Positions 1 through 46,959 of a stretch of DNA of 46,959 nucleotides are shown piece after piece. The translations under genes and the position numbers were made by a program. The notes beneath the pieces are model-generated. The model had not been told where the DNA came from and did not search any database. It saw only the letters and a list, made by a program, of their open reading frames with translations. The DNA comes from Candidatus Thorarchaeota archaeon (lineage in GTDB: Archaea; Asgardarchaeota; Thorarchaeia; Thorarchaeales; Thorarchaeaceae). The DNA lies in the NCBI GenBank assembly GCA_004524445.1, contig SDNP01000025.1, positions 1-46,959 of the forward strand. Direction: 5' to 3'. Within the stretch, counting starts at the first letter, position 1, and every line of letters starts with the position of its first letter.

Positions 1-41
1 ATATTTGCGTTGATAATGACCAAGTCCGCTTGTAGCTCCAT
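1..41 (-). CDS. 5' end of a gene running off the left edge, possibly an amidohydrolase-family protein
   Basis: Reverse strand ATG at 41 reads MELQADLVIINAN..., resembling the 'ADLVIxNanI' N-terminus of metal-dependent amidohydrolases; GGTGTGA upstream. Only 13 codons visible. Confidence 0.4.
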   Translation of the reverse strand, partial: MELQADLVIINAN

Positions 42-127
42 TGAAACGCATCACACCCATACTCTGATGCACAGGACATGCATATGATTCTTCCTTCTAT
101 TGGTCCAGAGATGTATTGCAGCTTCTG

Positions 128-772
128 CTATTTCTTAGCTTTCTTCCAATCAGCCAAGAATCTTTCAATGCCAACGTCGGTGAGGGGATGGTTCACCATT
201 TTTTCTAACACTGACGGTGGGATGGTGGCTATGTCGGCACCAATATATGCTGCCTCCAGAACGTGCATCGGATGACGGATGCTAGCGACAATAACCTCAG
301 TTTCGTATCCATAATTCATGTATATTTGTACAATCTCATCAACAAGTTGCATACCGGTCTTACCTACATCATCAAGTCTACCTATAAACGGTGAAATGAA
401 CGATGCCCCTGCCTTTGCTGCAAGAAGTGCTTGATTCGCACTAAAACAGAGGGTGACATTTGTGTGGATATCTTCCTCTGATAAGACCTTCACAGCCTTG
501 AGTCCCTCCCATGTCATTGGAATTTTGATAGCTGCATTATCGATCCAGCCATTCAGTTCGCGGGCTTCTTCTATCATTCCTTGAGCATCTTCGCTCACAA
601 CTTCAAGACTGATAGGGCCATCAACAAAAGAAGCGATTTCATCTATAATCTCTCTGAAGTTACGACCTTCCTTAGCCACAAGACTCGGATTTGTGGTCAC
701 TCCATCCACCATTCCTCTCTCGTGGGCTTTTCGTATTGCATCTACGTTTGCGGTATCAATGAAGAATTTCAT
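128..772 (-). CDS. tal: Transaldolase / fructose-6-phosphate aldolase family (short TalC type)
   Basis: [16 protein letters not shown], Schiff-base [26 protein letters not shown] motifs; 214 aa. Confidence 0.93.
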
Positions 773-868
773 CGGGGTATTCGCTCCTGATATTCTATCT
801 ACAATAAATCGCAGGTATGAATATATCTTGCTGTCTGTTTAACCAACACTAATTCTGCAAAAAAAGAA

Positions 869-1528
869 TCAATCTTCTAATTCGTTTTTCAGGTCCTGCG
901 TTGCAGCGGTGATATCATCTGCCTTAAAGACGGCTGACCCCGCAATGAAGAAATCGGCTCCTGCTCGATATAATTCAGCAATGTTTGATTTCTTGACTCC
1001 GCCATCGATAGCAATCCGGACACTCGGTTTCAGCTCATCAAGAAGAGATCTGAGTTTCGTCAGTTTTGGGGTGGTAGAAGCAATGAATTTCTGCCCACCA
1101 AAGCCAGGGCAGACACTCATAATCAGAACTGACTCAATGACATCAATGAGGGGTTCCACCCATTCAACTGGTGTTCCCGGATTCAAAGTTATGCCTGCTT
1201 TTCCTCCAAGATCATTAATCAGCTGAACTGTGCGGAATACATCATAATCCGCCTCAATATGGGGATAGAGAATTTCCACGCCCGCATCAATGAAGTCGGG
1301 GATATACTTCCGAGGATTCGCAACCATAAGATGCGCATCAAGCGGCAATTTAGTGATCCGGTTCATAGTTTCTGCTATTATTGGGCCATAGGTAATATTT
1401 GGGACAAAAATGCCATCCATGATGTCCAGATGAAAATAGTCTGCTCCCCCTTTTTCTGCGGCGCGGATATCCTTCTCAAGATGTGCGAAATCAGCGGATA
1501 GAATCGAAGGTGAGAGTAGTGGTTCCAT
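869..1528 (-). CDS. rpe: Ribulose-phosphate 3-epimerase
   Basis: SPSILSADF, HLDIMDGxFVPNIT, DAHLMV, MSVxPGFGGQ, IDGGV; likely ATG start at 1528 (track ORF begins 1558). Confidence 0.95.
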   Translation of the reverse strand: MEPLLSPSILSADFAHLEKDIRAAEKGGADYFHLDIMDGIFVPNITYGPIIAETMNRITKLPLDAHLMVANPRKYIPDFIDAGVEILYPHIEADYDVFRTVQLINDLGGKAGITLNPGTPVEWVEPLIDVIESVLIMSVCPGFGGQKFIASTTPKLTKLRSLLDELKPSVRIAIDGGVKKSNIAELYRAGADFFIAGSAVFKADDITAATQDLKNELED

Positions 1529-1628
1529 TTTCCCATCTCCCAAATAGGGGGTCAGCACCCTCGATTGTGTTATCCGATGTATTTAAGCTTCACCTAGCAT
1601 CTTCTTCGCTATTTGTGTCGCTGTTGAA

Positions 1629-4232
1629 TCATTCTCTTCTCCGTTTGAGTTCTTCTTGAATCTCCCTGAGAAAGAGAAGAGCATCCATTGGTGTCGTTCT
1701 TTCAAGGTCCATGATTTTGATTTTTTCCAATAGCGGATCATCGACTGTCAGTGGCTCAAGACTAGTTTGCATCACTTCGGTGCTATCAATATCTTCCTCA
1801 GTTATGGCAACTCGATTGTCATTCTCCAATTTTTGTAACATTTTCCTAGCTCGAATTACAACGTTTTCAGGTACCCCCGCCAAAGAAGCTACATGAACGC
1901 CATAGCTCTTATCGGTTCCCCCTTCGACCACCTTATAGAGAAACACAATAGACTCTCCTGATTCCTTCGCAAGGGTATGGACATTCTTCACTCCATGGTA
2001 GGTTTCTGCCATGTCCGTTAGCTGATGATAATGGGTGGCAAAGAGTGTACGAGTCTTCATTTTTACTACCTCCTCTGCCACTGCCCATGCCAAAGCCATT
2101 CCATCAAAGGTAGAAGTACCCCTGCCAATTTCGTCCAAGATTACAAGCGATTTGTCTGTGGCATTGTTTAGGATGTTTGCAGTTTCAACCATCTCCACCA
2201 TGAATGTTGACTGCTTACCGGTTAGATCATCAAAAGCACCCACTCTCGTAAAAATCCTGTCAACGATACCGATCTCTGCATTCCTTGCAGGAACAAACGA
2301 CCCCATTTGAGCCATCAATACAATAAGCGCAGACTGGCGCATGTAAGTACTCTTACCCCCCATATTTGGTCCTGTCACGATTAGAAGCGTTGTTCCTCCC
2401 TGACCAATTTCCAAATTGTTTGGAACAAAGTCATTTTGCCCAAGAACCATCTCCATTGCTGGATGTCTGCCATCGGTTATCTTAATCTTGGTTGATTCAG
2501 AAAAGATTGGTCTACAATACTGTCTTTTCACAGCAGTTTCTGCCAAACAATACAGGACATCTAAAACGGCAATGGCTTCTGTATTCTTTCTTAATGTGTC
2601 GAGATTTTCTTTGACTTGCTCGCGCAGTTGCTGATATATCTCATATTCGAGGTCATGAATCCGTTCTTCTCCCGAAAGAACGGCAGCCTCTTTTTCTTTT
2701 AGCTCGGGAATAATGTATCTTTCCGCATTTGTGAGTGTTTGCTTTCTCTCATAATCGGTGGGTACGGATTCAATATTTGACTTGGTTACTTCAATATAGT
2801 ATCCAAACACCTTGTTGTATCCGACTTTCAGAGATCTTATTCCTGTTCGTCTTCTCTCCTTAGCCTGCAATGATGCAATCCATTTCTTATCACTTGATAT
2901 CGAGTTCCGTAACCTGTCCAAGTCGTCGTTGAAGCCGTCGCGGATCATTCCTCCTTCTCCAACTTTAACTGGCGGGTTGTCAATCAAGGCTGCTTTCAGG
3001 GTTTCTGCTAAGTCAGTTAGAGGGTCGATACTATTCAGGGAACTAACCAACATGTCGGATTCAAGATCATCTAGACCCTCTATGATCTTCGGAATATTCA
3101 AGAGCGCATCTCGAAGCTGAACAAGGTCTCGAGCTCCCCCAGTACCAAAGACAACCCGACTTGTTATCCTCTCCAAGTCACCCACCTCTCGGAGATTCTT
3201 GTAGACTTCTGACCTATGCATGGCATTTCTCGCCAGTTCTTCTACTGAATCAAGGCGTCTGCCAATGGCTCCGATATCCTGTAGGGGCTGCAGAAGCCAA
3301 GATTTGAGCTTCCTTTTACCCATCGGGGTTGCATTTTTGGAAAAGACCTCAAGAAGAGTGCCTCTTGTGGTATTCTCACGTGCATTGCGTATGAGTTCAA
3401 GATTTCTCTGAGTTGTGGCATCAAGAATGAGATAATCATCCAGACTATAAGTTCTTAGACCAGAAATTGTCACTGCATTCATCTTATGTACATCATGCAG
3501 GTACTCCAAGACGGCGCCACAGGCTCCTACTGCGATTCTCTTTTCTCCCAATCCAAACCCATCTAATGTGGAAACGCCAAATTGATCCTTGATGAGCTTC
3601 TCTGCCCTCCTGGCAGAAAAATCAGTGGAGGGCCTTAAGGTTATCCTTGCACCTATCTCAGTCAGGGCTTCTCTAATCTTCCGATTCTTTGAGGCAGCTT
3701 CAGGAAGTAATACTTCTGCGGGACCAATCCGGGCAATCTCACTCAAGACTTTTTCATCGTAGATGGTTCCTTGGGTTTCCGTGGCTATGAAATTGCCAGT
3801 CGAAACATCAACTGCCGCAATGCCTATCTTCTCATCATGTTCAATCAATGCTGCAAGATAGTTATTTGATTCTGGATCCAACATATTTGACTCAAGAATT
3901 GTCCCTGGAGTTACAACGCGTACAACATCCCTTTTGACCAAGCCTTTGGCCTGTGAGGCATCTTCCACTTGGTCTGCAATGGCAACAGTTTCACCAGCTT
4001 CAAGCAGCTTCGCGACATATCCATCGACAGAGTGATACGGAACTCCACACATGGGCCATTTGTCGACTCCTTCCCCCCTTGCTGTTAGAACTATATCAAG
4101 AACCTGACTTGCCTTCTTTGCATCTTCGTTGAACATCTCATAGAAGTCGCCTAACCTAAATAGAAGAACACAATCGGGATATTGGCGTTTCAGCTGCAAG
4201 TACTGTCGCTGCATAGGCGTATGCTTTCTCAT
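1629..4232 (-). CDS. mutS: DNA mismatch repair protein MutS (MutS1 type)
   Basis: TPMQRQY, mismatch-binding GDFYEMF, Walker A GPNMGGKST, STFMVEM, Walker B LDEIGRGT, ATHYH, SYGVHVA; 867 aa. Confidence 0.97.
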   Translation of the reverse strand: MRKHTPMQRQYLQLKRQYPDCVLLFRLGDFYEMFNEDAKKASQVLDIVLTARGEGVDKWPMCGVPYHSVDGYVAKLLEAGETVAIADQVEDASQAKGLVKRDVVRVVTPGTILESNMLDPESNNYLAALIEHDEKIGIAAVDVSTGNFIATETQGTIYDEKVLSEIARIGPAEVLLPEAASKNRKIREALTEIGARITLRPSTDFSARRAEKLIKDQFGVSTLDGFGLGEKRIAVGACGAVLEYLHDVHKMNAVTISGLRTYSLDDYLILDATTQRNLELIRNARENTTRGTLLEVFSKNATPMGKRKLKSWLLQPLQDIGAIGRRLDSVEELARNAMHRSEVYKNLREVGDLERITSRVVFGTGGARDLVQLRDALLNIPKIIEGLDDLESDMLVSSLNSIDPLTDLAETLKAALIDNPPVKVGEGGMIRDGFNDDLDRLRNSISSDKKWIASLQAKERRRTGIRSLKVGYNKVFGYYIEVTKSNIESVPTDYERKQTLTNAERYIIPELKEKEAAVLSGEERIHDLEYEIYQQLREQVKENLDTLRKNTEAIAVLDVLYCLAETAVKRQYCRPIFSESTKIKITDGRHPAMEMVLGQNDFVPNNLEIGQGGTTLLIVTGPNMGGKSTYMRQSALIVLMAQMGSFVPARNAEIGIVDRIFTRVGAFDDLTGKQSTFMVEMVETANILNNATDKSLVILDEIGRGTSTFDGMALAWAVAEEVVKMKTRTLFATHYHQLTDMAETYHGVKNVHTLAKESGESIVFLYKVVEGGTDKSYGVHVASLAGVPENVVIRARKMLQKLENDNRVAITEEDIDSTEVMQTSLEPLTVDDPLLEKIKIMDLERTTPMDALLFLREIQEELKRRRE

Positions 4233-4345
4233 TCAGACTCACTACAGGAAACCCTAGACCATTTTGAATAATATAATCGCATCGATAGATAGTATATTCA
4301 AGCGACAGCAGATTCTAATATTTAGCTTAAGTACTACTTATCCGC

Positions 4346-5023
4346 CTATATGATCGGTTCCAATCCAGTCAAGAATGATATTACTACCAGAATTCCTATT
4401 GTTAATAATCCAGCAAAAATTGTCTTGATGGTATATTTTGCAATGCTGACTCCAGTCATCCGACCTAAGTATATGCCCAAAATAAAGAGCAGACCAAATC
4501 CCATGCCAATTGCAGCAACGAATGATTGCCAATAACCTATCATACCAAAAAGTGCAAGTATCATGGGCAATACGGTTATGAGAATGGACCCGGCTGGGGT
4601 TGCTCCGTTCACAAACGAAACAAGGAGTGTCGTTTCTTTTTCTGCCCTCAGAATATATGAGTGCGTTAGTCTCACTTCTCCGGCATTTTCCATTTCGTTT
4701 ACGAGATGTTCGCCTTCTGCTGACTCGGTTAAGTATGTTGCTCCAAAGCCCGCAATAAAATGTGCAACACCAGCTCCAAATGCAGCGAGTAGCGTGGTTT
4801 CGAATATAAGAGAAATCTCCTGGAAATGAATCGCGATAAACCCGCCTGTAATGATTCCTAGTACGGGCAGAACTCCGTTGAACACATCTATTGCGATATG
4901 GCGCTTCACAATCTCCATCCGATGAGTTACTCTGAGTTCCTCTTGTAGCCGGTTAATTATGGGGGCTTTTTTGCCTGCGTCATGTGCAAAGTTATCTTCT
5001 TCGGTATCGGGTTCCATTCGCAA
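4346..5023 (-). CDS. VIT1/CCC1-family membrane protein (paralogue 2)
   Basis: About 5 TM segments; RHIAIDVFNGVLPVLG and YLTESAE echo the archaeal VIT1-like 'RRYxxxNxFDG...YLxExAE' pattern. Confidence 0.7.
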   Translation of the reverse strand: MRMEPDTEEDNFAHDAGKKAPIINRLQEELRVTHRMEIVKRHIAIDVFNGVLPVLGIITGGFIAIHFQEISLIFETTLLAAFGAGVAHFIAGFGATYLTESAEGEHLVNEMENAGEVRLTHSYILRAEKETTLLVSFVNGATPAGSILITVLPMILALFGMIGYWQSFVAAIGMGFGLLFILGIYLGRMTGVSIAKYTIKTIFAGLLTIGILVVISFLTGLEPII

Positions 5024-5077
5024 TCCCTCTTCCTGTTGTTGCTTCTGCTTGTGAATTGTACCAAATGTGTTCTATCT

Positions 5078-5740
5078 TCACGCTCCGGTCAGTAAGGATA
5101 TCACCCACATGAGAACGACTACAATTAACCCTGCGGCTAGGGTCTTAAGACCGTAAGAGATGATACTCTCTCTTGAAACACTACCTAGAAAGACTCCGAG
5201 TATGAACAAAAGCACTAGGCCCGCAACGACGCAATAAATGAAGGCAACAAATACAGATGCAATCCCAAGGGGAACGAGAACAAGAGGTGCTATAGTTGCT
5301 ATAACAGATAATGTTGGTGAGAGACCGTTAATCAAAGAAACTACTATTGTTGTGGTTCGTGTTGCCTTTGCATAGGCAGATTTACTCAAATCCGACAGCA
5401 TAGAATACTCCAACGCCTTGAATTCACGCTTCCTTTCAGCTTGCTCAGTCAGATAGGAAGAAGAAATGCCTGACACAAACATAGCAAGACCGGTCCCGAT
5501 TGCTGCCAATAATGTGGTGGTGTAGACAGCTTCTGGCGGTGAATTTGCTAGAGATATGATCCCACCAAGCACAATACCTATGACCGGAAGAACACCATCA
5601 AAACTGTTCATAGCCAGATAGCGGCGCGCGATTTCAACGCCTCCAACGAATTCAAGTTGGGTAGTTATCCTGTCAATGAAGTTGACTTTTCCATCCTCGT
5701 CATAGTCGAATATACCCTCATGATTCTCATCTTCTGTCAC
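5078..5740 (-). CDS. VIT1/CCC1-family membrane protein (paralogue 1)
   Basis: ARRYLAMNSFDGVL, SSYLTEQAERKRE, hydrophobic C-terminal helices. Confidence 0.78.
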   Translation of the reverse strand: MTEDENHEGIFDYDEDGKVNFIDRITTQLEFVGGVEIARRYLAMNSFDGVLPVIGIVLGGIISLANSPPEAVYTTTLLAAIGTGLAMFVSGISSSYLTEQAERKREFKALEYSMLSDLSKSAYAKATRTTTIVVSLINGLSPTLSVIATIAPLVLVPLGIASVFVAFIYCVVAGLVLLFILGVFLGSVSRESIISYGLKTLAAGLIVVVLMWVISLLTGA

Positions 5741-5880
5741 TCAGATTCCTCGCCTGTGCAATTGAGAAGGTACATATCAATGATTTCTAATGGCATTCTC
5801 TATATATGTTTCTCATTAACCGACTGGTTTTTCATGGCAAATCGACTATTGCCAAACCACCATGTCTGTGAGGTTGCATC

Positions 5881-7092
5881 TTGGGAGATATTCAACGGTA
5901 CGATGTCATAATCATTGGTGCTGGACCTGCGGGATCATCAACTGCAAGAGTGATTGCTAGAAGGGGCTATAGGACGCTCCTAGTTGAACGAAAATCAAGA
6001 GTTGGTATTCCTGTTCTTTGTGGAGAATTCCTTCCTACAGTAGAGGAATTGCGGGATATTCTTCCCCACTCGAGTAGGATTGACAGAATCTGCAATATCA
6101 GTAATTCCGTAGTGTTGAATCGATGCAACCACATTGTGTTAGTATCACCCTCTGGTGATGAATTTGATATTCCGATGAGAGCAATAGTTATTGACCGCGC
6201 TGCTTTTGACCAGCATTTGGCGGAGCAAGCTCTCAAGGCGGGAGCTATCCTTCTCACAGGAACAAAACTCAAAGATAGGGTTTCTAAGAATCAAGTCCGA
6301 TTAATTTCAGGCAGTGGGACTAGGATAGTTGAATGCGCTGTTCTCGTCGGTGCAGATGGTCCATTATCTACAGTAGCACGCTGTGTACCAGGACTGAGTC
6401 AGCAGGAAACGAATGACCTGAGTATATCAATACAGTATACTATTGAAGCAACTGGATTTGACTCTGACAGAGTCTTCATGTTTTTTGGTAATATAGCTCC
6501 TGGCGGATATGCATGGATTATTCCTAGAGGTCATACTGAAGCCAACGTAGGACTAGGATTGAGACCTTCTTATGCAACCCCCAGAAGATCTCTGAGGAAC
6601 TATCTGCATTCCTTTATTCATCACTACCTGATCGAAAAGCTAGGAATTCGGAATATCAGAATCAAGAGAAGGATTAGTGGATTTATTCCGGTAAATGGCC
6701 CAGTTCAAAGCACGGTAACTGCCACTGCTTTACTTGTGGGCGATGCCGCATCTCATGTTATGCCCACGAATGGAGGCGGAATTCCAACTGCTCTGATTGG
6801 CGGAAACATTGCGGGTAAAGCGATAGTAGACTATCTTAAATCAGGTTCAAAATTGAGCAATTATGAGGAAATGTGGCGTAGAGAATTTGGCAATGAGCTG
6901 ATTACGGGTGCCTCTCTTCTTTCAGTGGCCAGCATCCCCATGCTGAGCGATGCGGTTACGGAGTGGGCCATGAGGTGTTTTGGAAGACGCATGCTTAATG
7001 ATGTCATCCGTTGCAGAGTGCCATATCCATTTCAAGAACTGAGTACGCCCCTCAATTTGATGACAGGTCAATTACACCGTTTTCTTCGATGA
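5881..7092 (+). CDS. Geranylgeranyl reductase family FAD-dependent oxidoreductase
   Basis: GAGPAGS, CGE, DRxxFD, GADG, GGYAWIIP, LLVGDAA...PTNGGGI. Confidence 0.9.
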   Translation: MGDIQRYDVIIIGAGPAGSSTARVIARRGYRTLLVERKSRVGIPVLCGEFLPTVEELRDILPHSSRIDRICNISNSVVLNRCNHIVLVSPSGDEFDIPMRAIVIDRAAFDQHLAEQALKAGAILLTGTKLKDRVSKNQVRLISGSGTRIVECAVLVGADGPLSTVARCVPGLSQQETNDLSISIQYTIEATGFDSDRVFMFFGNIAPGGYAWIIPRGHTEANVGLGLRPSYATPRRSLRNYLHSFIHHYLIEKLGIRNIRIKRRISGFIPVNGPVQSTVTATALLVGDAASHVMPTNGGGIPTALIGGNIAGKAIVDYLKSGSKLSNYEEMWRREFGNELITGASLLSVASIPMLSDAVTEWAMRCFGRRMLNDVIRCRVPYPFQELSTPLNLMTGQLHRFLR

Positions 7093-7120
7093 CTGCATCA
7101 AGCAGCATGTTGTACCATGC

Positions 7121-8182
7121 CTAGAATTTGCGACGGACCGCAAAATCTGCCAGGTCAGCAAATAGCTCCTTGTTTGGGAAATTCATGTCTTCTATTGCTG
7201 CCTTTGATGCTCTAGCATATTCCTTTGCCTTTTCAGTTGCCCGGGCTATGGCCCCAGAATCTTCAATCAGTTCGAGCACCAAGGAGTAGTTTCCCATGGT
7301 AATCTCATCAACACATTCCTCTTTTACCTCTGACTCACACGCTTCTAATGCATATATCAGAACAAGATTACTACTTCCAGCCTGAAGGTCAGTTAGAACT
7401 GACTTTCCTGAAACTCTTGGATCCGATGTAAAATCTAGTACATCATCGCGAATCTGGAAGGCATATCCTAAATTCTCTGCATATTCAATCAAACATGCGA
7501 CTTCTTTTTTGCTAGATTTGCCCATGGCTGACCCGATATTTACTGCCTCTATCATGAAGGAAGCAGTCTTTCTTTCCGCGACTTCAAGGTATTCTTCTTC
7601 GCTGAAAGAAAGAAGCTCATTAATATTCATAACTGAGTCCTGAGCTTCACCTTCGCACATGGCAATACCTGTCCTTCCAATTTGCTCAATTAGCTCAGGA
7701 GTTCCCCATTTTCCCATGATCTCAAAAGCTTGTGAGATCAACAAATCAGATGCCAAGATTGCCATTTTTTCGCCGAATTTCTTATGAACTGTCGTTACTC
7801 CTCTACGAATTTCTGTGTTGTCAATTATATCATCATGGATTAGACTTGCCGTCTGAAGGAGTTCAGCGGCGACGGTAATCGGCAGTATTCTTTGCAGATT
7901 CCCATTCACTGCCTCGCACGCCAAGTAGGTCAAGAGAGACCTCAATCTTTTTCCACCTGCTCTAACAAGGTAATATGCCGCATCATAAAGCGCCGCAGGT
8001 GTACCTGTGTTCTTTGATGTGAATTTAGCAACTTCATTATCGATGAGATTCAGTCGGTTCCTAATCGCAAGTCCAAGAGGTAGGAAAGAGGTTCGCTCAC
8101 TGTATTGAACATCCTCTGATATCGATTGTTTCTCCGAATTTGTAAAAGACAAGCGATGCTCGTCAGTAGAGCCTTCCTTCAA
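7121..8182 (-). CDS. Polyprenyl diphosphate synthase (probably medium/long chain)
   Basis: GGKRLR, FARM ASLIHDDIID..RRG, KTA, SARM FQIRDDVLD; Ala/Ser at positions -5/-4 of the FARM. Confidence 0.92.
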   Translation of the reverse strand: MKEGSTDEHRLSFTNSEKQSISEDVQYSERTSFLPLGLAIRNRLNLIDNEVAKFTSKNTGTPAALYDAAYYLVRAGGKRLRSLLTYLACEAVNGNLQRILPITVAAELLQTASLIHDDIIDNTEIRRGVTTVHKKFGEKMAILASDLLISQAFEIMGKWGTPELIEQIGRTGIAMCEGEAQDSVMNINELLSFSEEEYLEVAERKTASFMIEAVNIGSAMGKSSKKEVACLIEYAENLGYAFQIRDDVLDFTSDPRVSGKSVLTDLQAGSSNLVLIYALEACESEVKEECVDEITMGNYSLVLELIEDSGAIARATEKAKEYARASKAAIEDMNFPNKELFADLADFAVRRKF

Positions 8183-8397
8183 TTCCTAATCCTTCCTAAG
8201 GACAGCTTGCCCGTTGGCGTCTGGTAGCTATTATACATTCCGTAAATGGCAGCATTTTTTCTGTCAGTCACGCCTGTTCTGATTCATTCAGTATTGGAAT
8301 TGGACAACTTCAGGAAGGTTTTTACTAGCTATTATTTTGAGCTTTGTTGCATTAATGATACACCATTCGTATAAATTTGGGAAGAGAGTGTACAAAT

Positions 8398-9441
8398 ATG
8401 ACGGGTAAGGCGGTTGACGTAAGGAGCAAGATACTGGCTTGGAAAGCTCAATTGCGGGCACCTTTTCTCACTGCATCTGGATTGCCCATTATACTTGGTA
8501 CCTCTGTTGCACTTGCGCTTCATGGAATTGTACTTTGGGATGTTTTTTTCCTCGCCATTGTTGCTGGACTATGTCTTCATTTGGGTGCCAATTCTACCAA
8601 TGACTACTTCGACCACACGGAGGAAGGTTCTGGGTCTGATGACATCAACGTGAATCTCGTTAGGCCATTCACTGGGGGTAGCAGAATGCTTCAGAAGGGC
8701 GTCCTTCTACCAAAAGAAGTTCTTGCTGGTTCTCTGTTGTTTTTCATGGTAGGCTCCCTAATTGGACTATATCTTGTTTATAGTCGGGGTCTCTTCATTC
8801 TCGTTTTGGGGCTCATTGGAGCAGGTTCTGGGTTCTTCTATTCAGCCCCACCCTTCCGATTTGTCAATCGGGGGATTGGTGAGCTAGTAATCGGGCTTAA
8901 TTTTGGCGTATTAACCACTTTTGGAGGGTACTACGTCCAAACACTCGATTTCAATCCTGAACCCATCTTTGCTTCAATACCTCTTGCGACTCTAATTGCT
9001 GGAATTCTATTCATCAACGAATTTCCAGACTATAATGCAGACAAGGGTGCGGGCAAGAGGACCCTCGTTGTACGGCTTGGACGGAAGAAGGCGTCACGAT
9101 TTTATGCAATCCTGATGGTCTTTTTATACACCTATACGCTCATCGCTGGATTTCTTCAGCTCATCTCTATCACATCATTGATTACATTTTCCACACTGCC
9201 TATCGCAGTATTCGCTACACGACACACTCTTCAAAATTATGAATCTCCTCAGGATATATCCCCGGCCAATGCGTCCGCAGTCGTTCTCCATTTGCTTTTC
9301 GGGATAGGATTGAGTATCGCTTATGTTCTGGATTATTTTAGACTTGGTTTCTTGTGGATTATGTTATTCTCTGTAGTATTCCTATTGTCAAGTTCCATTT
9401 TCGTATGGTGCATCAGCAAGTCCAATCATAACACGGGGTGA
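8398..9441 (+). CDS. menA: 1,4-dihydroxy-2-naphthoate prenyltransferase (MenA/UbiA family)
   Basis: LRAPFL, NSTNDYFD, GGSR, YSAPP, GIGE, NEFPDYNADKGAGKRTL; multiple TMs; ATG at 8398. Confidence 0.85.
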   Translation: MTGKAVDVRSKILAWKAQLRAPFLTASGLPIILGTSVALALHGIVLWDVFFLAIVAGLCLHLGANSTNDYFDHTEEGSGSDDINVNLVRPFTGGSRMLQKGVLLPKEVLAGSLLFFMVGSLIGLYLVYSRGLFILVLGLIGAGSGFFYSAPPFRFVNRGIGELVIGLNFGVLTTFGGYYVQTLDFNPEPIFASIPLATLIAGILFINEFPDYNADKGAGKRTLVVRLGRKKASRFYAILMVFLYTYTLIAGFLQLISITSLITFSTLPIAVFATRHTLQNYESPQDISPANASAVVLHLLFGIGLSIAYVLDYFRLGFLWIMLFSVVFLLSSSIFVWCISKSNHNTG

Positions 9442-9544
9442 CTTCAGAAATCTATGAATCCAAATCAGTACGGATGAACAACAAATATGTTTTAAACAAT
9501 GAGGCAATTTGCTTCTATCGCGTCCACTAAGAGGAGGCCCCATT

Positions 9545-10771
9545 ATGAAATTCGCAATGTTGGAAAAATACAATTTCCGAGATATGGCCTTCAAATGTGC
9601 TCAATGTAGCTACTGTCAGGTTGGTCATGGAGCATGTCCCACATACAAAGTCAAGCGGCTCGAGTCATACTCCGGAAAAGGAAAGATGCTCATTACAAAG
9701 GCTCTCATGCTCAATAGGCTAAAATCCAAGGATGCGCTTGAGGGACTTCGAGACGCCATTTTTGGCTGTACTCTATGTGGCGGGTGTGAGGAGATATGTC
9801 AAGTTGATATTCCGTTTGTGAAAATCTACCAGCTCATGCGGTCTGAATTGAGAGGGTTGGGGTTTTGGCCAGAGGGTATGAATGCAGCTCGGGATACACT
9901 TCTCAAATTCCGAAATATACAGGGGCAATCGCAAACAGAAAGAATAGACGGATGGTCCTATTGGCATCCCAATGAGGGTCACCTGTTCAAGCATCAGCTG
10001 AAGGAAGCCAAGACTGCCTTCTTCATGGGGTGTGTTTCGTCATTTAATGCCATTCCAATTCAAGCAACAATCTCCTCCACTCTCATATTTGACAAGCTTG
10101 ACGAGGACTACACGTTTCTTGGAGATGAGGAGCAGTGTTGTGGTGCTCCTCTTATCATGACGGGCGATTTTGAGACTGCCAAGAAATTTGCAGATCACAA
10201 TATCCAGAAACTCCAGGAATTAGGAGTTGAAAGGGTCATTACGAATTGTCCTGGGTGTTATAGAATGTGGAATCAGGAGTATGAAGAACTATTGGGAATC
10301 AAGCCTCCCTTTGAGACTCTTTATGGATATGAATACTTGGCAAGACTCATGGATGAAGGCAAAATGAATAACCTACCAAACCGCCTGGATGCCACAGTCA
10401 CTTTCCACGATGGTTGTGATGCAGGACGTAATACGGGCTTCTTTGAGGAACCTAGGAAGATATTAGAAAATATCCCAGGAATTGATTTTGTAGAATTGCC
10501 CCATAACAAAAGCAACTGCTATTGTTGCGGCTCTGGAGGGGTTCTACGGGCATATGATGAAGAATTCGCATCGCGCATAAGTAAATTGAAGATTCAGGAC
10601 ATTGAGGATACGCGAGCAGACTGGGTGATATCTGGATGTCCTTCATGTGTCGATTTTCTTCAATATCAACTACCGAAATGGGGGTCAACTAAGAAATCAA
10701 AGGACTTGGCAGTTCTTCTTGGCGAGGCCATGGGTTTCACTTGGGATGGTTTAGATGATGCATATCGTTAG
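9545..10771 (+). CDS. Fe-S oxidoreductase with 2x[4Fe-4S] and two CCG domains (GlcF/HdrD-like)
   Basis: CAQCSYC, CTLCGGCEEIC, EQCCG, CPGC, HDGC, CYCCGSGG, CPSC; GAGGAGG SD before ATG 9545. Confidence 0.88.
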   Translation: MKFAMLEKYNFRDMAFKCAQCSYCQVGHGACPTYKVKRLESYSGKGKMLITKALMLNRLKSKDALEGLRDAIFGCTLCGGCEEICQVDIPFVKIYQLMRSELRGLGFWPEGMNAARDTLLKFRNIQGQSQTERIDGWSYWHPNEGHLFKHQLKEAKTAFFMGCVSSFNAIPIQATISSTLIFDKLDEDYTFLGDEEQCCGAPLIMTGDFETAKKFADHNIQKLQELGVERVITNCPGCYRMWNQEYEELLGIKPPFETLYGYEYLARLMDEGKMNNLPNRLDATVTFHDGCDAGRNTGFFEEPRKILENIPGIDFVELPHNKSNCYCCGSGGVLRAYDEEFASRISKLKIQDIEDTRADWVISGCPSCVDFLQYQLPKWGSTKKSKDLAVLLGEAMGFTWDGLDDAYR

Positions 10772-10880
10772 ACGTATTGCTGTTGGTTCCAGAGAGAACG
10801 ATAAGAGAATTTGCCATGTAAGGACTGCATTATTGGTGCCCAAGCAACTGGTTAGCAAATTGTACAGGGAATGATGAGTC

Positions 10881-12377
10881 ATGGCATTAACCGATGAACA
10901 AGAAGATGAACTTACCAAAATATTCGGTGATCGATTCATCGTGGCGAAACATGAGCTACTCCCTTTTTCAACCGATATTGGAACACTTCCAAGAGAAGTT
11001 GGGTTGATTATGAATAATATGCCGGATGCTCTTGTTCAGCCAGTCAAGGCGAATGAAATAAGGGATTTATATGCTGTCGCTAGACGCCACGGCATACCTC
11101 TAATACCCAGAGGCGCTGGAACTTCAGGATATGGCGGTGCAATTCCACTAGCTGGTGGAATAACTGTCGATATGAGACGAATGGATCGTATAATTGAAAT
11201 CGATGAAGAAAAACTCACCGTCACCACAGAGCCAGGGATTTCGTGGTATGATCTTCAGTTTGAGCTCAATAGGAGGGGTTTGGACTTACAATGTTATCCT
11301 AGCTCTGCCTTAGCCGCCACAGTTGGTGGATGGATCAGCCAAGGAGGCGACGGAATAGGTTCATTGAAGTATGGACCAGTCAATGACAGTGTAATAGAGC
11401 TCGAAGTTGTTCTGCCAAATGGCAGGATTGTACTTAGCAGAGATTTGCAGCTATTCTGCGATACAGAGGGCATTCTTGGTATAATCACCAAGGCAAAACT
11501 AAAAGTCAAAAAATTGACAGAAATTGAACCAACAGTATTCAGCGTTAGAGATAACCATGTGTTGATGAATGCAATCGAAGAAATTCTCAACGAGGGGCCA
11601 TTACCATTTACAATTAAGCTTGAGGAATCCAACTATGTACAAATTAAGAAGAAGTTATGGCCAAAGAATGAACTCTATCCATATCCGAAAAAACATTGTG
11701 TTGTCTTGGTTGCATATGAAGGGGATCAAGATGAGATACAAACAGGGCTGAATACCGTACGTGAAGTGGCAGGAAAACATGACGGCATAATTCATAGTAA
11801 ATGGGTCGCAGATTATGAATGGAAAGAGCGATTCTATCCAATGCGCATAAAGCAGCTCGGTCCCAGTCTTGTTGCAGGCCAAGCTCATGTTCCACTTGAG
11901 AGTCTTGGGAGGGTCCTAGGTGATTTTCAGTCACAGCAAGCTCCAATGCGAGCTGGTGCAGATGGGTTTGTCACTAGCAGAGATGCCGTGACGATAATGG
12001 GATATTACTTAGAGGACGAAAGAAACCTTTTCTTCATGTTGTCTTGGGTGCAGAGCTTTTCCATTCTTGACATTGCTGAGCGATACGGGGGTCATACTCA
12101 TTCAACAGGCTTGTGGCTGGCTGACCGCGCAGAGGAATACTTCGGTAAGAAACACCTGGCAAAGATAGCTGCCGCCAAATCAAAATTCGACTCTGACAAC
12201 ATATCGAATCCTGGAAAGATATTCGGGTTTTGGTTCCCCTGGGTACTAAGATTCGGAAGGCACTTCATGAGGATAGGATTTGAGCTTCTAAACAATGGAC
12301 CTCTAAAGACCATTAAGACAGTGAAATGGATGCTATACGATTTTCCACCGTTGAAATGGATTAGAAACGACATGTGA
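10881..12377 (+). CDS. FAD-binding oxidoreductase (FAD_binding_4, GlcD/D-lactate dehydrogenase-like)
   Basis: IPRGAGTSGYGG, TVGGWI, KYG, TEGILGIIT, NPGK; aromatic amphipathic C-terminal tail. Confidence 0.85.
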   Translation: MALTDEQEDELTKIFGDRFIVAKHELLPFSTDIGTLPREVGLIMNNMPDALVQPVKANEIRDLYAVARRHGIPLIPRGAGTSGYGGAIPLAGGITVDMRRMDRIIEIDEEKLTVTTEPGISWYDLQFELNRRGLDLQCYPSSALAATVGGWISQGGDGIGSLKYGPVNDSVIELEVVLPNGRIVLSRDLQLFCDTEGILGIITKAKLKVKKLTEIEPTVFSVRDNHVLMNAIEEILNEGPLPFTIKLEESNYVQIKKKLWPKNELYPYPKKHCVVLVAYEGDQDEIQTGLNTVREVAGKHDGIIHSKWVADYEWKERFYPMRIKQLGPSLVAGQAHVPLESLGRVLGDFQSQQAPMRAGADGFVTSRDAVTIMGYYLEDERNLFFMLSWVQSFSILDIAERYGGHTHSTGLWLADRAEEYFGKKHLAKIAAAKSKFDSDNISNPGKIFGFWFPWVLRFGRHFMRIGFELLNNGPLKTIKTVKWMLYDFPPLKWIRNDM

Positions 12378-12403
12378 TTTCTTTCTGCTGACGGATTTCA
12401 CTG

Positions 12404-13816
12404 CTATTCTTTTGCTGACAAGAGAGCATTAGCCAATGCACGGCCCGCCCGCTGAGGACTGGCGAAAAATGGAATCCCACCATCTTCGAGAACGTCCTTT
12501 CCTTTCGGAGTGAGACCTGCAGGTGAGTTTAGGACACTAACCACAGGTACCTTGGATTTATGGGCAAATGAAACTATCTGATTTGCTGGCATTCCTCCCC
12601 CAATACCCTCCTGATAATTTGGAGAGAAGATGGTCAAGATTGCATCATACTCGCCTGAGTTCGCAACAATATCAAATGTTTTGGCAAATACGTTAGGTTC
12701 TGCCCATCCCTTGGCAAGAAGGTCGATCGGATTCCTTATCGGTATATGAACGGGCATCTCGAGAAGATTCTCAATGGGTTTGGCAATCCTATCTGAGGGA
12801 TACGGAAGCAAAGCTCCGTTCTCTTCAAGTGTCTGAGCTGCGATGAGGGCAATTCCCAATGAATGTGTTATGACTGCTACTCTCTTGCCATTTGGAAAAT
12901 GCTCCCACATTGACAACAACTTGGCAGTATCAATCATGTCTTGTGCGCTTTCTACTTCGATACCGCCCGCCTGTTTGATAGCTCCAGAATAAATTTTTGG
13001 TTCACCAGCCAGACTGCCAGTATGACTCAAAGCAGCAGCACGTGCCGTGGGCGTCTTACCAACCTTGAAGACAATTACTGGTTTCTCTTTCGTAACCAGC
13101 TTCATCTCATTTGCCATTTCTCTAGCTTTCTCTGTGCCCTCTACAAATAGACAGATGACTTCTGTTTCATGATCATTTTTGAGATATTTCAGCAGGTGTG
13201 CAAAATCGATGTTTACACGGTTCCCTACGCTGGCAAACTTCGATATACCAAGTTCAGATTCAACAGCCCTGTAGATCATCAGCCCAGAAACGCCCCCGCT
13301 CTGACTTACAAGGGCAACTTTTCCTTTGTTCGGAGTTATCGGATGGGGAAAGAAAGTTGCATTTAGGTCCAGATTTACGTTGCCTGCACCAAGACAATTG
13401 GGTCCGATGACAGCAATGTGCGCCTCATCAACTAACTTCTTTATTCGCCTTTGTTCAGCGGCTCCTTCTTTCCCGAGTTCCTTGAATCCCGCGGCAAGAA
13501 CTATTGCTGCTCTAACTCCTGCATTCGCGCAATCCGAAAGTGCTTGATATACTAAGCCGCCTCGGAGGCATATCATTGCAAGATCTACATCGTGAGGAAT
13601 ATCCGAAACCGTGGAATAACATCGACGGCCATTTAGAGTTGAAAGGCGTGGATTTACAGGATATATATCTCCCCTGAACGAATTCAGCGCCACCAATGCT
13701 AGAGCACCCAATTTCTCTGATTTATCAGATGCTCCTACTACGGCCACGGATTCGGGATTGAATAGCTTGTCAAGCGAATCTATCTTCCAAGTCACAATGC
13801 TATTTCTCCTTCTCAA
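12404..13816 (-). CDS. ADP-forming acyl-CoA synthetase alpha subunit (CoA-binding)
   Basis: VAVVGAS, IGPNCLG, SQSGG, SVGN, phospho-His SHTGSLAG, NPIDL; true start may be GTG at 13795. Confidence 0.88.
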   Translation of the reverse strand: MRRRNSIVTWKIDSLDKLFNPESVAVVGASDKSEKLGALALVALNSFRGDIYPVNPRLSTLNGRRCYSTVSDIPHDVDLAMICLRGGLVYQALSDCANAGVRAAIVLAAGFKELGKEGAAEQRRIKKLVDEAHIAVIGPNCLGAGNVNLDLNATFFPHPITPNKGKVALVSQSGGVSGLMIYRAVESELGISKFASVGNRVNIDFAHLLKYLKNDHETEVICLFVEGTEKAREMANEMKLVTKEKPVIVFKVGKTPTARAAALSHTGSLAGEPKIYSGAIKQAGGIEVESAQDMIDTAKLLSMWEHFPNGKRVAVITHSLGIALIAAQTLEENGALLPYPSDRIAKPIENLLEMPVHIPIRNPIDLLAKGWAEPNVFAKTFDIVANSGEYDAILTIFSPNYQEGIGGGMPANQIVSFAHKSKVPVVSVLNSPAGLTPKGKDVLEDGGIPFFASPQRAGRALANALLSAKE

Positions 13817-13827
13817 TAGATTTGCAA

Positions 13828-14916
13828 TTATGAGTAGAGTTCTTCGAGGGCTTTCCCGAGATTTTCAAGCCCTTTGATGAGTTCTTCCTTTTCTCCACCA
13901 TATCCAAGACGGAAGTATTCATCCATCTCAAGGCCATAACCGGGGACAACAAATGTCCTATATTTGTCCACCAATAATTTGCATAGCTCCCGTGTTGGTC
14001 CACCCTGCTTAAGCCGAGGCGCTGCAACAACTCCTCCCTCGGGCTCCTTCCATTCCAACCATTGCTGGTTATCCATCCACTTCTTGAGGATTTCATAATT
14101 TTCCAACATTATATTTCTCATTTTGCGAAGAATCTCATCTCTTTCTTGCAGGACGCGAAGAGCAACAGCCTCGCCTAATTGAGAATTGCAAATCGTCATT
14201 TGTTCTCTCACTGCTCGAATTCCTTCTATGATGGGTCTATCTGCCACAGCCCATCCTATACGAATTCCTGGTAGTCCGTAGACCTTAGACATGCTGGTTA
14301 TGCTGATTGCATTCTTGCTCAACGTGGCTGCCAAGGGTGGTGGGTCCTTGAAAGTTAGGTCTCTGTATGTTTCGTCAACCATCAAATGGAAGTCATTTTC
14401 TTCCGCCAATTGAATAGCTCTCATCAAGGAGTTCTCGTCTATCTGTGAGCCCGTGGGATTATTTGGATGGGTTAAGGTGACGAGTTTCGTATTGGGCTTG
14501 ATTAGTTTTTCAAGTTCGTCCATGTTTGGCTTGAAATCGTCCTCCCACGTAAGATGCAACAGCGACATATCTCGCTCGAGAGAGCGTGGTACTTGATACA
14601 GCGAGGGATAAGTTGGATGTTCAACCACAATATGGTCATCCTTCCCCACGAGATGAGCAATTATCGAGAAGTTGGCTTCGCTCGCTCCTGTTGTAACCGC
14701 CACATTCTCTGCTGTTCTCCCTCTGTATTGTTTGGAGATTATTTCTCTCAACTCAGGGGCACCCAAATGGTAACCGTATCGCAGATCTACATCACCTAAC
14801 TCAAACCCCAAATCGTTAAGTGAGAGAAATTTCATTCCACTTTCGCCGATATCCCAGTCAACCTCATACTGGTATTTGTCAAACCAGTCTTCGAGGGGCA
14901 TCCGTTCAAAAACCAT
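13828..14916 (-). CDS. PLP-dependent aminotransferase class I/II
   Basis: HPNNPTG, VDETY, SMSKVYGLPGIRIGW. Confidence 0.92.
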   Translation of the reverse strand: MVFERMPLEDWFDKYQYEVDWDIGESGMKFLSLNDLGFELGDVDLRYGYHLGAPELREIISKQYRGRTAENVAVTTGASEANFSIIAHLVGKDDHIVVEHPTYPSLYQVPRSLERDMSLLHLTWEDDFKPNMDELEKLIKPNTKLVTLTHPNNPTGSQIDENSLMRAIQLAEENDFHLMVDETYRDLTFKDPPPLAATLSKNAISITSMSKVYGLPGIRIGWAVADRPIIEGIRAVREQMTICNSQLGEAVALRVLQERDEILRKMRNIMLENYEILKKWMDNQQWLEWKEPEGGVVAAPRLKQGGPTRELCKLLVDKYRTFVVPGYGLEMDEYFRLGYGGEKEELIKGLENLGKALEELYS

Positions 14917-15013
14917 TATGAAAACCTCAGCACAAGGGGGATTGATTGCTAGATAAATAGATTCGGAAAGGACCTGTTTTTGAGGAATCGATTGCAGACT
15001 ATCCCGTTTACTT

Positions 15014-15913
15014 CTAGGTTATGAGCGCCTCCATCCTCTTACGTATCAGCATTGATATCTCCTGAAATGCTACTTGGTAATCTTCAAGGTGTATAACGCG
15101 AATATTGGAATCTGCTGCTTTGTCAAGTATGTAGTCCTGTATCTCTCGAGTGGACTTGAATTCCAACTCTCTTTGATTTGTTGCGCCACCAACTGTTTTG
15201 AGCCCCGCGAGGGATTTTTTACTCATAAACATCGCACGATGCATCTCTTTCCCAGGTTCAATTATTACTTCAAGAACAGATTTTGCAATACTTGATAATT
15301 CGCCGGGAATGACATGTACTCCCTCAATTATTGCCTCTGTGCCTTCTGCTATGACTCTCTCAACACTTTGAGTGACTACTGGTTTGATAATCTGCTCTTG
15401 GGCAAGAAAACCTCTCACGACAGCGCCTAGACTCTCAGGTCCGACCTGATTGAATTCATGAGCTTGATAGGTATGACAGAATAGTTCTGGATAATCCTCT
15501 TTGCTTATTTGCGTTCTCAATACTTGCCGAATGCTGTCTGTGCTTACGAATCTTGTAGCTCCGAGAGCTAGAATGGTCGACAGCAGTAACATAGACTTGC
15601 CAGTCGCGCTGGCGCCTTCCAGTATCAGGACAATGGGAGGGATTTCATCTCCTTCTCTGCGGAGCTGGTAGTATTTGTTGACAGTTTCGAGGTTTTTTCC
15701 GTAGTCCTTGTCATAAGATGAAAGAATCTGGTCCACTTCATGGATTATGTCTTTTTCTGTCGGCCAATCTTGCGTTGCCTTATGCGACTCGGCTATTTCT
15801 TCAACAATCCCCTCTGCACGTCTTAGGTGAACCCCTGATAATAAGAGACGGGATTTGATCATTGCCATGGGGTAAGGAATGAGCCAGTTTCCAGCATATA
15901 CCTTCATTTCCAA
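15014..15913 (-). CDS. 2-phosphoglycerate kinase-like P-loop kinase
   Basis: GASATGKS, STDSIRQVLR, IIEGVH; N-terminal ATP-cone-like region. Confidence 0.75.
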   Translation of the reverse strand: MEMKVYAGNWLIPYPMAMIKSRLLLSGVHLRRAEGIVEEIAESHKATQDWPTEKDIIHEVDQILSSYDKDYGKNLETVNKYYQLRREGDEIPPIVLILEGASATGKSMLLLSTILALGATRFVSTDSIRQVLRTQISKEDYPELFCHTYQAHEFNQVGPESLGAVVRGFLAQEQIIKPVVTQSVERVIAEGTEAIIEGVHVIPGELSSIAKSVLEVIIEPGKEMHRAMFMSKKSLAGLKTVGGATNQRELEFKSTREIQDYILDKAADSNIRVIHLEDYQVAFQEISMLIRKRMEALIT

Positions 15914-15967
15914 CTATTCCTCAAGAAGAACTAAGAAACATGTTCCTGAAAGAGCTTTCTCTCAAGA

Positions 15968-16462
15968 TTAGAAGTCCTTTGGTCCACAATATTTTTTGAA
16001 ATTGGATGCTGGGATTCCGTCCAAGGTTCGGACATCATCCTTTCGGGTGGTCTGTCTTACCCGCGCTCCTACAAATGGTAGACTCATATTGAGTTGCTGA
16101 TTAATTTTTTCTATTCTAGTGCTTAAGGGGCGAATTTTGCCCTTCTTACTCTTGCATAACTTGATACATTCATCTTTTACAGAAACATACGCATCTTGGA
16201 TAAGATATGACTTGCCAACTTCTATCGTGTCAATGTCAGTGTTCCAGAGAATAATATTCATAATTGCGGTTTCATCACCAACCAGAATCTCTGCTAATCG
16301 ATACCTAGTATTCCATTTTTTACTCTCGATAATTCTAACAGTTCCTTTCTCTAGGACTTCAAAATGAGCGGAGAATCCAGCGTCGCCACGACCGACATCC
16401 GCCAATTTGATGACTTCCTTCTGTTTATTCCCGTCCCCGGACAAAGCTATCACTCTATACAT
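15968..16462 (-). CDS. Single OB-fold single-stranded nucleic acid-binding protein (SSB/RPA-like)
   Basis: LAEILVGDETAIMNIILWN typical of archaeal SSB/RPA OB folds. Confidence 0.75.
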   Translation of the reverse strand: MYRVIALSGDGNKQKEVIKLADVGRGDAGFSAHFEVLEKGTVRIIESKKWNTRYRLAEILVGDETAIMNIILWNTDIDTIEVGKSYLIQDAYVSVKDECIKLCKSKKGKIRPLSTRIEKINQQLNMSLPFVGARVRQTTRKDDVRTLDGIPASNFKKYCGPKDF

Positions 16463-16715
16463 TGACTATTTGATGCCTCTAAAGAACTCATATCTTCTTA
16501 GTCACCTCAATTTTCTCTATCACTGCATACTCTCTAATTCAAGTAGAAAGTCAATTTCACGAATGACGGTCAAAATATCGGTTTCCGACATCAAACACCT
16601 GCAAATATATGTAATCTATCGCTTTGGATGAAGAAATGATTCAAGACGATTCCCTAAAGGTTATGAATGATATTTCAATCTGAAACTTACACTATAGACC
16701 AATGGCTGATGAACC

Positions 16716-17780
16716 ATGAGTCCAACTTACACGATAAAAAAGGAAAAGATGCAGCAGTTTGTCGAAACCATAGAGGACGAATATGATGTCTATGGACCCG
16801 TGCCCCGACGTACTACGCATGTATTCGATAAGCTTGACGACCCTTCCTTGCTTGACCTTGACTATGATAGTACTATCATGTCACCTAAGAAGTTCTTTCT
16901 TCCTGCAGAACAAAACATGCTATTATTTGATAATGAGTCTGGTACTGTAAAGGATACGATTGATAGAATTGAGCAGATGAAACCTCGCCTTCTTCTAGGC
17001 ATTCATTCTTGTGACATTAATGGCATGCTCTTTCTGGACCGAGTCTTCGGTGGAAAGTATGAGGACCCCTACTATCAAGCTTATCGTGAAAATACTACAG
17101 TAATCGGGCTCAACTGTATAGAGCCCTGCGAGAATGGTTTCTGTCGTTCTGTCAACAAGAATTTCGTGCTTGAAGGATATGATTTGTTTCTGACTGAAAT
17201 ATCCGATTCGCACTATTATGTGCACGTTGGTTCTCCCAAGGGCGACCGTCTTCTGAGTCTTGCTTCCGAGTTCTTCACACGTGCGACTCCTGAAGATGAT
17301 GCGGCTTTCAAACAAGCCTTGAAAAGAAAGCACGAATCGTTGCCAGTAGACCTGCATATTGATCATATTCATGAGTCACTTGATATGGCATGGGATTCTC
17401 CGCTTTGGGAGGAATTAGGCGAAGAGTGCATGAACTGTGGGTCTTGTGCCCTGGTCTGTCCAACCTGCTATTGTTTTGATGTAAGAGATGAACTTGATTT
17501 ATCTCTTCAGAATGGCGAACGAAAACGCAAATGGGATACATGTCTCTATTATGACTTTGCGTTAGTTGCTGGCAATCATAATTTTCGAGAAGAACCTCCT
17601 GTACGTAACAAATATCGCATCTACCACAAGATGCGAGGTGCTATTCATGAGCAGGGCATGATTGCATGTATAGGCTGTGGGAGATGCATTAGTGCATGTC
17701 CTGCAGGGATAAGCATCAAAGATATTCTAAATCAACTTCAAAATCAGTGGGCATCATCCCCCACAGCAATGGAGGGATAA
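16716..17780 (+). CDS. hydB: Group 3b [NiFe] hydrogenase (sulfhydrogenase) beta subunit, 4Fe-4S
   Basis: SPKKFF, HSCD, CMNCGSCALVCPTC, CIGCGRCISACP. Confidence 0.9.
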   Translation: MSPTYTIKKEKMQQFVETIEDEYDVYGPVPRRTTHVFDKLDDPSLLDLDYDSTIMSPKKFFLPAEQNMLLFDNESGTVKDTIDRIEQMKPRLLLGIHSCDINGMLFLDRVFGGKYEDPYYQAYRENTTVIGLNCIEPCENGFCRSVNKNFVLEGYDLFLTEISDSHYYVHVGSPKGDRLLSLASEFFTRATPEDDAAFKQALKRKHESLPVDLHIDHIHESLDMAWDSPLWEELGEECMNCGSCALVCPTCYCFDVRDELDLSLQNGERKRKWDTCLYYDFALVAGNHNFREEPPVRNKYRIYHKMRGAIHEQGMIACIGCGRCISACPAGISIKDILNQLQNQWASSPTAMEG

Positions 17781-17784
17781 GATA

Positions 17785-18633
17785 ATGCAAACTACAGTTA
17801 CAGAAGAAAACGAGTATATTCCAGAAACTGCAAAACTGATTCGAAAGGAGAAAATGACGAAATATGAAACTCTCTTTGAATTTGAGTTTGATAATGAACA
17901 GATTCGAAGAGCGTTCGACTATAATCCGGGTCAATTCATGCAACTGAGCATTTTTGGCATCGGTGAAGCTCCCTTCTCAATAAGCTCTACTCCTACCAGA
18001 ATGGGTCGACTTGAGTTTGGCATCCGTAGAACGGGAGATGTTACAGAAGCAATTCATGACCTTGAACTAGGTGACAAAATTGGGTTAAGAGGCCCGTATG
18101 GAAATGGTTTCCCCATGAAGAAACTTCGTGGGAAGAATATCCTCTTTGTTGCCGGCGGTATCGGCTTGGTGCCTCTAAGGTCGGTCATCAACTATGTGGC
18201 TGACCGCCGCACACAATATGGCGATGTTACTATCATGTACGGGGCATGCCTCCCGGAAGAGAGAGTATTTGTGAATGAACTGGAAAATGTTTGGCCAAAG
18301 GTTCCCGATTTCGATGTTAATCAAACTGTTGATGAATGTCGTGAAACCTGGCAAGGAAATGTCGGTGTGGTGACGACACTTTTCGACAAGGTTGATGTTG
18401 ATGCTTCAGACACTGTGGCTCTAATCTGCGGACCCCCGGTTATGTACAAATTTGTTGTTGCAGACCTATTGAAGCTCGGCTTTGGTCGTGATGAAATCCT
18501 TCTATCGCTCGAGCGAAGAATGAAATGTGGAATAGGAAAATGTGCACATTGTCAGGTCGGGCACAAACTAACCTGCATGGATGGTCCAGTGTTTACCTAT
18601 TTTGAGGCTGAACGATTAGTGGAGAGTATCTAG
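17785..18633 (+). CDS. hydG: Group 3b hydrogenase gamma subunit (FAD/NAD(P)-binding, 2Fe-2S)
   Basis: PGQF, GPYGNGF, AGGIGLVPL, CGPP, MKCGIGKCAHC..CMDGPVF. Confidence 0.92.
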   Translation: MQTTVTEENEYIPETAKLIRKEKMTKYETLFEFEFDNEQIRRAFDYNPGQFMQLSIFGIGEAPFSISSTPTRMGRLEFGIRRTGDVTEAIHDLELGDKIGLRGPYGNGFPMKKLRGKNILFVAGGIGLVPLRSVINYVADRRTQYGDVTIMYGACLPEERVFVNELENVWPKVPDFDVNQTVDECRETWQGNVGVVTTLFDKVDVDASDTVALICGPPVMYKFVVADLLKLGFGRDEILLSLERRMKCGIGKCAHCQVGHKLTCMDGPVFTYFEAERLVESI

Positions 18634-18645
18634 GAGGTTCCAAAA

Positions 18646-19419
18646 ATGACTGAAGTAAGCAAACCAAAAGTAGGAATCTTCGGCCTTACAGGATGTGCAG
18701 GCTGCCAATTGAACATCCTCAATATTGAGGATCACCTACTGGAAATTCTTGGATTAGTAGACATAACTACCTGGGTTATGGCTAAAGCTGAGAACTCTGA
18801 TGGCCCATGGGACATAGCTTTCGTAGAAGGCTCTGTTGCAAAGGCCTCAGAGATAGAGCGCGTCAAGAAGATACGTGAAAAATCAAAGATACTAGTTGCC
18901 ATAGGTGCATGCGCCACTCATGGCGGATTGCCTGGCATCCGCAATTTCCGTGATATGGAAAAGATGAAGCAAACAGTTTATGGTGACCAGACGGATCATC
19001 TTGATGTAATTGAGATTAAGCCGGTTTCTCATTACGTTGATGTTGATGCTGAGCTGCCAGGTTGTCCAATGAATAAGAACGACTTTATCAATGCCGTCAA
19101 GGCACTGGCAGTTGGCAAAACACCGCCCGTTGCGAATTATTCAGTTTGCTATGAATGCAGAATCCGTGAAAATGCCTGCCTTCTTAATGAAGGCAAATTC
19201 TGCATGGGTCCGGTCACTCAGGCTGGATGTGATGCACTTTGTCCAACACATGGTGCAACGTGTGAGGGTTGTAGAGGCCCTGTGGCGCAGGTAAACTGGG
19301 GTGCAGAATATAAAATTTTGAAAGACTTGGGCGCAACAAAGGAAATGATACTTCGCAAGTTCCTCAAATACTGCCCATCAAGTTCAGATATGGACGAATT
19401 CAAGGAGTTGGAAATCTAA
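18646..19419 (+). CDS. hydD: Group 3b hydrogenase small (delta) subunit
   Basis: TGCAGC, VEGS, GACA, PGCP, VCYEC..C..CMGP, CEGCRG. Confidence 0.92.
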   Translation: MTEVSKPKVGIFGLTGCAGCQLNILNIEDHLLEILGLVDITTWVMAKAENSDGPWDIAFVEGSVAKASEIERVKKIREKSKILVAIGACATHGGLPGIRNFRDMEKMKQTVYGDQTDHLDVIEIKPVSHYVDVDAELPGCPMNKNDFINAVKALAVGKTPPVANYSVCYECRIRENACLLNEGKFCMGPVTQAGCDALCPTHGATCEGCRGPVAQVNWGAEYKILKDLGATKEMILRKFLKYCPSSSDMDEFKELEI

Positions 19420-20699
19420 TGGCTACGGATAGCATTAACATTGAGCATATAGCACGAGTAGAAGGACATGGCTCCCTCTACGTTACAACTGAAAATGGTG
19501 AACTTGTAGATGTAAAAATGTCTGTTGACGAGGGTGCCCGACTTTTCGAAGCATTTCTTGTTGGCAGAGAATACACAGAAGTCCCTGAGATGGCATGTAG
19601 AATTTGTGCAATTTGCAGTGCTTCTCATCGAGTTGTATCAACAAAAGCTGTTGAGAAAGCGATGGGGATAGAAGTGTCAAAGCAAGATGACGATCTTAGA
19701 CGACTCCTAGTATGGGGTGAATACATAGAATCTCATATCCTCCATGCACTCTATCTAGCCCTGCCAGACTATATTGGACATGAGAGTGTAATCTCAGCAG
19801 CGGCTGATTTTCCAGACGTCGTAAAAATAGCACTCAAGCTGAAGAAGCTCGGAAATGACATGCAAATTTTGCCCGGTGGCCGAGAAGTCCACCAAGTGAC
19901 TCCTATGGTTGGAGGGTTTAGTATATACCCATCCCATCAGGCTCTTGAGGCAATTCGTGATAGAGTTCAGAATGCACGAGCTGACTTGCAGACCTGTGTT
20001 GATGTGTGGGCAGGATTAGATGAGATTCCGTTCGAAAGGCAAACCGAATTTGTTGGCTTGAGAAGAGATGATGAATATGCTCTAGTAGATGGAGATCTTG
20101 CCTCCCTCGGTGGCATGAGAACCCCTGTAGAAGACTACAGAGAGTATATCAAAGAACGTATTCCTCCGTACAGCTTTGCCAAAGCCGGCGAGCTTGATGG
20201 CAAGGGGTTCTTCGTGGGTGCACTTGCTCGAATGAATATCAATAGGGACCTTCTGTCTCCATTCGCAAAGAAAGTTGTCGACCAATTAGGAATCGAGCTA
20301 CCTAATTACAACATATTCCTCAACAATGCGGCTCAACTCGTGGAAACTGCTCAAGTGTTTGATATGGCAGAAGATACAATCGATAGCCTATTGAAAAGCG
20401 ACTTGGAGTGGCATGAGCCTGAAACAGCACCAAAGGCTGGCAAAGGAACCCACATCACCGAAGCACCACGTGGCTCACTCGTTCATTCATACGAGTTTGA
20501 TAGTGATGGTCTTTTGAAGAAGGCAGATATCATAACCCCTACTGCAATGAACTATACCAATTTGGAAGAGGATGTTCGGGCCTTTTACCCACAAATCAAA
20601 AACGGTAGCAGAGATGAGATTATGCTTAATTTGAACCGCTTGATTAGGGCATACGATCCTTGTATCAGTTGTTCGTGCCATCTCGCAGAGATAGAATAG
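19419..20699 (+). CDS. hydA: Group 3b [NiFe] hydrogenase large (alpha) subunit
   Basis: RVEGHG, L1 RICAIC, EAPRG, L2 DPCISCSCH with a 5-aa C-terminal extension; TAATG overlap with hydD. Confidence 0.95.
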   Translation: MATDSINIEHIARVEGHGSLYVTTENGELVDVKMSVDEGARLFEAFLVGREYTEVPEMACRICAICSASHRVVSTKAVEKAMGIEVSKQDDDLRRLLVWGEYIESHILHALYLALPDYIGHESVISAAADFPDVVKIALKLKKLGNDMQILPGGREVHQVTPMVGGFSIYPSHQALEAIRDRVQNARADLQTCVDVWAGLDEIPFERQTEFVGLRRDDEYALVDGDLASLGGMRTPVEDYREYIKERIPPYSFAKAGELDGKGFFVGALARMNINRDLLSPFAKKVVDQLGIELPNYNIFLNNAAQLVETAQVFDMAEDTIDSLLKSDLEWHEPETAPKAGKGTHITEAPRGSLVHSYEFDSDGLLKKADIITPTAMNYTNLEEDVRAFYPQIKNGSRDEIMLNLNRLIRAYDPCISCSCHLAEIE

Positions 20700-20710
20700 A
20701 GAAGCTTTGA

Positions 20711-20752
20711 AAGAGCTCCTATATTTGGAGCTCTTGCTTTCTTACTTTTTTT
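20711..20752 (+). terminator. Hairpin plus T-tract after the hydrogenase operon
   Basis: AAGAGCTCC-tatattt-GGAGCTCTT followed by a pyrimidine/T7 run. Confidence 0.7.
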
Positions 20753-20888
20753 CAGTGTTTACCCCTTGTGGAATCTGATATCACCGGCTAGGATTTCTTT
20801 GACCTGCATCTTCACAGGCATCGGGGAAACCCTTTTGTCCACTGATGTACAAACGAGGAAGTCAACAGGTTGATGAGATGTTATACCC

Positions 20889-22502
20889 ATGACGCGGCAA
20901 ACACCACGATTATTCATGATAGGTTTAGCAGGATTCTTCGTACTCATACTTTTTAGCTCTGTGACCCTCACTTCTGCCCAATCCTTTGGTGATAACTGGG
21001 TCGAAGACTCCCGATTGCATATCTATTTGGAGTTTGACAACCGGCCGATTGTTACTGCGGGAGAGTCCAATCCAATTATCATTAATCAAGAGGAACCCAT
21101 GACACTATACCTGCAGCTCAACGTAACAAATGATGTGCCTTTAAACATCTCAGGACAAATTTGGTTTTACTACAATGGCATTGCTGTATTTCCCTTAGAA
21201 GTGCGAGCTCCTGGGAGTAATTCCTCTTGGCTAGTTCTGCCCCATGATTATCCTATTCCTGGAGTTGCTGCTGATCTCAACATGGGTGAGCTATTGAGTG
21301 TGGCAGGTATTCCGATTTCTACGGGAATTTTCCAAGTATCTCTCAATTTCTCATATTACGAGATGGACTCTACTGATGCCTCAAGAAGTAGTGTCCTGCA
21401 TACGCTGGGTACTCAATTCTACGTTTCCATTCCACCTGAATCTATCATTGATGTGATAACTACTCCTGCGGGTGCAGCTGCAACCGTTGCTACGATTGGA
21501 GCAGTTACAGGTCTTGGAAAAGGAATCTGGACTATCTTAGATGGAATTCAGACAGCTCATAAAGTGCGGAGCATCCAAAAGAAAGCGTCGGAAATACGTT
21601 CACTTCCAAATCTTACTGTTCTCGGTGCACTCCCAGCTCTTTTTGCTATAGTAGCAGGAATGACCAAACTGAAGAAGAAAAAAAGTAAAGAAGAAGACAC
21701 CGAAAGTGATGCCGAGAAAGAGCAAAGGGAGAAGATTAGTGAATATCGGCTTCGTCAGCGGTTAAGAGAAGTCGCACCGGAGTCATGGCCTCAGGAAAAA
21801 TGTCCCAATTGCCTGAGAAAATGGAGCAAAGACAAGGCATTCTGCAAGAAGTGCAATCTGGATACGGAGAGCGCAAAGAGAGCATATACAGAAGTACTTC
21901 TTGATAAGGTAGAACCATCACTAAAACTGCTCAATAAAAAGAAATCCATCTCCGTGCGTAAGCTTGCCAAGAAGACCAAATCGAACGAATATAACGCAGG
22001 TGTTGTGGCCGCCGCAATGGTAGATGTTGGTCTAACAGAAGTTTCCAAGGTTGAAACACCCATCAAGAGCTTTGTTCTAAATGTTGGTGGTCTTCTTTTC
22101 TTGGTGTTGACTTGGCAGCAGTTGTTGGGTGGTGCGGCTAGTCAATGGCAGACAACTCTAACCATAGTCGGGGCTGGCATGTCTCTAGCTGTCATAGTGG
22201 CACTGTTCTTCGCTAGGAGAACACAAGTGAAGAAATTGAGAGCAGAGATCGAGCTCGATGATATGGATGGCGACACGTCGTTTGAAGAACTACCACCACC
22301 AGAGCAAAAACCTGCTGAAGAAAATGATATGCGCGATATGAGTGGACAACCCCAAATGGATAGTGAGCTTAAAGAAGACGAATCCGATTTGGAGTTGCAA
22401 CCCTCTTATGAGCAGGAGCATCACCCTTCGCCTGATGATCAGTCAGAAGAACCCGAGCGTGAGTCATTAACTCCTGAGGAACTTGAAAAGGAAAAGAAGT
22501 AA
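20889..22502 (+). CDS. Hypothetical multi-domain membrane protein (signal peptide, beta-rich ectodomain, zinc ribbon, HTH-like region, TMs, acidic tail)
   Basis: N-terminal hydrophobic signal, CPNC...CKKC, two C-terminal TMs, E/D/P-rich tail; 537 aa. Confidence 0.8.
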   Translation: MTRQTPRLFMIGLAGFFVLILFSSVTLTSAQSFGDNWVEDSRLHIYLEFDNRPIVTAGESNPIIINQEEPMTLYLQLNVTNDVPLNISGQIWFYYNGIAVFPLEVRAPGSNSSWLVLPHDYPIPGVAADLNMGELLSVAGIPISTGIFQVSLNFSYYEMDSTDASRSSVLHTLGTQFYVSIPPESIIDVITTPAGAAATVATIGAVTGLGKGIWTILDGIQTAHKVRSIQKKASEIRSLPNLTVLGALPALFAIVAGMTKLKKKKSKEEDTESDAEKEQREKISEYRLRQRLREVAPESWPQEKCPNCLRKWSKDKAFCKKCNLDTESAKRAYTEVLLDKVEPSLKLLNKKKSISVRKLAKKTKSNEYNAGVVAAAMVDVGLTEVSKVETPIKSFVLNVGGLLFLVLTWQQLLGGAASQWQTTLTIVGAGMSLAVIVALFFARRTQVKKLRAEIELDDMDGDTSFEELPPPEQKPAEENDMRDMSGQPQMDSELKEDESDLELQPSYEQEHHPSPDDQSEEPERESLTPEELEKEKK

Positions 22503-22650
22503 CTTTAGAACAAAAATGATAACGTTCCTTCCTCACCAGATACGATGCCGTAGTGTTAAGTATCAACCTGTAAAAAACTGACTATCGTTCATGGGCAATT
22601 AGAAACAGTGAATAGGGACTTTTTTTCGAGATGTAAGTGAGGAATAAAGA

Positions 22651-24012
22651 ATGATTCGGAAGATTGCAGTCATCGGTTGCGGTGCAGCTGGTGCAACTGC
22701 CGCAATGCAAGCTAGGAAACACGATAGAAAAGCGGAGATCACGGTGTTTAACAGAGAGCAGTACTCTCAATACTCACGATGTGGCCTCCCGTATACTATC
22801 TCTGGAAAAGTCCGAGAGTTCGAAGACCTCATCTTAATGCCACTTGATAATTGGGATATGTTGAAAATTGATGCCAAATTGTCCACGAATGTCACCAGCA
22901 TTGATCATGATGCGAAAGAATTGGAATATGAAGACGAATCGGGCAAAGGCACATTGGAATATGACGCAATCATTTTCGCGACTGGCGCGGAGAATGCTGA
23001 CCCTCCAATCAAGGGTTTGGATAAGAACCGGGTCTATGGGCTTAGAACTATTGACGATGCGAAGATGCTAGCGAAAGAGGCTGAAAATGCCGAGAAGATA
23101 GTTGTTATCGGTGGAGGCCTAGTTGGAATGGAAACCGCTGAAGCATTCGTTGAGCGCGGCTTAGATGTAACTGTTGTAGAGTTCCTTCCAAATTGCCTCC
23201 TGGCCATGGTTGACCCTGACATAGCAGATATCATAGAAGAGCATTGCAAAGGGCATGGCCTCAAGATTCTTACGAACACTGCTGCGCAAGAAATAGTTGG
23301 TGATAAAGAACCGAGTGGAGTAATCGTCAAAAACCGAGAATCTGGTGAGGAAAGCGAAATTCCCACTGACGCAGTTGTGGTCGCAACTGGAGTGCGTGCC
23401 ATAACAGAATTAGCTGAGAGCATCGGAGTCGAGATTGGCCCAACAAAAGCAATTAAAACGAATGAGAAGATGCAGACCAACCTGGAGGATGTCTATGCTG
23501 TTGGTGACTGCGCGGAAAACCTCGAATTTATCACCCGTAATCCAATCACCATGGGCTTGGGAACAATTGCCGTACGGGAAGGAAGAGTTGCTGGGATCAA
23601 TGCTGCCGGTGGGGATGTAACTTTTCCAGGAATTGTGGGTGCAAAAGTGACGAAGCTATTTGGCCTTGAAATCGCTAGTACTGGGATGACTGACAGTCTG
23701 GCCGAAAAACTGGAAGTGCAAGTGAAGAAAGGCTCAATCAAGGGACTAACAAAACCTCCCTACTATGTTGGTGGAAAGGACATTAAGGTCAAAACATATT
23801 TCCGCAAGGAAGATGGAAGACTGGTGGGCGGTCAGCTAGTGGGTGTTGAAGACGCCGCTATGAGACTTAATGTCATAACAATCGGTATTCAAAACGATGT
23901 GGATGTTGCTGAATTCTTTGATTTCGAGAACTGTTATGCTCCCGCTATTTGTGATACCTGGGACCCACTCGTTCAATCAGCAGATGCTGCAAGACGAAGA
24001 CTGCGGATGTAG
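22651..24012 (+). CDS. CoA-disulfide reductase / NADH oxidase family flavoprotein
   Basis: GCGAAG, redox Cys YSRCGLPY, ATGA, GGGLVGME, YAVGDC, C-terminal YAP. Confidence 0.9.
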   Translation: MIRKIAVIGCGAAGATAAMQARKHDRKAEITVFNREQYSQYSRCGLPYTISGKVREFEDLILMPLDNWDMLKIDAKLSTNVTSIDHDAKELEYEDESGKGTLEYDAIIFATGAENADPPIKGLDKNRVYGLRTIDDAKMLAKEAENAEKIVVIGGGLVGMETAEAFVERGLDVTVVEFLPNCLLAMVDPDIADIIEEHCKGHGLKILTNTAAQEIVGDKEPSGVIVKNRESGEESEIPTDAVVVATGVRAITELAESIGVEIGPTKAIKTNEKMQTNLEDVYAVGDCAENLEFITRNPITMGLGTIAVREGRVAGINAAGGDVTFPGIVGAKVTKLFGLEIASTGMTDSLAEKLEVQVKKGSIKGLTKPPYYVGGKDIKVKTYFRKEDGRLVGGQLVGVEDAAMRLNVITIGIQNDVDVAEFFDFENCYAPAICDTWDPLVQSADAARRRLRM

Positions 24013-24077
24013 GTTGGATAATGAGCCAAATCGAGAGATATTGGCTCTTTTATCCTTGTTTTCTGTGAGATTCTCAG

Positions 24078-24548
24078 TCATCGGATAACTGTGATGTTGT
24101 CCAGTACATATTGGAATGAACTCACTTGGGTTGGTGAGCTCGGAATAAGTAGTATCCTCTCAATCTCTGTATCGCTTTTCGAATGGTCGAAAATTGCTTT
24201 TCCTATTTCTTCTGCAATTTCCCAACTTGGCACATGTCCGGCCTCAAGCCCAAACGTGAGAATCCCGACATCTGACTGGAATAACCTATCAGCCTTCCTG
24301 AGGGCTTTCATGGTCGTCTTGAAGATTTTTTCTCTTCGATTTGGGTCCTGCATGGTTACTTTCGGCCAGTATTCAACATTCTCCGCTGTTTCCACTTCTT
24401 GTATTGAAATTCCAAGTGTTGATTTCTGACTAGAAGTGAGCCCTGCATCAAGGGAGGTCTCTTCTGACTTTACGATGAATCCTAAGTTGTTTTTTTCATA
24501 GGGACCCATCTCGATAGATACGTGGATATCATCGAAAAGCCATTCCAT
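24078..24548 (-). CDS. Degenerate macro-domain-like protein
   Basis: C-terminal half (KALRKADR..VGILTFGLEAGHVPSWEIAEEI..IERILLI) parallels the upstream macro protein; the NAAN and GAGVAGA motifs are absent. Confidence 0.55.
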   Translation of the reverse strand: MEWLFDDIHVSIEMGPYEKNNLGFIVKSEETSLDAGLTSSQKSTLGISIQEVETAENVEYWPKVTMQDPNRREKIFKTTMKALRKADRLFQSDVGILTFGLEAGHVPSWEIAEEIGKAIFDHSKSDTEIERILLIPSSPTQVSSFQYVLDNITVIR

Positions 24549-24554
24549 CTTTTT

Positions 24555-25049
24555 TCAACTCTTGATGATTCGTTCTATTATTTTATACGCATTGTCACTA
24601 TAGCCCACTAAGAAAACTCTTTGCACTGACAAGTCTTCTTCTTGTGATTCTATTCCTTCCAATATTGCTCGGATTGATTCTTCGGTGGATAGGCCTCCAA
24701 CGCCTGCACCAATTGCTGGAAAGGCTATGGATTGAACTCCATTCTGACTTGCGAGGTTCATTGCATGTTTCACTGAAAACTCTACATTCACTACTGTCGC
24801 TCTTCCTCCAGGTGGCATTCCAGCTGCATGAATCACGTATTTTGCAGGCAGATTACCAGCAGAAGTTATTACCGCCTCTCCCGGTCTGACAGGTCCTTGT
24901 TCCATTGCTTCTTTCTCAATACTGTCTCCACCTTTCCGCTTGATAGCTCCAGCGACTCCAGCTCCCATCCAGAGATCTGAATTAGCCGCGTTAACAATGG
25001 CGTCAACCTCTAGTTCTGTTATGTCCCCTTTATGTGAAACTATCTCCAT
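24555..25049 (-). CDS. Macro domain protein (ADP-ribose binding/hydrolase, MacroD-like)
   Basis: GDIT, AIVNAAN, GAGVAGAI, VIHA, IAFPAIGAGVGG. Confidence 0.93.
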   Translation of the reverse strand: MEIVSHKGDITELEVDAIVNAANSDLWMGAGVAGAIKRKGGDSIEKEAMEQGPVRPGEAVITSAGNLPAKYVIHAAGMPPGGRATVVNVEFSVKHAMNLASQNGVQSIAFPAIGAGVGGLSTEESIRAILEGIESQEEDLSVQRVFLVGYSDNAYKIIERIIKS

Positions 25050-25240
25050 TGGAATTCACAACTGAATAGGCCACTCGTCATCTCTGTCTCATTGATTAGC
25101 CGTTATTATATGAAAAACATTTTCCCACTCCAAAAACCCTATCTTTGAAATGTGCTGCTTAATGCTGGGCGACAAAGCTGACTGGCATTCCTCAAGATGA
25201 ATACGCTGCTCTAGTAGAGAAATATGGTTCTCCCAGGCAA

Positions 25241-25756
25241 TTGGATTTCGAGGCGGATTTCCAAGATTTTGAATGTGAACTGGTTGAGAAGAGTGCTGCG
25301 AGAGGAAGACAACATGACATAACATGCTTCATTCCCAAGGATGGAGGCTATGTAACGATACAGAAGCATGATTACGCCAATACCGGCATCTTTCGTGCCC
25401 CTTCTGGTGGAGCAAAATCAAATGAATCAATTGAGGATGCTGCAGTGCGTGAAATGAAAGAAGAAACTGGATATGACGTCAAGTTAAATCGGTTTGTGCT
25501 TGACCTCAAATTGGATGTCGTATGTCGTTCCCGAAGTATCATATGGCGGTCTCTCGTATTTCTTGCTGATATCGTTGGCGGTCAAATGAAACCGATTGAT
25601 ACGCGTGAAATATACGATGTTAAAATTTCTTCTAGAGAAGAAATGCTCGGCCCCATCGCAGACAAAATGGAGAAGTCGGGTTGGGGTGGATTTGAGTATA
25701 GAGCCTTCCTAACAAAGAAATTCTTCTCCGCACTTGATAGAAATATACGAAAATAA
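25241..25756 (+). CDS. NUDIX hydrolase
   Basis: Nudix box GGAKSNESIEDAAVREMKEETG. Confidence 0.88.
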   Translation: MDFEADFQDFECELVEKSAARGRQHDITCFIPKDGGYVTIQKHDYANTGIFRAPSGGAKSNESIEDAAVREMKEETGYDVKLNRFVLDLKLDVVCRSRSIIWRSLVFLADIVGGQMKPIDTREIYDVKISSREEMLGPIADKMEKSGWGGFEYRAFLTKKFFSALDRNIRK

Positions 25757-25782
25757 GAATAGAAGGCCGAAGCTTGCAGCCT

Positions 25783-26745
25783 TCAGAAGTCCGGGGCCAT
25801 AGTGATGTTTAGCTCTCGGACAAGTTCTTTGTATCTGTTCCGTACTGTTACTTCTGTCACACCTGCAGTGGATGCTATTGCTCTTTGAGTGACTCGATTG
25901 TCAGTTAGAATGGATGCCACATAGATGGCTGCGGCGGCTAGGCCTCTTGGGTCTCTGCCTGTAACCAATCCGTGTTTCTTCTTCGCATTTTCGAGTATCT
26001 CCAGAGCCTTGTGCTGTATCGCTGCCGGTAAGTCAAGATCTGTCACAAATCGTGGTACATATTTCTCGGGGCCCGGAATGGGCATTCTGATTTTCAACTT
26101 CATTACAAGCTGACGGTAACTAGCACCAACTTTCTTCTTGGAAACTCTAGACTGTCTGGCAATTTCCTCAAGTGATCGAGGCGATTCTCTGAGTCTGCAC
26201 GCTGCATAGACTGCAGCTGCAACTAGTGCATCGATTGATCTGCTTCGTACAAGTCGCTTCACAATCAATTTTCTGTAAAGCATCGCGGCAAGCTCTTTGA
26301 TGCCATCCGCAAGGCCGAGTTGTGATGCGATTCGGTCAAGCTCGGTCATGGCTTGAGCAAGATTCCTGTCTACAGAGCTGTGAACTCTGGACCTGATTTG
26401 CCACTTACGAAGTCGATATATTTGTGCTCTTTGTTTTGCTGAAAATCTCCGTCCTGAAGAATCTCTGTCTCTCCAGTCGATCATTGTGGAGAGACCTTTG
26501 TCATGGATAGTGTAATTCGTCGGAGCACCAGTTCGTGCCCTTGAATTTCTTTCTTCAGTGGTAAAAGCTCTCCATTCTGGCCCGTGGTCTATCCTATGTT
26601 CATCCAAGACAAGTCCGCAAGTTCCACAGATAACCTCTCCCTTTTCGCTATCCCGGACGAGGTCTTCACCGCCACATTCCGGACATGTGGTCCTCACTTT
26701 ATCTTGTTTTGCTTTTTCTTTTTTTGTGTCGCCACTGGATGCCAT
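25783..26745 (-). CDS. tfb: Transcription initiation factor IIB (TFB)
   Basis: Zn ribbon CPECG..CGTCG, B-reader GPEWRAF, HDKGLST, two cyclin repeats, VTEVTVRNRYKEL; likely ATG 26745. Confidence 0.96.
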   Translation of the reverse strand: MASSGDTKKEKAKQDKVRTTCPECGGEDLVRDSEKGEVICGTCGLVLDEHRIDHGPEWRAFTTEERNSRARTGAPTNYTIHDKGLSTMIDWRDRDSSGRRFSAKQRAQIYRLRKWQIRSRVHSSVDRNLAQAMTELDRIASQLGLADGIKELAAMLYRKLIVKRLVRSRSIDALVAAAVYAACRLRESPRSLEEIARQSRVSKKKVGASYRQLVMKLKIRMPIPGPEKYVPRFVTDLDLPAAIQHKALEILENAKKKHGLVTGRDPRGLAAAAIYVASILTDNRVTQRAIASTAGVTEVTVRNRYKELVRELNITMAPDF

Positions 26746-27129
26746 GTTTCTACATCTCTCTCCTTGTCTTCTGCGGCTATGACTCCGACCAGCGTGTTTT
26801 GCCATCACTCGAAGACATGTTCCGCACATAAGTTGGAATTAATCAGGATAATTGGCTCATGGTCTAACCTCTTGTCACTAAAATACAAATGAGTGGCACG
26901 AGAATGTTCGCACAGCTGGCAATTACCCCTTCAGGTTCCGCTACATTTATATGGTTTGCCGGAACGCTTATAAATCTTTGTATTTCGTTGTGCCAAATAC
27001 AATATCAGCTACTGGAACCTTTCTCCCCAACAAACAAATGTATGAATCAAATGAATTTAAGTTTAATGGGTGGAGTTTTTCCAGCATAATTTCAACAGCA
27101 TTCATTAACACTCATTGTGGTATTATCAA

Positions 27130-27396
27130 CTATTTACGTTGTTTTACCACTTGCTTTCCTCGCTCAGTCACATAGTATGTTACACTACTACCCTCCTCAT
27201 GACAGGTACCAGCCATTGGACAGCCCGCACATTTTGGATCACCAGTTGGAGTAACCTCTTGCCTTAAGTAGCCTCTTTCAACCAATAGACGTAGGACGTC
27301 GTCAAGTGTCTCAGGTTGAATACCCACTTCTTTGGCAATTTCCTTCTTGTAGACCATCTCATTATCTATGATTATTTTCAGAACATCAAAGATCAT
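27130..27396 (-). CDS. FeoC-like winged-helix protein with Cys cluster
   Basis: HTH (KKEIAKEVGI..LVERGYL), CAGCPMAGTC, YYVTERG; last gene of the feo operon; ATG at 27396. Confidence 0.72.
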   Translation of the reverse strand: MIFDVLKIIIDNEMVYKKEIAKEVGIQPETLDDVLRLLVERGYLRQEVTPTGDPKCAGCPMAGTCHEEGSSVTYYVTERGKQVVKQRK

Positions 27397-27868
27397 GTGT
27401 ATCAACTCGATTTTCCATTTTTTCTGTTGTATCTGAATGCCAAAAGACTGCCGCAAACATCACTACGACAATGGGGAATGTCCAAAGAGTTGGCTCGATA
27501 TCCATCACTACAGACCAACTTTGCCAATCCTCAAATGACAAGACCCATCCTAACGCATTTGTCAGAAGAATAGTGAGCTTCAACAAGAATAGAAGAGCTG
27601 AGAGTAGGAGTCCAGCAGTTGGATATGCGATGGCCTGTTTTTGCCTAAGTCTGAGAGCTGAAACACCACTGAGAAAGACTGCTGCTAAAACTAGTAGCAC
27701 GAATATCGTGACTAGATCCGGTGTAAGAAACCATAAACTGACTATTCCCATGAATTCTAGAATCTGCATAACAGCAGCAGTGACATAGAGGAGACCCGCG
27801 GCAGAAGAAATTACCGCCATCAACCGCGGCTTCTTCGAGAGCATATTTATGTCCAGATTTCTAACCAA
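27386..27868 (-). CDS. Hypothetical 4-TM membrane protein in the feo operon
   Basis: Hydrophobic ORF overlapping feoB and the feoC-like gene. Confidence 0.75.
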   Translation of the reverse strand: MVRNLDINMLSKKPRLMAVISSAAGLLYVTAAVMQILEFMGIVSLWFLTPDLVTIFVLLVLAAVFLSGVSALRLRQKQAIAYPTAGLLLSALLFLLKLTILLTNALGWVLSFEDWQSWSVVMDIEPTLWTFPIVVVMFAAVFWHSDTTEKMENRVDTHDL

Positions 27869-29186
27869 ACAGAAAACCTCCTATTGACACCACTGCGAGG
27901 GCCATAAAATACGCCAAAAACGTTTGATAGACAAAAGAAAATATTGTCCATTTCCATGATCCCGTTTCTGACTTTATGACCGCCATTGTCGCTATGCAGG
28001 GGATATATAGCAAAACAAAGACCATTAAAGCAAAAGCCGAAACTGGGCTCATCAAAGCTAGCAATGAAGCCTGAATTGCACCTTGCCCTTCAACTGCGAG
28101 GATTATGGCTAGTGATTGCACAACTACTTCCTTAGCCAAGAGCCCAAAAATCAGTGCAGCAACTATTTGCCATTCAAACCCCAGTGGTGCAAATATTGGT
28201 GCTACATATCTTCCCATAATGCCAATAAAAGAATCTGCAATCGGAACCCCATATCCCGCTGGACCGAATGAAGAGAGAGCCCAAATTATGATGCTACCAA
28301 TGAGGAGGTATGTGCCTGCTCGTTTTAGAAACATGACTCCTCTCTCCCACATGTGTCGGAATGAGCCATGGACTGTGGGCATTTGGTACATGGGCAGCTC
28401 CATCACCAATGGAGAGATTTCATCCTTCAGAGCAGTATGTTTCAGAAGGAATCCAATAATTACAGCCATCACTATCCCAAGGATATACAGTAGAAAAACA
28501 ACCGTGCCTGCCATTGATGGGAAGAAGATACCAGCAATCAGTACATAGACAGGAAGTCGTCCCGCACATGACATCAGGGGCGCAATGAGAATTGTTGTCA
28601 GTCTATTGGAGCGTCCCTCTACCGTTCTGGAACCCAGTACAGCTGCAACACTGCAGCCAAATCCCAATAAAAGGGGAATGAATGATCTACCATGCAGACC
28701 CATCTTAGTCATCCAGCGATCCATTACAAATGCTGCTCGAGCAAGGTATCCTGTGTCCTCAAGAACAGATATTGCCAAATACAGGAGGAATATGGGTGGA
28801 ATGAAAGTGAGGATAAAACCAACACCTCCAACGACTCCGTCAGTCACTAGAGATGCCAACCATGGGATAGGTATCTGTGATGTATAAGTGGATATCCATG
28901 CAAAAACTGCTTCAATCATTGCCATGAAAACCAATGAGACCTGGAATGTGAAATGAAACATTGTCCACATTACAACCAAGAAAACAGGTATTCCTAGATA
29001 CCGATGAAGAAATACCTCATCCAAAAGGTCACTGATATTCCATTTTTCTTCTCCAGGTTCGTAGACCTCGCAAAGAATGTCACCTATTATCTCGTACCGT
29101 TGATCTGCTAGAATGAGTTGAGGGTCCACATAGTCGGAGGGTTCCTCTAATGCTTCCTCCACATCTAGGTCTTCAAATGATTTCAG
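27861..29186 (-). CDS. feoB: Ferrous iron transporter FeoB, membrane (Gate/C-terminal) part
   Basis: LEDTGYLARAAF, GFGCSV, MSCAGRLPVY, MELP, AKEVVV, LYIPC; start either GTG 29162 or in-frame CTG 29186 behind GGAGGTGA. Confidence 0.92.
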   Translation of the reverse strand: MKSFEDLDVEEALEEPSDYVDPQLILADQRYEIIGDILCEVYEPGEEKWNISDLLDEVFLHRYLGIPVFLVVMWTMFHFTFQVSLVFMAMIEAVFAWISTYTSQIPIPWLASLVTDGVVGGVGFILTFIPPIFLLYLAISVLEDTGYLARAAFVMDRWMTKMGLHGRSFIPLLLGFGCSVAAVLGSRTVEGRSNRLTTILIAPLMSCAGRLPVYVLIAGIFFPSMAGTVVFLLYILGIVMAVIIGFLLKHTALKDEISPLVMELPMYQMPTVHGSFRHMWERGVMFLKRAGTYLLIGSIIIWALSSFGPAGYGVPIADSFIGIMGRYVAPIFAPLGFEWQIVAALIFGLLAKEVVVQSLAIILAVEGQGAIQASLLALMSPVSAFALMVFVLLYIPCIATMAVIKSETGSWKWTIFSFVYQTFLAYFMALAVVSIGGFLFG

Positions 29187-29998
29187 ATGGTCACCTCCAG
29201 GACTTTTTTCTTGATTTTCTCATCCAGTTGCGAGAGAATTTCTGGGTCTCTTTCTAAAATCTTGAGTGCCACCCATCTTGGAGGAAATCTTTCCAACAAT
29301 TCCTTTTCATTTTCCAGTAACAAAACAATCTGCTTTAGTTTTCTCTCTATTCCTCGTCTGTACTTGATTGCGGGTGGCTTCAGTTTTTCATATTCTCCAT
29401 GATGATGAAATCGAGGATGATAATGAAGATGGTTGTTTCCATTCAAGTCGCCGGGTAGATGTTCCTTCTTGGGCCCCTCTCCGGTTTCCAAATTCTTGTG
29501 GGAATTCTCTGGAATAGCTTGATAGATCGCCTCTTTGAGGTCCTCCATGCCTGCTTTGGTGGTGGCGGTTGTTTTGACTACAGGTGCATCGAGTCTTTTT
29601 GATAATTGCTCAGCGTCTATCCTATCTCCTTTGGTTTCAACAACATCATGCATATTCAGTGCAACAACAAGATTGACCTGCATTTCGATTAGAAGTAAAG
29701 TAAGATACAAATTCCTCTCAAGTTGTGCTGCATTTACTATGTCAACTACAACATCTGGACGATGGTCGATAAGATATCTCCTCGCAACACGTTCATCTTC
29801 GGTAACAGCACTCAGACTGTATACTCCTGGCAGATCCACTATCTCAAATTCGTAATCCTTGAATTTGTAATATCCCACCTTTTTTTCTACTGTTTTGCCA
29901 GGCCAATTTCCGGTGTGTTGTTTGGAACCGGTCAGGTTGTTGAATATGACTGACTTCCCAACGTTGGGGTTTCCAATTAGCGCCACTTCAATCTTCAT
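29183..29998 (-). CDS. feoB: FeoB N-terminal GTPase (NFeoB) as a separate ORF
   Basis: GNPNVGKS, GNWPGKTVE, DLPG, LNMHD; His-rich insert. Confidence 0.92.
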   Translation of the reverse strand: MKIEVALIGNPNVGKSVIFNNLTGSKQHTGNWPGKTVEKKVGYYKFKDYEFEIVDLPGVYSLSAVTEDERVARRYLIDHRPDVVVDIVNAAQLERNLYLTLLLIEMQVNLVVALNMHDVVETKGDRIDAEQLSKRLDAPVVKTTATTKAGMEDLKEAIYQAIPENSHKNLETGEGPKKEHLPGDLNGNNHLHYHPRFHHHGEYEKLKPPAIKYRRGIERKLKQIVLLLENEKELLERFPPRWVALKILERDPEILSQLDEKIKKKVLEVTI

Positions 29999-30007
29999 TT
30001 TTTCTGA

Positions 30008-30406
30008 TCAAATCTCCTTCACCAATAGTCTACGAGCGAGGCTTTGACCGAGAGCTATTCTCGTGCCACGGATCTCCAACAGGACTGGCCCTCTGTCGCT
30101 ACCTTGCACAACCTCAAACGAGCAGCCCTTTGTGAGGCCCAAATCAAGAAGACGTCGCATGACTTCCCTCTCCCTCCTATGCCAATTTGCATGGCTCCTG
30201 TGTCGTCTTCCCATGCGTCTTCCGTGTCCTTTAGGTTGGGCTCCTGCATGCAATGTTGAGTTGACTGGTGCAAAACCTGCAAGCACGCATTTACTTCCGG
30301 ATGAAACTGATGTCAGAGGAACAAGTTTGTCCTGTCCTTTATGGTTTCTCATTCCATTAGCCATGAATTCACCATCAAAACGTTGTAATTGGGAAGTTAG
30401 ACTCAT
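30008..30406 (-). CDS. feoA: Ferrous iron transport protein A with His/Arg-rich insertion
   Basis: RRLLDLGLTKG..GPVLLEIRGTRIALG; start may be ATG 30364. Confidence 0.85.
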   Translation of the reverse strand: MSLTSQLQRFDGEFMANGMRNHKGQDKLVPLTSVSSGSKCVLAGFAPVNSTLHAGAQPKGHGRRMGRRHRSHANWHRREREVMRRLLDLGLTKGCSFEVVQGSDRGPVLLEIRGTRIALGQSLARRLLVKEI

Positions 30407-30412
30407 CTAACT
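30395..30412. promoter_or_regulatory. Candidate DtxR/MntR-family operator of the feo operon
   Basis: Perfect inverted repeat AGTTAGA-ctca-TCTAACT, with a TTAG..CTAA core resembling DtxR-family boxes, at the 5' end of feoA. Confidence 0.6.
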
Positions 30413-30520
30413 CTTATTGAACAATTCTATTATGGTAATAAGGGTTAAGGATTGACGCATAAGACTGCTTGTGAATCCAAGAACAAAGACTCTGTTTGAG
30501 CCACACCGGAATTATTACAT

Positions 30521-31936
30521 ATGAATCCAGAACAAAAGTGGATGGCGAGATTCATGTCCTATTACAACACCCCCATAAAATACGGCGATAAGAAAGTCAG
30601 CGAATTTATCCCCAAGAGCGTAAAACATGTTGAGATACTACGAATTGGTGATGTTGAACCGTATTTCGAAAATTTTCATGATAAGCTGGAAGAAATTTTG
30701 GAGGCGCCTCTTGAGAGTGAACCTTTTGATGATGTTGTGAATGAGCTCTATGAGCCGGGAAGGACCATTATGATAATCATAGATGACAATACTCGCCCGA
30801 ATATTCACACTCGTGTTCTCTTGCCCTTTATCACGGATAGACTTCTTAGCTCGGGCGTCGCTAAGAAAGATATATCCATCATCATCGCCAGTGGTTCACA
30901 CAAGCAACCTACCCCTGAAGCAATTGAGCATAAAATTCTAGGTTCTGATCTCTATGAGAAATGGAAAGATAATATTTTGATACATGATTGTGACTCAGGA
31001 AACAAATATCTGGGAGATACTAGTCGTGGGTCACCAATTCACATAGATGAGCGTGTACTGAATGCTGCGCTTGTCATCCCACTGAGTGATTCGGAGTATC
31101 ACTATTTTGCTGGTCAGGCAGGAACAGTCAAGCTATTCTGTCCTGGGGTGGCAGGAAGGGAAACCATCAGAATCAATCACCCTCGTATGTTTGACCTTGA
31201 GAGAGGATTCGTCGAGGGATGCAGACTTGGTAATTGTGAAGGCAACCCCGTCATTGAGGACATGATAGAGGTTGCAGAGAAGGTGAAAGAGAACCTTCCA
31301 ATGTTCTGCATAGACTCGATTGTTCATCACGGAGAAATCGTCTATCTTCAAGCCGGTGACCTCATTGCCTGTCATAAAGCAGCTCGAGAGCCCCTAGAAG
31401 AACTTAGAGTCGTAAATGTTGATGAACCCGGTGATATTGTATTCGTTTCGGTAGGCGAATTGGGTCTGAATCTCTATCAAGCAGGTAAGGGAATTCATGC
31501 CGCTTGGAATGCTGTTCGTCACGACAAAAATGGCTGGATTGTTTTACTCGCACCCTGCCAAGAGGGAATTGGTAGTGATGCCTATGAGCGTGCCATGAAG
31601 GCTGCCCAGGATTTGGAAGTTATGGATGCCCTTCGATTTGTAATTAAGACATATGGGTCTGAGAAGACTTTCAAAATTGGAAACCAGAAACCTCCTGACC
31701 TGTTTCGAATTCTTCTAGATGTTGCTGAAGGGAACATCAAGGTTGTTACTGAGCTCGACCAAGATGAACTGAGAAACGTTTACCGAATGGAGGCATGTAA
31801 TCCCGAGTCTCCTGAGAATGCTGAAAACATTCTACGAGATATTATGCAGCGCTTTCTGGATGAGAATCCAGACCCGCGTGTCTATGTCCTTGATGACCCA
31901 GGTTTGTTGGTTAAAGTGGAGAACCAAATAAACTAA
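30521..31936 (+). CDS. larA: LarA-family nickel-pincer racemase/epimerase
   Basis: DDNTRP, GSH, HDCD, HYFAG..K..PG, INH, NLYQAGKG, APCQEGIG. Confidence 0.82.
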   Translation: MNPEQKWMARFMSYYNTPIKYGDKKVSEFIPKSVKHVEILRIGDVEPYFENFHDKLEEILEAPLESEPFDDVVNELYEPGRTIMIIIDDNTRPNIHTRVLLPFITDRLLSSGVAKKDISIIIASGSHKQPTPEAIEHKILGSDLYEKWKDNILIHDCDSGNKYLGDTSRGSPIHIDERVLNAALVIPLSDSEYHYFAGQAGTVKLFCPGVAGRETIRINHPRMFDLERGFVEGCRLGNCEGNPVIEDMIEVAEKVKENLPMFCIDSIVHHGEIVYLQAGDLIACHKAAREPLEELRVVNVDEPGDIVFVSVGELGLNLYQAGKGIHAAWNAVRHDKNGWIVLLAPCQEGIGSDAYERAMKAAQDLEVMDALRFVIKTYGSEKTFKIGNQKPPDLFRILLDVAEGNIKVVTELDQDELRNVYRMEACNPESPENAENILRDIMQRFLDENPDPRVYVLDDPGLLVKVENQIN

Positions 31937-31970
31937 GGTCATATGAGTAAAATATAGAATCGAATTGTGC

Positions 31971-31994
31971 GATAGGCGGGTTTTGCCGCCTATC
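31971..31994. terminator. GC-rich hairpin between convergent larA and cysS
   Basis: GATAGGCGG-gttttg-CCGCCTATC. Confidence 0.6.
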
Positions 31995-32005
31995 CTTCAA
32001 TCCTA

Positions 32006-33442
32006 CTAGGCTTCAATCTTCCATGTAGGGCCATCTTTTGTGTCAGTAATCGACACGCCCATCTCAGTCAGTCTGTTTCTGATCATATCCCCGGTTTCGT
32101 AGTCTTTCTCTTCTCGCGCCTTTTCTCTTATCTCAAGCAGGAGTTCGATAGATTTCTCTACGATACTCCGCAACTCTGATGAACCTGTCAGTTCTTTCCT
32201 TGAGATATCAATGCCAAGGATTTCTAGCCTAGTTGACAGTACAGCGAGCGCTTCTCGAAGTACTGCGGCCTTACCAGTTTCTTCAAGATTTGCATTCAAT
32301 GTTCTTATGAAGGAGAAGACCGCTGCGATTGCGCCTGGCGTATTGAAATCGTCATCCATCTCCTTCTCGAATTCGGTCTTCAGGAGCTCAATTGCTTCTG
32401 CTATGTTATCATCTGCTTCAGTTGGTTGCACCTTCTTCTTGGTAAGGATACTAATCCTTCCCCTTATAGCGTCGACAGCATTGCGAATTCTCTCAACAGA
32501 TTGTGTTGCTTGTTTGAGTGCTTGATTATTGTAATCCAGAGGTTGTCGATAATGCCCTGAAACAAGGAAGAATCTCACACCTTGATTGTCGTAATTATCC
32601 AATACTTCCCGGGCAGTGAAGAAGTTGCCTTCAGATTTTGACATTTTATCCTCATTGATAGTTAGAAATCCATTGTGAAGCCAGTACTTGACAGGTGTTT
32701 CCACTCCATAGGCTGCCGCTGATTGTGCAATCTCATTCTCATGATGAGGGAAAATTAGGTCCTGACCTCCACCGTGGATATCGAAGGGAACACCCAAGTA
32801 GTAGGATCCCATAACTGAGCACTCCGCATGCCAACCGGGTCGACCCTTGCCCCAAGGACTATCCCAAGAGGGCTCACCAGGCTTCTTTTCTTTCCAAAGA
32901 ACAAAATCGCGCGGGTCCTCTTTCTTCTCACCCGTTTCAACACGTGCCCCTGCTGCCAGTTCATCTGGGTCAATCTTCGATAAGACTCCGTAGTTCTCCC
33001 ATTCACTGATATCGAAATAGACATCACCATTCGCGGCATATCCGACTCCTCTATCCATGATGGATTGTACCATATCGATGATGTCATCCATGTGCTCTGT
33101 TGCACGTGGATTTACACTCGCAGGTTTTAGATTCAATTCATCCGCAATCTGTAGGTATTCTGCAATGAATTTCTCAGCGAGTTCTTGAACCTCGATACCT
33201 TGCTCATTGGCCCGGGTAATCATTTTGTCGTCGATATCAGTAAAGTTCGTGACATAGAAGACATGGAACCCTCTGAATTCGAGATAGCGCCGGATGGTGT
33301 CAAAAGCGGCAAACGACCGTGCGTTTCCAATGTGCGGGTAATCATAGACCGTTGGACCGCATACATACATTCTAACTTCGTTTTCATTGAGAGGTTGAAA
33401 TTCTTCTTTTGAGCGCGATAGAGTGTTGTATACCTTGAGCAT
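32006..33442 (-). CDS. cysS: Cysteine--tRNA ligase (class I)
   Basis: YVCGPTVY..HIGN, GRPGWHxEC, HGGGQDLIFPHHENE, KMSKS; likely ATG 33442. Confidence 0.97.
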   Translation of the reverse strand: MLKVYNTLSRSKEEFQPLNENEVRMYVCGPTVYDYPHIGNARSFAAFDTIRRYLEFRGFHVFYVTNFTDIDDKMITRANEQGIEVQELAEKFIAEYLQIADELNLKPASVNPRATEHMDDIIDMVQSIMDRGVGYAANGDVYFDISEWENYGVLSKIDPDELAAGARVETGEKKEDPRDFVLWKEKKPGEPSWDSPWGKGRPGWHAECSVMGSYYLGVPFDIHGGGQDLIFPHHENEIAQSAAAYGVETPVKYWLHNGFLTINEDKMSKSEGNFFTAREVLDNYDNQGVRFFLVSGHYRQPLDYNNQALKQATQSVERIRNAVDAIRGRISILTKKKVQPTEADDNIAEAIELLKTEFEKEMDDDFNTPGAIAAVFSFIRTLNANLEETGKAAVLREALAVLSTRLEILGIDISRKELTGSSELRSIVEKSIELLLEIREKAREEKDYETGDMIRNRLTEMGVSITDTKDGPTWKIEA

Positions 33443-33585
33443 TTCCCACACCGTTTCTCCTTTCATATCTTCAATTATAAAAAGACGTCTGCAATTGTTG
33501 CCTGTTTCTGTTGCATAAATCTTAGTACCAACCTAACGAAACGTCTAAAGACAAAGGTATTATTCTGTCTATATGTGCTTGGATT

Positions 33586-34338
33586 ATGGAAGAAGATATT
33601 CAAAATGCCATCGATACAGCAAGAGGCCTGCATGAAGATGGTCATGAGGAGGAGTCCGAATGGGTCCTCAGGGATGCGTTGTCAAAAAACCCCGATTCGC
33701 CAGAATTACTGACTGAGTTGGCTGCTGTATTAGTTAGAAACAATCGTGATACAGCGGCAGAGAAACTTCTCCGAGAAATAATCGATGATTATCCGGAGCA
33801 GGAACGAGCTATATCCTTGTTAGGTAGGCTACTTGACAGTCTGTTGAGAATTGATGAGGCAAAAACGCTTTATCGCTCGAAGCTAAAGGAGAATCCCAGA
33901 TTCCATGTGGTGACAGATGATCTCTGTAGGATTCTCTTGAGTGAAGACCGAGAAAAGAAGGCATTAGAACGTGCATGGGATCATGCAGAGAGATTCTCTG
34001 ATGAACCTGGTGCATACGATGCAGTCAGATATGTGCTCATGACAAAACAAGAAGATCTCGAACTGAAACCGTATGAAACAGACTCTTCCATTTTGAAAGA
34101 ATTGGTTGATAATCTCATTCAACAATCCAAGATTGTATTGAAAATGGATGACAATATTCTCGAAGAATCGAAGAATGAAGACACATTGGGATTCGATATA
34201 ATAGACGAAATGAACCGAATTGAGTGTGACTTAGAACACGTTCTGGATACAGCCGATGAGAATAACATGAAGATATCGAAGCAAACAAGTAAACGAGCCA
34301 AGCAGTTGCTGGCAGATTTACACAGCCGACAGCATTGA
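33586..34338 (+). CDS. TPR-like helical repeat protein
   Basis: Repeated helix-turn-helix patterns (ALSKNPDS, YPEQERA, LKENPRF). Confidence 0.65.
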   Translation: MEEDIQNAIDTARGLHEDGHEEESEWVLRDALSKNPDSPELLTELAAVLVRNNRDTAAEKLLREIIDDYPEQERAISLLGRLLDSLLRIDEAKTLYRSKLKENPRFHVVTDDLCRILLSEDREKKALERAWDHAERFSDEPGAYDAVRYVLMTKQEDLELKPYETDSSILKELVDNLIQQSKIVLKMDDNILEESKNEDTLGFDIIDEMNRIECDLEHVLDTADENNMKISKQTSKRAKQLLADLHSRQH

Positions 34339-34355
34339 TTGTGCTCCCTTATGGG

Positions 34356-34643
34356 TCACTGCCATTTGAAGTATGGGACATTGAGCTCATTAGGCTTCTC
34401 TTCTTTGCTCAGGAAAATGACATTTTGTTCCATGACTTCAGCTAAGAAGATATGAATTGGGTGTTCCTTCAGAATTTCCAGCATCTTTGTTCTATCTTCT
34501 CCCTCTAGTCCCATCACCTTCAACATGCTTCTCCAATTGACAGGTCGGTCCAGATTCTTCTCCACAATAGCTAGAACTCTTTTCCGTGAACCAGGAGTCA
34601 TTTTTAGAATATTTGCGTCTCTTAGAACAGCCTTAATCCTCAT
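34356..34643 (-). CDS. Hypothetical protein
   Basis: 95-aa ORF with plausible composition filling an intergenic gap. Confidence 0.65.
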   Translation of the reverse strand: MRIKAVLRDANILKMTPGSRKRVLAIVEKNLDRPVNWRSMLKVMGLEGEDRTKMLEILKEHPIHIFLAEVMEQNVIFLSKEEKPNELNVPYFKWQ

Positions 34644-34778
34644 GGACGTTCACATCTGCGAATTACTGATAGGAGGAAATAAGCCTAACTCTTCATGATT
34701 CATTCCCACCCCTATTCATCTTGATGCAGATTCCTAGATTATCTCGAAAATGGGGCTCTAATGCAGTTTGCTGCGCGG

Positions 34779-35606
34779 TCACTCTGTTTTATTCCCGGAT
34801 ATTTTTTTCAGAATGAAGAAATCTCCTTTTCGAATTTTGTATGTGACCCAGAATATCATAGATAAGGCCAAGATGATAATTCCAAGAGCAGTAACCAGCA
34901 CGATTTCGAAATAGAATGTTGTGAGCGGGCTCAATAGGCTAGCTAGCACCCCAATCAATGCCCAAACACCCACAGAAGAGAATACAAAGTCGTTCCTAGT
35001 AAACAACACCAGCAAGTAAATTACGAGTGCAATGACAAGTACGATAATTGTCCATCCGACTTCTCCAATAGGTGCTGCTGAAAACCCAGATAATACTAGC
35101 GCTGAGGAAGTATTGACAATGGCTGCAACAGTAATCCAGCCGCAAAGCATGCTCCATCCCACTGTAACAAAGATGTGCTCTCGTAGCGACCTCTCCCGTA
35201 GGTTTATCCCCAACCTCAGATAAGCTCCGAGCGAAGTTAACAGGTAGGCAAACATCGCTGCAACACCCGGCCAGACATAGCCGCCCCCCCAGAGTATGTA
35301 CCAAGCCGCTGTTGATAACCATGAAAGCAAGAAGAATACATTCACATCATGAACGTAGGGCATACTAATCTTCTCTTCAAAAGGTTTGAAGATGTCTCTT
35401 GCCTGATAGAAATAGAACAATGCTTGGAAGAGGAAAATGGGACCCCAAATAGCAAATGTGAATCCAGCGGGGCTAAGAATCTTCGTTGCAGTATCCTGGA
35501 AAACATTCATTGCATCAACACCTGAGAATGATATTAGAAGGGTCGCAAAGATGGGAGTCAGTAAATTAGTAATCTGTAAGACCATTTTTTTCTTCTGTTT
35601 TTCCAT
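34779..35606 (-). CDS. Tryptophan-rich sensory (TspO-like) membrane protein
   Basis: PAGFTFAIWGPIF, GWITVA; 7-8 TMs. Confidence 0.7.
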   Translation of the reverse strand: MEKQKKKMVLQITNLLTPIFATLLISFSGVDAMNVFQDTATKILSPAGFTFAIWGPIFLFQALFYFYQARDIFKPFEEKISMPYVHDVNVFFLLSWLSTAAWYILWGGGYVWPGVAAMFAYLLTSLGAYLRLGINLRERSLREHIFVTVGWSMLCGWITVAAIVNTSSALVLSGFSAAPIGEVGWTIIVLVIALVIYLLVLFTRNDFVFSSVGVWALIGVLASLLSPLTTFYFEIVLVTALGIIILALSMIFWVTYKIRKGDFFILKKISGNKTE

Positions 35607-35738
35607 TTATCCACTATCCTAGATAACTTGCTATCCATCTCTGCCCCTATTTATGTGCATTCTCCATAAATATGCTGGCATGAATTCCTTGTTAACATTC
35701 TTAGCACAGTACTACAAACCCGCCCCAACGTTCAGTAA

Positions 35739-36584
35739 ATGTCAAAGTTTTTCAAGGTTAAAAGAAAAACCAACTCAAGAAAGTCGTTAGCTTCATCTAA
35801 TACAGGTGTTTCATCATTGCTCGCATCCAGACAGGCATATACTCAGACATTTAGGATACTGGGAGCAGCCTCGGAGAGTTTGACTCACGTGCTCATAATA
35901 TCCGGAGTTATTGCTTTCATGGTATTTATTGCTGGGATGGTAAGGGAACGAAAAAGAACAGACTCCCCTTCTGGTATATTCAAACGTAAACCGTTGCTTG
36001 TTCCAGCAATTGCTTTCATACTGACTGCATTACTTGTAATGAGTTTCTTTCCGATTCCGATGTCTGATTACTACGGAAGAAACGAAATACAGGAAAATAT
36101 CAATGGAATCGAAACCATAGATTTCACAGTGTATGACAGTATCTTCTATTCAAATACTCTTGATGTTACTGTAGCGGAGATATTAGACTTCAATGAGTCA
36201 TTACATGTCGAGCTGGAAGGCTACGCGAATGACACGCTCACCATTAATTCAACGTTCATCATTAATGGAACAGGTGGAGGACCAATCATAACACATCATG
36301 AATTCAGTATTCCTTTGCAGCCTGGATCATACGAGCTCATTACCAAAGTAAGCTGGTATGAAGATGGGGTTGAGATTGGTGGACCCACAAGTGTGAATGT
36401 TATCTTGTCGCAACCCATGGCTTCTGGAATGTTTAATGAGGTGCTTCAATGGCAAACATACCAGTTCCTATTGCTGGTACTTTCCATCTTCCTTCTAATT
36501 CTAGGTTTATATATCACAACTGAGAAGAAGACTCGTGCTAAGGAAGGTTATGAGCGTAGATGGGATCTCCTACCATATGGATGA
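35739..36584 (+). CDS. Hypothetical membrane protein with extracellular beta-rich domain
   Basis: Three TM segments flanking a domain with NxS/T sequons; true start may lie downstream. Confidence 0.65.
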   Translation: MSKFFKVKRKTNSRKSLASSNTGVSSLLASRQAYTQTFRILGAASESLTHVLIISGVIAFMVFIAGMVRERKRTDSPSGIFKRKPLLVPAIAFILTALLVMSFFPIPMSDYYGRNEIQENINGIETIDFTVYDSIFYSNTLDVTVAEILDFNESLHVELEGYANDTLTINSTFIINGTGGGPIITHHEFSIPLQPGSYELITKVSWYEDGVEIGGPTSVNVILSQPMASGMFNEVLQWQTYQFLLLVLSIFLLILGLYITTEKKTRAKEGYERRWDLLPYG

Positions 36585-36644
36585 AGCTCGATGATTTCCG
36601 CATGCTCAGGTGCCACTCTGGTCAGATTGGATTAATCATCGATA

Positions 36645-37148
36645 CTAATGAGATTCGATTCCGTAGTATGTCATCATATCGACATTAACCCCAGCAAGCT
36701 TGAGATACATCCATAGTTGCATTTTATGCATGGCTAAGTGTGAAATACATTCACTAAGATAATGTGCCCAACTCTCCATGCCTTCTTCCATATAGAATGG
36801 CTTAAGGTTCTCTTCCAGCATCTCATTATCGGATTTGCCTTGAAAGAACTCAATCATCTTCTCAAGACCCTCATCAAAAACGCCTAACATTTCCTTTATG
36901 CTATTGCGATTGAGATTACGCTCTCTCTTCTGAGCAGCATCACGACTATCCAATTCTCCCGAATAGATTGCGATATCCATGTGGGGGATCTGGACAGTGT
37001 GGTTTGCTAGCTGTTTCATATTCCGCATGCTTTCCTTTGGCGCAAAATTCAAGTCTTCACCCTCAGCTGTTGATAGCACTACACGCGTCTGATTTGCCTC
37101 TCGCTTTAGGCTCTCAAGCAGCACATCAGAAATCTTACCCATATTCAT
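36645..37148 (-). CDS. DinB-family protein
   Basis: LNFAP..MxQLxxH and HLAMHKMQLWMYLK metal-binding His pattern. Confidence 0.8.
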   Translation of the reverse strand: MNMGKISDVLLESLKREANQTRVVLSTAEGEDLNFAPKESMRNMKQLANHTVQIPHMDIAIYSGELDSRDAAQKRERNLNRNSIKEMLGVFDEGLEKMIEFFQGKSDNEMLEENLKPFYMEEGMESWAHYLSECISHLAMHKMQLWMYLKLAGVNVDMMTYYGIESH

Positions 37149-37478
37149 CAGCTCATGTACAAGTCATGTTGTTATCAAATTCCACGGAGTCCTTGGATAA
37201 AAAATCTTAGTTCTACTTAAAGCGAAATCCATTGGCTAATCCTACCATTTTCTCCCCGGACATCTGAATCTCCTGTCAGTATTCTTGACATGTATCTAGC
37301 AACAGAAATGGGAGGAATGTATTTTGAATGGATACTATTGAAATGACGGTATCAGTTTATACCTCATCAGAAACGGCGCCTTATTCAGTTAAATTAGACA
37401 TCCTTCTAGAATGATGGAAAGATTCTTGTTCTAGTAATCAAATACTTGATGTTTGGAGGAAATAGGAATTTGCAAGAT

Positions 37479-38495
37479 ATGAAGGTCTTGGGATATGCCG
37501 CAAGAGAAAAAGGGGAGCCACTAGAACCAATCGAATACGAACCGCCCAAAATTGGGAAGCATGATGTCAGAGTCAGGATTACTCATTGTGGTCTATGCCA
37601 GACGGATATCCATGGCATCGATGATTATTACGGAATAACCACATATCCCTTTGTCCCCGGCCATGAGATTGTAGGGTCCGTATCATCTGTGGGCAGTGCA
37701 GTGTCAGAACTAAAGGAAGGCGATCGTGTTGGTATCGGCTGGCAGGGTAGGTCTTGCATGAAATGTGAATGGTGCTCACAGGGGGAAGAACAACTATGTG
37801 AGGACATCGTTTCGTCTGGAACTTGGATGCCCTATGGAGGTTTCTCTTCTTCTATCAGTGTGGATAGTCGCTTTGCCTACCTGCTTCCTGAAGCAATGCC
37901 GTCCGAGGTTGCCGCGGTGCTCATGTGCGCTGGGGTCACAGTCTACTCCCCACTCAAATCGCTGGCAACACGAGACAAGCAGAAGATTGGTATCATTGGC
38001 GTGGGTGGGTTGGGCCATCTGGGATTACAATTCGCCCAGGCGCTTGGTTACGAAGTCACCGCAATTTCTTCCTCTCCAAAGAAGAAAAAGGAAGCACTTG
38101 CCTTTGGAGCAGACCACTTCATCATTTCCGACGACCATGACAGTTTACAGAACGCTATGCTCAGTTTTGACCTGCTGCTATGCACAGCCCACGGAAAGAT
38201 TGACTGGGAATTGCTGTTGGGAACTCTGAAAAAGAATGGAAAGTTCGTTCTTGTAGGCTTCCCAGATGTTAAATTCAATTCAACAGACCTCGTGGCACAC
38301 CAATTATCAATCACTGGTTCCTTCCTCGGTAGTCGGGCTACAATGCAGGAGATGCTCTCCTTCGCGCAGGAACATAAGATCAAGCCCAAGGTTGAATTGA
38401 TGCCAATGGCAAAAGTCAACGAAGCGATTCAAACGCTAAAGGATAACAAAGCCCGATACCGCATTGTCCTATTCAATGATATGGGGGAGCACTGA
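37479..38495 (+). CDS. Zn-dependent NAD(P) alcohol dehydrogenase (CAD/YahK-like)
   Basis: CGLCxTD, GHEIVG, CMKCEWC..C, CAGVTVY, GVGGLGH, RYRIVL; ATG 37479. Confidence 0.93.
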   Translation: MKVLGYAAREKGEPLEPIEYEPPKIGKHDVRVRITHCGLCQTDIHGIDDYYGITTYPFVPGHEIVGSVSSVGSAVSELKEGDRVGIGWQGRSCMKCEWCSQGEEQLCEDIVSSGTWMPYGGFSSSISVDSRFAYLLPEAMPSEVAAVLMCAGVTVYSPLKSLATRDKQKIGIIGVGGLGHLGLQFAQALGYEVTAISSSPKKKKEALAFGADHFIISDDHDSLQNAMLSFDLLLCTAHGKIDWELLLGTLKKNGKFVLVGFPDVKFNSTDLVAHQLSITGSFLGSRATMQEMLSFAQEHKIKPKVELMPMAKVNEAIQTLKDNKARYRIVLFNDMGEH

Positions 38496-38577
38496 AACAT
38501 CAAGAAGAGCTGAATCGAAAAGACAACAAAACCCATTTTTCACGTTATCCCACTCATTTCTGCAAGTATCAGCTTAG

Positions 38578-38732
38578 CTGGATTTTCTCAAAGAGCTTGT
38601 AGTGTCAAATGAATTGCTTATATTGTTGATAGAGTATATCCTTTTAACAAAATTGCAGAAGCTTATGCTGACAAGGGACATAAAGTGGGTAGTATTGTGA
38701 TATCATTGCACCCAGAGGAAGTGATTCAATGA
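38578..38732 (+). pseudogene. Frameshifted C-terminal remnant of an MDR/quinone-oxidoreductase-type dehydrogenase
   Basis: LDFLKELVVSNEL / frameshift / IVDRVYPFNKIAEAYADKGHKVGSIVISL..; TGA overlaps the ATG of the next gene (ATGA). Confidence 0.6.
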
Positions 38733-39178
38733 GTGATTCATCTAAGGATACATGCGCTGCAAGGGAGCTAATGAATGGCATGAAAGCAAGTTGTTCGCAA
38801 GCAATCTTCGCTACGTTTGGTCCCTACATGGGAGAAAAAGGAGTTGACATGGAAACCTGCATGAAGATCGCATCTGCCTTCGGTGGAGGAATAAACCTCA
38901 CGGGTAATGTCTGCGGGGCTTTGACAGGTGCTCTAATGGCAATTGGCCTAGAATTTGGTGATGGACGCCCAATGAACCCAAGGGTAGCTGAAGTCTCCAA
39001 TCGATTACTTGAAAAATTCAAGGCAATCAATGGGTCAATCCTATGTCGAGACCTGATTCAATATGACGGGGGCACAGATGATGTGGATATGATGAAAGCA
39101 TTCGAGAGCGGTCAATTCGACAAGTGCTTGCAATACGTTGAAGATGTATCCAAATTATTAACCGCCTATATTGAATGA
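38729..39178 (+). CDS. C_GCAxxG_C_C family putative redox protein
   Basis: SCSQA, FGGG, VCGALTG, LCRDL, KCL. Confidence 0.87.
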   Translation: MSDSSKDTCAARELMNGMKASCSQAIFATFGPYMGEKGVDMETCMKIASAFGGGINLTGNVCGALTGALMAIGLEFGDGRPMNPRVAEVSNRLLEKFKAINGSILCRDLIQYDGGTDDVDMMKAFESGQFDKCLQYVEDVSKLLTAYIE

Positions 39179-39452
39179 CTTTCTGGTATTAGAAAAAGAA
39201 GGGGGGAAACCTATTAGCTAATACTCTAGAGGTGCTCCTTCCATTCTTTCTTTGATACTGCTTTGCATAGTAGTGCAAGCTCGAGAACTGAAGTTGCTAG
39301 GTGTCTAGCTACAGATTCGTGATGATTATCTAGAGTAACTCTAGGCAAATCTTGCAGACTTCTTTAATACTAGATGCGGCAACCATAAGACTCGATGTTG
39401 GTATAGAATTTCTGCAGTACACCTACGAACTGCCCTACTTCTTGCCGACATC

Positions 39453-39459
39453 CTTAAAT
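39453..39459 (+). promoter_or_regulatory. Probable TATA box of tRNA-Cys
   Basis: CTTAAAT about 30 nt upstream of the tRNA 5' end. Confidence 0.4.
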
Positions 39460-39488
39460 CTGAATGGAGATATGACTCGAGTACTTCA

Positions 39489-39563
39489 GCCGGTCTGGCG
39501 GAGCAGCTACGCAACAGACTGCAAATCTGTACCACTTGGGTGCAAATCCCAAGGCCGGCTCCA
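39489..39563 (+). tRNA. tRNA-Cys (GCA), intron-less, CCA encoded
   Basis: Acceptor GCCGGTC/GGCCGGC + U73 + CCA; D stem GCG/CGC; anticodon stem ACAGA-CTGCAAA-TCTGT; T stem TTGGG-TGCAAAT-CCCAA. Confidence 0.93.
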
Positions 39564-39676
39564 TTATTCCAGAAGCTTTAGTAAGCTCAGTTATTCGTTC
39601 TTACTAATCTCTTATCTATCAAGTCCTCTGTTTATGTTATTCCGGCCGTTGTAGTAGAAATTTGCATCTATAAAAA

Positions 39677-40159
39677 TTACTGAGCTTCTCCCTCAATGAA
39701 GACGTTAATTGAATAATCTCCAATTGGCATCTCTGGAGCAAAATAAATTGTCCAGAAAATATCCATTGTCTGTCCCGGCGAAAGCGTTCCCAACATAACG
39801 TATGAACTATAGGTATCAGGACTACCTAACGACCAATAGTTAATCGCCAATGTGCCGTTCACGTAGAGTTTGTAGGCTGCAACGTCTGTTTCGTCAGTAA
39901 TCATCGCAGAAGTCAGATTCAACCAGAAATAGCATGCCCAGGTTCCGCTAGCCACAGTTGCATTCACGTGATAGGTGTAATTAACCCCTCTGATGAGTGA
40001 ACCACTCGGTCCGGTTACTTCAGTTAGATTAACTGGATTTCCCTCAACAACAACACCGTAGTGAAGCGTATTTGAAATCACAATAAGGGCAGCTAAACCA
40101 GTTCCAGCTCCAGCAATGACCAGAATAGCTGCTATAGCTGCGATTTGACGTCTCTCCAC
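39677..40159 (-). CDS. Membrane-anchored/secreted beta-rich (Ig-like) putative glycoprotein
   Basis: N-terminal basic + hydrophobic segment; five NxT sequons (NLT, NYT, NAT, NLT, NGT). Confidence 0.75.
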   Translation of the reverse strand: MERRQIAAIAAILVIAGAGTGLAALIVISNTLHYGVVVEGNPVNLTEVTGPSGSLIRGVNYTYHVNATVASGTWACYFWLNLTSAMITDETDVAAYKLYVNGTLAINYWSLGSPDTYSSYVMLGTLSPGQTMDIFWTIYFAPEMPIGDYSINVFIEGEAQ

Positions 40160-40371
40160 ACGAATTCACCTTAGCTCATATGATTAGATAAATTTCTTAA
40201 TAAGCATTTCCTCTAATGATTGATGTTACTATTGATGCGGAAGTTGAGTTCTTCAACAGAAGAATATCCTCTGGATGTTTGCCAATTGAACACTTCTGAG
40301 ATGTGAGCAATATGCCTCTTCATTCTACCATTGGCTTGTCCTTAGTACGTGTGCCAGTGAGAATTCCTCCA

Positions 40372-40399
40372 GGGTGCAAATCCCAAGGCTGGCTGCATT
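40372..40399 (+). repeat. Direct repeat of the tRNA-Cys 3' end (att-like)
   Basis: GGGTGCAAATCCCAAGGCtGGCTgCATT matches 39538-39565 at 26/28 nt. Confidence 0.85.
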
Positions 40400-40499
40400 T
40401 GCTTTTATTTCTCTACACAGCAATACTGCATTATTACAAAATGAACGTCCTGCAAAACCCTTTTTCATATAATGAAACATATCCTGTGCTGTGGTTTGA

Positions 40500-42695
40500 G
40501 TGACTTCCCTCATACAAGAGAATGCTTGGTCTATTATTCGAAGAATGGCCGCGACACTGCTTGACCACAGAAGGATTGAGGATGCAGATGCTCAAGAGAT
40601 CGAAATAGTTCGTCTAGCATCTCTGAACCACTTGCTGGCATCATGCCTTAACCACACCAATGGCTATATTGCGAATCTTCGTGAGGCACCGTTCTCCAGA
40701 TTGAGTTATGCATCGCTATTCATTGGGCTTGATTCCGAGGAGATTTTGACAGATGCAAGGCGTCTCCTGGAAATGATATCCGCACCCTGCAATGAAGCCA
40801 AGGAGCTTCCTCTGTATTCTTTACCGGATTTGTTGTCGCAGATACATTCATTATGCTCCTATCATCTCTCGCCAGTCGGTCGCCTCTTCCAGAAGAATCT
40901 CGGGGCTTTCTATACCCCGCCAGAAATTGCTGGCTACATTGTGAAATCAATAATAGATGTCAATGGAGGGAACCAAAAATGGAGAACTACTAAGGATGAT
41001 TTCAAAGGCAAAATGCCTAACATCCTAGATCCAGCCTGTGGTACTGGCGCCTTTCTTGTTGCAGCCTTCAAGGTTTTTTCGGAATCCTATTTACATGACG
41101 ATGATTCATCAAGAGTGGCGAATTCAGCAAAAATACTGCAAGAAATAAGCGAGCGTATCTATGGAGTGGACCTTGATGCAGGGTCAGTGGAGATAGCAGA
41201 CATCTCCCTCAGTCTCTTGGGCGGTGAACGAAAGCTCCCAATGAAGAGTCGTCAATTTGGGGTAACTCTAAAACAGGGTAATGCCCTCATATCGCCAACA
41301 GGGAACGACTCAGAAAAGCGATTAGATGCATTTTTTGAAAATCCGAGTTCCGAGTTGCCGTTCGATTGGGAAAAGGAATTTCCCCGGATATTCTCAGATG
41401 ATGAATCTGGTTTCGATGTTGTTGTCGTCAATCCACCATATGAGCGGCTTAAACCGAATAGAACAGAGTTTGGGCGACATTTGGGTGAGGAACTAGCTAG
41501 GAGGTACCCGTCACTCAGTTTTGCCAACGACGCGCAAAGAATCAAGGAGAAGATTACTTACTTCCGAAAATCAGACCAGTATGAATATGCAAATGTCTAT
41601 TCAATGGACACTTATCGACTATTCATCGAACGGTCTCTTCAACTGCTGAGAAACAGTGGCAAATTCGGATTTATTGTCCCATCCACTCTTGCAGGCGACT
41701 TGGCTTCAAAGGAAATCAGAAGATATCTGTTTATAGAAAATAGCTTGTCCAGCCTAGACTTCTTCAAGGAAACAGCAGATATATTCCCAGATGTGAGTCA
41801 AGCTTTCTGTGTCATGGTGGGCAACAAAGGTGGTAGTACTTCAAAAATCGACCTTCGATTCGGGCTGAACTCCATTGATCAACTGACTTCCATTCGTAGC
41901 TATCAAATGCATTTGGATGAAATGGCCCGGATTGTTGGGTTCTCTCTCGTTGTGCCTCGAATAGAATCATTTGAGTGGGAAATCCTGAAACAAATGCATA
42001 CCCACCCTACTGTGGCCGAAGCCGATTGGATTCTCAATCACCGAGGTGAGCTTGACCTGACACTCGATAAAGAGTTCCTGTCGGACAAGGAAATAGGTCC
42101 GCGTTTGCTGAAAGGCTCTGATATAGGACGATATGCCTTAAGAGCCTCAGAAACCTCGTACTCACCAAAATATGTACGCCTGAGAGATTTCAGACAGTCA
42201 AAAACAAAATCAGTCAGGCTTGGCCATATTGATTCAGAAAGAATTGCCTGTCAGCAGATAAACAACCAACATCAAAAATGGCGCCTAAAATTCGCCAAGG
42301 TAAATTCGGGATTCGTGTTGGCGAACTCCTGCAATTACTTGACCGTGACAAGCCAAAAATCTAGGGGCACATTATTGAATTATCTCCTTGGTCTGATGAA
42401 CTCCGAGCTCATGAATTGGAGATTCTCTGCCACGAGCTACAACAACCATGTATCCAACAGAGAGCTCGACACGCTTCCGGTTCCAAATCCAATGGATTCA
42501 GAAAAACAAGATGAAACTATGAAGGAAATCGCAAATTTGGCGTCCAGAGCAAGTCATCGAAGTCAAGACTTAGTACCAAAAATCGAAAGTCTAGTTTTCA
42601 AGCTTTTTGACATTCGTAAATCCACAGCCTCCAAGCTGTTGGATTCTAGAGGTTTAGGAGAGCAGCAGATTAGCAACATTCTCAATCATATGTAG
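40500..42695 (+). CDS. N6-adenine DNA methyltransferase (gamma class, Alw26I/Eco31I/Esp3I-like)
   Basis: GAFYTP, ILDPACGTGAFL, NPPY, C-terminal TRD (YLLGLMNS..NNHVSNREL). Confidence 0.88.
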   Translation: MTSLIQENAWSIIRRMAATLLDHRRIEDADAQEIEIVRLASLNHLLASCLNHTNGYIANLREAPFSRLSYASLFIGLDSEEILTDARRLLEMISAPCNEAKELPLYSLPDLLSQIHSLCSYHLSPVGRLFQKNLGAFYTPPEIAGYIVKSIIDVNGGNQKWRTTKDDFKGKMPNILDPACGTGAFLVAAFKVFSESYLHDDDSSRVANSAKILQEISERIYGVDLDAGSVEIADISLSLLGGERKLPMKSRQFGVTLKQGNALISPTGNDSEKRLDAFFENPSSELPFDWEKEFPRIFSDDESGFDVVVVNPPYERLKPNRTEFGRHLGEELARRYPSLSFANDAQRIKEKITYFRKSDQYEYANVYSMDTYRLFIERSLQLLRNSGKFGFIVPSTLAGDLASKEIRRYLFIENSLSSLDFFKETADIFPDVSQAFCVMVGNKGGSTSKIDLRFGLNSIDQLTSIRSYQMHLDEMARIVGFSLVVPRIESFEWEILKQMHTHPTVAEADWILNHRGELDLTLDKEFLSDKEIGPRLLKGSDIGRYALRASETSYSPKYVRLRDFRQSKTKSVRLGHIDSERIACQQINNQHQKWRLKFAKVNSGFVLANSCNYLTVTSQKSRGTLLNYLLGLMNSELMNWRFSATSYNNHVSNRELDTLPVPNPMDSEKQDETMKEIANLASRASHRSQDLVPKIESLVFKLFDIRKSTASKLLDSRGLGEQQISNILNHM

Positions 42696-42748
42696 TTGCG
42701 TGTGTTTCTGCATCGCAATGCTTTCAAGTCGCCGATGTTCAGAATGGA

Positions 42749-43990
42749 ATGGTCACTATGTTTGAGGCAGAGGCTACTGATGGACATGAGGTTGATCAGA
42801 CCATTAGTCTATTCAATCATGTTACTGCGAAACTAAGTGACTTGGACCTTGAGATGGTAAAATCGGTCAAACCAGGTGGAAATTGGAATGACATTCCTCT
42901 GAAGACTGCCAAAAAATCGAAACGACTCATGCAGATCAGAAACTCCGGAGGTCGAACAACCTACTATGGCAGACTCCGACCTGATTTGCCAAGCTATACC
43001 ATCAATACATACTTCAATAGACCCGGAAATGGAACATTCATTCACCCGGAAAGAAACAGGCTTATCTCCATCAGAGAAGCAGCTCGACTCCAATCATTCT
43101 CAGATGATTTCAGGTTCTATGGCAGTCTTAGTTCGCAATACAAACAGATAGGAAATGCTGTTCCTCCCCTTCTAGCTAGGGCAATAGGAAGTATGATTCC
43201 TGCTTCTCGGGCTGTTGACTTATTCTGTGGGGCTGGTGGCATGTCAAATGGCCTAATTCAAGCTGGACACAAGGTAATTGCAGCAGCGGATGTGAACAAT
43301 CATATGCTTGAAACATATGGTGAGAATCACAATCAAACCAAATCCGTAAAATCTGATTTCACGAAGAACAAGGACATCACCGAGACAATCCAGTCCATTG
43401 AGGGTTCTCTCGCGGGAAAGACACTGGGATTGCTGGCGGCTGGTCCCCCCTGTCAGGGGTTTTCAACGGCCGGTAAACGAAAAGACGATGATCCTCGTAA
43501 TTCTCTGCTCTTTGCCGCTCTGAAAATCGTAGACACCCTCTGTCCTGAACATATCTTGATTGAGAACGTTCTTGGATTGAAATGGATGAAAGGTGGAGAT
43601 ATTCTAGGCTCGTTCATGCAGCACTTGGAATCATTGGGTTATGCTGCATCGTGGCACAAACTATACGCAGAACAGTTTGGTGTTCCGCAGCGACGCAGAA
43701 GGATCTTTGTCTTGGCATCTCAAACGGGAAATGAATTCAGTCCACCTGAACCGGTTTTTTCACGTGTTACAACAGGCCGGACAAGAGAAGATATACATTT
43801 CAAAGATAGTCACCTAGCGGAACCTGTATCTGTTGATGAAGCCATAGGCGATATGCCCCAAGTATGTGAAGATACTGATTGTGTAGAATATCAACCCAGT
43901 AACACTAAGAGCAGAAGCACGTATCAGCAGCTCATGCGAAAAGAAATATCTTATGAGAAATTTATTGAAGGTCGGTCGAAGAAAGCTTGA
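42749..43990 (+). CDS. Circularly permuted C5-cytosine DNA methyltransferase
   Basis: TRD + motif IX (REAARLQSF) + X (QIGNAVPP) precede motif I (DLFCGAGG), IV (GPPCQGFS), VI (ENV) and VIII (QRRRRIF). Confidence 0.92.
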   Translation: MVTMFEAEATDGHEVDQTISLFNHVTAKLSDLDLEMVKSVKPGGNWNDIPLKTAKKSKRLMQIRNSGGRTTYYGRLRPDLPSYTINTYFNRPGNGTFIHPERNRLISIREAARLQSFSDDFRFYGSLSSQYKQIGNAVPPLLARAIGSMIPASRAVDLFCGAGGMSNGLIQAGHKVIAAADVNNHMLETYGENHNQTKSVKSDFTKNKDITETIQSIEGSLAGKTLGLLAAGPPCQGFSTAGKRKDDDPRNSLLFAALKIVDTLCPEHILIENVLGLKWMKGGDILGSFMQHLESLGYAASWHKLYAEQFGVPQRRRRIFVLASQTGNEFSPPEPVFSRVTTGRTREDIHFKDSHLAEPVSVDEAIGDMPQVCEDTDCVEYQPSNTKSRSTYQQLMRKEISYEKFIEGRSKKA

Positions 43991-44044
43991 ATTACCACTC
44001 TTGGACTTTCATCACACCTCTGCAAAAACCTAGGAGCTAAATCG

Positions 44045-45757
44045 GTGATTAGCGGCGCTATCCTGTATGATCTTGCAGGAGCAAAGGAATGGGCAAGGAT
44101 TCAGTTTACCAAAGAACACTTTCCAGAAGAGGTGCCAGAAGAAGTCATCTCACGATTTTTTGACTTGATATTGCAGGATGATATGGAGAGCTGTGTTACA
44201 ATCCAAGTGTCAGGAATATCTTTTTGTTTGGCACGGGTTGATGAGAAGACCTTGCTACTAACATATACTTCTGATGAGAAACCAGAAGTTGATGATGTGG
44301 ACCGAACGGTCGAGTTACGGGATTATCTGGCTGACCTTCTCATGGCTGAATCTCCTAGGGATGCTAGTAAGAGGTGGCATAGCATAGCTGGCAAAGTTCT
44401 TCGGAAAAATATCCGGATTAGATTTGCAATGCCCTCTTTTATACTCAACAACACGAAACCGGGTTCGGGAGTTCAGCGGATTATGCAAATATGTGGGGAT
44501 GGCTACGAAGATCGAGAGAGTCTAGTTGTGGGTCCCTTCGAAATATCGTCATCATTCAGCCAAATATCTGAATTGGCTGATGACAGCTCTTATCTCACTT
44601 CTCCGACAGATGATGTTATTCTAACGATTGTTAAAAGAGGTATTTTCACGGACAATATGATTCAGCAACTTGAGGATATTAAGGAAAACGTGTCAATCCC
44701 CGTATTGGTAGTTCCTGCATCGGATGAAGATCTAGAGTTTACACGTAGTTTAGAGAACCGAGGCTTCAGATTGTGCGACTCCATCACAGAAGACCCGATT
44801 GATTTGACACTTGCCATTCTAGCGATGATGGGCGAGTCACATATGCAACCTGAGCTAGCGCGGAAGAAATGGGTAATCAACAAATTGGAGGCATTTGTAG
44901 AAGAATCTGGGCCCGATGATGAGAAGGAAGGGTTTGGTCATAAAGCATTCTTCGTTGTGACTAGAGAAAATGGAGAGGCTGTCTTTAGCTACTATTACGA
45001 TGTCAGCAGCGAGTTCTTGGAACGATCCCCCAATGTGATTGCCGCCATAACCATGTTTGAGTTCGACACAGAAGAAGACAGCAGAACATCAGTATTTCGA
45101 ACAGGTGAGCTCGTATATGCAGTCATTGAACATGAAGACTTGATTTTTGCTCTTATCACGGGTCAAGATGAAGATATAGCTGACTTGCGCCGTCGATTCT
45201 CGTTCCTACCTGAACTCTGGAGAGAAGAGGACCCGGAGAACCTGCGTTGCGACAGCCAACCCTATCACTCACCTCCCTTCGCCTTAAAGCTCCTTGCTAC
45301 TCTACCCCCCGAAAAGCTGCCAATGCGATATTATCCGGTTAGAAAAAAGGAGCCTGATTGGGTAACATTTCGCTATCCTGAAGTAAGAGACCTCCTGCAG
45401 GCTGTCTGGCAGGCCATAGAGAAACCAATCATTGTAGAGCAGTTTGCGGCAAGCGAAGGTCCGAATATGACTTTGGGTGCGATTCATCTCCTTCGCATTC
45501 TGGAAGCCATCGATTTTAGGGTGAAGATTGCTCTTGACGACAGACCAGTTTTCGTGGAAGAATTGGATGACCAAACAAAACAAATCTACTCGCACATCGA
45601 ACAAATCAGAAATCACACAGACGGAAATAAGACAATCAAAGCAATTGGTGAAGCTGTCGGAATAGCTCCCGCAATACTTCTCCGGGTGTTTCAAGACCTG
45701 CACAGACGGGGATTGGTTCACTTCAGAAATGCTGATATGTCATCAGAAAACTCTTAG
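44045..45757 (+). CDS. Putative longin / degenerate GTPase / longin / tandem winged-helix protein
   Basis: GTG start after AGGAG; N-terminal half aligns by eye with the downstream longin-GTPase; C-terminal DGNKTIKAIG..LHRRGLV wHTH. Confidence 0.7.
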   Translation: MISGAILYDLAGAKEWARIQFTKEHFPEEVPEEVISRFFDLILQDDMESCVTIQVSGISFCLARVDEKTLLLTYTSDEKPEVDDVDRTVELRDYLADLLMAESPRDASKRWHSIAGKVLRKNIRIRFAMPSFILNNTKPGSGVQRIMQICGDGYEDRESLVVGPFEISSSFSQISELADDSSYLTSPTDDVILTIVKRGIFTDNMIQQLEDIKENVSIPVLVVPASDEDLEFTRSLENRGFRLCDSITEDPIDLTLAILAMMGESHMQPELARKKWVINKLEAFVEESGPDDEKEGFGHKAFFVVTRENGEAVFSYYYDVSSEFLERSPNVIAAITMFEFDTEEDSRTSVFRTGELVYAVIEHEDLIFALITGQDEDIADLRRRFSFLPELWREEDPENLRCDSQPYHSPPFALKLLATLPPEKLPMRYYPVRKKEPDWVTFRYPEVRDLLQAVWQAIEKPIIVEQFAASEGPNMTLGAIHLLRILEAIDFRVKIALDDRPVFVEELDDQTKQIYSHIEQIRNHTDGNKTIKAIGEAVGIAPAILLRVFQDLHRRGLVHFRNADMSSENS

Positions 45758-45838
45758 ATGTATTGGTAAGAAGAGATAACTGTACATGGAAGTATAAACA
45801 ATATAGCTTGATATTTGCAGTTAGTTTGGTGATTAAGC

Positions 45839-46959
45839 ATGATACACAACGTCCTCCTCATCAGAAAGAGAACAGGGGACGTTATTGTCAGTGCTCGTTT
45901 CTGGAAAATTGAATTCGAAGAAGAGCACATTCAAGACTTCCTGATTGGGCGCCAGGAGATGCAAGAAACAGAGGGCCTTGCCGAAGACACTCCAGTCTAT
46001 GTGAATGAACACAAAGTGTTCCATGGAGAAGTTGGAGAAGACTTCCTGCTTATCTTCGCAACTGATGGTAGAGATGAAGACCGCACCATCCAACATAAGG
46101 TCCGAGAGGGCTCAGCTCGAATTGAAACCGCCCTCCGAGGCAATACCTTAGGCTACATCAAAGACAATCTTGAGGAGATTCTGGGCGAACTCATCTTCAC
46201 TCGCTTCAAGATTTCATTCGTGGGGTCAGGCGGTGTGGGCAAATCAACCCTTCTTCGTCTCTTATTCGGCAAAGAACCCGCCCCAGGGGGATATGTGCCC
46301 ACCATAAATGTGGCTGTGGACAGCAGTGAAACCATTCAGTTTGGCACTTTTCTTGTCACGATTTGGGACTTCGCCGGGCAGGCCGTTTTTCAAGACCTTT
46401 GGTCGTTCTATTTCCAGGGAACGGATGTAATTTTCCTCATCACGGATAGCAGTTTCCGGAATGTGATGCAAACAAAGTCACTGATGCGGAATATCAAGAA
46501 AGAGGCTCCGGCTGTACCGTTATTCATTGTCGCGAACAAGCAGGACCTTCCTGAATCCATGGCAGGCGATAAGATTCAGCGTCTACTGGGAGCTCCCACC
46601 TTCTCAATGGTTGCAACCTATAAGACTCGTCGAGAGGAGGTCATCCGGTTTATGCTTGAGGTTGCTGCGAAGACTGTCGGCGTCCAGTTGCCAAATCGCC
46701 CAATCAGCGAAATGATTACTGTTCGGCGAAAGACCGAGGAGATTGACCGCCCTGAATTGCAGAGAGAGCGGGATATCAAAGAATCAGGGTTTGAAGAGGT
46801 TCCCTTCGAAGGTGGAGAGGCATCTGCTGACCTGCAGATTGACACATCCAAGGCAGTGGAAGACGCCCTGTCTGAGGATTCAGATGCGGGCATAGAAGAC
46901 ACGACTGAAACAGAAGTGGAAACACAGGTTCCATCGACCACAAGAATACTGAACCTCAT
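45839..46959 (+). CDS. Longin-fused Arf-like small GTPase (partial, runs off the right edge)
   Basis: GGTGA SD + ATG 45839, 373 open codons to the window end; G1 GSGGVGKS, G2 PT, G3 WDFAGQ, LWSFYF, G4 NKQD; ~120-aa longin-like N-terminus; acidic linker. Confidence 0.9.
   Translation, partial: MIHNVLLIRKRTGDVIVSARFWKIEFEEEHIQDFLIGRQEMQETEGLAEDTPVYVNEHKVFHGEVGEDFLLIFATDGRDEDRTIQHKVREGSARIETALRGNTLGYIKDNLEEILGELIFTRFKISFVGSGGVGKSTLLRLLFGKEPAPGGYVPTINVAVDSSETIQFGTFLVTIWDFAGQAVFQDLWSFYFQGTDVIFLITDSSFRNVMQTKSLMRNIKKEAPAVPLFIVANKQDLPESMAGDKIQRLLGAPTFSMVATYKTRREEVIRFMLEVAAKTVGVQLPNRPISEMITVRRKTEEIDRPELQRERDIKESGFEEVPFEGGEASADLQIDTSKAVEDALSEDSDAGIEDTTETEVETQVPSTTRILNL

Follow-up and report, generated by a model that had tools for sequence, protein, structure and literature searches.

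Why does a Thorarchaeota archaeon keep, directly in front of a GTPase gene, a relative of that gene in which the nucleotide-binding motifs have been lost? The question is raised by two co-oriented genes, here termed A and B, that close a contig of a Candidatus Thorarchaeota assembly; the window analyzed was the whole 46,959-nt stretch (Table 1). A first-pass annotation had placed the two genes 81 nt apart on one strand, and the open reading frames agreed with this. The reading that we favor, with a probability of about 0.55, is that A and B form a live/dead paralogue pair, B being a GTPase switch and A its nucleotide-free partner, and that the two work as a heterodimer.

Table 1. Features of the A-B locus and their positions in the 46,959-nt window.
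Feature	Position	Strand	Basis
Methyltransferase pair upstream of A: N6-adenine (40500-42695) and permuted C5-cytosine (42749-43990)	40500..43990	+	Pfam Eco57I, N6_Mtase, TaqI_C, DNA_methylase
Gene A: longin / pseudoGTPase / longin / two winged helices	44045..45757	+	ORF, 570 aa
A longin domain 1, aa 1-120	44045..44404	+	secondary-structure order bb-a-bbb-aa in model
A pseudoGTPase domain, aa 121-280; G1, G3 and G4 lost	44405..44884	+	in-register alignment with B G domain
A conserved patch, aa 227-272 (SDxxLE..R, LCDS, HPELA), predicted B contact surface	44723..44860	+	complex model
A longin domain 2, aa 298-396	44936..45232	+	bb-a-bbb-aa in model
A conserved connector (FSFLPDLW ... PPFTLKLLATLPPE) and two winged-helix repeats, aa 397-570	45233..45754	+	invariant columns in A family alignment
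A-B spacer, 81 nt	45758..45838	+	read directly
Gene B 5' part, aa 1-373 of ~655: longin / Arf-like GTPase / acidic linker / start of longin 2	45839..46959	+	ORF open at contig end
B longin domain 1, aa 1-120	45839..46198	+	VIA, P0034 model
B GTPase domain, aa 121-290	46199..46708	+	G1 46223-46249, G3 46367-46381, G4 46535-46546
B acidic low-complexity linker and first longin 2 residues	46709..46959	+	variable region of B alignment

Pairwise BLASTP of A against B revealed nothing significant (best E 0.72, out of register), and the homology of the two proteins therefore rests on profiles. Alignment of the A family (29 sequences) with the B family (28 sequences) by hhalign gave 98.2% (E 4e-14) over 553 columns and ran end to end, from A 4-570 to B 6-661. 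MISGAILYD was paired with MIHNVLLIR, DEKTLLLTYTSD with GEDFLLIFATDG, and KNIRIRFA with TRFKISFV at residue 121. The proposal that the two genes run in the same register thus held at the level of profiles but was not visible to the pairwise search. When the domains were aligned one by one, longin 1 (E 3.4e-6), the G domain (E 3.4e-5, 72%) and the tail (E 2.5e-11) each matched their counterparts; longin 2 alone was not significant, and all off-diagonal pairs had a probability of at most 1.3%. The layout common to both proteins is a longin, a G-fold domain, a second longin and two winged helices. On this profile evidence A and B are full-length paralogues from a gene duplication; the first-pass annotation had supposed a duplicated pair from the first ~280 aa.

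Gene A starts with GTG, preceded by AGGAG about 10 nt upstream. Its protein matched no Pfam or NCBIfam family, and when the A profile was searched against PDB sequences the sole match was to a de novo Rossmann design (E 0.019). The homologues fell into 31 clusters, and every source-named cluster was from Thorarchaeota/Promethearchaeota. The AF2 model of the protein had a mean pLDDT of 80. VIA was run on full-length models, and its match lists were dominated by longin 1, with little on the winged-helix tail of A. Longin 1 matched COPI zeta/delta, AP sigma/mu, VAMP7, sedlin and SRX (Z 12-13.7, rmsd 2.4-3.0, 112-120 residues). Longin 2 matched MP1/p14 at Z 9.4 (range 297..394), a weaker score than those of the other three longins of the pair, and was the best conserved region of A (mean column identity 0.68). 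A 291-aa Thorarchaeota cluster of longin plus winged helix in the Atlas aligned to A 278-561. The two longins in the longin-pseudoGTPase-longin-winged-helix layout originally read from the A sequence were borne out by the model and the VIA scores.

In the model, the middle domain of A has the order b1-a1-b2-b3-a2-b4-a3-b5-a4-b6-a5 and so keeps the element order of a G domain, including the b2-b3 hairpin. In a wide VIA search with the full-length model, the matches of this domain to CheY-like receivers (Z 9-10) tied with that to the G domain of SelB (Z 9.0, 134 residues). The P-loop Lys/Ser, DxxG and NKxD were absent at the B-aligned positions in 29/29 A family sequences. G-domain homology together with the loss of the nucleotide-binding motifs identifies A aa 121-280, at the level of sequence, as a pseudoGTPase. 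Full-length A, free of internal stops, was present in most of the 85 family genomes (tally ~75). The dN/dS ratio of A was 0.107 against an 84%-identical orthologue; that of B was 0.059 and that of the C5 methyltransferase gene 0.17. These ratios indicate that A is under purifying selection. A decaying pseudogene was ruled out by the dN/dS of 0.11 and by the intact frames across the family.

Gene B could be recovered in two parts: the reading frame is still open at aa 373 where the contig ends, and its last 201 residues were found on contig C59 of the same assembly (G000:C59:2-607). Some 81 codons of B fall into the assembly gap between contigs C64 and C59. The window part aligned gaplessly with residues 1-373 of P0034, a full-length orthologue, at 89% identity. 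Full-length orthologues have ~650 aa and carry a second longin and two winged helices as in A; the label longin-Arf-like GTPase in the first-pass annotation under-described the protein. In VIA with the P0034 model, longin 1 of B matched COPI delta 5mu7_B and 9qpq_L (Z 13.7, rmsd 2.3-2.5, 113 residues), and longin 2 of the orthologue (B 369-506) matched AP sigma and TRAPP Bet5/Trs23 at Z 13.1 and 11.3. The linker between them had a pLDDT below 50 over residues 292-365 of the orthologue model. As had been noted, the G motifs missing from A are intact in B: GSGGVGKST (129-137), T155, DFAGQ (177-181) and NKQD (233-236) were invariant in 28 relatives. Analysis with Pfam gave matches to Arf (2.6e-18), Roc (3.8e-17), Ras (2.4e-14) and Gtr1_RagA (6.7e-5). 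Arf, Roc and Ras all scored above the Pfam cut-offs, which places B among the Ras-superfamily small GTPases; the bit score was 66.5 for Arf versus 22.8 for Gtr1_RagA (cut-off 22). The best PDB sequence matches to the B profile were to Arf1. By sequence, B is Arf-like rather than Rag-like. The N-terminal amphipathic helix of the Arf family proper is absent from B, which has its 120-aa longin there instead; an Asgard-only 'ArfL' group has been set apart from the true Arf relatives (Vargova et al., bioRxiv 10.1101/2024.02.28.582541).

Among the genomes searched, A was confined to one Thorarchaeia family. B was also present in the sister family, where its gene and that of a beta-CASP nuclease converge tail to tail, and B is older than A. 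No A was found in the sister-family genome G311 (96% complete) or in G369 (a single 2.58-Mb contig), both of which keep B, and a partnership with A is accordingly not obligatory. The sister family has a 500-aa ORF upstream of B, but this encodes a caspase-like peptidase and was rejected as a divergent A. Within the one Thorarchaeia family that has A, the order C5 methyltransferase, A, B was kept across the fetched loci from several genera. The start of B lay ~80-110 nt after A in loci L003 and L004 and in 10/12 of loci L007-L018; in L009 the contig stops before B. In ~30 genomes the B match closely followed A on one contig and strand. The synteny expected for a functional pair was thus found across genera of one family but did not extend to the sister family or G369. 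In genus g13 an opposite-strand gene separates A from B, and co-transcription of the pair is therefore not universal. The 81-nt spacer of the window lacks any stretch of four or more T and has a TATA-like gtataaacaatata ~40-55 nt before the B ATG and GGTGA ~8 nt before the ATG; read as sequence, it may be compatible alike with co-transcription or with an internal promoter.

These patterns bear on an alternative in which the paralogues work apart. B would function by itself or in homo-oligomers, as other Asgard Rag-like GTPases do, A would have a different, GTP-independent job, and the adjacency would be a relic of tandem duplication. The genomes with B and no A fit such a division, as do the split in g13 and the Lokiarchaeota RagA-like GTPase that was solved as a homotetramer (PDB 8yl2). 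A also diverges much faster than B, with identities across the same loci of 34-37% for A and 68-77% for B. Against such a division, the A-B order is kept across genera even at this low identity of A, while the genes upstream of the block vary between loci. Given this order and the predicted complex described next, we consider separate action of the two proteins unlikely.

The first-pass annotation had proposed an active/inactive heterodimer joined by longin-longin interfaces. A complex model was built from A 1-435 and B 1-530, about the first two thirds of the proteins, with the tails outside the job. The A-B model gave an ipSAE of 0.62 compared with 0.00 for the best of 3 controls; this mark was reached by 58/80 solved complexes and 2/110 mismatched pairs, a calibration that is approximate because the model used unpaired alignments. 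The runs agreed in at least 55% of contacts, with a partner pLDDT of at least 65. The confident contacts joined the pseudoGTPase domain of A (residues 230-231, 234, 243, 245, 260, 265-268 and 271) to the G domain of B (205-207, 238-241, 245, 248-249 and 251), away from the switch regions, and the B residues were identical in the window and P0034. Invariant L230, L243 and D245 of A were modelled facing K245, R248 and L249 of B. The contact residues of A lie in its conserved patch, with 7/11 at least 90% conserved versus 14/149 others in the domain (Fisher p 6e-5), an agreement that is not independent of the model because the predictor also used that conservation. The model supports the prediction that A and B bind each other. 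The heterodimer thus held up as a predicted complex, whereas the longin-longin interfaces did not: no such contact was seen at low error in the modelled N-terminal parts.

From the observed paralogy, motif loss, purifying selection, conserved adjacency and folds, together with the modelled binding, we infer how the live/dead pair may work, including the direction of its regulation and its output. In B the nucleotide pocket is complete and the catalytic Gln of small Arf-like GTPases is retained; B is therefore most likely the switch. A has lost G1-G4 yet is conserved, and is therefore most likely the nucleotide-free partner. In the model, the alpha4/beta6/alpha5 and 'HPELA' surface of A would dock on the side of the B G domain beside the guanine-base pocket, a side formed by the loop after NKQD, the beta4-alpha3 loop and alpha4. 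From this position A would scaffold B or tune its nucleotide state, and the four longins and the NPRL2/NPRL3-like longin-plus-winged-helix tails would pass the output to further partners.

A different output is suggested by the neighboring genes. A is accompanied by an orphan Alw26I-type methyltransferase pair: the N6-adenine enzyme matched TIGR02987 (Alw26I/Eco31I/Esp3I adenine methyltransferase) at 2e-80, below the cut-off of that model, and one PADLOC fused type II methyltransferase model spanned both genes. The C5 methyltransferase gene was directly upstream of A in 16/16 fetched loci (L003-L018). In family genomes with both on one contig, B and the beta-CASP gene were tail to tail, tens of bases apart; they are also neighbors in the sister family. 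The m6A and m5C methyltransferases, A, B and the convergent beta-CASP gene could thus belong to one larger block, in which nucleic acid would be the ligand of the tails, and DNA methylation or else a nuclease/RNA-processing step would be under the control of the GTPase switch, an epigenetic or restriction-like role rather than membrane or nutrient signalling. All five genes occur together in three distant loci with differing outer flanks. The C5 methyltransferase, A, B and beta-CASP genes are all missing from G332 and G335 while their congener G333 has all four, and the methyltransferase and A are missing together from G369 and G311; one deletion suffices, however, for the joint loss of adjacent genes, and such loss is not proof of common function. 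The last winged helix of A (aa 524-559) resembled prokaryotic DNA-binding HTHs weakly, with an Rrf2 match at E 0.085 when the whole protein was searched and at E 0.021 with its C-terminal half by itself, and PADLOC gave marginal matches to a CARF-associated HTH (E 0.001) and, over the P-loop, to LeoA/LeoBC (E 0.006-0.009). Against this, the winged helices of NPRL2/3 are protein-binding modules, no restriction endonuclease was recognized, and PADLOC assigned A, B and the beta-CASP protein to no defence system, the type II models matching the two methyltransferases only. The genes are also single-copy, family-wide and conservatively evolving, unlike mobile defence islands. We regard this nucleic-acid role as distinctly unlikely.

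To place the live/dead pair among known systems, the models of A and B were compared with solved structures. The best Foldseek matches to both (E 4e-6 to 1e-3) were to Rag/Gtr chains and to the NPRL2/NPRL3 chains in entries for GATOR1/SEAC, with Mon1-Ccz1, Fuzzy-Inturned and BLOC-3 also ranked among the best; the closest folds were those of NPRL2/NPRL3, Rag/Gtr and tri-longin GEFs. The GATOR1 longin-subunit chain 8fw5_C aligned in its entirety to B 369-652 (Z 9.7, 178 residues, rmsd 8.8). Like A and B, NPRL2-NPRL3 (Npr2-Npr3, GATOR1/SEACIT) are a paralogous pair with a longin followed by C-terminal winged-helix-type domains. Unlike A and B, they lack a G domain, and the GTPase for which they serve as a GAP is a separate protein; the domain orientation also differs (rmsd 9-15 Å), and no sequence similarity to A was detected by Pfam or PDB sequence search. 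The match appears to be a likeness of architecture rather than demonstrated common descent.

A GP motif in the beta1-beta2 loop has been proposed for GAP-type longins (PMC12290439). It was absent from all four longins of the window proteins: longin 1 of A reads L-A-G-A-K in this loop, and the other three have Gly and no Pro. Although all four domains are longin folds, the GAP and GEF complexes rank among the best Foldseek matches and 8/29 A sequences do have G-P in the longin 1 loop, it is very improbable that A is a GAP- or GEF-type regulator that sets a longin-longin platform on the B switch regions as in NPRL2-NPRL3, FLCN-FNIP or Mon1-Ccz1, with G-A at this position in the window A, no assignable arginine finger and modelled contacts that run between the G folds, off the switch regions.

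Rag/Gtr GTPases (RagA/B-RagC/D, Gtr1-Gtr2 and Asgard Rag-like proteins such as that in 8yl2) share with A and B a G domain followed by a roadblock/longin-type domain, and Foldseek aligned ~300 columns of A (full-length model) and of B to their chains (E 1e-5 to 1e-3). Both systems consist of two paralogues, whose paired action is established for the Rags and predicted for A and B. Both Rag partners bind nucleotide, whereas A lacks the nucleotide motifs; the Rags dimerize through their C-terminal domains, whereas the A-B model joins the G-fold domains; and the Rags lack the N-terminal longin and the winged-helix tail that A and B both have. B also differs from the Rags in being Arf-like by sequence and in carrying NKQD. 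The suggestion of a prokaryotic analogue of Rag/GATOR1 is thus consistent with the NPRL2/NPRL3- and Rag-like folds, but the further idea of a precursor found no backing, as the distribution of A in one Thorarchaeia family argues against a direct ancestor.

Other systems resemble parts of the pair. In SRalpha SRX/SRbeta a longin-type domain also works with an Arf-like GTPase, and in VIA SRX matched A longin 1 at Z 10.4 and SRalpha matched A 2-254 at Z 9.9; there, however, the chains are separate, SRX sits on the SRbeta switch region, and a second longin, winged helices and a dead paralogue are lacking. Eukaryotic pseudoGTPases (e.g. the AAGAB domain, PDB 9ddt) are like A in retaining a motif-less G fold for protein binding; the 9ddt_B match obtained by VIA with the B orthologue model was to the AP-1 sigma longin chain, not the pseudoGTPase, and implies no homology to those families. 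Among Asgard archaea, Lokiarchaeota MK-D1 has predicted longin-GTPase and longin-GTPase-roadblock fusions (Tran et al. 2024, PMC10933270), which like B place a small GTPase between a longin and a second roadblock/longin domain. Liu et al. 2020 (bioRxiv 10.1101/2020.10.19.343400) reported that most Thorarchaeota MAGs encode an NPRL2-like longin family, with a longin and an NPRL2-type C-terminal domain. Neither study has a pseudoGTPase paralogue, both modules in one chain or a conserved gene pair. According to Tran et al., genes for GTPases do not as a rule share operons with those for longin/roadblock proteins, and the pairing of a GTPase with its regulator from genome layout is difficult. In the literature searched, with subscription journals outside the coverage, we found no description of the A-B pair, nor of an archaeal pseudoGTPase in the literature searched.

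Small GTPases with longin/roadblock regulators are at the core of ideas on the Asgard roots of eukaryotic membrane traffic and nutrient signalling. A more speculative and rather improbable reading of the locus is that an archaeal one-chain fusion of a small GTPase with an NPRL2/NPRL3-type module, duplicated into a live/dead heterodimer, shares ancestry, through that module, with the longin subunits of GATOR1; parts of the logic of Rag/GATOR1 would then be pre-eukaryotic and, in Thorarchaeia, maybe wired to nucleic-acid enzymes instead of membranes. If this were true, paired paralogues, longin platforms and winged-helix tails would have been assembled in Asgard archaea before eukaryotes. The A-B locus is a defined, conserved pair amenable to bench tests. 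If the pairing holds, A would be the first archaeal pseudoGTPase partner described, within the literature searched, and the pair would offer a simple system for the roles of longin and winged-helix modules in a cell without endomembranes.

Pairwise BLASTP of A, the 570-aa protein, against B, the Arf-like GTPase encoded beside it, returned an insignificant match (E = 0.72). Profile alignment of the A family (alignment A1, 29 sequences) with the B family (alignment A2, 28 sequences) ran end to end over 553 columns with 98.2% probability (E = 4e-14), and gave the two proteins the same register as first described in the first-pass annotation. At the level of single domains, cognate pairs scored for longin 1 (E = 3.4e-6), the G domain (E = 3.4e-5) and the C-terminal tail (E = 2.5e-11), while longin 2 against longin 2 on its own was not significant; all 12 non-cognate domain pairs were at 1.3% or below. 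Because the profiles align end to end and only cognate domains score, this comparison shows that A and B are full-length paralogues.

AlphaFold2 models were examined for A (mean pLDDT 80) and for P0034, a full-length B orthologue (mean pLDDT 68, poorest in the G domain and linker). Both models displayed a longin-topology domain at residues 1-120, a Rossmann-like domain from 121 to 280/290 whose strands and helices are ordered as in small GTPases, a linker that is short in A and comprises about 75 acidic residues in B, and a C-terminal part with a second longin domain followed by two winged-helix repeats. Residues 1-120 of A and of B matched COPI, AP, VAMP7, sedlin and SRX over 112-120 residues (Z = 12-13.7, rmsd 2.3-3.0), and B 369-506 gave a longin match at Z = 13.1; the longin assignments are solid. 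B residues 121-254 matched Pfam Arf (2.6e-18), Roc and Ras, and the G1, switch I Thr, DFAGQ and NKQD motifs were invariant across the B family. None of these motifs was present in any A family member. A had no family match in Pfam or NCBIfam, and its source-named homologues were all labelled Thorarchaeota or Promethearchaeota. Since an unbiased fold search placed CheY-like receivers (Z = 9-10) level with SelB, a bona fide G domain (Z = 9.0), for the middle domain of A, the putative pseudoGTPase identity of this domain leans mainly on homology to B rather than on the fold search. Taken together, these data confirm the observation of paired genes, one with and one without the motifs; the paralogy, the split between intact and lost motifs, the conservation and the folds are secure.

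The assembly comprises 2.79 Mb in 64 contigs, the window being contig C64 entire, and B runs off its end. Searching with a profile built on B's C-terminal half recovered the last 201 codons at the start of a second contig, C59 (see table). The window part of B was 89% identical, gap-free, to P0034 residues 1-373 and the C59 part 90% identical to residues 455-655; about 81 codons therefore fall in the assembly gap between C64 and C59. There was no sign that the gene is broken. Two residues of window B, within 46619-46642, stood out: Val268 is Phe in all 28 aligned relatives, and Tyr261 is Asp in the orthologues P0034-P0036, P0197 and P0198. These may be real variation or MAG consensus errors.

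Coordinates of genes A and B and of neighbouring and related features (G000, assembly of the window; C, contig; L, fetched locus)
Feature	Location	Strand	Remarks
Gene A	44045-45757	+	570 aa; GTG start; AGGAG ~10 nt upstream
Gene B	from 45839	+	81 nt after A; open at contig end after 373 codons
N6-adenine MTase and circularly permuted C5 MTase	40500-43990		adjoin A on its upstream side throughout the family
Gene B, 3' end	G000:C59:2-607 (L019:2-607)		last 201 codons; start of contig
beta-CASP gene	G000:C59:621-2774 (L019)	minus	717 aa; opposite strand to B; next gene after B end, as in related loci
beta-CASP gene in locus L003	L003:9775-11928
Gene inserted between A and B	L005:7707-9284	minus	525 aa; only weak DUF7408 match
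Stand-alone longin + two-winged-helix gene	G000:C18:722-1567 (L020)	minus	281 aa; hhalign to B C-terminal half 99.7%, E 1.5e-25

The first-pass annotation had proposed that the two proteins form an active/inactive heterodimer through their longin domains, an interpretation that our results support in part. A complex of A 1-435 and P0034 1-530 was modelled, each chain with its own family alignment; the winged helices were excluded to make room for every longin and G domain. The ipSAE values were 0.62, 0.62 and 0.64, compared with 0.00 for the best of three controls; of 80 solved complexes 58 attain this ipSAE mark, as do 2 of 110 mismatched pairs, figures that are approximate here given our own alignments. 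At least 55% of contacts agreed between runs, and partner pLDDT was at least 65. The model thus supports A-B binding, and the heterodimer stands as a prediction. The expected longin-longin interface was absent from the confident contacts, which join the pseudoG and G domains. On A these comprised residues 230-231, 234, 243, 245, 260, 265-268 and 271, in alpha4, beta6, alpha5 and the HPELA loop, all within the pseudoG domain; the B residues were 205-207, 238-241, 245, 248-249 and 251, in the beta4-alpha3 loop, the loop directly after NKQD, and alpha4, all identical between window B and P0034. Conservation of at least 90% was seen for 7 of 11 A contact residues compared with 14 of 149 other pseudoG-domain residues (Fisher P = 6e-5), which is consistent with a functional surface, although not independently, as the predictor saw the same alignment.

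The best Foldseek matches of both models included GATOR1/SEAC longin subunits and Rag/Gtr chains (E = 4e-6 to 1e-3), the tri-longin GEFs Mon1-Ccz1, Fuzzy-Inturned and BLOC-3, AP sigma subunits and a Lokiarchaeota RagA-like GTPase (8yl2). B 369-652 covered an entire GATOR1 longin-subunit chain (Z = 9.7, 178 residues, rmsd 8.8). The GP motif proposed for GAP-type longins (PMC12290439) was found in none of the four longin domains of the window and in 8 of 29 A relatives. The family also encodes stand-alone longin proteins with two winged helices (272-325 aa), often as tandem pairs; such tandem genes (~275-320 aa) occur in many related genomes (e.g. G371:C38:6067-6756 and 6977-7777) and may constitute a separate pair resembling NPRL2/NPRL3. 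The stand-alone proteins may correspond to the 'NPRL2-like' family that Liu et al. report for the majority of Thorarchaeota MAGs (bioRxiv 10.1101/2020.10.19.343400). For MK-D1, Tran et al. predicted longin-GTPase-roadblock proteins and found no operon links of GTPases with their regulators (PMC10933270). Our literature search found no paper describing the A-B pair of intact and motif-less paralogues.

Searched exhaustively with an HMM, 1.84 billion representatives yielded only 46 proteins, namely the A family, fragments, B and a 273-aa relative. In a set of 400 Asgard genomes, full-length A was confined to the window's own family, where it was present in 75 of 85 genomes (the raw tally of 78 includes three in which the A profile touches B); B was detected at E < 1e-90 in 74 of the 85. 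Given this narrow distribution, the suggestion of a Rag/GATOR1 precursor is unsupported. In the only sister-family genome, G311, B is a 644-aa ORF with 45% identity. Over the same loci, identity was 68-77% for B versus 34-37% for A. The dN/dS was 0.107 for A against its 84%-identical orthologue, 0.059 for B (1-373) and 0.17 for the C5 methyltransferase. In the single-contig (2.58 Mb) genome G369 (locus L021, G369:C1:1062000-1078000), B is a 599-aa ORF from its first start codon and the beta-CASP protein has 527 aa, both looking N-terminally shortened; the position expected for A is occupied by an MFS transporter gene.

Three distant loci shared the order N6-adenine MTase, C5 MTase, A, B and a beta-CASP gene convergent to B, with variable flanking genes. 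Because the N6-adenine MTase best matched the Alw26I/Eco31I/Esp3I family in NCBIfam (TIGR02987, 2e-80) and a single PADLOC fused type II MTase model (1036 positions) spans both genes, the pair looks like a split form of fused enzymes of this type; no endonuclease was recognised nearby. The beta-CASP protein is single-copy (713-717 aa), with an N-terminal ~330 aa without assignment and partial matches to aCPSF1 and Cas14 models (1e-43) far under their cut-offs. The C5 MTase lay immediately upstream of A in 16/16 fetched loci (L003-L018). The A-to-B gap was ~80-110 nt in L003, L004 and 10 of the 12 loci L007-L018, where the contig of L009 stops before B. In L005 and L015, both from genus g13, an opposite-strand gene separates A from B, so the two do not form a single transcription unit throughout. 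Where family genomes have B and the beta-CASP gene on one contig, these genes face each other tail to tail with tens of bases between them; in the sister family the distance is ~700 nt.

G332 (93% complete) and G335 (85%) lack every one of the C5 MTase, A, B and beta-CASP genes, whereas G333 of the same genus carries the full set; it seems that the entire block is acquired or lost together, or contigs may be missing from these two genomes. G369 and G311 retain B and beta-CASP and lack both A and any orthologous MTase, a pattern that splits the block into two parts. The link between B and beta-CASP is older and tighter than that between A and B. Since B and beta-CASP persist in these genomes without the MTase and A, the partnership of A with B is not obligate, and A, which goes with the methyltransferases, either arose after B or is the more readily lost of the two.
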